Source of the DNA: a virus
Taxonomy: Duplodnaviria > Caudoviricetes
Virus record (IMG/VR): IMGVR_UViG_3300037760_000080
Coordinates: 1 to 48,780 of that record
DNA: 48,780 bases
Direction: 5' to 3' (one strand)
A model generated the notes under the pieces. That model saw only the letters and a program-made list of their open reading frames with translations. It was not told the origin of the DNA and ran no database searches. Numbering within the stretch: the stretch's first letter is position 1; the number at the start of each line of letters is the position of its first letter. Below are positions 1 to 48,780 of the stretch, one piece after another. Both the position numbers and the translations under genes were made by a program.

Positions 1-62
1 CGTGAGGCGCAATTTGTACGGTCTAGGGGCCCTTCAACCGCAAGATTTACGGGGAGGCCGTC

Positions 63-464
63 ATGGCGCAGGCTGTACCTCCGAAAGCCGATCCGGTTCG
101 CCGCAACTCTCGCGTTGGCCCACTGCGCCTACCCGCTGAAGGTCGCAAGGGTGCGCCGCCTGCGTGGCCGCTGGACGGCAAACCAAACGCACAGATCCAG
201 CGCATCTGGCGCCAACTGTGGGCTACGCCGCAGGCTGTTGCCTGGGAGCGACTCGGCTGGACGCGTGTTGTGGCGCGCTATGCCCGGGTCGCCCTGGCCG
301 CCGAGGTGCTGGACAAGGATGCGCTGGCTGAGGCCCGGCATCTTGAGGACCGACTGGGCTTGACTCCGAAGGCGATGCGGATGCTGTTGTGGGAGATCGT
401 CGCCGACGAGGTAAAAGAGCACCGCGAGGCGTCGGATGTGCGGTCGCGGATCAAGGCGGTCTGA
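63..464 (+). CDS. terminase small subunit
   Basis: First gene, directly upstream of TerL; 'EARHLEDRLGLTPKAM' resembles the P27-type TerS C-terminal motif. Confidence 0.8.
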   Translation: MAQAVPPKADPVRRNSRVGPLRLPAEGRKGAPPAWPLDGKPNAQIQRIWRQLWATPQAVAWERLGWTRVVARYARVALAAEVLDKDALAEARHLEDRLGLTPKAMRMLLWEIVADEVKEHREASDVRSRIKAV

Positions 465-2072
465 GTGCCGTGGCGCGGCCCTGAGCACGAGGGCGAGTAT
501 CCGACGCTGGGCTACGACGTCGGCGAGTGGATCGAGTCGCATTGCGTGATCCCGGACGGCTACCGGCAGGGCAAGCCGTACATGCTTACCGACGAGATGT
601 GGCGGTTTCTGCTGCAGTTCTATCGGCTGGACCCGGAGGCTGAGCCGTGGCCGGGGCCGATCGGGTTGTCGCATACGGGCGCTCAGTTGCGGCGGTCGCA
701 GAAGTGGGGAAAGGACCCGTTCGGTGCGGCGATCTGCTGGGCTGAGGCGTTGGGGCCGACCCGGTTCGACGGCTGGAATGCTGGCGGCGAGCCGGTGGGT
801 GCGCCGTATCCGACGCCGCTGATCGTGTGCTTGGGGACGTCGGAGGATCAGACGGCCAATACGTGGCGGCCGCTGCTGGCGATGGCCCGGTTGGGGCCGA
901 TTCTGGACTTGCCGGAGGTGCGTGAGGTCGGGCAGACGAAGGTTGATCTGGCTAGTGGCGGGAAACTGGAGCCGGCGGCGACGTCGGCGAAGTCCCGGCT
1001 GGGTGCGCCGATGACGTTCGTGACGATCACCGAGTCGCATCTGTTCACCTTGCAGGGCGGTTATCGCCGGGTGTGCGGCGCAGTGAAGCGGAATGTGGCC
1101 GGCATGGACGGCCGCTGGCTGGAATTGACGAACGCCTACGACCCGACGGAAGGCTCGGAGGCACAGGTCACCGCGGAGTCATCGGACAAGGACGTGTTTG
1201 TCGACACGGTCGACACACGCCGCGTCGAGGACCTGACCGATGATGAGTCGCTATACCGGGAGCTGTTGCGCCAGTACGGCGATTCGGCGCGCGAGCGTGG
1301 CGGCTGGGTGAACATCAAGGGCCGGATCATGGGCGAGTGCCGCTCGTTGCGGCATCTGGAGGCGGACCGGCGCCGGTTCTTCCTGAACGAGATCGTGGTC
1401 GGCCAGTCGGTGTTCGTGGATCCGCTGCGGTGGGATCTGCAGGGCAAGGACGACGAGGCGCTGACCAAGGGCGTGCCGGTCGCGCTCGGCTTCGACGGGT
1501 CGAAGTACCGGGACGCCACTGCCCTGATCGCTTCGCGGATCTCCGATGGCCGGCTGTTCGTGGTGCGCGTTTGGGAGCGCACCGCGGCTGACGGTCCGGA
1601 CTGGAAGGTTCCGACGGCCGAGGTCGACCGGGTGCTGCGGGACGTGTTCGAGCTGTACAACGTGGCGTGCATGTTCGCCGACCCGTACCGCTGGCAGGAC
1701 TACCTGGACAACTGGGTGGCTGCGTTCGGCGATCAGCGGGTGGTGGAGTTCCCGACGAACGTCGAGCAGCGGATGGACCGGGCCATCGAGCGGTTCACCA
1801 CCTCGTTCGGCGCCGGGGAGATCACGTACGCCTCGCATGACGCGTTGACTCGACACGCGAAGAATGCGGTGCTGGTGAAGGGCTCGAAGAAGAAGCCCCG
1901 ACCGGGTGAGGACGAGACGCTGACCACCCACTACTTGAAGATGGCCAAGCGCGGCGACGGGCTGCTCATCGACGCTGCGGTGGCCGGTGTGCTGGCCCAT
2001 GAGGCGCGGGCGCACGCAATCGAGCACGGCCTGGTCGAGCAGGAACAGCCGTTCTTCGGGGCTTGGCGATAG
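465..2072 (+). CDS. terL: terminase large subunit
   Basis: Walker-A-like RSQKWGKDP, TSEDQT, Walker-B-like TITESH, nuclease motifs LGFDGSKYRDATAL and IDAAVA. Confidence 0.95.
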   Translation: MPWRGPEHEGEYPTLGYDVGEWIESHCVIPDGYRQGKPYMLTDEMWRFLLQFYRLDPEAEPWPGPIGLSHTGAQLRRSQKWGKDPFGAAICWAEALGPTRFDGWNAGGEPVGAPYPTPLIVCLGTSEDQTANTWRPLLAMARLGPILDLPEVREVGQTKVDLASGGKLEPAATSAKSRLGAPMTFVTITESHLFTLQGGYRRVCGAVKRNVAGMDGRWLELTNAYDPTEGSEAQVTAESSDKDVFVDTVDTRRVEDLTDDESLYRELLRQYGDSARERGGWVNIKGRIMGECRSLRHLEADRRRFFLNEIVVGQSVFVDPLRWDLQGKDDEALTKGVPVALGFDGSKYRDATALIASRISDGRLFVVRVWERTAADGPDWKVPTAEVDRVLRDVFELYNVACMFADPYRWQDYLDNWVAAFGDQRVVEFPTNVEQRMDRAIERFTTSFGAGEITYASHDALTRHAKNAVLVKGSKKKPRPGEDETLTTHYLKMAKRGDGLLIDAAVAGVLAHEARAHAIEHGLVEQEQPFFGAWR

Positions 2073-2080
2073 GAGACGCA

Positions 2081-2311
2081 ATGGTAGTTCTTGACCGAGT
2101 CCCGGTAGAGCGGATCACCGCAGAAGCGCGCCAGATCGAGCTCGGTCGAACGGTGCTGACGCTGCTGGCCGGGTTGTTCTACGTGATCGGCTGGCTGGCG
2201 GCCAAGTTGGTGAACATCCTGTGGTTCGCGTTCGCCTGGTCGTGGACCGCTGTCAAGGTTGGGTGGAAAGAGGGTCGCGCCTCGTCTGCTCTGGTGAGTA
2301 AGGGTGGCTGA
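2081..2311 (+). CDS. small membrane protein between terminase and portal
   Basis: AGGAG RBS before ATG 2081; hydrophobic segments. Confidence 0.7.
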   Translation: MVVLDRVPVERITAEARQIELGRTVLTLLAGLFYVIGWLAAKLVNILWFAFAWSWTAVKVGWKEGRASSALVSKGG

Positions 2312-2313
2312 AT

Positions 2314-3744
2314 GTGGCGGCAGGACTGCTTGAGCGGATCGCCGCTGAACGTGACGATGTGGGCCGGTCTGAGGGCCGGTTCAGCATCGACCAGTACATC
2401 ACCGACTACCTGATCCCGGGGCAGTTCAGCTACAACGGGCATTCGTACCCGCTGCATGGGCTGAATCAGACCTTGGCGGGTACTCGGGTGCAGCGGATCG
2501 CTGCGACGTTGCCCGGCTATGCGGCGGCGTTGCGGGCCTGCCCGCCAGCGTTCGCAGCGCAGATGGTGCGCGCACTGGTGCTGTCGCAGGCGCGGTTCAT
2601 CTGGCGTAACCGTCCGTCGTCGCCGACGCCGCGTCGAACGTTCGGGACCCGCGAGTTGGGCATCCTGGAGCGCCCGTGGCCGCACGCCACGACCGGCGAC
2701 CTGCTCGCGACGATGGAGTGGCACTCGGGCCTGGCCGGCAACTCCTACGTGGCGCGGCAACCGGACCGGTTGCGGGTGTTGCGCCCGGACTGGTGCGGCC
2801 TGTTGTGGGGTTCGGAGCAGGAGCCGGAGGACGCGGCCACCGCGCTGGACGGCACGCTGCTCGGGCTGGTGTACCAGAACGGCGGGCTTGACGCGTCGCG
2901 GAACAAGCCACAGACGCTGCTGCCGGACGAGTTCGCGCACTGGTCGCAGATCCCGGACCCAGAGCGCCCCGGAATGGGCCAGTCGTGGGTGACCGCAGCG
3001 CTGCGGGACATCCAAGGCGACCGGCTGGCGACCGACCACAAGGTCAAGTTCTTCGAGAACGGCGCCACCGTCAACTTGGTCGTCAAGGGCATACCGGCGG
3101 TGACGAAGGAGCAGTTCGACGGCATCGTCGACATGATCGACCAGCGGCATCAGGGCGTCGCCAATGCCTATCGCACGCTGTATCTGACTGCAGGCGCGGA
3201 TGCGACACCTGTGGGTGCGGATCTCAAGCAGTTGGAGTTCAAGGCGACACAGGGCGCGGGGGAGACTCGGATCGCGTTCCTGGGTCGGGTGCCGGCGCCG
3301 CTGCTGGGAATCTCCGAGGGCCTGGCCGGGTCGTCGCTGAATCAGGGTAATTTCGGCATGGCGCGGCGCATCTTCGCGGACTCTTGGATCTATCCGTCGC
3401 TGCAGGACATCTCGGCGTCGCTGGAGTCCATTCTGACGCTGCCGAAGAGCCGCAGTGGTGAGCCGGACACTGAACTTTGGTTTGACACCGCGGACATGCC
3501 GCTGCTGCGCGAGGACGCCAAGGACGCAGCCGAGATCCAGCAGATCCAGGCGACGACGATCACGATGCTGGTGCGTGAGGGCTTCACGGCGCCGTCGGCG
3601 ACCGCGGCGGTGATCGGGCAGGACATGAACCTACTGGTGCACACCGGGCTGGTATCGGTGCAGTTGCAGCCGCCCGGGATGGTGACCCAGCCGGCGGTGC
3701 CGAACGGCGACCGGCCGAAGCTTCCGACGGGCAAGGAGTCCTGA
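2314..3744 (+). CDS. portal protein (HK97-like)
   Basis: Position; motifs LAGNSY, FFENGA, RIAFLGRVPAPLLG. Confidence 0.9.
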   Translation: MAAGLLERIAAERDDVGRSEGRFSIDQYITDYLIPGQFSYNGHSYPLHGLNQTLAGTRVQRIAATLPGYAAALRACPPAFAAQMVRALVLSQARFIWRNRPSSPTPRRTFGTRELGILERPWPHATTGDLLATMEWHSGLAGNSYVARQPDRLRVLRPDWCGLLWGSEQEPEDAATALDGTLLGLVYQNGGLDASRNKPQTLLPDEFAHWSQIPDPERPGMGQSWVTAALRDIQGDRLATDHKVKFFENGATVNLVVKGIPAVTKEQFDGIVDMIDQRHQGVANAYRTLYLTAGADATPVGADLKQLEFKATQGAGETRIAFLGRVPAPLLGISEGLAGSSLNQGNFGMARRIFADSWIYPSLQDISASLESILTLPKSRSGEPDTELWFDTADMPLLREDAKDAAEIQQIQATTITMLVREGFTAPSATAAVIGQDMNLLVHTGLVSVQLQPPGMVTQPAVPNGDRPKLPTGKES

Positions 3745-3745
3745 C

Positions 3746-4762
3746 ATGGACACGGTCACGGAGCTCGACGCCATCGAGCGGGCGGAGATGACCGCCAAGC
3801 GGATCAACGACCTACCCGACTCGGCGTTCGCCTACATCGAACCGGGTGGCAGCAAGGACGAGCAGGGCAAGACGACGCCGCGGTCGAAGCGGCACTTCCC
3901 GATCCATGACGCCGCGCACGTGCGCAACGCGCTGGCGCGGGCATCACAATCACCGTTCGGAGCGAAGGCAATGCCCAAGATCAAGGCAGCGGCGAAGAAG
4001 TTCGGCATCGATGTCGGCAGTTCGGCCCGTCCCGACGTGGCCGGCATGTGCGTGCGGGCATTCGACTTCGAGTCCCGCTCCAACGGCGACGGCCGGACCC
4101 TCGAGGGCTACGCCGCAGTGTTCAACCAGACCACCCGCATCCCCGCGTTCGGCGGGGATTTCGACGAGGTGATCCTGCCGGGCGCGTTCAAGCGCAGCCT
4201 GGAACAGCGCACGCCGGTGCTGCAGTTCGAGCACGGCCGCGACCCCCGTGTCGGCGCTGTGCCGATCGGGTCGATCCAGGACATCCGCGAAGATGACAAC
4301 GGGCTGTACGTGCGGGCGCAGCTGTTTGATAACGCGACGGTCGAACCGGTGCGACAGGCCATCGCCGAGCGGGCGATTCGGGGCATGTCGTTCCGTTTCA
4401 GCATTCCCGACGGCGGCGACACGTGGACCCGCCGCAATGGCGATGTCGACCTGCGGGAGATCGTCGACACGGACACCGCCGAGTGCGGCCCGGTGGTGTT
4501 CCCCGCCTACGACCAGACCACGGTGTCGGTGCGGTCGCTGCTGGCGCAGTTGGACCCGACCGAACATCGCGCACTTCTCCGCGAGCTTGCAGCCGAACTC
4601 GGGCTCGCCGCGGACCTTGAACTCACCGGGCGATCCGATGCGCGGAGCACGGATGGCGGTGATCTGGACGACGAGCCCGGCAGTGGCGAAGCGTCCACCG
4701 TTCTCATCAACCGTCAGCGTCTCGATCACGGGGCGCTGCGACTTCGAAGGATTATCACATGA
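3746..4762 (+). CDS. HK97-family prohead protease with N-terminal DUF6582-like domain
   Basis: LEGYAAVFN, FDEVILPGAF, EHG, GMSFRF, PVVFPAY; N-terminal LPDSAFAYIEPGG...RHFPIHDAAHVRNALAR. Confidence 0.9.
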   Translation: MDTVTELDAIERAEMTAKRINDLPDSAFAYIEPGGSKDEQGKTTPRSKRHFPIHDAAHVRNALARASQSPFGAKAMPKIKAAAKKFGIDVGSSARPDVAGMCVRAFDFESRSNGDGRTLEGYAAVFNQTTRIPAFGGDFDEVILPGAFKRSLEQRTPVLQFEHGRDPRVGAVPIGSIQDIREDDNGLYVRAQLFDNATVEPVRQAIAERAIRGMSFRFSIPDGGDTWTRRNGDVDLREIVDTDTAECGPVVFPAYDQTTVSVRSLLAQLDPTEHRALLRELAAELGLAADLELTGRSDARSTDGGDLDDEPGSGEASTVLINRQRLDHGALRLRRIIT

Positions 4763-6261
4763 GTACAACTGAGGAAAACACCATCCTCGAAGAGCTCCGC
4801 GGGAAGGACGTCGCCGACCTCGACGACAGCGTGCCCGACGAGCTTCGAGGCAAGACCCCCGACGAGCTCGTCGCTTACGTCGAGGTGCTCGACGCGCATC
4901 TGCGTTCGATTCACCAGACCGACGAGGGCGAACTGCGGGACAAGACCCCCGACGAGCAGAAGGCGTTCGATTACGGCCTGAAGCTGCGGGACAAGGCGAT
5001 CATTCGGGTCGAGGAGCACCGCAAGGTTCAGGAGATCTTCCGGCGCAAGCCGAAGGCCGTGGAGCGGGCTCTGGCCAACATCAAGTACGGCGCCGACGAC
5101 CCGTTCGCCGACGTCCGCCGGCTCACCCCGACCGAGACCCGGGAGAACGCGCTACGGCGTCTCGACGACCGGTCGACGACCGGCCACATGACCGCGCTGC
5201 AGAAGGACGAGGTGGAGCGGCAGATCCGCCGCGACCCCGACATCGCCCGACGCATCCTGGTCACCGAGACCGACGCCTACCGCAGTGCGTGGATGAAGGT
5301 CGTCACGCAGCCCGACGCGAACTACCTTCTCGACGAAGATGAGCGGGACGCGCTGCGCCGGTACAACGAGTACCGGGCCATGGCCGAGGTTACGACCACC
5401 GCCGGCGGGTTCGGCATCCCGGTGTTCATCGACCCCTCGATCATCCTCACGGCCCAAGAGTCGGACAACCCGTTCCTGACCCTGGCCCGCCAGGTGACGG
5501 TCAACACGAACCAGTGGAAGGGTGTGTCGTCCGCCGGTGTGACCTGGGCGTTCCAGACTGAGGCCGCGGCGACCACGGACAACAGCCCCGTGCTGGCGCA
5601 GCCCAGTGTGGTCGTGCACATGGCTCGTGGCCTGATCCCGTACAGCATCGAGGTCGGCCAGGATTATCCTTCGTTCGCGGAGGAGATGGCTGCGCTGCTC
5701 GCGGCCGGCTACGACGAGCTGCTGGTGGACAAGTTCACCCGCGGTTCGGGTACCACCGAGCCGCGCGGCATCCTCACAGCGCTGTCGGCCAACACCAACG
5801 TGCGGGTCCGCATCCAGACGTCGGGCACGACGTTCGGCGCGAACGACCCGTACGCGGTGTGGCAGGCGCTGCCGCAGAAGTACCGGCGGCGGGCTTCGTG
5901 GCTGATGGGTGTCGACGTGAACAACAAGATCCGTCAGATCGGCACGGCGAACGTGTTCCACGCGTTCACCGAGAACCTCAAGGCCGAGTGGCTGGCGCTG
6001 CTGTTCAACAAGGGCGTGTTCGAGTCGCCGTACATGCCGGACACCACCACCTCGACGGCGGCGGCGAACGGCTACGCGGTGGTCGGTGACTTCCAGAACT
6101 ACGTCATCGCCCGCCGTGGCGGCATGTCCGTCGAGCAGGTGCCGCACATCTTCGACGTCACCTCCAACATGCCGACCGGGCAGCGTGCCTGGTTCGCCTA
6201 CGCCCGCATCGGTGGAAACTCGGTCAACGACCTTGGCTTCCGCCTGCTCGTCAACACCTGA
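4759..6261 (+). CDS. major capsid protein (HK97 fold, N-terminal delta/scaffold domain)
   Basis: Follows protease; coiled-coil N-terminus; GGFGIP, GSGTTEPRGIL, VVGDFQNYVI, AYARIGG. Confidence 0.93.
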   Translation: MSTTEENTILEELRGKDVADLDDSVPDELRGKTPDELVAYVEVLDAHLRSIHQTDEGELRDKTPDEQKAFDYGLKLRDKAIIRVEEHRKVQEIFRRKPKAVERALANIKYGADDPFADVRRLTPTETRENALRRLDDRSTTGHMTALQKDEVERQIRRDPDIARRILVTETDAYRSAWMKVVTQPDANYLLDEDERDALRRYNEYRAMAEVTTTAGGFGIPVFIDPSIILTAQESDNPFLTLARQVTVNTNQWKGVSSAGVTWAFQTEAAATTDNSPVLAQPSVVVHMARGLIPYSIEVGQDYPSFAEEMAALLAAGYDELLVDKFTRGSGTTEPRGILTALSANTNVRVRIQTSGTTFGANDPYAVWQALPQKYRRRASWLMGVDVNNKIRQIGTANVFHAFTENLKAEWLALLFNKGVFESPYMPDTTTSTAAANGYAVVGDFQNYVIARRGGMSVEQVPHIFDVTSNMPTGQRAWFAYARIGGNSVNDLGFRLLVNT

Positions 6262-6306
6262 TCGTCCGTGAAAACGACGGATGTTCCGTTTCTGAAGGAG
6301 GCAGTC

Positions 6307-6504
6307 GTGCCTGAAGGCAAGAAGACCGAGACCACCGCCGCCGCCGCCGCGGCACCGGCTTCGGGCAAGCTCGCCCGAGCGTCAGAGTCGGGTGATCCGG
6401 CTGTGCACGCGTTGCTCGCACAACTGGAGACGGCTCGATCGAACGACGACGACGATCAGGTGAAAGCAGTCACGAAGGAGTTGGCAGACCTCGGCTTCGA
6501 GTGA
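6307..6504 (+). CDS. hypothetical protein
   Basis: AAGGAGG RBS before GTG 6307; Ala-rich helical ORF after capsid. Confidence 0.65.
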   Translation: MPEGKKTETTAAAAAAPASGKLARASESGDPAVHALLAQLETARSNDDDDQVKAVTKELADLGFE

Positions 6505-6577
6505 CCCAACCGAACGTGGTGGCCCCCGTCCCTCCCTGGAGCGGGGGTCTCCACATATCCAGGGAGAGGAAGATCAG

Positions 6578-6817
6578 ATGAAGGTCGTGTATGCAACGAC
6601 AACTGCGCCTGTGCAGCTGCCGTCGGGGATCAGTGGGGTCATCCAGAAGGGGTCGCACTGGCCTGCTGATGATCCGGTGGTCCGTGCCCATCCGGAGTAT
6701 TTCTCCGACGATGCCCGCTTCGGGTTGAACTACTCCGAGGAGCCCGAAGGCTACGACGCCCCGGTGGAGACCGCCACCGCCGCGCCGGGTGAGAAGCGTC
6801 AGGCCCGCCGTGGCTGA
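6578..6817 (+). CDS. small head-associated hypothetical protein
   Basis: RBS AGGAAG; 'DDPVVRAHPEYF' and 'VETATAAPGEKR' motifs typical of small post-capsid actinophage genes. Confidence 0.7.
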   Translation: MKVVYATTTAPVQLPSGISGVIQKGSHWPADDPVVRAHPEYFSDDARFGLNYSEEPEGYDAPVETATAAPGEKRQARRG

Positions 6818-8255
6818 GCCCACCACGACGACGCTGGACGCGTTGGAGACAGGTGACCCTGCGCAGGCGGTCACCGTCGCGTACGTGCATCAGAACGAGG
6901 TCACCTACTCTTGGCACCACTCGATGATCGAGATGGTCGGCTGGGATCTGACCAACCACGGCCGCATCATGGCCGGCGGCTACATCGCCATGCGGTGCGG
7001 CTCCGACGGTCTGGTCGAGGCACGCAATCAGGCCGTCAAGCACTTTCTCAAGGACCGAACCGCGGAGTGGCTGTTCTGGATCGACACCGACATGGGATTC
7101 GAGCCGGACACCATCGACCGTCTGATCGAGGCCGCCGACCCGCAGGAGCGGCCCATGGTGGGCGGGCTGTGCTTCTCGCTGCGGGAAACCGAGCCGGATG
7201 CGGCCGGCGGGTGGCGCACCGCCCCGACCCCGACCATCTTCGACTGGGCGAAGGTCGACGATCAGATGGGGTTCGCAGTCCGCTGGGACTACCCGGCGGA
7301 CACGTTGACTCAGTGCGCCGGCACCGGCTCGGCCTGCCTGCTGATCCACCGGTCGGTGTTCGAGGCAGTTGAGCAGAAGTACGGGCCGATCTGGTATGAC
7401 CGCGTCCCGAACACGTCCACCGGGCAACTGATCTCGGAGGACCTGTCGTTCTGCCTGCGGGCGCAGGCGATGGGCATCCCACTGTTCGTCCACACCGGTG
7501 TCCGCACGACACACATGAAGCCGTTCTGGCTCGCCGAGGACGACTACCGGCGGCACCGGCTATTCGAGGTCCCGGCCGACGCGGTGACACCACCACCGGC
7601 CACAACTGAGACTGCGGTCATCGTCCCGGCCATGCGGTGGAAGAACGCGGAACGATTCATGAGATCGCTGCGGGCATCCACCGGGATCGCCCACGCGTAC
7701 GCGGTGGCGGCACCGGATGAGACCGACGCGATCGACGCCTGGCGGCAGGCCGGTGCCGAGGTACTGGTTGCTGACGCGCACACGTTCGCGGAGCGGATGA
7801 ACGCCGGCTACCGGATGACCAGCGAACCGTGGCTGTTCATCGTCGGCGACGATGTGCGGTTCCATTCCGGCTGGCTTGACCAGGCGCAGGCCCGGGCTGG
7901 GGACGAGTTCCATGTGATCGGCACCAATGATCTCGGCAATCCGCGAGTGATGGCCGGCGGACACGCCACGCATCTGCTGGTGCGTCGGTCGTACGTGGAT
8001 GAGCAGGGCGCCTCGTGGGACGGGCCGAAGGTGGTCTGTCACGAGGGCTACCGGCACTGGTTCGTCGACGACGAGATTGTCACAGCCGCGAAGCAGCGCG
8101 GCGTGTGGGCGATGGCGCTGGAGTCGGTGGTCGAGCACTTGCACCCGATGTTCGGCAAGGGCGAACCGGACGACATTTACAAGATCGGCGAGGGACACGC
8201 CACCCAAGACCGGGGGACCTTTGATCGGCGACTGCGAGAGAACTCCGATGCGTAG
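6810..8255 (+). CDS. two-domain GT-A (GT2-like) glycosyltransferase
   Basis: Domain 1: ARN, WLFWIDTDMGF, GSACLLIHR, SEDLSFC. Domain 2: VIVPA, FIVGDDVRF, HWFVDDE. Start GTG 6810 inferred (track gives 6789). Confidence 0.85.
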   Translation: MAEPTTTTLDALETGDPAQAVTVAYVHQNEVTYSWHHSMIEMVGWDLTNHGRIMAGGYIAMRCGSDGLVEARNQAVKHFLKDRTAEWLFWIDTDMGFEPDTIDRLIEAADPQERPMVGGLCFSLRETEPDAAGGWRTAPTPTIFDWAKVDDQMGFAVRWDYPADTLTQCAGTGSACLLIHRSVFEAVEQKYGPIWYDRVPNTSTGQLISEDLSFCLRAQAMGIPLFVHTGVRTTHMKPFWLAEDDYRRHRLFEVPADAVTPPPATTETAVIVPAMRWKNAERFMRSLRASTGIAHAYAVAAPDETDAIDAWRQAGAEVLVADAHTFAERMNAGYRMTSEPWLFIVGDDVRFHSGWLDQAQARAGDEFHVIGTNDLGNPRVMAGGHATHLLVRRSYVDEQGASWDGPKVVCHEGYRHWFVDDEIVTAAKQRGVWAMALESVVEHLHPMFGKGEPDDIYKIGEGHATQDRGTFDRRLRENSDA

Positions 8256-9426
8256 GGATTCTTGCGGCGGCTGCGGTGCGAGCGACCTGCAGCCGTTCCT
8301 CGACTTGGGTGACTCGCCGCTGGCCGACCGGTTCCCGGCGACCGTCGACGAGCCGGAGGACCGCTATCCGCTGCAATTGGCGGTGTGCACGTCCTGCTGG
8401 CTGGTCCAGTTGACCGAGGTCGTGCCGGATGGGCTGCTGTACGGCGAGGACTACGCGTTCTTCACCGGCTCGTCCCCGTCGGCAGTGGCGTACTTCGCCG
8501 ACTACGCCGCGCAGTTGAAGCAACAACTCGGCCTGGACGCCGGCAAGTTCCTGGTGGAGATCGCCTGCAACGACGGGACGATGCTCACCGAGCACGACTG
8601 CCGCACGCTCGGCGTCGAACCCGCTGACGGCCCGGCAGCAGTGGCGCGAGCCAAGGGTCTGGCCGTGATGCACGAGCCGTTTGGGCTGGAGACGGCCCGC
8701 CGGATCGTGACCGACTACGGTGGCGTGGACGTGGTCGTGGCCAACAACGTGACCGCGCACGTGTCGGATCTGCATGATTTCTTCGCTGGCATAGAGCACC
8801 TGCTCGCCGATGACGGCGTCGCCGTGATCGAGGTGCAGTACCTCGCGGACCTACTCACCGGCGGCCAGTTCGATCACGTCTACCACGAGCACCGCTACTA
8901 CTTCACCGCTGACTCGTTGGCGCGGGTAGCGGCACGACACGGACTCTTCGTCCGGTCGGTGACTCCGACTCCGGCGCAGGGCGGGTCGATCCGTGTGACG
9001 TTCGGCCGGGGCGAACCGATCAGTCTGTCCGAGCCGGTGTGGCTGCGGCAGCCGTCCACATTCCTGAGCCTGCAGGGCCGGGTCGAGCACATCCGTACCC
9101 GGCTGCTGGACCTGCTCGACGAGCAGATCGCCGCCGGCCGCAAGGTCGCCGGGTATGCGGCGTCGGCGAAGTCGGCGACCCTGCTGAACTTCTGCGGCAT
9201 CGGACCGGATCGGCTCGACCACATTGTCGACACCACGCCGCACAAGATCGGGCGCTACGCGCCGGGCTCGAAGATCCCCGTCTGCGGGCCTGGGGAGCGC
9301 CCTGAGCCTGACGTGTACCTGCTGCTGGCCTGGAACTACCTGCCGGGGGTTCTGCGCCGTGAGTCGGCGTACATGGCCGCCGGTGGCCGGTTCCTGGTGC
9401 CCCTGCCGATGCCGGTGCTGCTGTGA
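8248..9426 (+). CDS. NDP-sugar C-methyltransferase (TylC3/EryBIII-like)
   Basis: CGGCG...FLDLGDSPLADRF, LAVCTSCWLVQL (Zn domain), VEIACNDG (SAM), FDHVYHEH, GYAASAKSATLLN, LLLAWNY. Confidence 0.9.
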   Translation: MRRDSCGGCGASDLQPFLDLGDSPLADRFPATVDEPEDRYPLQLAVCTSCWLVQLTEVVPDGLLYGEDYAFFTGSSPSAVAYFADYAAQLKQQLGLDAGKFLVEIACNDGTMLTEHDCRTLGVEPADGPAAVARAKGLAVMHEPFGLETARRIVTDYGGVDVVVANNVTAHVSDLHDFFAGIEHLLADDGVAVIEVQYLADLLTGGQFDHVYHEHRYYFTADSLARVAARHGLFVRSVTPTPAQGGSIRVTFGRGEPISLSEPVWLRQPSTFLSLQGRVEHIRTRLLDLLDEQIAAGRKVAGYAASAKSATLLNFCGIGPDRLDHIVDTTPHKIGRYAPGSKIPVCGPGERPEPDVYLLLAWNYLPGVLRRESAYMAAGGRFLVPLPMPVLL

Positions 9427-10376
9427 GGGCGCTCATTACCGGTATCACCGGGCAAGCCGGCTCGTACTTAACTGAGCAGCTCGCCGCCGAGGGCCACCAG
9501 GTGTTCGGGCTGCTGCACGGGCAGCGCAACCCGAAGCGGGCGTGGATCGAGACGCTGGTGCCCGAGATCATCCTGATCGAGGGCGACCTGCTGGACCAGT
9601 CGTCGCTGCAACGCGCTCTCGTCACCGCGGAACCAGATGTGGTGTTCAATCTGGGCGCGTTGACCTACGTGGGTATGTCGTGGCAGCAGCCCACATTGAT
9701 GACCGAGGTGACCGGGCTGGGTTGTTTGCGAATGCTCGAAGCGATCCGCGCAGTCAACCCCGACACCCGGTTCGTGCAGGCGTCCACGTCGGAGATGTTC
9801 GGCAGCTCCCCAGCGCCACAGTCGGAGTCAACACCGTTCCATCCGCGCAGCCCGTACGGGGTGGCGAAGCTGTTCGCCCACCACACGACGGTGAACTATC
9901 GCGATTCGTACGGCATGCACGCCTCGACAGCGGTCATGTTCAACGCTGAATCGCCGCGCCGCGGTGAGGAGTTCGTGACCCGCAAGGTGACCGCCGCCGT
10001 TGCGCGCATCGCCCGCGGCGAACAAGCCAACCTGCGGCTGGGGAACCTGGCTGCGCGCCGCGACTGGGGCTGGATACCGGACTTTATGCGGGCCTGGGCA
10101 CTGATCGCCGAGCAAGAACGACCCGACGACTACGTGCTTGCTACTGGCGAATCCCACTCGGTGGCCGAGTTGTGCGAGGCGGCGTTCGCCGAGGCCGGGT
10201 TGGATTGGCGGGACCACGTGCAGGTCGATCCCGGCTTGTTCCGCCCGGCCGATGTGGAGCATTTGTGTGGCGACCCGGCCAAGGCTGGACGATTGCTCGG
10301 ATGGGAACCGTCGGTGTTCTTCACCGAGATCGTCAAGCGGATGGTGGCCGCTGAGACGCTGGAGGTCGCAGCGTGA
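9423..10376 (+). CDS. gmd: GDP-mannose 4,6-dehydratase
   Basis: ALITGITGQAGSYL, QASTSEMFG, PFHPRSPYGVAK, ESPRRGEEFVTRKV, RDWG, DDYVLATGE. Confidence 0.95.
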   Translation: MRALITGITGQAGSYLTEQLAAEGHQVFGLLHGQRNPKRAWIETLVPEIILIEGDLLDQSSLQRALVTAEPDVVFNLGALTYVGMSWQQPTLMTEVTGLGCLRMLEAIRAVNPDTRFVQASTSEMFGSSPAPQSESTPFHPRSPYGVAKLFAHHTTVNYRDSYGMHASTAVMFNAESPRRGEEFVTRKVTAAVARIARGEQANLRLGNLAARRDWGWIPDFMRAWALIAEQERPDDYVLATGESHSVAELCEAAFAEAGLDWRDHVQVDPGLFRPADVEHLCGDPAKAGRLLGWEPSVFFTEIVKRMVAAETLEVAA

Positions 10377-10987
10377 CGCTCGCGTCGATCGTCACCCCCA
10401 CCATCCCGGGCCGCGAACACCTGCTGCTCGACCGGTGTGTTTCGTCGGTGCGGGCGCAGACGTGGCCCGAAGTCGAACACGTCATCGTGTCCGACCGCAA
10501 CCCCGGATTGGCCGAAAAGATGGCCGGTTTGCCAGGCGTCCGGTTTGCTGAGATCAACGAGACGTGGCGGGATGGCCGCGAGCACAGCACTGGCGCCTAT
10601 CCGTGGCAGTTCGGGTCGGTGTTGGCGCTCGGCGAGTTCGTCGGGTTCCTCGGCGACGACGACGAGCTGCTGCCGGATCACGTGGAGCGTCATGTAGCCG
10701 CGATGGTCGAGACAGGTGCCGATTTCACGATCTCCCCGGTGCAATTCCGAGTAGGCGGCGAAGGCCGGTTCATCATCGGCGATGCCACATTTGCACATGG
10801 TCACCTCGACTCGGACGGGATCATGTGCCGGGTGGCGACGCTACGGACGGCCACGTGGAGGCCGGATCACATAAAGAACGCCGCCGATGCCCAACTGGTC
10901 CAGGACTGGCTGGTCGCCGGGCTGCGAGGGCATTTCATCGGCGGCGAACCGACCGCTATCCACCACGACGGCTGGGCAGCCAGGTAA
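10373..10987 (+). CDS. glycosyltransferase family 2
   Basis: SIVTPT, SVRAQTW, EHVIVSD, GEFVGFLGDDD. Confidence 0.85.
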   Translation: MTLASIVTPTIPGREHLLLDRCVSSVRAQTWPEVEHVIVSDRNPGLAEKMAGLPGVRFAEINETWRDGREHSTGAYPWQFGSVLALGEFVGFLGDDDELLPDHVERHVAAMVETGADFTISPVQFRVGGEGRFIIGDATFAHGHLDSDGIMCRVATLRTATWRPDHIKNAADAQLVQDWLVAGLRGHFIGGEPTAIHHDGWAAR

Positions 10988-10998
10988 GGGGAACGACC

Positions 10999-11631
10999 AT
11001 GCCGAACCTGTACGCCACCGCCGATGAACTCAAGGCCCGATTCGGCATCCCCGACAGTCTTGAGGACACCCTGGTCGACTCGGCGCTGGACTCGGCGTCC
11101 CGGGCCATCGACCAACACTGCCAGCGCATCTTCTACATCACCGGCTCCACCACGGCCACCTTCGTGGCCAAAGACCGATACTGCCTGCGCCCGGCCGACA
11201 CCGACGTGTGGGTCGGCGACATCGTCACGGTCACCAGCCTGAAAACCGACGTCTCCGGCGATGGGACCTTCGAAACGACCTGGGCGGCGACGGACTACCA
11301 GCTGTGGCCGGTGAACGCGGCCACCGGTCCGGAGTCGCGGCCCTACACCGAGGTCCGCGCCGTCGGTACTCAAACGTTCCCCGTGCCGTACGCCTACTCG
11401 CAGCAGCGGATGAACCGGGTGCAGATCGTCGGCACGTTCGGCTGGCCCACCGCCGCCCCGTCGGCGGTTAAGGAAGCCTGCCTGATGCTGTCTGCCGAGT
11501 TGTTCAAACTCAAGGACGCCCCGTTCGGGATCGCCGGGTGGAGCGAGTTCGGTGCTGTGCGGATTCGCGAGAACCCGAAGGTCGCCAGGATGCTGATGCC
11601 GTATCAGCGCTATCCAGTGTTGGTGGCGTAG
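10999..11631 (+). CDS. head-to-tail adaptor
   Basis: YATADELKARFG, ASRAIDQHC, FGWPTAAPSAVKEACL. Confidence 0.85.
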   Translation: MPNLYATADELKARFGIPDSLEDTLVDSALDSASRAIDQHCQRIFYITGSTTATFVAKDRYCLRPADTDVWVGDIVTVTSLKTDVSGDGTFETTWAATDYQLWPVNAATGPESRPYTEVRAVGTQTFPVPYAYSQQRMNRVQIVGTFGWPTAAPSAVKEACLMLSAELFKLKDAPFGIAGWSEFGAVRIRENPKVARMLMPYQRYPVLVA

Positions 11632-12042
11632 ATGGCCACCATGCAGGAGATCCGCGAGGGCATCGACGACCGCCTCGCCACCATCGCCGGCCTACGGCAT
11701 TCAGCGAATGTTCCGAAGAGTCCTAATCCCGCTCCCGAGGGCGGACATGCGTACGTCAAGCGCCGTACAACGACGTTCGGTGTATCCATGGATGGCGAGG
11801 ACGATGTGACGTTCGCTGTCACAGTAGTGGTGTCCTGGGCCGAACAAGAAAAAGCTCAGGTAGCTCTCGATCAATATCTGGCGTCCACCGGTGCGAAGTC
11901 CATCAAGGCCGCCATCGACGCCGACCCGACGCTCGGCGGGATTGTCGACTACGCGCACGCCACCCAAGTTGAGGATGAGCGGATCACCGTGTTCGGCGGT
12001 GTCGAATACCTAGCCACCGACATCGTGGTCGAGGTGGGCTGA
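11632..12042 (+). CDS. tail terminator / head-tail connector
   Basis: Position; IREGIDDRLATIAGL and SIKAAIDADPTLGG motifs. Confidence 0.7.
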   Translation: MATMQEIREGIDDRLATIAGLRHSANVPKSPNPAPEGGHAYVKRRTTTFGVSMDGEDDVTFAVTVVVSWAEQEKAQVALDQYLASTGAKSIKAAIDADPTLGGIVDYAHATQVEDERITVFGGVEYLATDIVVEVG

Positions 12043-13067
12043 TGCGCTGGGTGGTGTGCCATCCCGGCCCCGCGTTCAGCGTTCACGATGTCTACGCCGG
12101 CTGGGTTGAAGCTCTCACCGAGTTCGGCCAGCAAGTGCAGATATTCAACCTGGAGGACCGGCTCACCTTCTACGACTCGGCCTACCTCAACGTCGCCGAG
12201 GGCCAGTTCCGCAAGGCGGTACCCTCAGACAAGGCCATCGAGATGGCCGTGTACGGACTGTACGCCCCGCTGTACCGGTTCCGGCCACACGTGCTGCTCA
12301 TCGTCTCGGCGTTCCTTATCCCGACCGAACTGATGGACATCGCCCGCAGCTACGGCACCAAGGTCGTCGTCCTGCACACCGAAGCCCCGTACGAGGACAC
12401 CCGCCAACTCGAGGTGGCCGCACACGCCGACCTGAACCTGCTCAACGACCCGGTCAACATCGACCGGTACCGCGAGCTCGCCCCGACTGAGTACGTGCCC
12501 CACGCCTACCGTCCGAAGCTGCATCGTCCCGGCGCTGTGGACAAGGACCTGGCTGCGGACCTGGCATTCGTCGGCACCGGATTCGAGTCGCGGATCAAGT
12601 TCTTCGAGACCATGGACCTGGACGGGCTGGATGTGCTGCTGGCCGGCAACTGGCAACGGCTCACCGAGGACTCGCCGCTGCGTAAGTACGTGGCCCATGA
12701 CATCAAGGAATGCCTCGACAATACCGAGGGCGTACGGATCTATCGGTCGGCCAAGCTCGGGCTGAACCTGTACCGCCGCGAGGCTGAGGACGGCGACTCG
12801 CACGCCGGCTGGGCGATGGGGCCGCGTGAAGTCGAGATGGCCGCGATTGGATTGCCGTTCCTGCGTGACCCGCGCGGCGAGGGCGACGAGGTGCTGCCGA
12901 TGCTGCCCCGGTTCGACTCGCCGGCCGAGGCATCCGAGCTCGCCCGCTGGTGGGGTAAACACGATGGACTTCGGGCCGAGGCCGCACGGCAGGCCCGGGA
13001 AGCGGTCGCAGACCGCACGTTCGCAACGAATGCAGCACGTCTGCTGCGACTGCTAGAGAAGGAGTGA
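12042..13067 (+). CDS. GT-B glycosyltransferase (CgeB/Glyco_trans_1_2-like)
   Basis: HTEAPYED, DLAFVGT...SRIKFF, IYRSAKLGLNL, PREVEMAAIG. Confidence 0.8.
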   Translation: MRWVVCHPGPAFSVHDVYAGWVEALTEFGQQVQIFNLEDRLTFYDSAYLNVAEGQFRKAVPSDKAIEMAVYGLYAPLYRFRPHVLLIVSAFLIPTELMDIARSYGTKVVVLHTEAPYEDTRQLEVAAHADLNLLNDPVNIDRYRELAPTEYVPHAYRPKLHRPGAVDKDLAADLAFVGTGFESRIKFFETMDLDGLDVLLAGNWQRLTEDSPLRKYVAHDIKECLDNTEGVRIYRSAKLGLNLYRREAEDGDSHAGWAMGPREVEMAAIGLPFLRDPRGEGDEVLPMLPRFDSPAEASELARWWGKHDGLRAEAARQAREAVADRTFATNAARLLRLLEKE

Positions 13068-13070
13068 ACC

Positions 13071-13469
13071 GTGGCCAGATTGCATGGGCGACAGGGCAGG
13101 GTGTATCTGGCGCTGACGTCCGGTGGCACCGCCGAGCCGGTGGCCTACCTGAACAGCTGGAGCATCAACTTCGCCACCGAGAAGGCCGACGTGACCGCCT
13201 TCGGCGATGCCAACAAGTCCTATGTCGCCGGTCTGCCTGACGCGTCCGGAGACTTCTCCGGATTCTACGACAACGCCACCGTGCAGACCTACACGGCGGC
13301 GCTGGACGGGCTGCCGCGTCGGTTCTACTTGTACCCGTCCACTAACGCCAACACGCAGTACTTCTTCGGTGAGGTCCTGCCGGACTTCAACGTCAGCGCG
13401 ACGGTGACCGGCTCGATCGACATCTCCTCATCCTGGAACGCTTCGGGGCCGATCCAGAAGGTCGGCTGA
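13071..13469 (+). CDS. major tail (tube) protein
   Basis: DVTAFGDANKSYVAGLPDASGDFSGFYD motif; position. Confidence 0.85.
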   Translation: MARLHGRQGRVYLALTSGGTAEPVAYLNSWSINFATEKADVTAFGDANKSYVAGLPDASGDFSGFYDNATVQTYTAALDGLPRRFYLYPSTNANTQYFFGEVLPDFNVSATVTGSIDISSSWNASGPIQKVG

Positions 13470-14060
13470 GTGCGCCAGTGTCGGATCTGCGGCGAGGAAC
13501 TACCGCTCGACAAGTTCTACCGCGACCGCTCATCGCCGGGCGGGTTTCGCACCGCGTGCAAGTCGTGCCATATCGTGGACGTTCTGCGTCGACAGCGTGA
13601 GAAGGCTGACGAGTACGCGGCGTACCAAGCTGCCTATCGCGCTGCGCATCGTGAGGAAGCGAAACAGACGACCGCTCGCTATCGCGCCGCGAATCCCGAG
13701 CATATTCGGGCCACGCAGGACCAGTATCGTGCGCGCCCGGAGAATCGGGCGACGGCTCGTACGCGAGCGCAGACGTTCCGTCTTGCGAATCCTGAGAGAC
13801 GGGCTGAGTACGAACGTCGCCGCCGAGCAGCCAAGACTGCGGTAGTTATCGGATTCGTTACCGCTGACCGCCTCGCCGCCAAGGTTGCATATTGGGCGAA
13901 CCGCTGTTGGATCTGCTTCGGAGAATGGGATCAGTTCGATCACGTGAAGCCGCTATCGAAGGGCGGGGCACATATCTTGGCCAACTTGCGACCCGTATGC
14001 GGTGACTGCAATCGCCGCAAAAGCAACAAGTGGCCGTTTGCGCTCAAGGAGGTCGGCTAG
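13470..14060 (+). CDS. HNH homing endonuclease
   Basis: N-terminal CxxC...CKSC; C-terminal CWIC...DHVKPLSKGGAHILANLRPVCGDCNRRK. Confidence 0.9.
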   Translation: MRQCRICGEELPLDKFYRDRSSPGGFRTACKSCHIVDVLRRQREKADEYAAYQAAYRAAHREEAKQTTARYRAANPEHIRATQDQYRARPENRATARTRAQTFRLANPERRAEYERRRRAAKTAVVIGFVTADRLAAKVAYWANRCWICFGEWDQFDHVKPLSKGGAHILANLRPVCGDCNRRKSNKWPFALKEVG

Positions 14061-14522
14061 ATGGTCGTTGAGGTCCGGGTCGTCGACACTGAGGACTTCG
14101 TCGCCCTGTCTCGTGCGCTGCGTAAGGTCGGGTCTCGGGAGCTCAAGAGCGAGCTCACGAGGGGCATCACGGCTGCATCGAAGCCATTGAAGCAGGCGGC
14201 GAAGGATTCCGCTCGTTCGATTCTGCCGTCTCGCGGCGGGTTGGGCCGTCGGGTGGCGCGTACATCCCTTCCGCACAAGCGTCGCACCACCGGCGGCCAT
14301 GCGGGCATCCGCATCGAGGCCAAGTCGAACGCGGTGGCCGATCCATACCGGATCGACCGGGGACGGGTGGCGCACCCGGTGTTCGGTCGTGGCCCCATCG
14401 TGTTTCAGAACGTGCCGAAGGGCTGGTTCACCGAGCCGATGGAGGCCGGCGGACCGGCGGTTCGCAAGGAACTGCTGACCGTGCTGGAACGGGTTGCCAA
14501 CAAGCTGGCGAGGTCGATTTGA
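14061..14522 (+). CDS. HK97 gp10-like neck/tail-completion protein
   Basis: Basic protein; IDRGRVAHPVFG, PKGWFTEPM. Confidence 0.7.
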   Translation: MVVEVRVVDTEDFVALSRALRKVGSRELKSELTRGITAASKPLKQAAKDSARSILPSRGGLGRRVARTSLPHKRRTTGGHAGIRIEAKSNAVADPYRIDRGRVAHPVFGRGPIVFQNVPKGWFTEPMEAGGPAVRKELLTVLERVANKLARSI

Positions 14523-14842
14523 ACAAGATCAAGGTCGTCTACCTAGACGGTTCTGAGCAGGAGACGGCGGCCGGTGCTCGTGCTGAGGTAGAGTTCGAGC
14601 GCAAGTTCGAGATGGCGTTCGCCGATGCGTTCCATCCCCGTGTGAAAGGGGAGCCGCGGGGCCGGCAGGAGTGGCTTTACTACCTGACCTGGATCAGTTT
14701 GAAGCTCGGCGGAGTTGTCGGCGAGGAAGAGTTCGAGAAGTGGCTGGACCGTGTTGATGACATCACGGTGCTGGGTGGCGCGGCCGAGGACCCTACCAGC
14801 CGGGATCGACGACCCGCGAAATTGTCGAACTCAGCGTCTTGA
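14519..14842 (+). CDS. tail assembly chaperone (G)
   Basis: Upstream of tape measure; VEFERKF; ends near E-D-P-T candidate slip site. Confidence 0.75.
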   Translation: MNKIKVVYLDGSEQETAAGARAEVEFERKFEMAFADAFHPRVKGEPRGRQEWLYYLTWISLKLGGVVGEEEFEKWLDRVDDITVLGGAAEDPTSRDRRPAKLSNSAS

Positions 14843-14928
14843 CACGTATCCCGTTCGACGCGCTGCTGGCAATGGATGAACGGCTGCTCGCAACTTACTT
14901 GGATGTGATGCGTGAGCGCGGCGGTTAG
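14791..14928 (+). CDS. tail assembly chaperone -1 frameshift extension (GT)
   Basis: -1 frame from GAC CCT is open to TAG 14926-28: PYQPGSTTREIVELSVLTRIPFDALLAMDERLLATYLDVMRERGG. Confidence 0.65.
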   Translation, partial: PYQPGSTTREIVELSVLTRIPFDALLAMDERLLATYLDVMRERGG

Positions 14929-15206
14929 AGATCGTCGCAGCCCAGCGCATGCCAGGCGTCATAGGCGGCCCATTTTTCTGCGTCCACGGCTGCCCACTGT
15001 GACCAGCTTCGATCATGCTCAGAAATGAGCTTCGAATAGATCTCGAAGTTGTCCTCTAATATGGCGCACTGCTCAGTGTCAACTGGCTGAGTGCCCGAGT
15101 CGTCCTTCCCAGCCAGCAGTCCGACGACGGCGATGGCGGCCAGTATGGCGGCAAGTAGTAACAGTTGCCGCGACAGCGACATCGTTTGGCGAGCCTTATT
15201 CATCAT
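14925..15206 (-). CDS. membrane-anchored/exported moron protein
   Basis: ATGA overlap with Arc-like gene; N-terminal TM LLLLAAILAAIAVVGLL; two Cys. Confidence 0.7.
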   Translation of the reverse strand: MMNKARQTMSLSRQLLLLAAILAAIAVVGLLAGKDDSGTQPVDTEQCAILEDNFEIYSKLISEHDRSWSQWAAVDAEKWAAYDAWHALGCDDL

Positions 15207-15340
15207 TGATCCTCTTCGCTGGATAGAGCCCGGTCGAGTAGCCACAGGATCTCAGCGTTCAGTGATCGCCGATCGTCTACGGCCTGTCGTTTCAGCAGTT
15301 CATAAGTCTTGTCAGGAATCCGGAGATTGAGCTGCTTCAT
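15203..15340 (-). CDS. Arc-family ribbon-helix-helix repressor
   Basis: MKQLNLRIPDKTYELLKRQAVDDRRSLNAEILWLL is a classic Arc pattern. Confidence 0.88.
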   Translation of the reverse strand: MKQLNLRIPDKTYELLKRQAVDDRRSLNAEILWLLDRALSSEEDQ

Positions 15341-15375
15341 GACTACATAGTAGCCCCAACGTGGCCCCGTGTCCA
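15341..15375 (-). promoter_or_regulatory. sigma70-type leaderless promoter of the Arc moron
   Basis: TGGACA-17 bp-TACTAT-6 bp-ATG; GGGGC direct repeats in the spacer. Confidence 0.7.
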
Positions 15376-15411
15376 TAGGGTCGAACGTCACTTGAGCCCC
15401 GGAGGTGAGCC

Positions 15412-17307
15412 ATGCCCGCGCTCAACTTCGACATCATTGCCCGCGATAAGGCGAGCAAGATTTTCGACCAGATCGGGGCCAAGTCGCAGAAGACTGAGGC
15501 GGATCTGGCCAAGGTCGGCTCCAAATCCGGTGCGGTGTTCGGCAAAATCACCGCCGGTGTCGCCGGCGTGGTAACTGGCTGGCAGGCGTGGGACAAGGTC
15601 ATGGTGGCCGGGTTCGATCGGTTGGCCGACCTGGACAGCGCCCGTAAGCGGATGGACCAGATGGGCCTGTCCACATCCCAGGTCGACGGCATCATGGACG
15701 GACTGACCGACACCCTGACCGGCACGGCCTTCGCGTTGAACGAGGGCGCCTCGACGATGGCGCAGTTCATCTCGGCGGGTGTGGACGTTGACGAGGTGAA
15801 CAAGCGGCTGGAGATGACTGCGGATGTCGCAGCGTTCGCCCAGGCGCCGTTGTCGGAGATCGGCGACATCTTCACCCGCATCCAGTCTGAGGGGCGGCTG
15901 ACCGGCGAGACGTTGAACATGCTGCAGATCCGGGGGGTACCTGCGCTCGAGTTGTTGGCGGACGCGGCCGGCGTGACCGCTGAGCAGATGCGCGACATGA
16001 TCTCGAAGGGCACCGTTGACGCCGATAACTTCTTCGCGTTGTGGGAGACCGGCGCTCAGGGCTTCGGTGACAACAACATCAAGATGGCGGGTGCCGCCCA
16101 GAGTATGGGCGACACGATCAGTGGCAGTTTGGCGAACGCGCAAACGGCGCTGGCGCGGGTGGGCGCGGAACTCCTTGAGCGTTTTGTCCCCGCGATCGAG
16201 GGCGCAGCGGTCAGCACCAAGGACGTGGCCGATCGGATCATCGACGCGAGCAATGCGCTGGATGACTTCAACGCCAAGACCGTCGAGACCGTCGAGAAGG
16301 TCGCCGGCCAGGAGCTCGACAAGGGGTTCTTCAGCGAGACCATGTGGAATACGGTCACATTCGGGTTGTACGGCGTCGTCACCTCGTTCAAGGATCTCGT
16401 CACTGGCTCGGATGATGCGACCGAAGCGACCGGGTTCTTCGGCGACCAGGCCGACCGGGTGCGCGGTGTGATCGAAGGACTCATCCCGGCCGCTCAAGGC
16501 ACTGCCGACGCACTGGGCGCGACCGCATCCCAGGCTCAGATTGCGAACGAGACGCTCGGCGCCTACCTGGCCACCGTCGAGCGCGCGACCAACCCGGTGC
16601 TTGCGCTCAGCGGTGCCCTGGAGGACGTGGACGCCGCTCAGGCGGCTTACACCGAGTCGGTGGCCGAGTACGGGGAGAAGTCCCCGGAGGCCGAGAGCGC
16701 GGCGCTGAAACTCGCTGGGGCCGTCTCCAAGGCCGAGGCCGCGGCCATCAACGGCGACCTGTCGTTCGACGCGTTCGAGGGCAAATTGCGCCAATGGGTC
16801 GCTCAAGGTGCGATCACTGCCGAGCAGGCCGAGACGATCCGCGGCCGAGTCGCGGACCTGCGCGGCGAGGCCGAGGACTTTGCCGGCACCTACAAGGTGA
16901 CGCTGGACCTGAAGACGCAGGGCTTGAACACCTGGATCAATGCCAAAGCATGGCTGGACTCGATCAAATCCAAGACCGTCACCATCACCGCCCACGCCCA
17001 GTTGCCGGCCGGCGTGACCACCCGACAGATCATGGAAGGCCGCCAGCACGGTGGCCCGGTGAAGGCCGGCGATCCGTACATCGTCGGTGAGTCTGGACGT
17101 GAGCTGTTCATCCCCGACCGGGCCGGGGTGATCGTGTCGAACAAGGACACCAAGGCGTTAACGGGATCACGGGGGGGAGCCACCGGCGGCGGCATGGATT
17201 CCCGCCAGTTCGCCCGCGATTTCGTCAACGAGATGCAACGTCGCGGCATGGTCATGCCGCGCACCGAGATCGCCCGCCGTGCCGATCTGATTGGGAGGGC
17301 CGGCTAG
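15412..17307 (+). CDS. tape measure protein
   Basis: LNFDIIARDKAS N-terminus; tape-measure domain; C-terminal RQHGGPVKAGDPYIVGESGRELFIP. Confidence 0.93.
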   Translation: MPALNFDIIARDKASKIFDQIGAKSQKTEADLAKVGSKSGAVFGKITAGVAGVVTGWQAWDKVMVAGFDRLADLDSARKRMDQMGLSTSQVDGIMDGLTDTLTGTAFALNEGASTMAQFISAGVDVDEVNKRLEMTADVAAFAQAPLSEIGDIFTRIQSEGRLTGETLNMLQIRGVPALELLADAAGVTAEQMRDMISKGTVDADNFFALWETGAQGFGDNNIKMAGAAQSMGDTISGSLANAQTALARVGAELLERFVPAIEGAAVSTKDVADRIIDASNALDDFNAKTVETVEKVAGQELDKGFFSETMWNTVTFGLYGVVTSFKDLVTGSDDATEATGFFGDQADRVRGVIEGLIPAAQGTADALGATASQAQIANETLGAYLATVERATNPVLALSGALEDVDAAQAAYTESVAEYGEKSPEAESAALKLAGAVSKAEAAAINGDLSFDAFEGKLRQWVAQGAITAEQAETIRGRVADLRGEAEDFAGTYKVTLDLKTQGLNTWINAKAWLDSIKSKTVTITAHAQLPAGVTTRQIMEGRQHGGPVKAGDPYIVGESGRELFIPDRAGVIVSNKDTKALTGSRGGATGGGMDSRQFARDFVNEMQRRGMVMPRTEIARRADLIGRAG

Positions 17308-19164
17308 ATGGCGTCGAGCCTGAAGTTCGTCGACTCGATCGCCTCGAGCCCCACCACGCGGCTGGATCTGAACGACCGGACGACGTGGCGGCTGCACACC
17401 GAGGGCACCGCGTTCCCGCCGCCGCCGCTGGATCGGGCCGTCGCCTCGACGCTGCTGCAGGACGGCGCGGTGATCTCGTCGTCGGCGTACGGGTTGCGGA
17501 CCATCCAGTTGGAGTTGTCGGTGAACGCGACCAGCGCGGACGCGGTGGCCACCCAGTTGCAGACCTTGTATCGGGAGTTGAACCGGCCGAACAACTTCCT
17601 GCAGTGGCAGCAGGAGACGACGAACCCGGTGTTCTTCCGCACGTTTCGGACTTCGGCGGACGAGGTGCTGGACCTGGGGAAGATCGACGGCACGCGGAAG
17701 CTTCTGCAGGTCCAGATCGACGCCGAGCCTTTCGCCTACGGCCTGCTGGAGACCCCGGTGTCGGGTGTGACGGTGTCCACGGATCCCGCTGCGGCGATCA
17801 ATGGTTGTTTCGTGGACGTCGACTACGCGGTCCCGTCCAATGCGAATCCCTACTTCGAGACGAACGTCACCAACTGGACGCCGATCAACGGCCCGACGTT
17901 GACCCGGTCGACCGCGCAAGCCCATGAGGGCGTCGCGTCCATGCTGATAACCCCGGACGGGGTCGGCGCCGACCCGCGGGCACAGTCAGAAACGCTGGTG
18001 GTAACCGCTGGGCAGAGTTTGTTCGCGCAGGGATGGCTGCGGTCGCCAGGTACTCCTACAGTCGGGGTCACCATCCGCTGGTATTCCGACGCGGCCGGCT
18101 CGACGTTCATCTCCGAAAGCGGCACCCTCAGTGCCCTCACGGCGGATACCTGGACTTATTACAGCGTGACCGGGGTGGTGCCGGCGACGGCGATCCGGGC
18201 CAGGATCGCCCCCCGATATTCGGGTACTCCCGCTGCGGCTACGACGCTGTTTGTGGATGAGGCGATTGTCGGCCCTTCGCTCGGGATCAAGGGGGATGTG
18301 GAGTCCCCGGCGATCATCCGGTGGCCGTCGTCAGCGATCGCAGACGACCGGCAGGCACTGTTCGCGACGCGCCGTCGTGGCAACCCGTCGGCGGCGCCGT
18401 TCCCGTTCCAGGCCGAAGCGATGACGCAGGGCACGAACACCACAACCCAAGCCAACGACGCGAACTTCTCCGGGTCGGGTAACAACTGGAGCCGGTGCAC
18501 GTTCGGCACGGCGACGATGCAGACCCGGCTGTCGTTGTTGGACATCGGCACGGCGGGCGTGGATCTGCGCGGCACGTATCGGGTGTTCCTGCGGTACCGG
18601 CGGACCAGCGCCGACGCGATGAACCTGCGGCTGTTCTGGGGCGGCGACTGGCAGACGATCGGTAACGACACGGTTGCCGCTGAGGGGTCGACCAACGCTC
18701 TGGTGATGGCCAATCTCGGCCTGGTGAGCATCCCGGCCGGCGATGATCCGATGACCGATACCGACGGCACAGAGCTTCCGGTGTCCGACTCGTTCGTGCT
18801 GCGCCTGCAGGCTGAGCGGCTGTCCGGCACCGGAAACATGGACTTCGACTTCCTGTTGCTGGTGCCGGCGGATGACCGCTTCGCGACGGTGGGCTGGGAC
18901 GACGACTCATCATCGTGGACGGATCACTGGATTCTGGACGCGGACGGTACTAAGGCATCGGCGCGGGACGCGTCGGGAAATGTGATCAGTGCCGCAGCTC
19001 CGTTCATCACCAGCGGCCTGCCGATGTTGTCGCCGAACCAAACGACTCGGATCTACATGCTGCGGTCGGTGCGAGCCACGGACATTGCACCGCTGACCAC
19101 GGTGTCCCCGGTGTCCGTTTCGTATTATCCGCGCTATCTCACGGTAAGACCCGCGAGCACCTGA
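17308..19164 (+). CDS. distal tail protein with inserted carbohydrate-binding module
   Basis: Follows TMP; AEPFAYG; internal NANPYFETNVTNW...STAQAHEGVASM...WTYYSVTGVVPATA...FVDEA (CBM4/9-like). Confidence 0.75.
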   Translation: MASSLKFVDSIASSPTTRLDLNDRTTWRLHTEGTAFPPPPLDRAVASTLLQDGAVISSSAYGLRTIQLELSVNATSADAVATQLQTLYRELNRPNNFLQWQQETTNPVFFRTFRTSADEVLDLGKIDGTRKLLQVQIDAEPFAYGLLETPVSGVTVSTDPAAAINGCFVDVDYAVPSNANPYFETNVTNWTPINGPTLTRSTAQAHEGVASMLITPDGVGADPRAQSETLVVTAGQSLFAQGWLRSPGTPTVGVTIRWYSDAAGSTFISESGTLSALTADTWTYYSVTGVVPATAIRARIAPRYSGTPAAATTLFVDEAIVGPSLGIKGDVESPAIIRWPSSAIADDRQALFATRRRGNPSAAPFPFQAEAMTQGTNTTTQANDANFSGSGNNWSRCTFGTATMQTRLSLLDIGTAGVDLRGTYRVFLRYRRTSADAMNLRLFWGGDWQTIGNDTVAAEGSTNALVMANLGLVSIPAGDDPMTDTDGTELPVSDSFVLRLQAERLSGTGNMDFDFLLLVPADDRFATVGWDDDSSSWTDHWILDADGTKASARDASGNVISAAAPFITSGLPMLSPNQTTRIYMLRSVRATDIAPLTTVSPVSVSYYPRYLTVRPAST

Positions 19165-20852
19165 TGACCCTGCCGATCCCGTTGACGGTGCAGCTCTCGT
19201 CGGCCCGCACGATCCGCCACATCGAGCGCGACTTGCGCTCACTGTCCTTCCGCTCGGTCGCGCCGGGCGGGTTCGCTTCGGCGCAGTTCTCCCTGGACCG
19301 TCCGTTGGCACTGTCGCCGGACGAGATCGCCTATTACGCCGACGTGGACATCTTCGACGCCCGCAACGGCAACACGGTGTGGTGCGGCCGGCTGGAGGAC
19401 CCGGGCCGGGGTGTCGGCTCGGATGGGCAGGTGTGGGACCTGGCGGCGGTGGGCCCGTCGGCGCACGCGCAGGACCGCACCGTGCCGCTGATCTACGTGG
19501 ATCGGGATCTGACCCACTGGTATCCCAGCAACGTCTCCAATGAGATCAAGACCAGCACCGTCAGCGTCATCGAGTACGTCAACGATGTCACGCTCGATGC
19601 ATTCGAGATGAAAGTAAATTCGAGCGGAAGCGACGCTTCGGTGCAGGGCTTGGCGACCAACTCGGTGGTTCGCCGCCGGTACGGGATGCTGCAGGAGTTT
19701 GGGCAGTTGCTCGCTCGGTTCGACTTCAAGCACATCGAGGGTCGCTCGCTTTCGAGCCTTCGGGTGCAGGGATTCGTGGGTGCGCAGCAACTCGCGGCCC
19801 GTGACGACGCGTTCAGTACCAGTGAATCCGGCGCGTCACCGAAGGTGATGACGACGGATTTCCAGGCCACCAACAACGTGCTGGAGATTCTGCTGCGCTG
19901 GACCGGAGCCGCCGGCACGAAGATCGTCGACGACGTGACGTGGACCTCGGTTGGCGGTCTGTACGTCATGGCGCAACGGCTCACAAAGAGCGGCGCCACG
20001 GTTGGCGCGTCCGGCTACACCACGCACACCGTGCTGGCCCATCAGGTCGTGGAGGATCTGCTGGGGCGGCTACTCACCAAGTATGACGGGGCGAACGCCA
20101 CGGTCGCCACGAATACCTACGCCATTGACCATATGGCCTACCCAGACGGTGCCACTGCGGCGAAGATCCTGGACGATCTGATGCTGTTCGAGCCGGGCTA
20201 CTTCTGGCAGGCCACGGATCGCAATTCAGCCGGCAAGTACAAGTTCGAATGGAAAGCCTGGCCGACCACCGTCCGCTACGAGGCGTCGGTGGAGGACGGC
20301 TACCGCTCGACCGGCTCGGCTGACGGACTTTACAACGCGGTGACGATCCGCTGGAGGGATGCCCGAGGCCGGTTCCGCACCACCCGCCGCACCCAAACCG
20401 TGGCTGAGTTGGACTTCACCCGGGATGCATTCATTGATCTCGGCGACGAGGTGTCGTCCTCCACGAACGCCGTACAGGCCGGGGATCAACTGCTGGCCGA
20501 GCACCTGACCCCGCCGAACGCGGGCACCCTGACGATCGCCCGGCCCATCTACGACCACGACCGCGGCACCAGGGTCATGCCGTGGGAGATCCGGCCCGGT
20601 CACCTGATCCGGGTGCGCGGTATCACGCCGAACCCGAACTCGCTGAACGTCACCGGCCGGGACGGGGTAACGGTGTTCCAGATCGTCGGCGTGGACTACG
20701 ACACGTCGTCGGCGTCCGCGACGTTGGAGCTCGATTCGTACTCGCCGACGGTGGCGCGCGCGCTGGCGGCGATGTCCGGGCGGGGCGGGACGCGCAGCGC
20801 GACCCGCGGTGCGCCGGCCACGCTCGGCGCGTGGGGACAACGCAGGAGATGA
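19164..20852 (+). CDS. minor tail / baseplate hub protein
   Basis: Position; LSFRSVAPGGFASAQF, VWCGRLEDP, PWEIRPGHLIRV. Confidence 0.75.
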   Translation: MTLPIPLTVQLSSARTIRHIERDLRSLSFRSVAPGGFASAQFSLDRPLALSPDEIAYYADVDIFDARNGNTVWCGRLEDPGRGVGSDGQVWDLAAVGPSAHAQDRTVPLIYVDRDLTHWYPSNVSNEIKTSTVSVIEYVNDVTLDAFEMKVNSSGSDASVQGLATNSVVRRRYGMLQEFGQLLARFDFKHIEGRSLSSLRVQGFVGAQQLAARDDAFSTSESGASPKVMTTDFQATNNVLEILLRWTGAAGTKIVDDVTWTSVGGLYVMAQRLTKSGATVGASGYTTHTVLAHQVVEDLLGRLLTKYDGANATVATNTYAIDHMAYPDGATAAKILDDLMLFEPGYFWQATDRNSAGKYKFEWKAWPTTVRYEASVEDGYRSTGSADGLYNAVTIRWRDARGRFRTTRRTQTVAELDFTRDAFIDLGDEVSSSTNAVQAGDQLLAEHLTPPNAGTLTIARPIYDHDRGTRVMPWEIRPGHLIRVRGITPNPNSLNVTGRDGVTVFQIVGVDYDTSSASATLELDSYSPTVARALAAMSGRGGTRSATRGAPATLGAWGQRRR

Positions 20853-20862
20853 GGGGGAGTCC

Positions 20863-21807
20863 ATGACGTCGATCTCGCAGGAACGAACCAAGCTCGCCGC
20901 GGTGGGTATGCGGCTACGGCGCCGCGAAGAATGGGGCGCACGGTTCAATTACACCAACAGCCGGCCGGTAGACGAGCCTGCGACGCGGGTGTTCGTGCAC
21001 ATCTCGGTCACTAACCCGAGCAGCTACAGCAGCCGCGATGCCCATGCTCGCGCCATCGAGTCCATCGGGATCTCCCGTTTTCCGGCGACCGGGATCTCCT
21101 ACAATCGGCTGATCTTCGCCGGAACCGACACGGTGTACGAGGGCCAGCCGATCGGCCGGCGCGGCGCGCACACCGTCAACGACCTGAGGGTGTCCACCTG
21201 CCTGCGGTTCGGCAGTGCGTGCCCCGGCTACAAGACATCGCTAACTGCGCCGTCGTGGAACTTGAACATTAATTCCAGGGCCTATGTGATCGCGCAGAAC
21301 ATCCAGCATCCGGTGACCGAGCAGATGGTCAACGCGCTGGCCCGCGTGATCGCCGCCGACGCTAAGGCAGGGTTCGTCACCGAGTACGCCGCGCTGCACC
21401 CGCACGGTCATCGCTGCGTGAGCACCAAGTCCTGCCCCGGGAATCTGATGTGGGCGCGGATGGGGCTGCTCAAGACGAAGATCGCCGCCCAGCTGTCCGA
21501 TCTGTCCAGCGGCGGCTCGGGTGGTGGCGGTGTGCCGCTACCCGATCCGACCGTGCCTGAGATCGACCTCGACCTTCTCCGAAAGGCCACCGACATGATC
21601 CTTGTGAAAGAGAAGAACAGCGACCGTGTCTGGTTGCTGACCGGCACATCCCGCCGCTATGTGGCCGATCCCGCTGCATTCCAAGCGCTCAAGGTGATTG
21701 GTGTGCCGTACGACGAGGACGCCGAGATCAGCAAGGACATGTTGCAGTGGTTCCCGCAGGCTGACGGGACGCTGGCCGAGGTCCACTCGGTGTGGCCGAA
21801 GCCGTGA
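20863..21807 (+). CDS. endolysin, N-acetylmuramoyl-L-alanine amidase (PGRP/Amidase_2-like)
   Basis: RRREEWGAR, VFVHIS, ISYN, GAHT, HGHR..STKSCPG; Gly-rich linker and C-terminal domain. Confidence 0.85.
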   Translation: MTSISQERTKLAAVGMRLRRREEWGARFNYTNSRPVDEPATRVFVHISVTNPSSYSSRDAHARAIESIGISRFPATGISYNRLIFAGTDTVYEGQPIGRRGAHTVNDLRVSTCLRFGSACPGYKTSLTAPSWNLNINSRAYVIAQNIQHPVTEQMVNALARVIAADAKAGFVTEYAALHPHGHRCVSTKSCPGNLMWARMGLLKTKIAAQLSDLSSGGSGGGGVPLPDPTVPEIDLDLLRKATDMILVKEKNSDRVWLLTGTSRRYVADPAAFQALKVIGVPYDEDAEISKDMLQWFPQADGTLAEVHSVWPKP

Positions 21808-21810
21808 GCC

Positions 21811-22023
21811 ATGGCCGTCGTACGCCGTAGGGCGCTTCGCACCATCCGCGGCGCGGCGTCTGACCGCGGCGTGTGCACGGTGTGCGGGCGGGAGCGTCCG
21901 CTGGCGTTCGCCACCGGCTACATCAAGCGACACCGCGTCGGCGGGGAGTCGTGCCCGGGGGGTGCCCGGCCGCCTGCTGGGTCGGCGGCCGAGCAGACCG
22001 TACGCACCGACGAGCGACTCTGA
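21811..22023 (+). CDS. small Zn-binding protein
   Basis: CTVCGR...HR...CPG. Confidence 0.6.
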   Translation: MAVVRRRALRTIRGAASDRGVCTVCGRERPLAFATGYIKRHRVGGESCPGGARPPAGSAAEQTVRTDERL

Positions 22024-22041
22024 GCGGGGGGGAGCAAATGC

Positions 22042-22440
22042 GTGGAGATTCCAGAGTGGTCCACCCTCATCCCCGGCGCAGGATTCTTCGGGCTGCTGGT
22101 CTTTCTAGTCCTGCATTTGATGCGTCAGGCGTCCGGCGACCGCGGCGACTACCAAAACGTCTTGCGCGACCTTCGCAAACAGCACGCCGATGAGATGAAG
22201 GAAGAGCGCGAACAGCACGCCGACGATATCCGCGAGATCACGGCTCGCCACGACACGCAGATCCAGGACCTGCGTTCACAGATAGGTGTCCTGCGCGCTG
22301 AGGTCATCGACTTGCGTGAGGACGTCGAGCAGGAACGCAAGGCTAGGTGGGCCGCCGAAGACGCCGCCGCCCGCTATCGGCGCATGATCAACGGCGTCGG
22401 TGATGTCGTGGGAGAGGGCGGTGTCAATGATTCGACGTAA
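22042..22440 (+). CDS. membrane protein with coiled coil (lysis region)
   Basis: Single N-terminal TM and long coiled coil; GGGGAG RBS. Confidence 0.7.
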   Translation: MEIPEWSTLIPGAGFFGLLVFLVLHLMRQASGDRGDYQNVLRDLRKQHADEMKEEREQHADDIREITARHDTQIQDLRSQIGVLRAEVIDLREDVEQERKARWAAEDAAARYRRMINGVGDVVGEGGVNDST

Positions 22441-23164
22441 CCCGCTGCCCACCAGCCGCAGCCACCGGCTCACGATCATTCTGCTCGCTCTGCTGCTGTT
22501 GCTGGTCGGGTGGATTCTGTTCGACCGGTCCACCTCGCAACGCTCGGCTCAGCTGGCTACCGACAACGCCGCGTCGATCGCCGCTCAGGTCCGGGCCGCC
22601 TGCGAGCGTCGCGGCCTGACCGCGATAGAGCTCGGGGATCTGTGCCGTCAGGCCGAACAGATCGAGGAGCGGCCGGCCGAGACGATTCCGGGGCCGATGG
22701 GTGAGCGTGGTTTGTCATGCGTGGAGGAGCTCGGCTTGGAGGCTTGCCGCGGACCGCAAGGAGTGCCGGGCATCGGCATTCAGGGTCGCCAGGGTGATGA
22801 TGGGATTCCTGGACCTTCCTGCGGCGAGGAGTTCGGATTCGAGGCATGCCGCGGGCCGCGGGGTGAATCGGGCGAGTCCATCATCGGGCCGGCCGGGGCG
22901 GACTCCACCGTTCCGGGTCCACCAGGCCCGTCCTGTGTCGATGAGTTTGGCCTAGAGACCTGCCGTGGGCCTGCGGGCAGCGACGGCCAGGACGGCAATA
23001 ATGGCGTCGACGGCGCGGACGGTCGCGGCATCGTCTCGATTGAGTTCGTCAACGGTGGCGAGTGCCGAATGGTCGTCACCTATACGGATGGCACCGCGGA
23101 CAGCTTCGACCTCAACCCGAGCATGTGCAAGGTCAGCGATTCAGAGCAGCCCGAATCGCCGTGA
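22427..23164 (+). CDS. membrane-anchored collagen-like protein
   Basis: TM IILLALLLLLVGWILF; G-X-Y tracts; three G(L/P)SC-x-(D/E)E(L/F)G(L/F)E(A/T)CRGP repeats; GADGRGIVSI...VTYTDGT. Confidence 0.8.
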   Translation: MIRRNPLPTSRSHRLTIILLALLLLLVGWILFDRSTSQRSAQLATDNAASIAAQVRAACERRGLTAIELGDLCRQAEQIEERPAETIPGPMGERGLSCVEELGLEACRGPQGVPGIGIQGRQGDDGIPGPSCGEEFGFEACRGPRGESGESIIGPAGADSTVPGPPGPSCVDEFGLETCRGPAGSDGQDGNNGVDGADGRGIVSIEFVNGGECRMVVTYTDGTADSFDLNPSMCKVSDSEQPESP

Positions 23165-23486
23165 CCTGCTTCTCGATCTTTTCGAGCGCGGTATGCACGG
23201 CGGATAGCTCAGTGTCCGCCTTATCGACGTAGAGATCAGGTCGACGTGAAGGGTGGAGATCGGCCCAGCGGTCTCCATTGACGATGCGGCTGATGTTCTT
23301 CCACCGGGTGTTGAACCGCTTTGCGATCGAGCCCCAGGTCTCGCCGGCTCGGTGCGCCTTATGGATCGCGACGACGTCTACGGGAGTAAGTCGCGTCGAG
23401 CCTGGGTCACGTTCGCGTGAGTTCAGCAATGTGAGTTCATTCCCTCGGGCGATGTCATCGAGGGTTGGACCGAAGTAATTGGGCAT
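23133..23486 (-). CDS. HTH DNA-binding protein (moron)
   Basis: LTPVDVVAIH...GETWGSIAKRFNT...ISRIVNGDRW; TACTAT 6 bp upstream of ATG. Confidence 0.7.
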   Translation of the reverse strand: MPNYFGPTLDDIARGNELTLLNSRERDPGSTRLTPVDVVAIHKAHRAGETWGSIAKRFNTRWKNISRIVNGDRWADLHPSRRPDLYVDKADTELSAVHTALEKIEKQVTAIRAALNR

Positions 23487-23547
23487 GGGTCCATAGTACC
23501 CCAACCGTTGGTCTCATCCGGTCCCTAAGGGCCGATAAGGAGCCGTG

Positions 23548-23685
23548 ATGTTCGCTGTAATCGCCGCTGTGCTCATCTTCCTGGCCGCCGTCGGTGTCAA
23601 CGCCGACGCCGTCGACCTGTTCCTGCTGGGGCTCGCGTTCCTGGCACTGCACTTTGCCTGGGACTTCAGTCCCTGGCACCGATGA
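23548..23685 (+). CDS. 45-aa two-TM membrane protein (not in ORF track)
   Basis: AAGGAG RBS; MFAVIAAVLIFLAAVGVNADAVDLFLLGLAFLALHFAWDFSPWHR. Confidence 0.7.
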   Translation: MFAVIAAVLIFLAAVGVNADAVDLFLLGLAFLALHFAWDFSPWHR

Positions 23686-23698
23686 AGGGGGATTCACC

Positions 23699-23935
23699 AT
23701 GCTCACTGCCGCTTTCTGGAAGGCCGCCGCCGAACGGGCGGTCAAGACCTTCGCCCAGGCGTTCGCCGCGTTCCTTGTCGCCGACGCGACCGGCATCCTC
23801 GAGGTCGACTGGATCAAGGGCGCCTCGATCGCCGGGCTGGCCACGCTGCTGTCCGTGCTCACCTCGATCGGCTCTGACGCGATCACGTCCACGCCGGGTC
23901 CTTCCCTGACGTCGGCCGAGACCACGAAGGGCTGA
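23699..23935 (+). CDS. holin (r1t family)
   Basis: MLTAAFWKAAAERAVKTFAQA...VDW...LATLLSVLTSI...GPSL. Confidence 0.9.
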   Translation: MLTAAFWKAAAERAVKTFAQAFAAFLVADATGILEVDWIKGASIAGLATLLSVLTSIGSDAITSTPGPSLTSAETTKG

Positions 23936-23938
23936 ACC

Positions 23939-24166
23939 GTGGACGGTTCGGGCGAATCGCAGGCGATCGTCCTCACCGCCACCGCGGCGAACGTCGACGA
24001 AGTTCGCGAGCAGCTGGCCAACCTTCCACCTCTGCCGCCGGGCTATGTGTATGGGTTGAAAATGACCGCCTCCGGTGAGGTTGTCCGCTCGCCACATGCC
24101 GAAGAGTGCTTGGAGATCCATCCCGGGGAATCTTGCCCCGGCTATCCACATGAGGAGAGCACGTGA
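23939..24166 (+). CDS. hypothetical protein
   Basis: ORF fills the gap and is coupled to the next gene. Confidence 0.5.
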   Translation: MDGSGESQAIVLTATAANVDEVREQLANLPPLPPGYVYGLKMTASGEVVRSPHAEECLEIHPGESCPGYPHEEST

Positions 24167-24657
24167 AGCGCATCATCATCGGGCTGGTACTACTGCTGAT
24201 TCTCGGCGGTGCCGGGCTTGCCATCGCCTCTATTCCATCATCGAGTGGTGTGATCAATGGCTGCTACAGGACGAGTGGCGGCAACCAAGGCGATCTGATC
24301 GTCATCGATTCCGCTGCATCGTGCCCGAACGGTTACACGGCGCTTGATTGGAATCAAACCGGATCGCCTGGCATATCCGGATACGAGCGGGTCGAGAACT
24401 ACTTTCCTTTAACACCTGGCGTTACGTATGTGACAGTAGGCGTCACGGTCCAATGCCCAAGCGGTAAGCAGCCATTGGGCGGCGGTGGTATGGCACCAGA
24501 AGAATCGTCCGGTGTGGGCTGGGCCATTGAGCGGACACGACCAGTGAATGGTCCACCAGATGGTTGGGAAATTCAGGCGAGACGAACTCAATCGGGACCA
24601 ACACCAGAGGGCACGTCACCGGTTCGAGTTTACGCCATTTGCGCAGTAATGAATTGA
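24163..24657 (+). CDS. secreted Cys-containing protein
   Basis: Signal peptide; ASIPSSSGVINGCY, CPSGKQPLGGG, VYAICA. Confidence 0.75.
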   Translation: MKRIIIGLVLLLILGGAGLAIASIPSSSGVINGCYRTSGGNQGDLIVIDSAASCPNGYTALDWNQTGSPGISGYERVENYFPLTPGVTYVTVGVTVQCPSGKQPLGGGGMAPEESSGVGWAIERTRPVNGPPDGWEIQARRTQSGPTPEGTSPVRVYAICAVMN

Positions 24658-24671
24658 AGGGATGAAGAAAG

Positions 24672-25061
24672 ATGACTGTTGGTCTCCATGCGGTGAATCT
24701 CGCCGACAAATGGCTGAATATGCTTGGCGGTACAGCGTTCACCGCTCCAGCGAGCTTCAACATCAAGCTGCACACCGCTGACCCGGGTGCTGCTGGCACT
24801 ACTGCCGCATCGGCGAACACGACTCGCGTGGCCGCGACATTCGCCGCCGCGTCGGCTGGTTCCAAGGCGATGAACAACACGCCCTCATGGGCATCGTGGG
24901 CGGCCGGTCCGGAAACCCTGTCCCACATCTCGGCGTGGGATGACATCAGCGCCGGCAACTTCCTGCTGTCGGCGGCGCTCACCGCATCGAAGTCGGTGAC
25001 CAATGGCGACACGTTCAACCTCACCAGCCTAACGATCGCCCTGACGCCATTGGCGGCATGA
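24672..25061 (+). CDS. fibre-module structural protein
   Basis: IKLHTADPGAAG...SHISAWDDISAGNFL...SKSVTNGDTF pattern of small phage fibre-associated proteins. Confidence 0.75.
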   Translation: MTVGLHAVNLADKWLNMLGGTAFTAPASFNIKLHTADPGAAGTTAASANTTRVAATFAAASAGSKAMNNTPSWASWAAGPETLSHISAWDDISAGNFLLSAALTASKSVTNGDTFNLTSLTIALTPLAA

Positions 25062-25246
25062 ACCTTACCCGCCGTCAGTTCGCGGCCGGCGCGTTGGCGC
25101 TGGTCCTGCCGGTGCATCACCGGCCGAATCATCGCGGCAAGAAACCGCCTCCGCCATCGACGCTGATTCCATCTGGGCCGGTGTATTTCAGTGGCGTCCC
25201 CGGTTACGTCCAGCCGGGCGCGTTCTGGCCTGGAGGTGGGGCGTGA
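25058..25246 (+). CDS. small protein with twin-arginine-like signal
   Basis: MNLTRRQFAAGALAL; overlaps with both neighbours. Confidence 0.55.
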   Translation: MNLTRRQFAAGALALVLPVHHRPNHRGKKPPPPSTLIPSGPVYFSGVPGYVQPGAFWPGGGA

Positions 25247-25590
25247 TCGAGCGACCAGGATTCCCGATCAAGCTTCCTGAAACTCGCAGCGAATACCGGC
25301 ATTGGCATTCCTGGATCGGCGAGGTCTCGCGGCGGCCATTCGCGACATCCGGCGTGGCGCTGGAGCTGCTCGATACCGAGGCCGGGGAGCCAACCTGCGG
25401 TGATGCAGTCCACACCACGAGCTTGTGGACTGAGATCAACGAGATCCCGGTGCAACACGCGGTCATCTCCAAGATTGCTTATACGCAGACGGGGAAGCGG
25501 ATGGCGTTCGTGTATCCGCGGGGACCGTCGCTACTGCCTGTGGCTGGACTGTGGCTGCCCACTGACGACCTGGAGGCAGACGATGCCTGA
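25243..25590 (+). CDS. hypothetical protein
   Basis: GGAGG RBS; coupled ORF. Confidence 0.6.
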   Translation: MIERPGFPIKLPETRSEYRHWHSWIGEVSRRPFATSGVALELLDTEAGEPTCGDAVHTTSLWTEINEIPVQHAVISKIAYTQTGKRMAFVYPRGPSLLPVAGLWLPTDDLEADDA

Positions 25591-27061
25591 ACAGTTATTC
25601 GGAAATGTGTCGTCCACGACGCTGGCGGCCGGCATCACGGCTGTTCAGTCAGTGATCACGGTCACGTCGTCGGCGAACTTTCCGGCCTCGGATCCGCTGT
25701 TGGAACAGGAGTTCCGGGCCGCGTTCGTCGACGACGCCACGCCGCCGAACATCCTGGAATTCATTGCGGTCACCGACGTACAGGGCACCAGTTGGACCGT
25801 CACTCGGCAAGTCGAAGACGCATCACGGTTTCCTGCAGCGGTTCGCAGCGTCGGTACGCGCATTAAAATGGTCGTCACCAAAGGCGTACTGGAATCATTC
25901 GAGCGGCGCATCCGTGCGGTCGGGCACAATGTGCTCGACCATGGTGCCGTCGGCAACTCCAGCCACAACACGGAGGGAGTCGGCGCCGATGACACCGCGG
26001 CAATCCAAGAAACCTATGACGCTGCGGGCAGTGCCAGCGGCTTCCGATTCGTCGTATTCCCTGGCCATCGAACCTACCGGGTCACAAGTTCCATCGAACC
26101 CGTCTCTGGCGTTTATACGATCGGATATGGTGCTCAGAATGCCGCTGGTACTGGATCGGTGCCGACCATCGTGTGGGATGGTGTCGAAGACGGTACCGTC
26201 TTCGACGTCGCCTCGCCCAGCCAAAACATGACGAGCAATCTGTATGAGAATGTCCAGATCATGGGCAAGGCCGCCCCAGCGGGCGCCGGGGATTATGTGG
26301 GTGCGGCAGATGCCTTGATCAAGTTCCGACCCACGGGCGGCAATGCCGCCAAGCTCGACACCGGTACTGCGCTACGCAACGTCTGGCTGAACTACAGCAA
26401 AGGCGATGCGTTGCAGATCCTCGGCCACGGGGCCACGAACTTCTGGATCCAAGGCGGCCGATGGGATCAATGCGGCGGGTACGGCATCTACATGAGAATC
26501 GTATCGTCCAGCATTCTCGGCATCGCCGAAGTGACATGGGACAGTGGTCAGATTGGTTCTAGGGGATTCCTGCATCTCGACGCGCAAGATCCCGGCACCA
26601 ACAACGCCTTCGTGCAATGCCACATCGACACAGTTCACACAGAAGCGAGCAATCCGCTCGAGGAGATCGAGCCAACTGGCACCGACCCTGCCGACCGTCG
26701 GGGGCTCATCGTCTGTACCATCACCCCCGCATCAGGCAGGGTGCAGCACTTCCTCACGTTAGACAACATGATGCTGTTGGGTGCCAGCGGCGATAAACCT
26801 TCGCACTCGCTTGTATTGATGAAGGGTGGCACGCCTACACAAAACAAGGCCCGACTCAGCCTGAACGGCCGCAACATCCGCGGATTCAGCGGCGACGGTA
26901 CCGGCGCCATTGGAGAACGAATCCCGATCGGCGGTATTCCCTCGGCTGACAAGTCGCCATACACTTCGGGACATTACTCGGAGATTCGCTACTGGCCTGG
27001 TGGAACTGATTTGTTCAGCACTGAGACACCACGAGCTTATACACGAGTGGCGGCGCCCTGA
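25583..27061 (+). CDS. tailspike / beta-helix (pectate-lyase-3-like) receptor-binding protein
   Basis: N-terminal TTLAAGITA...WTVTR anchor; NVLDHGAVG...DDTAAIQ...VVFPGHRTYRV. Confidence 0.8.
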   Translation: MPEQLFGNVSSTTLAAGITAVQSVITVTSSANFPASDPLLEQEFRAAFVDDATPPNILEFIAVTDVQGTSWTVTRQVEDASRFPAAVRSVGTRIKMVVTKGVLESFERRIRAVGHNVLDHGAVGNSSHNTEGVGADDTAAIQETYDAAGSASGFRFVVFPGHRTYRVTSSIEPVSGVYTIGYGAQNAAGTGSVPTIVWDGVEDGTVFDVASPSQNMTSNLYENVQIMGKAAPAGAGDYVGAADALIKFRPTGGNAAKLDTGTALRNVWLNYSKGDALQILGHGATNFWIQGGRWDQCGGYGIYMRIVSSSILGIAEVTWDSGQIGSRGFLHLDAQDPGTNNAFVQCHIDTVHTEASNPLEEIEPTGTDPADRRGLIVCTITPASGRVQHFLTLDNMMLLGASGDKPSHSLVLMKGGTPTQNKARLSLNGRNIRGFSGDGTGAIGERIPIGGIPSADKSPYTSGHYSEIRYWPGGTDLFSTETPRAYTRVAAP

Positions 27062-27693
27062 TGGCTAACTATCCAGGCTCGCAACCGTCGGCCACCCCGG
27101 CCACGCACGGCGAAGTCGTCAACGAGATCGTTGCGATCGCCATGGCACCGCCGGCGCATCCGCCGTTCATCACCGGGCGCAGAGTATGGCAGCCGAACGC
27201 GAACGTCGCTACGACCCAGTTCGGTGAGGCGATCATCTATGTATCGTGGTGGGCGTTGCCGATGGGCACCGCCATCTCGGAAGTCCGGTTCGACGTGGTC
27301 ACCGCCGGGTCGACCGGGGCTGTCGCTCGCGTCGTGTTCTACGATCACGGCCTGAGCACGGGCGACCCGTCGTCGCTGCTGTGGGAGAGCCCGACACCGA
27401 TCTCGACAGAGACAACCGGGGAGAAGGCGCACACCGGGATCACGGGACTCTCGGTAATCGGTGCGGACGGCATCTGGGCCGGCCTGATCCCGCAGGGTGC
27501 GCCAGCCACGCGGGCGTTCCTCCGTGGGATTACGGCCACCATGCCCGGCCCGCAACTGACATTGTCGGGGTTCACCACGACCTGTCCGGGGCTGGCGTCG
27601 ACTGCGGCGACATTCACCGGCGCGGCACCGGCGACATACCCGGCGTATGCGGTTTCCGGTGCGGTCCCGAGGCTCCACGTGACCATCGGCTGA
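27061..27693 (+). CDS. putative fibre-module protein
   Basis: Beta-rich ORF coupled to the tailspike gene. Confidence 0.6.
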   Translation: MANYPGSQPSATPATHGEVVNEIVAIAMAPPAHPPFITGRRVWQPNANVATTQFGEAIIYVSWWALPMGTAISEVRFDVVTAGSTGAVARVVFYDHGLSTGDPSSLLWESPTPISTETTGEKAHTGITGLSVIGADGIWAGLIPQGAPATRAFLRGITATMPGPQLTLSGFTTTCPGLASTAATFTGAAPATYPAYAVSGAVPRLHVTIG

Positions 27694-27705
27694 GCGGAGG
27701 AGATC

Positions 27706-28998
27706 GTGCCTGAGCCGGCTGATCTCACGTTCGTCGGGTCGTCTTCCTGGGTCGTGCCCGGCGGGCCGCAGGACGCCTCGCCGAGCTATCCGAGCGGCAT
27801 CCTTGAGGGCGACGTCGTTTATGCCGTCGTGGCGATCAAACCTGACACGGCGACCGTGGATACACCGGTCGACTGGTCGTCGGTTGGCTCCGCCACCGGC
27901 GGCGGTGGATCGCAGGGTGGCGGCACCGGTCCCATCGGTATCCATGTGTTCAAGCGAACTGTCCCCGCTGGCGGATTGTCCGGGTCACAGACATTCTCGA
28001 CCACAGGCGCGTCATCGCGGGCCGGATGCATGCAAGCCTGGCGCGCAACTGGCGCCGGCATCACCTGGGATACCGAGACGCTCACCTCGTACTCCAGGCC
28101 CACTGCGTCGAGCTCGTTCGGCGGCACTGGCAGTGCGAACATCGGCCTCGACGCCAAAGACGCCGTGGTGATAGTGATCGGCTCTGCCGACGATCAGTCC
28201 AATGACATCAACGTCACCTCGTTGACCATTCCCGGCGGTACCCACGGCGGCACCGTTCAGGCACCATCGGGGACCGGCGCCAACAACCAGGGCAACGACA
28301 TCGCTGCCGCCTCCGAGTACGCCATCGTGGCATCGGGCCCATCGACGGGGGCGCCATCGGTCACCGCGACGGGCAACTCGTCCGAGACCGGGATGGGCCT
28401 GTTCTTCCGGGTCTCCGCACAGCGCGAGCCGGCAATTGTTCACGAAGGACAGGCCTCATTGACGGCCACCGCTGCGGTCACGGTGGCCGGCGCGATCATC
28501 ACCATCCATGAGGATCAGGCTGCGGTCGCTGCAACAGCGTCGATAGCTGCCGATGCCGTCGTGACGGCACCACCCGAACCATCACCCATCTCCGCCGAAC
28601 CGGGCTATGCCGAGCCGGGCGCCATGCAAGTCGGCACTGTATGGACCACCACGGAGATGGGCGGCTCGCCAACCGCGGAAGGCGATGCCGCCCTTGATGT
28701 AGAAGTCGATGCGACTGCAGTCGGTGCCGTGACCAGGTTGGCTCAAGCCGGCCTCGATCTGACAGCCGGCATGGCGTCATCCGGGCAGATGTGGGGTGCG
28801 GTTCAAGGACTGTCCGCCACGCCGATCAGCATGGATCGGATCGACCTGGAGTGGGATCCGATGGAGGGGGCCACCGGCTACGACATCGAACGTGACAGCG
28901 TCGTGATCGCCGAAGATGTGCCAGGCGTCTCCTACATCGATGAGGACGGCCTGATCGCGTCGACCGAATACGACTATCGAGTCGCGGCGGTTCGTTGA
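27706..28998 (+). CDS. Ser/Gly/Thr-rich fibre protein with C-terminal truncated FN3 domain
   Basis: PSGILEGDVV N-domain; GLSATPISMDRIDLEWDP..GATGYDIERD...GLIASTEYDYRVAAVR*. Confidence 0.75.
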   Translation: MPEPADLTFVGSSSWVVPGGPQDASPSYPSGILEGDVVYAVVAIKPDTATVDTPVDWSSVGSATGGGGSQGGGTGPIGIHVFKRTVPAGGLSGSQTFSTTGASSRAGCMQAWRATGAGITWDTETLTSYSRPTASSSFGGTGSANIGLDAKDAVVIVIGSADDQSNDINVTSLTIPGGTHGGTVQAPSGTGANNQGNDIAAASEYAIVASGPSTGAPSVTATGNSSETGMGLFFRVSAQREPAIVHEGQASLTATAAVTVAGAIITIHEDQAAVAATASIAADAVVTAPPEPSPISAEPGYAEPGAMQVGTVWTTTEMGGSPTAEGDAALDVEVDATAVGAVTRLAQAGLDLTAGMASSGQMWGAVQGLSATPISMDRIDLEWDPMEGATGYDIERDSVVIAEDVPGVSYIDEDGLIASTEYDYRVAAVR

Positions 28999-29330
28999 TG
29001 CGATGGAAGGTGTACTACGGCGACGGGTCAACGTTCTCCGATGAGGACGGGCCGCCATCGCAGGCCCCGGCACTTAACGTGCAAATCATCATCGTTCGCG
29101 ACGACGACCCGAACAGCCAACTCGGCCGGTATCCGGTGCATCGGTTCGACTACTACTGGTGGGACGATCCGGAGTGGTTCGGTGGCGATCTGTTTGGGCT
29201 GTTCGACTACTTGTCTCGACCTGGCGACAAGCGGGTTCTATTCGGTCGGACCATCAGCAACGCCGACCATCAGGCCATCGTGGACGCCGCCCTCGCCGAC
29301 ACCGACCTGATCCGGAGGTCGAGCCGGTGA
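28998..29330 (+). CDS. hypothetical protein
   Basis: MRWKVYYGDGSTFS...DLFGLFDYL...VLFGRTI; coupled ORF. Confidence 0.65.
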   Translation: MRWKVYYGDGSTFSDEDGPPSQAPALNVQIIIVRDDDPNSQLGRYPVHRFDYYWWDDPEWFGGDLFGLFDYLSRPGDKRVLFGRTISNADHQAIVDAALADTDLIRRSSR

Positions 29331-30952
29331 CACATATCACCCCGAACTCGGCACAGGTCGGCTTCTGGGGCCGCAATGACGATGTCGCCCTGACCTCTAC
29401 CAGCTTCACCCATACGCTGAATACGAACTGGTCGCAGGACGCCGACGCCGTGTTCCGGGTCCGGTTCGCGATGGAGGAGAATGCCGGCGCCGAGTCCGTC
29501 ATCGGCGGCCAGCTTGAGGCGAACCTCAATGGCGGCGCCTTCCAGAACGTGACTACCGGATCGACGATCGTCCGCGCTGTCGCGTCGGCGCAATTCAATG
29601 ACGGCGACGCGGCAGGCGATCTGGCTGTCGGCGGTGCGGGCGGATTCGTTGCCGGCACCGGCTCGGAAACCGGCAACGCCGCGGACGTGGCTCTGACAAG
29701 CCAACACACCGAGTTGGAGTTCGCGGTTCAGATCGTTAGCGCGGACGTGGCCAATGGCAACACGATCGTGCTCCGTATCGCCGGGCTGGACAGCTACACC
29801 GTCGCCGGGCCTTCGTTGACCGTCACCGGCGTCATCACGTTGGGCCAGGCCTCGCTCACCGGTACGGCAACGGTGACCGCTGCGGGAGATGTCCCGGCCG
29901 GCGGCGCACCGTGGACGAACAGCGACCCCTGGACCAACGCCCAAGCATGGGACCACACCGGCGGCACCACCGTCGAAGGCCAGGCGGCCCTGACCGGAAC
30001 GGCGACCGCAACCGCCGCCGGCGCGCTAGGCCTGCCCTCCACGGCGGCGCTCACCGGCACCGCTGCCCTCTCGGCCACGGCCGCGCTTGAACTGCCCGGG
30101 GCAAGTAGCCTGACCGGAACAGCCACGATCACCGCCGCCGGCGACGTGGACCCCGGCGGAGCCCCGCAGGTCAACGGACAAGCCGAGCTCACGGCAGCAG
30201 CAACCACCAGCGCCGGCAGCAAGCTTCGCGGGCCATGGTCGGAGATCGTATCGGCGACCACGCTGTCCGGCGGCGCCACCGTCGAAGGACAAGCCTCGCT
30301 CACCGTCACCGCCGCCTCCACTGCGGCAGTGACGTACGCCACCGGCAGCGGCGCCAGCCTCACCAGCACTGCCACTACTACTCTCATCGGCGGACGCGTC
30401 CACGAAGGACAGTCCGCCTTTACGGCCACCTACTTCCACGAGGCAGTGGCCACCAAGGAAACGGCCTCCACAGCCTCCCTGACGGTCACAGCCGACCGGA
30501 CGCCGACCGCCGCGAAGACAACCGCCAGCGGTGCCTCCCTGCCTCTCACGGCGGCCTTCACGGCCGGGGGGGACATCGGCACACCGCCGGTCACCGGCCA
30601 GGCCACGCTCACAGTCACCGCCGCCATCACCGCCGGCGCAACGGTCACCAGAGCCACGCAAGCGGCCGTCACCGGAAACATCACCGTCACCGCTGACGCC
30701 GCAGTGATCGGTCAGGCCGATGTCGCGTTGACCATCGGTGCGAACATCCAAGCCGCTGCCGGAATCATCGCCAGCGGAGTCGCCGAGCTCACTGCGATTG
30801 TCGTCGTTTCCGCTGGTGGTCTTGTCGGTGAACGTGTGACACCCGTTGAACGGCTCCTCATCGTTACCGCCGAGTCGCGCACCACGAATGCCGGGACCGC
30901 CGCACGGACCGTTACTGTCCCTGCCGATTTGAGAGCGCTGGTGACCACGTGA
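29327..30952 (+). CDS. Ala/Thr-rich repeat fibre protein
   Basis: GGAGG RBS then GTG; many GQA(S/A)LT(G/V)TA repeats. Confidence 0.8.
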   Translation: MTHITPNSAQVGFWGRNDDVALTSTSFTHTLNTNWSQDADAVFRVRFAMEENAGAESVIGGQLEANLNGGAFQNVTTGSTIVRAVASAQFNDGDAAGDLAVGGAGGFVAGTGSETGNAADVALTSQHTELEFAVQIVSADVANGNTIVLRIAGLDSYTVAGPSLTVTGVITLGQASLTGTATVTAAGDVPAGGAPWTNSDPWTNAQAWDHTGGTTVEGQAALTGTATATAAGALGLPSTAALTGTAALSATAALELPGASSLTGTATITAAGDVDPGGAPQVNGQAELTAAATTSAGSKLRGPWSEIVSATTLSGGATVEGQASLTVTAASTAAVTYATGSGASLTSTATTTLIGGRVHEGQSAFTATYFHEAVATKETASTASLTVTADRTPTAAKTTASGASLPLTAAFTAGGDIGTPPVTGQATLTVTAAITAGATVTRATQAAVTGNITVTADAAVIGQADVALTIGANIQAAAGIIASGVAELTAIVVVSAGGLVGERVTPVERLLIVTAESRTTNAGTAARTVTVPADLRALVTT

Positions 30953-31221
30953 GCATCTACATTCACGACCCGAACGCCGTGCTCGACTACGCGGTCGACT
31001 GGGCCTCATGGCTACCGGACGGCGACAGCATCACCAGTCATAGCGTGGCCGTCGAATCCGGCGATGTAGTGAAGGATTCCGACGGCATCGCCGGCACAGT
31101 GGTCACGGCATGGATCTCGGGCGGCACCAACGGCACTGACGCCACCGTGCGATACCGGGTCACCACCGCGCAAGGCCGCACCGACGACCGCACCATCTAC
31201 CTGAAGGTGCGCAGTCGCTAG
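30949..31221 (+). CDS. phage fibre-tail adaptor-like protein
   Basis: HDPNAVLDYAVDWASWL...WISGGT...VTTAQGRTDDRTI. Confidence 0.8.
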   Translation: MSIYIHDPNAVLDYAVDWASWLPDGDSITSHSVAVESGDVVKDSDGIAGTVVTAWISGGTNGTDATVRYRVTTAQGRTDDRTIYLKVRSR

Positions 31222-31222
31222 A

Positions 31223-31246
31223 CGCCGCCTGCCCCCCCAGGCGGCG
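31223..31246 (+). terminator. hairpin ending the late operon
   Basis: CGCCGCCTG-C6-CAGGCGGCG (9-bp stem) directly after the stop codon. Confidence 0.55.
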
Positions 31247-31328
31247 GTATGAAGGCCGCCGCCCGGTTCGGCCCCCTCAGAGCCGGGCGGCGGTCCACCC
31301 CTTCTCTCGACAGGGGGGAGGTGAAACC

Positions 31329-31514
31329 ATGAAGCGCCTCATCGCCGCCGCCGCGCTCAGCCTGATCGTGTCCGGCTCCGGCGCCACCGTCGCCGCCGCC
31401 GACCCGTCGTTCGGGCCCGGCGCGGGCAACGGGCAGGGCAACAACGCACCGCAGGATCAGGGTGCCCGCTGTCAACCGCCCGGGCAGACCAGCGACCGTC
31501 CCGAATGCAACTAG
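31329..31514 (+). CDS. small secreted peptide
   Basis: GGAGG RBS; signal peptide ending AAA-D; two Cys. Confidence 0.7.
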   Translation: MKRLIAAAALSLIVSGSGATVAAADPSFGPGAGNGQGNNAPQDQGARCQPPGQTSDRPECN

Positions 31515-31527
31515 GCACCTACGACAA

Positions 31528-31554
31528 GGCCTCGCTCCTCATGGGAGCGGGGCC
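31528..31554. terminator. hairpin between convergent operons
   Basis: GGCCTCGCTCC-TCATG-GGAGCGGGGCC. Confidence 0.6.
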
Positions 31555-31582
31555 GCCTTCTGCTGCCCGGCGACGCCACCCC

Positions 31583-31798
31583 CTAAGCGGCGCCGCTGAA
31601 CAGCACGGTGACTAACGTGACCACGAAACCAGCGGCCATGAATACGAACGCCCAGGCAAAGATCCTGTTGGTGCGCCGCCTACGGATCGGCTGACACTTG
31701 TCGCACACGTTGATCCAGCCGCCGTGCGCCACGGTCTGCCAGTCGGTGCCGCATTCGATACACTGACCGGCCAGCACCCTGTCCCGCCACCTGCTCAC
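31583..31798 (-). CDS. small Zn-ribbon membrane protein
   Basis: CIEC...CDKC plus C-terminal TM; GTGA overlap with upstream gene. Confidence 0.6.
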   Translation of the reverse strand: MSRWRDRVLAGQCIECGTDWQTVAHGGWINVCDKCQPIRRRRTNRIFAWAFVFMAAGFVVTLVTVLFSGAA

Positions 31799-32346
31799 GT
31801 CGCCCACTCCTCCCGCCAGCCCGGCCGCCCGGCGTACGGCTGGGCGAGCAGGCGCAGCACATCGTGTACGCCATGACAACGGACACATGGCACGTCTGGA
31901 TAGCACCATTCGCTGCAATCGAAGCACCAGGCACGATGACTGCCAGCCGTGCGGTGCTCATGGCAATCGCGTCCCTGGAATCCCTCAAAGTTCCCGGCCT
32001 CGTCGAATACGGCACCGGTAGCAGGAAATAGCTCCAGGATCGCCCGCTTCGCCGCCACCTCGGCCAGCACCCGCGCCGGGTCATGGCGGGCGATGTGGGT
32101 GGCTTGCTGGGGGTCAGGGCGACTCTCGTTGTAGACGACGATCTCCCTGGACTTCTCATCCTCGATGGCATACCAGTCTTCGGGATCGTCGATCTCGCCA
32201 GTCTGGCCCTGGACCATCCAGCGACCCGAGTCTGCTGGAAGGGGCGGGTTGGCCCAACCATCAATGCGCTCGGGTCGGATGGCCGCCCGCGCCACCCGCT
32301 CGTCCTCGTCCAGCGCGGCGCGCAAGAACTCCACCAGGTCAATCAC
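31795..32346 (-). CDS. DUF6221-like protein
   Basis: DLVEFLRAALDEDE...HIARHDPARVLAEVAAKRAIL...LRLLAQPYAGRPGWREEW. Confidence 0.8.
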   Translation of the reverse strand: MIDLVEFLRAALDEDERVARAAIRPERIDGWANPPLPADSGRWMVQGQTGEIDDPEDWYAIEDEKSREIVVYNESRPDPQQATHIARHDPARVLAEVAAKRAILELFPATGAVFDEAGNFEGFQGRDCHEHRTAGSHRAWCFDCSEWCYPDVPCVRCHGVHDVLRLLAQPYAGRPGWREEWAT

Positions 32347-32621
32347 CACTGCTTCCACTCCCCGTTATCGTGTTGACGCCAATCGCAGTGGATACACCGC
32401 GTGATCGGCGGCCTGTTACCAGCAGGTGCGAAGTGCTCCTTCGGTTCGTGACCGGGACAGTACTTGCCTTTGAAGGCATGCGGCGTCGCCTCCATCGGAT
32501 CAACCCCTAGATCCACGGCGGCGGCCCGCAATGCCTTGACCTCCGCGTCGTCGAGGAACCCCGAACCGAAATCCAGCGAATTGGTGGCGACGTCGAACAC
32601 CACCTTCCAGTGCTCTTTCAC
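32343..32621 (-). CDS. hypothetical protein
   Basis: Coupled ORF; SLDFGSGFLD motif. Confidence 0.6.
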   Translation of the reverse strand: MKEHWKVVFDVATNSLDFGSGFLDDAEVKALRAAAVDLGVDPMEATPHAFKGKYCPGHEPKEHFAPAGNRPPITRCIHCDWRQHDNGEWKQW

Positions 32622-32908
32622 CGTCTCGCCCTGAACCTTCCCGCCGCCAGATCCAACTCCGCGGCCATCCGTAGCGCGTCCTCCCAGAACAACGCCGCGC
32701 TCTCCTGCGCCAGCGTACGCGGGTTGATGATCGTCAACGCGGGCTGCGCGGCGAACTCGTCGTACCCGAACACGATCAGCTGCACGGTGCGGCCCTGCCG
32801 CAACCCCGGCACCTCACCATGCGCCGTCACCAACACCTGTTCGTGGCGCCCGTGGGGGTTGCTCACCTGACACCAACTGATCGGACACTGTTCTCTATAC
32901 TCCAACAT
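32618..32908 (-). CDS. hypothetical protein
   Basis: GAAGGGAG RBS; CPISWC...H..H. Confidence 0.6.
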   Translation of the reverse strand: MLEYREQCPISWCQVSNPHGRHEQVLVTAHGEVPGLRQGRTVQLIVFGYDEFAAQPALTIINPRTLAQESAALFWEDALRMAAELDLAAGRFRARR

Positions 32909-32942
32909 CGCGGCCATGCTCCCTTCAGTGTGTGGCCGTACA

Positions 32943-32973
32943 GCCCGCCCCGCTCTCACCAAGCGGGGCGGGC
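32943..32973. terminator. 12-bp stem hairpin
   Basis: GCCCGCCCCGCT-CTCACCA-AGCGGGGCGGGC. Confidence 0.6.
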
Positions 32974-32985
32974 GCTTTCATGCAT

Positions 32986-33276
32986 CTAGCCCGGCGACCG
33001 CGCCCCCCACCGGGGCGACGGCCCGGTCTGGGATCGGGCTGTAGCTTCCTGATCGGCTATCGTCTCCAGGTCGTCCGGGTAGTTCGGGGCTGTCGCTCTC
33101 CTCTGCCGGGCAAGTTCTGCCATGCGCTCGAATTTCTGCGCCGTCATATCGGACTGGACCTGCTGCTCGTCCCACTGGCGCAACGCCTCACCCACCGGCA
33201 CCGACGGCGCCAGCGCGCGCAGGAACGCCACCAGGTCGTGCAGCCGGGTCACGGGATCACGGTCGTCGCTCATCAC
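32986..33276 (-). CDS. hypothetical protein
   Basis: GAGGA RBS; lies in the leftward operon. Confidence 0.55.
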   Translation of the reverse strand: MMSDDRDPVTRLHDLVAFLRALAPSVPVGEALRQWDEQQVQSDMTAQKFERMAELARQRRATAPNYPDDLETIADQEATARSQTGPSPRWGARSPG

Positions 33277-33285
33277 GTCACATCC

Positions 33286-33972
33286 TCACTGTGCGTAGAT
33301 CCGGTTGACCACGCCGATGTCGCCGTTCCACCCGCCGGACAGGAACCCGCCCGACCAGCAGTCCCGCGATGACATCACCGACTTACACGTATCGATGCGG
33401 TGCCCATTGTCCGGACCACCCAGCCCGACCGCGTGCCCGATCTCGTGCCGGATCACATGACCCGACCCGATGCCGCGGTAGTACGTGTTCAACATCACCA
33501 CGATGTAGTCGCGGTGAACGAACGTCCAACTGCCGTTCTCGGTCTGGCCCCATTCATAGCACTGCCGCGTCCGGGTCTCCGAGCATTGCGCCGTCTCTTC
33601 CCGCGCACCCCAACTGGTCTTGCCGAGGTTCCGCGAGTAGATGACGATCTCGGCGTCGAACGAATCGCACGCACCGGGGCCGCGCTGGTAGAACATTCGC
33701 AGGCTGGTGTTGCGCTGGTAGTCCCGCACGCTGTCCAGCACGTTCGCCTGAATGCTCGAGCCGGTGCGATCGTCGACACAGATCAAAGTGCCGGCGAACC
33801 GCTTGCCCCAGTAGTACGGGTCGGACACATAGTCGGCGGCGCGGGCCGCTGACGCCCCGGCCAGCCCGAGGGTGACTAGGAATGCCAGCGCGGCGGTGAC
33901 GGCCAGCAGGCGGCGCGGCAGCGGGTTGCGGGTGGCGGCGTAACGGCCGCGGGTGGTGGTCATTGTGATCAC
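33286..33972 (-). CDS. secreted zinc metalloprotease (metzincin-like)
   Basis: Signal peptide; HEIGHAVGLGGPDNGH; Met-turn SVMS. Confidence 0.8.
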   Translation of the reverse strand: MITMTTTRGRYAATRNPLPRRLLAVTAALAFLVTLGLAGASAARAADYVSDPYYWGKRFAGTLICVDDRTGSSIQANVLDSVRDYQRNTSLRMFYQRGPGACDSFDAEIVIYSRNLGKTSWGAREETAQCSETRTRQCYEWGQTENGSWTFVHRDYIVVMLNTYYRGIGSGHVIRHEIGHAVGLGGPDNGHRIDTCKSVMSSRDCWSGGFLSGGWNGDIGVVNRIYAQ

Positions 33973-34382
33973 TCACAGGCCGTCGAAGCGTATTGATCAG
34001 GATCTAATTCGGCCAGCGCCGACGCGCCGCTCATGATCTCCGAGTATTCCTCGGTGATCAGATAGCCGTCCTCGTCCAGGATCGCTGCGATAGCACCCAG
34101 TGCCCCCATCGAGATGTCGACATAACCGCGCAGCGATTCCACTAGTTGCTTGCATTCCTGCGGAATCACTTCGACTTCAACGGTCTCGGTCACGGTTTCG
34201 GTGACGGGTTCGGCGGGGACCTCTACGGTCCTGGTCTCGGTGACGACCTCCGGCTCGGTCTGACCGGCCGCGCCGATAGTGGTGCCGATGACGAACGCGG
34301 CGACGATGCCGACGATCCACGGCCAGCGGCGTGGTTTGTGGGTCTCGGCGGTGGTCTCGTTGTAGATACCGGTGGTGTTCAT
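33969..34382 (-). CDS. membrane-anchored protein
   Basis: RRWPWIVGIVAAFVIG TM; T/E/V-rich linker; GAGGGG RBS. Confidence 0.75.
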   Translation of the reverse strand: MNTTGIYNETTAETHKPRRWPWIVGIVAAFVIGTTIGAAGQTEPEVVTETRTVEVPAEPVTETVTETVEVEVIPQECKQLVESLRGYVDISMGALGAIAAILDEDGYLITEEYSEIMSGASALAELDPDQYASTACE

Positions 34383-34422
34383 TGTGGTTCCCCTCTTCAG
34401 GTGTTCCCCTCTGATGCTTTGG

Positions 34423-34462
34423 CCTGCCACCCGGCCGAGGGGAACTCAAGCCGGGTGGCAGG
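34423..34462. terminator. 13-bp stem hairpin downstream of integrase
   Basis: CCTGCCACCCGGC...GCCGGGTGGCAGG. Confidence 0.6.
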
Positions 34463-34466
34463 GGTC

Positions 34467-35399
34467 TCAGTCGGCTCGCGCCGGGGTGTCCTTCCAGATG
34501 TTCGCTACGATGTCGTGCAGTGCCTTGTCCGCCACCTGCGAGTAGCGGGCCGACGTCTCAGGGCGCGAATGCCCCAGCAGCCGGGAGACCCGCAGCACGT
34601 CGCCGGACTCGGCGTACACCTCGGTGGCGAACGCGTGCCGCAGCGTGTGCCCGGTCCAGCCCTTGCGGTCGATAGCCTTCGCGGCGGCCTTGCCGATCGC
34701 GTTCGGTGTCATGTGACCGCCGTTGCGACCCGGGAACAGCCAGCCGTCCTCCGCGCCGCTGGCGTACCGGTAGCCGCTGCCCCGCTCGCCCCGCTCGCGG
34801 CGGGCGATCTCACGAGCCAACTCGGCGGCCAGCACCGGGTGCAGCGGGATGGTGCGGGCCTTGCCGCCCTTGCCGATGACCCGCAGCACGGCCGGGTCGG
34901 CCTGGTCAAGCCGGAACCCGGCGACCTCGGCGCGGCGCAGCCCGGCGAACGCCATCAGCATCAGGATCATGCGCTGGCAGTCGTTGGCCCGCTGCACCGC
35001 CGCGTCCAGAATGTGGCCGGGTACCGGCCGCGGCTCCGGCGTGAGCACTCGCGGCGCTTTGATCTCGGCGGCCGGGTTGCGCCTGGTGTGCCCGGCGCGG
35101 ATGCCCCAGGTATAGAACGAATTCAGCGCTGACCGGTACGACTTGCGCGTCTCCGGTGCCCAGGCCTGACGCGCCATCCACTGGACCAACTCGTCCGGTT
35201 TGACCCGGAACGGGTTGCGCCGAAGTATCTCGTTACCCAGGTGGGCGATCTGGCAGCGGCGCAGTTCGATGGTGCGCTCGCGTATCCCCTCGGTTCTCAT
35301 CCAGTCGGCCCATAGGTCAACAGCCCGGTCCCAACGCATCCCCGTACCCCCGAGATCCCCCTGATCTGGGGTGTCTACTCGGGTCGGCGCGGCGGTCAT
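34467..35399 (-). CDS. int: tyrosine integrase lacking an arm-binding domain
   Basis: GLRRAE, GKGGK, HTLRH, LLGH, TSARY catalytic residues; start at 35399 or 35339. Confidence 0.93.
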   Translation of the reverse strand: MTAAPTRVDTPDQGDLGGTGMRWDRAVDLWADWMRTEGIRERTIELRRCQIAHLGNEILRRNPFRVKPDELVQWMARQAWAPETRKSYRSALNSFYTWGIRAGHTRRNPAAEIKAPRVLTPEPRPVPGHILDAAVQRANDCQRMILMLMAFAGLRRAEVAGFRLDQADPAVLRVIGKGGKARTIPLHPVLAAELAREIARRERGERGSGYRYASGAEDGWLFPGRNGGHMTPNAIGKAAAKAIDRKGWTGHTLRHAFATEVYAESGDVLRVSRLLGHSRPETSARYSQVADKALHDIVANIWKDTPARAD

Positions 35400-35809
35400 G
35401 AGGCGTTCCCGATGTTCGTTACCGGGTTGTGATCTCTGTTGCCGTGGCGGATGCGGCGACGGAACTCGTCGTCGACTATCGGTTTTGCCATCGCCTTGAC
35501 TTCGGCAGTGCCTAACGGCGTTGTGTCAGTCAACCAACCGGCAGGTTGGTGGTTCGAGTCCACCCGGGGGAGCCCATCCCCCATCAACCATGCCAGCGGC
35601 ACGCCGGTTCGCAGTGCCCAGAGCTTGAGGTATCCCTTCGTGGGCCGCCCTTTGTCGTTGCACCAGCGGCTGACGGTCGACCGGGCCACGCCGAGTTCGT
35701 CGGCCATGTCCTCGGTCGTCATGCCCGCGTGCGCAAGGGAGCGCTGTAGGCGCCATCCCTGCGTCCATGGCGGAATCACGCCCTGCTGGTGCGTCAGTAG
35801 CTCCGTCAT
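35396..35809 (-). CDS. immunity repressor (XRE HTH) containing attP
   Basis: AGMTTEDMADELGVARSTVSRWCND...WALRTGVPLAWL; LPRVDSNHQP is antisense tRNA sequence. Confidence 0.9.
   Translation of the reverse strand: MTELLTHQQGVIPPWTQGWRLQRSLAHAGMTTEDMADELGVARSTVSRWCNDKGRPTKGYLKLWALRTGVPLAWLMGDGLPRVDSNHQPAGWLTDTTPLGTAEVKAMAKPIVDDEFRRRIRHGNRDHNPVTNIGNAS
35536..35573 (+). other. attP core = 3' half of a tRNA, most likely tRNA-Asn
   Basis: AACCGGCAGGTTGGTGGTTCGAGTCCACCCGGGGGAGC: anticodon 3' strand, T-arm GGTGG-TTCGAGT-CCACC, acceptor strand ending GGGGAG. Confidence 0.85.
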
Positions 35810-35918
35810 GTGTTCACCGTACGTTGCGTGGCGCAGTTGCGTCAATACCAACGGACCACGAAAGTTTGTGGTCTTGAGCACTTGACGTGGCTGCGACATA
35901 CGTAGCAAGATAGCTGAC
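35810..35918. promoter_or_regulatory. divergent leaderless promoters (genetic switch)
   Basis: Left: TTGACG-18-TACGGT-6-ATG. Right: TTGACG-18-CAAGAT-7-ATG. Both carry TTGACGnnnCTGCGnCA. Confidence 0.7.
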
Positions 35919-36122
35919 ATGACCGAACGACGCCAACTGCTTACCTCGCCACAGGTGGCCAAGATGCTCGGTAAGAGCATCCGCACCATCCAGCGCATGG
36001 CCGAGTCCGGCGACTTGCCCGCGATGAAGCTCCCCGGCGAGACCGGCGCCTACGTCTACGACCCCAACGAGGTCGAGCTTTGGCAACTCCGCCGCCAGCG
36101 GCAGGAGGCGAAGTCGGCATGA
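35919..36122 (+). CDS. Cro/excisionase-like HTH (MerR/HTH_17 type)
   Basis: LLTSPQVAKMLGKSIRTIQRMAESGDLPAMKLPG; divergent from the repressor. Confidence 0.85.
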   Translation: MTERRQLLTSPQVAKMLGKSIRTIQRMAESGDLPAMKLPGETGAYVYDPNEVELWQLRRQRQEAKSA

Positions 36123-36125
36123 CGT

Positions 36126-36295
36126 GGCAGGCGCGGCCAGGCCCGGCTAGTCAAGGCGAGCCCGGGCGCGGCGCGGCAGTCAGGGCTGGGCAAGTCACGT
36201 CGGCGTCAGGCCGGGCGTGGTCCGGCAGGCGCGGCATCGCATGGAGGTCCTGGCATGTCGCTGCGAGGCACGTCGGGGTATGGCCGGGCTGGCTT
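36126..36295 (+). ncRNA. pentamer array 1 (putative guide RNAs, 3 units)
   Basis: GGCAG(G/T)C delimiters at 36126, 36175, 36224 (49, 49, ~63 nt units) separating G(G/T)(C/T)NN pentamers. Confidence 0.75.
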
Positions 36296-36306
36296 GAAGT
36301 AATAGC

Positions 36307-36331
36307 GGCCCCGCTCACACGGAGCGGGGCC
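36307..36331 (+). other. 10-bp hairpin closing array 1
   Basis: GGCCCCGCTC-ACACG-GAGCGGGGCC. Confidence 0.65.
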
Positions 36332-36357
36332 ACCAACCAAGAAAGAGGGTAACAGCA

Positions 36358-36987
36358 ATGGCACCGAAGAAGCAGCAGGACGAAGGCCAGATCGAGATCT
36401 CGCGGATTCCCGCCGAGAGCCTTCGCATCCCCATCGTGGGGACGACGCCGCTGATCGTTCACCGGTTCAGCGAGAAGGCCAAGCGGATCATGCTCGACAA
36501 CATGCAGGGCCGCAAATCCCCGAAGGAGGCGAAAGACCCGCAGGCCGAGTACGAGGCCGCGTTCTACCGGCTCAAGGACGGCACGCCGGGTTTCCCGGTC
36601 ATCGCATTCAAGGCCGCCACGGTCGGAGCTGCCCGGTTCTACGGCAACTTGACCATGACTTCGCTCAAGCAGTCGATCTTCTTCGCCGGCGAGGTCGGCG
36701 GGGATGGGCGGATGTTGACCGCGATCCACGGCGAACCCCACATGCGGGAGGACGTCGTCACGGTCAACCGAGGCGGTTCGGACCTGCGTTACCGGCCCGA
36801 GTTCCCCGAGTGGTCGGCGACGTTGGAGGTCACGTTCGTCAAGTCGCTGCTGACCCGCAACTCGGTGCTCAGCTTGCTGGACGCGGGCGGCATGGGTGTC
36901 GGGGTCGGCGAGTGGCGTCCCGAGCGTGACGGCGACTTCGGCCAGTTCAAGATCGACGAGACCAAGGATATCGAGGTCCTCCCGTGA
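36358..36987 (+). CDS. stand-alone Cas7/RAMP-like RNA-binding protein (Vipr-like effector)
   Basis: RAMP hallmarks: IVGTTPLIV, PGFPVIAFKAA, thumb-like MREDVVTVNRGGSDLRYRPEF, G-rich loop GGMGVGVGEWRPERDGDFGQF. Confidence 0.8.
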   Translation: MAPKKQQDEGQIEISRIPAESLRIPIVGTTPLIVHRFSEKAKRIMLDNMQGRKSPKEAKDPQAEYEAAFYRLKDGTPGFPVIAFKAATVGAARFYGNLTMTSLKQSIFFAGEVGGDGRMLTAIHGEPHMREDVVTVNRGGSDLRYRPEFPEWSATLEVTFVKSLLTRNSVLSLLDAGGMGVGVGEWRPERDGDFGQFKIDETKDIEVLP

Positions 36988-36991
36988 GCAA

Positions 36992-37408
36992 GGCAGTCAT
37001 GGTCCGGCCCGGCGCGTCTCGGAAGCGCAGGGTGAGTCAGGGTTCGGCAGGCGGGGCCAGTCTCGGCGCGACACGTCAGGTCTCGTCTCGGCTAGGTTCG
37101 GCACGGCAGTCAGGGCTAGGCCGAGTTCGTCAGGTTGCGGCGTTGCATGGCACGGCAGGTCGCGGCAGGCATGGCCAGGCTCGTCGTGTTGCGGCATCGC
37201 AAGGCCAGGCAGGCTGGGCAGGGCCAGGTATGTCGTGGTGTGACCCGTTGGGGCATGTCTCGTTCAGGCTAGGCACGGCATGGCAGGCGAGGTCAGTCTC
37301 GGCATGTCTAGGCGCGTTAGTGCGCGTCCAGGCCCGGCTGGGTTCGGCAGGCGGGGTGCGTCAAGGCGCGTTTAGTTACGGCTTGGCCCGCCGCGTCGTG
37401 GCAGGTGT
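36992..37408 (+). ncRNA. pentamer array 2 (putative guide RNAs, 7 units)
   Basis: Delimiters at 36992, 37046, 37105, 37164, 37208, 37282, 37346, 37400; unit lengths 54, 59, 59, 44, 74, 64, 54 (all 9+5n); 60 of 69 pentamers begin G(G/T)(C/T). Confidence 0.85.
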
Positions 37409-37411
37409 GTC

Positions 37412-37825
37412 ATGAGCCTGCGCGATCAACTGCAGAAGGTCTACGACGAGCACGGCATGTTGACGCCCAAGCTCGTCGTAGACCTCGCCCGCGACCCAGA
37501 CCACGAGCTGCACTCCCGCTTCGAGTGGGACGACTCCGTCGCCGCCGAGAAGTACCGGCAGGAACAAGCCCGCGACCTGATCCGCAAAGTCCGCGTGGTC
37601 TACCGCGAAGGCGACGAGAAGAACCCGCCGCAAACCATCCGCGCCTACCACTCCGTGCCGGACGGCGACGGCTACGCCTACCGCTCCACGGACGAGGTCG
37701 TCCACGACCCGCTCCTGACCAAGATGCTGCTCGCCCAAATGGAGCGCGACTGGAAAGACCTGCACCGCCGCTGGGCACACATGGGCGAGTTCATCGAGAT
37801 GGTGCGGAAGGACGTGGCGGCATGA
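37412..37825 (+). CDS. conserved phage protein, putative accessory subunit of the RAMP/array system
   Basis: GMLTPKLVVDLARDPDHELHSRFEWDDSVAAEKYRQEQARDLIR; flanked by arrays on both sides. Confidence 0.75.
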   Translation: MSLRDQLQKVYDEHGMLTPKLVVDLARDPDHELHSRFEWDDSVAAEKYRQEQARDLIRKVRVVYREGDEKNPPQTIRAYHSVPDGDGYAYRSTDEVVHDPLLTKMLLAQMERDWKDLHRRWAHMGEFIEMVRKDVAA

Positions 37826-37828
37826 CAT

Positions 37829-37904
37829 GGCAGTTGGGGCTTGGCGGGGCTGGTCGGGGTGTGACTCGGCTCGGCATGGCGGGGCTTGTCTCGGCGGACA
37901 AGCC
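37829..37904 (+). ncRNA. pentamer array 3 (1 unit plus hairpin)
   Basis: GGCAGTTGG followed by 11 in-phase pentamers; hairpin GGCTTGTC-TCGGCG-GACAAGCC at 37883-37904. Confidence 0.7.
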
Positions 37905-38012
37905 CAAGCCATCAAAGCCGATCAACGACGAGCCGGTGAAGAACCCACCCGTGCCGCTGCGGCCACTACCCCGGCCGCCGGCACCGCCGCAGAAACCAGG
38001 AGGCAAGCAGAT

Positions 38013-38162
38013 ATGACCGGCCCACCCGGCCCGCGTGACGCCGTGAGCCCCGAGCATCTGGCCGCCGCCCGCGCAGACGTGAATCCGCAGGCCAAACGCC
38101 AACTCAAGTACAAGATCAAGACCAAGCAGGCCGAGGCCAAGGGAACGAAGAAGCAGAAGTAA
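38013..38162 (+). CDS. small basic protein
   Basis: AGGAGG RBS; Lys-rich, 49 aa. Confidence 0.6.
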   Translation: MTGPPGPRDAVSPEHLAAARADVNPQAKRQLKYKIKTKQAEAKGTKKQK

Positions 38163-38176
38163 CGAAGGGGGGCACC

Positions 38177-38428
38177 ATGCCGCGCCAAGCGCTACTGGCC
38201 GCATTCACCGACTACGCAGCCCACATCCACGCCGACCAGTCGTGGACCACGCCGGAGCATCACGGCGCGCACCTGGCGCGCATGGTCGACGCGTACATCG
38301 TCGACACCGACCTGTACCGCGAACTGGCAGCGGTGCGGGCGGCGGCCAACCGCGAACGCGAAGGGTTCCTGTTCGAGATCGCGACACTGCGGGCACGGCT
38401 CGCCGCGCGGGAAGGGGTGACGGTGTGA
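38177..38428 (+). CDS. hypothetical protein
   Basis: RBS present; coupled ORF. Confidence 0.6.
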   Translation: MPRQALLAAFTDYAAHIHADQSWTTPEHHGAHLARMVDAYIVDTDLYRELAAVRAAANREREGFLFEIATLRARLAAREGVTV

Positions 38429-38754
38429 GTCGACGTCGCTGGGACTTCCAGATTCTGCTCCATTCGTGGCCGCTGCAACTCGGCTTCCACATCGACCACA
38501 CCGACCCGTCAATCACGCTGCATCTGCCGTGGCTGATTGTGGCTGCCGGTCGGCTCAAGCAACCCGGTTTCCGCGACCAAATCCTGGCCGAACGCGACGC
38601 CCTGCGGCGGCAACTGGACGAAGTGCAGGCGCTGGCTGATGAGTGGGCGGAAATCGGCGCACATAACGCCGCATACAGGGTGGCCACATATGAGTTGCTT
38701 TGCATCCTCGACGCCTCTGTCCGGCCCGCCATCGCCACGGGAGACCCGTCATGA
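38425..38754 (+). CDS. hypothetical protein
   Basis: GTGA/ATGA coupling with neighbours. Confidence 0.55.
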   Translation: MSRRRWDFQILLHSWPLQLGFHIDHTDPSITLHLPWLIVAAGRLKQPGFRDQILAERDALRRQLDEVQALADEWAEIGAHNAAYRVATYELLCILDASVRPAIATGDPS

Positions 38755-38888
38755 CCGCCGCCCGTGTCGTCGCCTGGCTCGCCGTCGCCGCCGGGCTACT
38801 GCTGATGATCGCCGTCGGCGCCTCGCTGGCGATGCAGCCACGCGGCAGACCGTTTGGGGAGCCCTACGACGTGTTCGAGGAGGAGTGA
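38751..38888 (+). CDS. small membrane protein
   Basis: Single TM; coupled ORF. Confidence 0.55.
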   Translation: MTAARVVAWLAVAAGLLLMIAVGASLAMQPRGRPFGEPYDVFEEE

Positions 38889-39466
38889 TGGCTGAGTCCC
38901 GCGAGATACCTCTCACCAGAGGATTGGTGGCCGTCGTTGACGCTGCGGACTATGACGATCTAGCACAGTTCAAATGGCATGTAGCCGCCAATGATACGTC
39001 TGGTCCCTATGCCGTCCGCAGCACCAAGTCTCAGGGGAAGCGGGCGAAGGAACGCATGCATCGGCGGCTGCTACCTGCTGCATTGATTGTCGATCACATC
39101 AACGGTAACGGTCTGGACAATCGGCGGAGCAATCTTCGCGAGGCGACAACGGCGGAGAACATGAGGAACAGATCCGGCCTGGCCATTGACAACACATCTG
39201 GCTATCGCGGCGTGCACTGGCGCAAGGACCGTCAGAAGTGGCGGGCGTGGATTTGTGTCGATCACCGAGGCAGGCATCTCGGCCTATTCGGTACAGCCGA
39301 AGAAGCTGCCTACGCCTTTGACGATGCAGCGCTGAAACTGTTCGGCGACTACATCGGATACCTGAACTTTCCCGAGCGCGCTAATCCCATCTGTGCCACC
39401 GGGCGGCCAGGCCATGACGCGCCCAGCTCTGCCAGCCGCCCGGTCACGACGCCGCTGCCGGGTTGA
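38888..39466 (+). CDS. HNH-AP2 endonuclease
   Basis: IPLTRGLVAVVD, VDHINGNGLDNRRSNLR, NTSGYRGV...KWRAWI...HLGLFGTAEEAAYAFD. Confidence 0.92.
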   Translation: MAESREIPLTRGLVAVVDAADYDDLAQFKWHVAANDTSGPYAVRSTKSQGKRAKERMHRRLLPAALIVDHINGNGLDNRRSNLREATTAENMRNRSGLAIDNTSGYRGVHWRKDRQKWRAWICVDHRGRHLGLFGTAEEAAYAFDDAALKLFGDYIGYLNFPERANPICATGRPGHDAPSSASRPVTTPLPG

Positions 39467-39591
39467 GCCGGAGCCCCCAGAACGACACCCGGCTCCCCGG
39501 TAGCGGTCACGACAACTGAACAGCAAGCAGCGACCAGGCCAAGCCTTCCCCGTGCCCGACCTGATCGCTACCTACGACAAGGAGTCTAACC

Positions 39592-39843
39592 ATGACCGAC
39601 CACACCGGGAACGTCGCCGACATCTACGACCTCCGCGCCCACGAGGAAGCCGGGCACGTACTGATTGAACTTCCCTACGACCCGGACCTGGGCGACAACG
39701 AGTGGCGCTGTGAACAGTGCAATCGCAGCGTTGGCGTGCCCGGTTGGAAGCCACAGTCGTTCGCCGAGCACAGCGCACAGGTCCAGGTGCGAGTGCTGGA
39801 CGCCAACCTAATCCACGACCACGTGGAGGCCAGCGATGAGTGA
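39592..39843 (+). CDS. hypothetical protein
   Basis: AAGGAG RBS. Confidence 0.6.
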   Translation: MTDHTGNVADIYDLRAHEEAGHVLIELPYDPDLGDNEWRCEQCNRSVGVPGWKPQSFAEHSAQVQVRVLDANLIHDHVEASDE

Positions 39844-40117
39844 GCCGAACATGTTCGACCAGGTCGCCCAAGCGATGGCCGATATGCAGGCGGACCACGA
39901 CCGGGTGATGGCTGAGGTGGTTGCCGAGCGGGGTCGCCTGCGCGCCGCCGTGGACGCCGCGCTCGCGCTGCACGCTACACATGCCTGCGGCAAGGGCTGC
40001 GCCAACGACGGCAAACGATGCCAGGCGTGCTGGGAAGAAGCGCCCTGCGCCACCGTCCGCGCCCTGGCCCCGGTGGCCGACCCCGACCCGCACACCACCA
40101 GCGAGAAGGAGCAGTGA
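39836..40117 (+). CDS. hypothetical Zn-binding protein
   Basis: ALALH...CQACWEEAPCATVRAL. Confidence 0.65.
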   Translation: MSEPNMFDQVAQAMADMQADHDRVMAEVVAERGRLRAAVDAALALHATHACGKGCANDGKRCQACWEEAPCATVRALAPVADPDPHTTSEKEQ

Positions 40118-40118
40118 C

Positions 40119-40373
40119 ATGGGCCGCTACCAACTGACCTACGGCGAAGTCGCCGACGCGCTGAGCGAGCTCGGCCAGGCCGTCAAGGTGACCCGCCGCG
40201 TCCGTGATCTGTCCTTACGCGAAGTAGCACGTCAATCAGGAGTGCCGTTCACGATGGTCGCGCGCATTGAGAGCGGCTTAGGGTGCCAGGTCGCAACAGC
40301 GATCAAGCTCTGCCGCTGGCTGGACGCGCCCAAGTCCCGGCCATTGATTGCTGTCGAGAAGGAGACCCTATGA
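40119..40373 (+). CDS. XRE-family HTH protein
   Basis: LSLREVARQSGVPFTMVARIESG. Confidence 0.8.
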   Translation: MGRYQLTYGEVADALSELGQAVKVTRRVRDLSLREVARQSGVPFTMVARIESGLGCQVATAIKLCRWLDAPKSRPLIAVEKETL

Positions 40374-41017
40374 CCGCCGACATCTTGATCCGTGAGGACA
40401 CCGGTTCGTTCGCCGCCGTGCGGCCCGTCGACGAGGAGCCGTTCACCCGCTCCTACACGGCCATGATCGCCGACATCAACCGCGAGGCTGCGGCCACCAT
40501 CGACCGCGTCGTACACAATGTCAAGCGCCGCATGTGGCGGGACCTGGACATCATCAAGGCCGACGCCCTGGCGGGGGCGCGGCTGCCGGAGCAGTGGCCC
40601 ACGGCGGACGATCTGGCCGATCACCTCGGCGTGGACCTGCTCATCGAGAACCGCTGGAACCCGGACGAGCGCAGCGGGCAGCTGATCGCCGACGTGAACG
40701 CCGAATTGAGGCGGATCTGGCCGCCCGTGCAGTCCGAGTCAGTGAAGTGGGCTGAACTGCCGCCTGAGCCGACAGCCGAACTGGCACCGGAAGCACTGGA
40801 CCGCGAGTACACCCTGAACAACATGGTGGCCCTGTCACGGCGCGGCTGGACACCCACCCGGCCCGCGATCGTCGTTGACATACCCGCGCCGGATCTGGTG
40901 CAGACCGGGCCGCAGGGCAGGTTCGCCCGCTGGTTCGACGGGCAGCTGCAGCGCGCCGAGCGGTGGTGGCGCGGCAAGCAGGCCGCACGGGATCGACGCA
41001 TGGGACTGGAGGACTGA
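40370..41017 (+). CDS. hypothetical protein
   Basis: AAGGAG RBS; ATGA overlap. Confidence 0.6.
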   Translation: MTADILIREDTGSFAAVRPVDEEPFTRSYTAMIADINREAAATIDRVVHNVKRRMWRDLDIIKADALAGARLPEQWPTADDLADHLGVDLLIENRWNPDERSGQLIADVNAELRRIWPPVQSESVKWAELPPEPTAELAPEALDREYTLNNMVALSRRGWTPTRPAIVVDIPAPDLVQTGPQGRFARWFDGQLQRAERWWRGKQAARDRRMGLED

Positions 41018-41018
41018 G

Positions 41019-41186
41019 ATGGCCTTATTAGCAGGTGGCTACGGCTCCTACCAGGAGTACCTGGGCGAAGAGAACCAGCGCAAGCTCTGGGCACTCGACG
41101 AGCGGATCGCTCACCTTGAAGCCCGCATCGAACAGCTGGAAGCCAAACTCGGCGATGAAGCCGGGCACGACGAGACGGGGCAGTGA
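41019..41186 (+). CDS. small coiled-coil protein
   Basis: GGAGG RBS; RIAHLEARIEQLEAKL. Confidence 0.55.
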   Translation: MALLAGGYGSYQEYLGEENQRKLWALDERIAHLEARIEQLEAKLGDEAGHDETGQ

Positions 41187-41530
41187 TGGACACCGTCGAA
41201 CGGGCCGCGCAGGTGCTCATCGAGCACACCCGTACCCGCATCGAGGACTGTCACTGCGGCTGGGGCGTCAACACCGGCGCGCTCGGGCAATCACACGCGT
41301 TACATGTGGCCCACGCGCTTGCCGATGCGGGGCTGCTCGCCATCCGGGGGAAGCCCGTCAGCCTGGATCAGCTCGCCCCCGGCGACCGCATCTGGCTCGA
41401 CGGGGCGTGGCGGACAGTGGTCACGACCGCGATCGACGGGGACGAGTTGCATGTGTTCACCGGGGCAGGCGAGCACACGATCGACTTTCACGCCCCGGCC
41501 GCGCTGCTCGTCAGGCGGGCCGAGACGTGA
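41186..41530 (+). CDS. hypothetical protein
   Basis: Coupled ORF. Confidence 0.6.
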   Translation: MDTVERAAQVLIEHTRTRIEDCHCGWGVNTGALGQSHALHVAHALADAGLLAIRGKPVSLDQLAPGDRIWLDGAWRTVVTTAIDGDELHVFTGAGEHTIDFHAPAALLVRRAET

Positions 41531-41697
41531 GCACCGCCGCCAGCATCGTTCCCGGACTGATCGGGTTCGCCGTCCTCGTCGCTCTGTTGCTCATCGCGCC
41601 CTGGGTACGGCGCCGCAACTGGGTGCGGTTCGCGCGGCGCAACTGGCGGCGCGGCGGGTCGAGCGAGCAGCACGGCATGGACAGGGGGGACAAGTGA
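41527..41697 (+). CDS. small membrane protein
   Basis: TM followed by an Arg-rich tail. Confidence 0.5.
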   Translation: MSTAASIVPGLIGFAVLVALLLIAPWVRRRNWVRFARRNWRRGGSSEQHGMDRGDK

Positions 41698-42362
41698 GCG
41701 ATATTCACAGAGGCCTTGACTTGATTGCGCTGCTCTGCGCCGATACTGCATCGGCAAGCATTCTGGTCATCGACGGGGAACCCAAGAGCAAGGCTCGACC
41801 TCGACTAGGCAAGCGTGGTGCGATCTATACTCCGTCAAAGCCATTCGAGGATGCGGTGGCATGGAAGATCAAAGCGGCCAACATTCCCCATAGGGCGGGT
41901 TCGATAGCACTGGGTGCAGTCTTCTATAGGCCGAACTTCCAACGCATCGATGTCGACAACATGCTCAAATTGGTGCTTGACGCTGGCACAACGGCGAGCC
42001 TCTGGGACGACGACAGCCAAGTTACGGCACTCATGGGCGTGATCGAGCACGATGCTCAACGCCCGAGAACCATCTTGGCGATAGGTGACCACACAACCAG
42101 CTTCGTCCGCCCCATCACTGAATGTCCTAAATGCGGAACGACATTTCCGCTCTACAACAGCAGCGGCAACAAACGAGTTTACTGCTCAAACGCTTGCCGG
42201 TATTCAGCGATCCGGCTCGAGAAAGCCAAGATCGGCCAAGGTCGCGGACCGAAGCGTCAGCCGCCCGCGACATGCGCCGACTGTGGCAAAGAACTGGCCA
42301 AGAGGACATTCGTTCGCTGCCGGGAATGCTGGCGTATCGCTAGGAAGCAGCAAATCTCATGA
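41694..42362 (+). CDS. rusA: RusA-family Holliday junction resolvase with C-terminal Zn fingers
   Basis: GEPKSKARPR, RIDVDNMLKLVLDA, WDDDSQV; CPKC, YCSNAC, CADC, CREC. Confidence 0.88.
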   Translation: MSDIHRGLDLIALLCADTASASILVIDGEPKSKARPRLGKRGAIYTPSKPFEDAVAWKIKAANIPHRAGSIALGAVFYRPNFQRIDVDNMLKLVLDAGTTASLWDDDSQVTALMGVIEHDAQRPRTILAIGDHTTSFVRPITECPKCGTTFPLYNSSGNKRVYCSNACRYSAIRLEKAKIGQGRGPKRQPPATCADCGKELAKRTFVRCRECWRIARKQQIS

Positions 42363-42390
42363 ACGCCCTGATCATCGTGAGCGAGGCGCT

Positions 42391-42639
42391 ATGAGTTACC
42401 GCTCCCTCGCCTGGACCGAACACGCCCTGTGCCGCCAGGTCGGCTCCGAACCGTTCTTCGTCGACGACGGGGCCAGCGTCGCCCCGGCTCGCCGGATCTG
42501 CGCCCGCTGCCCCGTCACCGAGCCCTGCCTGAACTATGCGCTGATCACCATGACCAGCGCCACCGACGTCGGCGGGGTGTACGGCGGCACCACCTACACC
42601 CAGCGGCGCGAGTTGCGCGCGAAGGGCGGGGCGGCATGA
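42391..42639 (+). CDS. whiB: WhiB-family transcription factor
   Basis: WTEHALC...ARRICARCPVTEPC...GVYGGTT..QR. Confidence 0.92.
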   Translation: MSYRSLAWTEHALCRQVGSEPFFVDDGASVAPARRICARCPVTEPCLNYALITMTSATDVGGVYGGTTYTQRRELRAKGGAA

Positions 42640-43181
42640 GCGTATTCGCCGAGCTGAGCCCGCCGTACGGGACCATCGTCGCCGACCCGCCGTGGGCACT
42701 GGAATGGCACGCCAACATCGGGACCGGGCGCTCTGGACGCGACGGCCTGCCGTACTCGACCATGACGGTCGACGAGATCGCCGCAATGCCAGTCGTCGAC
42801 CTCGCCGCGCCCAATGCGCACCTGTACCTCTGGACAACTCACGGATTCCTGTGGGAATCACGACGGGTCGCCGAAGCGTGGGGATTCCAGTTCACCTATC
42901 TCCTGACATGGGCCAAGAACGGCTTCGGGATGGGCGGGCGGTTCCGCCATAGCTGCGAATACATCCTGTTCTGCGAACGCGGTACAAGACTGCCAGTCAC
43001 CCGCCGCGACGTCGGGACGTGGTTCAACTGGCCGAAGTCTGAACACTCAGCCAAGCCCGCCGCGTTCCTACACCTGGTTGAGCAGGTCTCACCCGGCCCA
43101 TACGTCGAACTGTTCTCACGCAACCCGCACCTCGGGTGGGACTCATGGGGCTACGGCTACGAGTTGGCAGGCGCGTCATGA
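42636..43181 (+). CDS. MT-A70-family adenine methyltransferase
   Basis: IVADPPW, AHLYLWTT, AWGF, EHSAKP, VELFSR, GWDSWG. Confidence 0.92.
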   Translation: MSVFAELSPPYGTIVADPPWALEWHANIGTGRSGRDGLPYSTMTVDEIAAMPVVDLAAPNAHLYLWTTHGFLWESRRVAEAWGFQFTYLLTWAKNGFGMGGRFRHSCEYILFCERGTRLPVTRRDVGTWFNWPKSEHSAKPAAFLHLVEQVSPGPYVELFSRNPHLGWDSWGYGYELAGAS

Positions 43182-43471
43182 CCACCGTCACCCTGGCCGA
43201 CCTCGCCAACGACGCAGTCCGCTGGGACGGCGCCGCCTGCATCGGACACGACGCCGAGCTCTGGTTCCACGACGCCGAAACCAACCGCGACGCCAAGACC
43301 TGGACCGCCAAAGCCAAGACCATCTGCGGCAGCTGCGACCTCATCAAGCTCTGCCGCGACTGGGCCATCGAACAACGCATCCCGTTCGGGGTGTACGGCG
43401 GCATGAGCGCCAAGGAACGCGAGAAGCGGCGCCGGCAGATACGGGAACAACAGAACAGGAGCCGAACGTAG
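43178..43471 (+). CDS. whiB: second WhiB-family transcription factor
   Basis: AACIGHDAELWF...AKTICGSCDLIKLC...GVYGGMSAKER. Confidence 0.92.
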   Translation: MTTVTLADLANDAVRWDGAACIGHDAELWFHDAETNRDAKTWTAKAKTICGSCDLIKLCRDWAIEQRIPFGVYGGMSAKEREKRRRQIREQQNRSRT

Positions 43472-44286
43472 TGATAAAGCGCGTCGACAGAGGCAAAAAC
43501 CACTGGTACATCGACACCGACACCGACCAACGAGTCCCAGGCGTCACCAGCTTCACCGACAAAGGAATCCCCAAACCCGCCCTCATCAACTGGGCAGGCA
43601 GCGCCACCGCCGAATACGCCGTCGACCACTGGGACGAACTATCAGAACTCAGCCCGTCAGTTCGGCTCAAGACCCTCCAAGGCGCCCGCTACGCAGCCAA
43701 GGACGCCGCCGCCAACAAGGGCACCAAGGTCCACGACCTGGCACAGCGGCTCGTTCACGGCGACCAAGTCACCGTCCCCGACGAACTCACCGGACACGTC
43801 GAATCGTACGTGCGATTCCTCGACGAGTTCGACGTCCGCCCCATCCTCGTCGAGCAGACCATCCACAACGCCGCGCACAACTACTGCGGCACCTTCGACC
43901 TGATCGCCGACCTACTCGACCCGGACGATCCCGAACCGGACCCAGAGCAACGGCGCCGACTGACCTGGCTACTGGACATCAAGACCAACCGCACCGGCAT
44001 CTACGGCGAGACCGCCTTGCAGGTCGCCGCCTACCGGTACGCCGAATCCTGGATCGACGAGGACGGCGAAGAGCACGACATGCCCGAGGTCGACATGGCC
44101 GGTGCTGTGTGGGTCCGCCCCGACGGGTACGACCTCGTGCCACTCGAGGTGGACGAAGTCCAGTTGCGCTACTTCCTCTACGTACAGCAGATCGCCGAGT
44201 TCATGGAAATCTCCCGCGATCTCGTAGGCGAACCGATCCGCAGTCCATACGAGAGCACTTACCGACTCGCCCGGGAGGGCGCATGA
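43471..44286 (+). CDS. PD-(D/E)XK exonuclease (RecE/Cas4-like)
   Basis: VPGVT, GTKVH, VEQ, YCGTFDL, LLDIKT, LQVAAY. Confidence 0.88.
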   Translation: MIKRVDRGKNHWYIDTDTDQRVPGVTSFTDKGIPKPALINWAGSATAEYAVDHWDELSELSPSVRLKTLQGARYAAKDAAANKGTKVHDLAQRLVHGDQVTVPDELTGHVESYVRFLDEFDVRPILVEQTIHNAAHNYCGTFDLIADLLDPDDPEPDPEQRRRLTWLLDIKTNRTGIYGETALQVAAYRYAESWIDEDGEEHDMPEVDMAGAVWVRPDGYDLVPLEVDEVQLRYFLYVQQIAEFMEISRDLVGEPIRSPYESTYRLAREGA

Positions 44287-45044
44287 GTGAGAAACCAACC
44301 AATCTGGCCTCCGCCCTCGCGGTGCTGCAGACGAAACTGCCAGAGATCAAGAAGACTGAACGCGCCGACGTGACGACCACCAAGGGCAGCTACTCGTACA
44401 CGTACGCCGGACTGGCCGGCATCAGCGCACAGATAATGCCCATGCTCGGCGAGCTCGGCCTGTCGTTCATCGCCACCCCGAAGTTCTCCGGTGACCGGTT
44501 CGTGCTTGCCTGCTCGCTGCTGCACACCTCCGGCGACCGCGAAGACGGCGAGTACCCGCTGCCGTCGACCGGCACCCCCCAGGCGCTCGGCTCGGCCATC
44601 ACGTACGGCCGCCGCTACACGCTGTGCGCCATGACCGGGGTTGCACCCGAGGACGACGACGACGGCGCCACCGCAGAGGCCGAGGCGCAGGCCAGCAGGG
44701 GAACCGCTCAACGTAGCACCCGCCCCCGACAGAGTCGGCCGCAGCAGTCAATTGACGAAGTGCGGACGGCTCAGCGGACACAACGAGCAGCGACCCCGCC
44801 GCCGCTACCCGGCGAAGAGGACAGGGTCACCGACAAGCAACTCGGGCTCATCGGAACGCTCATGACCAAGGCCGAAATCACCGACCGAGACCAACGCCTG
44901 CGGTGGGTCAGCGACGTCATCGGCCGCGAGGTCGAGTCGAGCAAGAAGCTCACCAAGGCCGAGGCGTCAAAGGTTATCGATGAGCTGCAGAAGGAAGTCG
45001 AGCCGGACGACAACCCCGGCTTCTCAGGAGGTGACCAGCCGTGA
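44283..45044 (+). CDS. erf: ERF-family ssDNA annealing protein
   Basis: YSYTYAGL; PQALGSAITYGRRYTLCAMTGVAPEDDDDG. Confidence 0.92.
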   Translation: MSEKPTNLASALAVLQTKLPEIKKTERADVTTTKGSYSYTYAGLAGISAQIMPMLGELGLSFIATPKFSGDRFVLACSLLHTSGDREDGEYPLPSTGTPQALGSAITYGRRYTLCAMTGVAPEDDDDGATAEAEAQASRGTAQRSTRPRQSRPQQSIDEVRTAQRTQRAATPPPLPGEEDRVTDKQLGLIGTLMTKAEITDRDQRLRWVSDVIGREVESSKKLTKAEASKVIDELQKEVEPDDNPGFSGGDQP

Positions 45045-45262
45045 CCGGCGACTATCGCACCACCCACAATGGCATCACCGTCGAAATCCAACACGACTGG
45101 ATCGCCCGCCCACCCGAACGAGACATCGCCCCCGTCGGGCTCGGCATATGTGAGTTCTGCGAGTTCGACGTGCTCGCCGGCAGCGAGATCGCATCGGTCA
45201 ACGACGGCCGGTACGCCCACTGGGACTGTGTGCCGTGGGGCGACGAGGAGGACGCACCGTGA
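45041..45262 (+). CDS. hypothetical protein
   Basis: AGGAGG RBS; CEFC...HWDC. Confidence 0.6.
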   Translation: MTGDYRTTHNGITVEIQHDWIARPPERDIAPVGLGICEFCEFDVLAGSEIASVNDGRYAHWDCVPWGDEEDAP

Positions 45263-45486
45263 AACCACCAATCCGACCGGTCTACGTCCAGTTCGGTGAT
45301 CACCCCAGAATCCAGATCGGAACCATCAGCGGCAACGTCGCGGACTTCGGTCCACGCCATTGGCAAGCGAAAGCGCTACGTCAAGCAGCCGACGATCTCT
45401 ACGGCGACGACGGGCCAGGTAACCCGTTGTCTGTAGCGACATGGCTGCGGGAGCGCGCTGATCGGATCGAGCAGGACGAGCCGTGA
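45259..45486 (+). CDS. hypothetical protein
   Basis: GGAGG RBS; WLRERADRIE. Confidence 0.6.
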   Translation: MKPPIRPVYVQFGDHPRIQIGTISGNVADFGPRHWQAKALRQAADDLYGDDGPGNPLSVATWLRERADRIEQDEP

Positions 45487-45677
45487 CGCCCGCCGAGCTC
45501 GCCACCGCCGACCTGGCCCGCCGCGCCTGGAAAATCCTGGTCCGCATGCGGTGGGAAGCCCCCGACGTGACAGCCGCCAGGAGGGCCGAACTCGACCACG
45601 AACTGAGCATGCGGGCACGACGGAAAAAGCGGGAACGGCGGGCCGCGGCGATGGCAGACCGAAAGACAGCAGCATGA
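45483..45677 (+). CDS. hypothetical basic protein
   Basis: Coupled ORF. Confidence 0.5.
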   Translation: MTPAELATADLARRAWKILVRMRWEAPDVTAARRAELDHELSMRARRKKRERRAAAMADRKTAA

Positions 45678-45683
45678 GAGGGA

Positions 45684-46073
45684 GTGAGTCAGATTCCATG
45701 GTTCAAAGTGGACGACAAGCTTGCATCCCATCCAAAGGTGATGCGAGCCGGCTTGGCCGCCATGGGCCTATGGGTCAAGGCAGGATCTTGGTCCGCGCGC
45801 TATCTGACAGATGGGCACATTCCGACCGAGGCGCTGGGAATGTTGGGCGGCACCAGAGCACATGCCCAAGCCTTGGTGAAGGCCGGTCTGTGGTTCGAAG
45901 ACATGGACGGCTGGCGCTTCAAGGACTGGTCCGACTTCCAGCCATCTGCCGCCGACGTGGAGCTGTACCGCAATGCCACAGCCAAGGGTGGCGTTCGAGG
46001 CAACCATTATCGATGGCACGTGTCGAGAGGTGTCACCAGTCCCGATTGCGAATTCTGCAATCAGGGCGAATAG
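45684..46073 (+). CDS. replication initiator-like protein (N-terminal domain)
   Basis: PWFKVDDKLASHPKV...AAMGLWV...TDGHIP...LVKAGLW...FKDWSDFQP. Confidence 0.75.
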   Translation: MSQIPWFKVDDKLASHPKVMRAGLAAMGLWVKAGSWSARYLTDGHIPTEALGMLGGTRAHAQALVKAGLWFEDMDGWRFKDWSDFQPSAADVELYRNATAKGGVRGNHYRWHVSRGVTSPDCEFCNQGE

Positions 46074-46076
46074 GGC

Positions 46077-46181
46077 ATCGCCTACCCGATTCGCAATTGG
46101 ATATCGCCTACCTGATCGCCTACCCGATCAGGTCAGGGATCCCATTCGTCCCGATTCGGATCATCGAGTCGGAATCGCCTA
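46077..46181 (+). repeat. iteron-like direct repeats (probable origin)
   Basis: ATCGCCTACC(C/T)GAT at 46077, 46103, 46115; ATCGCCTA at 46174. Confidence 0.65.
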
Positions 46182-46279
46182 AGCATCCCCCGTACCCGTA
46201 CCCGATAACTACCTCCTTCCAAGACCAATCCGTCACGGAGACCAAGTAAGCCACCAGCCGCCGACGATTGGGCTTGGAC

Positions 46280-46498
46280 ATGGACCTGACCGACGAACTT
46301 CCCGACTACCGCTGCTGCACACTCGCCCCGGACCATCCCGGAACCTGCGTCTGGAAGTGCAACGACTGCAACGGCAGCGGTCACTGCTGGCTGTGCCGCG
46401 GTGACAGCGGACTCGACGACCTAGCTTGGTGCTCCGAATGTGACGGCATCGGGACTTGCTGGACGTGCAACGGAACCGGCGAACGAGCGGAGCCGTGA
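46280..46498 (+). CDS. DnaJ-like Cys-rich Zn-finger protein
   Basis: CNDCNGSGHCWLCRG...CSECDGIGTCWTCNGTG. Confidence 0.7.
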   Translation: MDLTDELPDYRCCTLAPDHPGTCVWKCNDCNGSGHCWLCRGDSGLDDLAWCSECDGIGTCWTCNGTGERAEP

Positions 46499-47010
46499 TG
46501 GACCTGACCGACACCACCCGGCTCGCCGCCATCATCAACACTTACCCCGGCGAAGAATGGCGTCCGATACCCGGCTACGAACAGACCTACGCGATCTCAA
46601 CCCACGGTCGCGTCTGGAGCGCCCCGCGACCGACGACGTCTGGTGGGCTACTCAGCCAACGGCGAGACCGCAACGGCTATCCAATGGTCAACCTCGTCCA
46701 AGACGGCGGCGAGCGGTCCCGCAGGGTGCACATTCTCGTAGCACTCGCGTTCCTCGGCCCCAGGCCAGCGGGTAGGCAGATCAGACACTTGGACGGCGAT
46801 ACGTCGAACCCACACGTCACCAACCTGGCCTACGGCACGCCTCGTGAGAACGGCCTAGACACGGTAAGCCATGGCAAGAACAACCAAGCCAACAAGACGC
46901 ATTGTCCACGTGGTCATCCTTACGACTCGACCAACACCCTGGTCAGTGGCGGCCGGCGCTACTGCCGCACATGCAAGCGAGCACGGGAGGCAGCCCGTGG
47001 ACATAACTGA
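46498..47010 (+). CDS. NUMOD4-HNH homing endonuclease
   Basis: EEWRPIPGYE..YAISTHGRV, VHILVALAFLGPRP, RHLDGD..N...NLAYGT..EN, KTHCPRGH. Confidence 0.92.
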   Translation: MDLTDTTRLAAIINTYPGEEWRPIPGYEQTYAISTHGRVWSAPRPTTSGGLLSQRRDRNGYPMVNLVQDGGERSRRVHILVALAFLGPRPAGRQIRHLDGDTSNPHVTNLAYGTPRENGLDTVSHGKNNQANKTHCPRGHPYDSTNTLVSGGRRYCRTCKRAREAARGHN

Positions 47011-47386
47011 GATCACCCGATTGGCTGCCGTGATTAATACCGTTCGCCCCGACTGGCCACAAGCATCACTCACCACCCACATCGTCAAACACCTGTCACA
47101 CCGGCCGTTCCGAGACGCGCTCATCGCGCTGGCTTGGGTGGCCGCCGACCCCGACACCGCCACCCCGGCAAGGGTGCTCGAACAAGGCCCGTGGTGGGAC
47201 GCCGTAGCCGCCGGCAACAACCAGGCACCCGCCACCCCGACCAACGACCGGCTCGACGGCCGCTGCAAGTGCGGCTCATGGGTGGTCCACGGCGAACCGC
47301 ACCAGTGCGCCCGACTCGGCGACCCCCACGCCGGCGCCGCCGCAGTCCGCGCCGCCCTGCACGCCGCGAGGAAGGACACACCGTGA
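46997..47386 (+). CDS. hypothetical protein (replication region)
   Basis: GGGAGG RBS; RLAAVINTVRPDW...AADPDTATPARV..GPWW. Confidence 0.7.
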   Translation: MDITEITRLAAVINTVRPDWPQASLTTHIVKHLSHRPFRDALIALAWVAADPDTATPARVLEQGPWWDAVAAGNNQAPATPTNDRLDGRCKCGSWVVHGEPHQCARLGDPHAGAAAVRAALHAARKDTP

Positions 47387-48087
47387 GCCCACAGCAGTGC
47401 GCACGCTGCGACTTCCACGGCGATCTCGCCGAACACGCCGCCGACACCAGCCACCCGCTGTGCATCGTCTGCTACCGCTCGCTGCCACTCGGCCACCAGC
47501 AGACCTGCGCCACCTGTATCGGCTGGGCCAGACGCTCACTCAACCGCATCGAAGAGCTCTACCCGCTGCTGCCGCATGAACTGATCGCCCGCGCCGGCAC
47601 CGCCACAGCCATGGACCCCAGCGGCATCCGCGCCGACAACGACCCACTCCTCGGCGGCGACGTCATGGTCATGCTCGGCCCCGGCTCCACCCGCTACCAC
47701 AGCGACGCCGTGCACGCCGACAGCATCCTCGGCCAACTCGAACGGTGGGAACAGGACTGGCGCATCACCTTCGGCGACCAGGCCGCCACAGTCCAAGCCA
47801 CCCTCAGCGGCTGCATGATCTACCTGCTGCGCCAACTAACCCGCGCCGCGCAAGAACACCCCACCTTCCACGAATGGGCCGAAGATGTGCGGCAGATGCG
47901 CCGCGGTGTCGAACAGGCGCTGAATCTGATACCCGAACGCTCACCCGTGCCGTGCATCACCTGCGGCACCCGCTCGCTCGAGCGGCCGGCACCGAAGGAC
48001 TACGAGTGGCGCTGCGCCCGCTGCCACCGGAACTACACGCAGGACGAGTTCTACATGGCCATGCGCCAGCACGGGAAGGCGGTCTAG
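47383..48087 (+). CDS. Zn-ribbon protein (possible late regulator)
   Basis: Multiple CxxC pairs; position near the right end. Confidence 0.65.
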   Translation: MSPQQCARCDFHGDLAEHAADTSHPLCIVCYRSLPLGHQQTCATCIGWARRSLNRIEELYPLLPHELIARAGTATAMDPSGIRADNDPLLGGDVMVMLGPGSTRYHSDAVHADSILGQLERWEQDWRITFGDQAATVQATLSGCMIYLLRQLTRAAQEHPTFHEWAEDVRQMRRGVEQALNLIPERSPVPCITCGTRSLERPAPKDYEWRCARCHRNYTQDEFYMAMRQHGKAV

Positions 48088-48285
48088 ATGATCACCGTTG
48101 CCGAGCTCGCGGCCTACCTCGGCGTGACTCCCAGCGCCGTGCGGCAGGTGGTGCGAAGGCACGGGATCCGGCCCGTTGGGGCACGGTGGAAGGCCAAGCT
48201 GTACGACGCCGCCGAGGTGCTGCGACACACCGGGCACGACGATCGCTTGGCCAACACAGATCCGATGTGTCACACTCACCGGTAG
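48088..48285 (+). CDS. HTH DNA-binding protein
   Basis: ITVAELAAYLGVTPSAVRQ. Confidence 0.7.
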   Translation: MITVAELAAYLGVTPSAVRQVVRRHGIRPVGARWKAKLYDAAEVLRHTGHDDRLANTDPMCHTHR

Positions 48286-48367
48286 CGGACGTATGCCCGC
48301 AGTCAAGGCCCACCCCACATCGGGTGGGCTGCGTCATGTCCGGCCCCGGCATCGAAGGCGGTGGGCC

Positions 48368-48712
48368 ATGACAACCCGGCCGTGCCTCGACTGTGGGGCC
48401 CTCGTCCGAACCCGACCCGGCAGCAAGCAGGGCACCCGATGCCCGGCCTGCCAGCGGGACAGGGATCGGGATCGGGATCGGGCCAAGCGGGCACGCCGGC
48501 CATACGTCGACGCTGAGAGGCAACGCCGTGCCCAGGTGGTGCAGGCGTGGCGCGCCGAGCATGGCGACTGGTGCCCTGGATGGCAGCGCCCACCCCACCC
48601 TGCTACCGACCTGACCGCAGACCACGTCGTTGCGTTCGCTGTTGTTGGTCACGAGCTGAGTGAACTCGCAGTGCTGTGTCGATCATGCAACGGTGCGAAA
48701 GGTAAACGCTGA
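48368..48712 (+). CDS. terminase-associated HNH endonuclease
   Basis: RPCLDCG, RCPAC, DLTADHV, LAVLCRSCNGAKG; last gene before TerS on the circular map. Confidence 0.88.
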   Translation: MTTRPCLDCGALVRTRPGSKQGTRCPACQRDRDRDRDRAKRARRPYVDAERQRRAQVVQAWRAEHGDWCPGWQRPPHPATDLTADHVVAFAVVGHELSELAVLCRSCNGAKGKR

Positions 48713-48780
48713 CTGTAAGTTTTGCGGCGACGACGGGCAGGGGGCACCCCCAAACCGGACATTCGTCACCTTTTGCCGAC

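Follow-up and report, generated by a model that had tools for sequence, protein, structure and literature searches.

The locus and its guide arrays

The window—the whole 48,780-nucleotide stretch of phage DNA that was analysed—carries a compact locus that, on sequence grounds, is a VIPR system with staggered arrays, comprising a Vipr RAMP, GGY/NN guide arrays, and one accessory gene. The vipr gene (36358..36987, plus strand) would encode a 209-residue RAMP-fold effector, as indicated by a profile search and by structure comparison. A profile built from ten homologs (A2) matched SUSP1 Vipr (PDB 36pp, 36pp_D; E=1e-7), with an alignment that spans both the YRP.F strand and the G.G.WRP loop, and the top Foldseek matches of the predicted structure (pLDDT 77) are RAMP complexes of CRISPR Csm, Cmr, and type VII; profile and model together point to the RAMP fold with thumb and G-loop that characterizes Vipr. 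No Pfam family was found for Vipr or for the accessory protein, and an Atlas look-up matched only unnamed viral clusters. The accessory gene, a putative vap of 137 residues (37412..37825, plus strand), matches phrog_15946, a family with no assigned function, and its product is 90.5% identical to the counterpart in a sister phage. Both genes are placed between arrays, and the locus has the minimal make-up of a phage VIPR locus: vipr, one accessory gene, and no CRISPR array. The same phage encodes a terminase, a portal, a capsid, and an integrase—the last a tyrosine integrase (34467..35399, minus strand; PF00589, E=5e-20) that suggests the context of a temperate phage. Named homologs of Vipr occur in Thermoactinospora, Nonomuraea, and Streptomyces, so the host is probably an actinobacterium. 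Elsewhere in the window, glycosyltransferase-like genes (6789-8255 and 12042-13067, in the region 6789-13067) follow directly after the major head gene and are partly common to the sister phage.

The arrays hold 11 units of 8-14 pentamers, with scaffold triplets that are mostly GGC, GGT, or GTC and partly degenerate; the GGY/NN arrays of VIPR have about 9-16 pentamers per guide. Array 1 (36126..36291, plus strand) lies upstream of vipr, and no target was found for its guides. Between it and the vipr start is a perfect 10-bp hairpin (36307..36331, plus strand; z=-3.9), within a block that is identical in the sister phage; the hairpin may serve array 1 as a terminator or as a processing signal. 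Array 2 (36992..37413, plus strand) starts five bases past the vipr stop codon and sets seven staggered units between vipr and vap, with a one-base phase shift at each GGCA head. Its unit 1 (36992..37045, plus strand), a predicted vrRNA and putative anti-vipr guide, occupies the first slot behind that stop codon. The staggered architecture, in which neighbouring guides overlap by 1 nt, each beginning where the previous one ends, agrees with the legend of the published fig. S18, to which this comparison is confined. In contrast to the VIPR loci in the available text of Yoon et al. (10.64898/2026.04.26.720920), the units of array 2 abut at a GGCA head, and the invariant 3' pseudoknot tail of type II is absent between them. 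The locus resembles class 1 CRISPR-Cas, with its Cas7/Csm3 filaments, in a RAMP fold on a guide RNA; it differs in that one RAMP gene was found without a cas operon, no repeat-spacer array occurs among the repeat families listed for the window, and pairing would be gapped rather than contiguous.

Unit 7 of array 2 (37346..37399, plus strand) spells the motif GANAYTLPA, which occurs in tail-fibre-like proteins of other phages and is absent from the window. All four of its exact IMG/VR matches (L402-L405, at 1501-1526) fall on this one motif, wobble-aligned and on the template strand, which provides independent support for a one-base-skip code. Unit 3 had no exact IMG/VR match. The guides at 37046-37104 and 37282-37345 have recognizable homologs in the sister phage (G001 16171 and 16245) with many NN changes, and no targets were found for them. 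Array 3 is a single guide after vap (37829..37897, plus strand) that loosely spells a Pro-rich frame just 3' of it (37909-37947), at 17/26 to the own and 17/26 to the sister sequence, both as raw counts. The same loose relation between the post-vap guide and the downstream Pro-rich frame is found in all three sister phages (L002 5457; L039 1120); the guide of L039 matches its own copy at 20/28, the guide of L002 matches the L039 copy at seven consecutive units, and guide and target seem to co-vary.

Decoding of the first guide and its match in a sister phage

Unit 1 consists of a GGCA head and ten pentamers with the NN string AT CC CC GC TC AG AG GA AG TC, exactly as a preliminary description of this DNA had given it. 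Reverse-complemented with one base skipped, the string reads GAn CTn TCn CTn CTn GAn GCn GGn GGn ATn, or (D/E)LSLL(D/E)AGG(I/M). The phage's own vipr carries the corresponding site at V170-M179 (36865..36894, plus strand), GTG CTC AGC TTG CTG GAC GCG GGC GGC ATG or VLSLLDAGGM, in what is predicted to be the helix (residues 167-178) leading into the G-loop. The match of 7/10 dinucleotides reported earlier was recovered (16/20 bases), with the skipped base at codon position 3. On the nine-unit pattern the own copy scores 15/18, differing by Ser172 AGC (36871-36873, plus strand) and Leu173 TTG (36874-36876, plus strand) alone; six consecutive units are perfect at the 5' end, the Leu codon gives an rG:dT wobble, and the Ser codon gives G:G and A:A mismatches. 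This site is the best match of the guide anywhere in the window. Taken on its own the self-match is suggestive, because 40/400 order-shuffled guides reach 16/20 somewhere in the window, and it was rejected as stand-alone evidence on that count; 4/100 shuffled windows hold a site with at most three mismatches to the nine-unit pattern, and within the vipr gene itself 15/18 was reached by 1/1500 shuffles.

The preliminary description also held that the guide follows an NN-skip-NN code, pairs with the coding strand, and targets the RAMP gene of rival phages. The nine-unit pattern has one exact match in IMG/VR (a set that possibly lacks the records nearest the window), and that match lies in the vipr gene of the sister phage L002/G001, whose Vipr and terminase are each 94% identical to those of the window. 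The sister site agrees at 18/18 bases, and at 19/20 over ten units, the codons being CTG TCG CTG CTG in the sister and CTC AGC TTG CTG in the window. Skips of 0, 1, 2, and 3 bases give 14, 18, 13, and 13 of 18 in the sister genome, where 0/400 shuffles reach 19/20 or 18/18; the sister-phage match is beyond chance. A one-nucleotide skip on the wobble base, the published VIPR rule, is the only one to fit, and the alignment supports both pairing with the coding strand and a rival's RAMP gene as the probable target. Reciprocal targeting was not seen, as 0/13 sister-phage guides match the vipr gene of the window above background.

We consider it probable that the first guide, which spells the sister vipr exactly, represses that gene, and that the silent Ser/Leu differences in the phage's own copy weaken or block self-binding. 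This reading builds on what is established here: the guide decodes to vipr sequence, the sister phage offers a perfect target, the own copy differs silently, and such differences are enriched across other phages. By analogy with SUSP1, unit 1 would be made as RNA and coated by Vipr, one protomer per pentamer, and the guide would pair with the coding strand and block transcription of the rival's vipr-vap operon. The swap of the own Ser codon from TCN to AGC, with Leu TTG, is predicted to weaken or block self-binding while leaving the protein unchanged. Mismatches at units 7 and 8 of ten would be expected to stall the complex early, given that R-loops extend from the 3' end of the guide; target engagement that starts from this end is described in the structure paper, in the available text of which no mismatch-tolerance data were found (10.64898/2026.04.26.720927). 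Selection against self-silencing would then favour Ser/Leu/Arg class switches at constrained residues and amino-acid changes elsewhere.

At 80-83%, the own site reaches the 80% match that Yoon et al. take as their target cut-off, whereas their available text reports no self match of at least 80% in the clades that they checked (10.64898/2026.04.26.720920). Weak autoregulation was raised as an alternative in the preliminary description; in that case the guide would bind its own vipr imperfectly and damp the operon, with the sister's perfect match as the ancestral state. It would fit the 15/18 self-match with its six perfect 5' units and a probably tolerated G:T at unit 7, as well as the co-location of the slot with vipr and a somewhat raised number of self matches across loci (9 vs 0.4 by chance at a score of at least 20). 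We nevertheless regard it as improbable, given that first-slot guides vary freely in site and strand between phages, that some match self poorly (L391 at 11/20, vs 18/20 for its sister), and that no guide of the sister phage L002 matches vipr.

Codon-class switching in vipr genes across loci

The target site was compared across 106 Vipr homologs at ≥55% identity. The guide matches 18/18 in one of them, 17 in 45, 16 in 35, and ≤15 in 25; 81/106 match it better than the carrier's own copy does. Among the 103 homologs with Ser at position 172, the codon is TCN in 100 and AGY in 3, and Leu173 is TTR in 19/106. The guide reads Leu174, which is present in the window's clade, while most homologs have Ile. 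Leu TTG was rejected as a signal by itself; because it occurs at background frequency and leaves a G:T wobble pair, Ser AGC carries the escape case.

Codons 172-173 are TCG CTG in the sister phages L002 and L039. L031, which a FastTree phylogeny places as sister group to the window's clade, also has AGC TTG, and polarity is ambiguous from the protein tree alone since this sharing could reflect either two gains or one gain with one loss. Closer relatives decide the matter and indicate that AGC is the derived state: contigs of runs X1 (minor branch), X2, X3, and X4 read TTG TCN CTG at codons 171-173 in the difference tables, matching the guide at 17/18 owing to TTG at Leu171. The X2-X4 contigs stop short of the guide, and X3 and X4 continue into different arrays. 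In run X1, the window allele has a depth of 14 and the TCG allele 5.1; the two rejoin and are followed by the window array at 17.3 and another array at 5.0. These parallel, unphased depths suggest that AGC is linked with the guide in X1, a run that is possibly not independent of the window. For P0122-P0124, three Vipr proteins almost identical to that of the window, a search for the underlying DNA gave no match.

The wider survey drew on 396 of 398 loci with a Vipr match, which gave 278 distinct genes and, in 229 loci, 1512 guide units (1496 distinct); the scaffold model used to parse units was set from the window's arrays, and some distant units will be false. GTDB sampling yielded few loci (2/401 genomes in one sampling, 8 loci in another), and GenBank phages hold only homologs at <60% identity (34 records). 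A non-self vipr is matched at a score of at least 24 by 12/1496 guides, against 0.65 expected, with 9/12 wobble-aligned; at a score of at least 22 the count is 14, against 2.8 expected, with 10/14 wobble-aligned (3 sense, 7 antisense). The L314 match, at a score of 22, may be due to chance. For the codon test we used the ten wobble-aligned vipr-targeting guides, leaving out L323, L080, L384, and the second L152 unit (all at a score of at least 22), which are not wobble-aligned. These ten provide 24 switchable codons, defined as Ser, Leu, or Arg codons of the carrier's own gene at which guide and gene agree on the residue, and in 15/24 the own codon belongs to the class that the guide does not read, compared with 8.4-9.6 expected under four backgrounds (column, nearest-25, GC-matched, and own-gene; p 0.0007-0.005). 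Without the window the count is 13/20 (p 0.004-0.012); the window alone gives 2/4 (p 0.07-0.28), which is not significant.

The same tendency appears when carriers are set against their nearest sisters. In the eight carriers with a sister at ≥85% identity, silent class switches are found at 12/20 codons inside guide footprints and 51/296 outside, whereas wobble changes are not enriched inside (22/91, against 348/1526 outside). The footprint contrast retains p=0.02 after dropping the window, L391, and L075; two carrier pairs are close kin (92-93%). The claim of the preliminary description that the phage had recoded its own copy to avoid self-targeting is partly supported: the silent Ser/Leu differences are real and are enriched across independent loci, escape of the own site from binding and its recoding in response to this guide are putative, and the Leu codon adds little to the case for the reasons given above. 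These results also bear on whether the guide is a relic that once matched a vipr gene, with the differences in the own copy as neutral codon noise. Codon usage in the window (AGY at 26% of Ser codons, TTR at 17% of Leu codons) and the window-only codon test are in keeping with such drift; the cross-locus enrichment under all four backgrounds, the contrast between footprints and the rest of the gene with no excess of wobble changes, and the rarity of AGY in the Ser172 column make it very improbable.

Silent switching is one route and not the rule, as 30/45 self-mismatched units across the ten guides change the amino acid; several of the 45 also mismatch the best rival. None of L379, L119, and L075 has switched silently away from its guide. 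Self-match is lower than the match to the nearest homolog in 6/10 guides, equal in 3/10, and higher in 1/10, and it falls below the median of the 20 nearest homologs in seven guides and equals that median in three. Among individual carriers, L073 differs from its own guide by Leu and Ser switches only, and between L391 and its target L379, which is 93% identical, there are four Ser/Leu switches in a row (the two record ids share a dataset number), with the derived rare codons partly on the target side.

Kin silencing could also be the function without the carrier's own guide having caused the recoding, if the Ser/Leu difference is older (a product of drift, of recombination, or of evading a rival's guide) and the guide was kept on a site that already differed between alleles. 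Between the window and its sister, Ser class switches are raised over the whole of vipr (4/11, against 4/84 in 12 other genes hand-picked at ≥79% identity between the sister phages; p=0.006), three of them outside the guide footprint, and whole-gene Ser switching fits escape from other phages' guides too; Leu switching is at 4/14 in vipr and 26/169 in the other genes (p=0.18). The L379/L391 differences form a block over codons 146-164 in which the guide tracks the derived AGT/TTG codons of its target, AGC TTG is common to L031, and a phage-encoded exonuclease and ssDNA annealing protein could move short patches. An older origin of the difference is nonetheless unlikely in our judgement. Among the closest relatives (L002, L039, and the X1-X4 alleles) AGC is found in the guide carrier alone, the switches concentrate within the carrier's own footprints, and where the guide reads the commoner codon class the carrier has the rarer one in 11/18 cases, against 4.05 expected. 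As a separate observation, the class switches relative to L002 that lie outside the guide footprint are S15, R36, S38, S153, and L156 (36400-36402, 36463-36471, 36814-36825), and S153 and L156 fall where the guides of L065 and L075 aim.

Published VIPR work and the first slot behind vipr

Earlier publications already cover the VIPR system, its one-base-skip code and wobble alignment, and guides that target vipr. In their available text, Yoon et al. establish the skip rule, wobble alignment, and repression from either strand, describe some guides aimed at other VIPR systems, and present wobble skipping as overcoming synonymous escape (10.64898/2026.04.26.720920). Lopez et al. report VIPR-null phages with wobble-aligned guides against vipr, find that vrRNA-targeting guides score lower on self than on non-self, which they read as autoimmunity avoidance, and state that escape needs changes at amino-acid-determining positions (10.64898/2026.10.15.759431, available text); a fourth preprint adds array variants (10.64898/2026.10.21.760802, available text). 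Codon-class switching as a silent exception to wobble skipping, and an anti-vipr first slot, appear to be new features: in the available text of the VIPR preprints, no mention was found of Ser/Leu/Arg class switching as escape or of a fixed anti-vipr slot. For Ser, a class switch is a two-base change (PMC6872785, available text).

Like the solo vrRNAs in the available text of Lopez et al., the window has a wobble-aligned guide against a rival's vipr gene. Their carriers, however, are VIPR-null and have no vipr of their own to protect, whereas here a VIPR-positive phage would target vipr; likewise, the self-avoidance that they show is for vrRNA loci, and the window case concerns vipr itself. 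The Ser/Leu/Arg switches form an exception to their rule that escape requires changes at amino-acid-determining positions. As with class 1 CRISPR-Cas, which phages escape through target mutation, escape here would come from changes in the target; unlike in that system, self and non-self in the window would be told apart by the choice of codons rather than by a PAM or a repeat tag.

Silent codon swaps likely let a phage silence its kin while sparing itself, which points to a gap in a code described as proof against synonymous change. The natural alleles point to an exception to the claim, in the available text of the VIPR papers, that wobble skipping closes the synonymous route. They also provide ready-made test pairs with the same amino acids at the switched codons: the window and L002, L391 and L379, and L073 and L070/L174. 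Such pairs would gauge mismatch tolerance and a possible 3' seed, both of which bear on the use of VIPR as a tool, and would reveal how kin are distinguished from self in a system that has no PAM.

The position of the guide was noticed post hoc to recur. In loci at ≥55% identity, 7/23 units that start at the vipr stop match vipr, compared with 1/766 other units, and over all loci the counts are 7/52 and 2/1444 (also post hoc); 16/23 first-slot guides have no vipr match in this set. Between phages the first-slot sites, near residues 151, 160, 171, 190, and 197, and their strands differ, and this variability is more in keeping with guides being retuned against kin than with a conserved feedback loop. 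More tentatively, and with somewhat less confidence than even, we propose that VIPR-positive phages keep a dedicated first-slot anti-vipr guide, retune it against kin, and gain immunity to it by Ser/Leu/Arg class switching; six-codon amino acids would be the one silent escape from a wobble-skipping code, and a Red Queen cycle of codon-class switching would therefore be written into vipr. A fixed anti-vipr slot, if true, would also hint at the way in which phages acquire new guides.

Several matches lie beside this pattern. The L031 first-slot guide resembles the site read by that of the window (17/24) and was not counted, since 4/60 shuffles reach its score. Guides L356 3930, L190 3150, L074 2885, L249 1616, and L152 2558 match the flanks of rival VIPR loci at scores of 26-30, the last on repeat-like sequence. 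Self matches near VIPR loci, the excess noted above under autoregulation, include L208 3113, L069 1880, L378 3487, and L380 3375; this excess suggests more kin-directed guides whose true targets escaped sampling.
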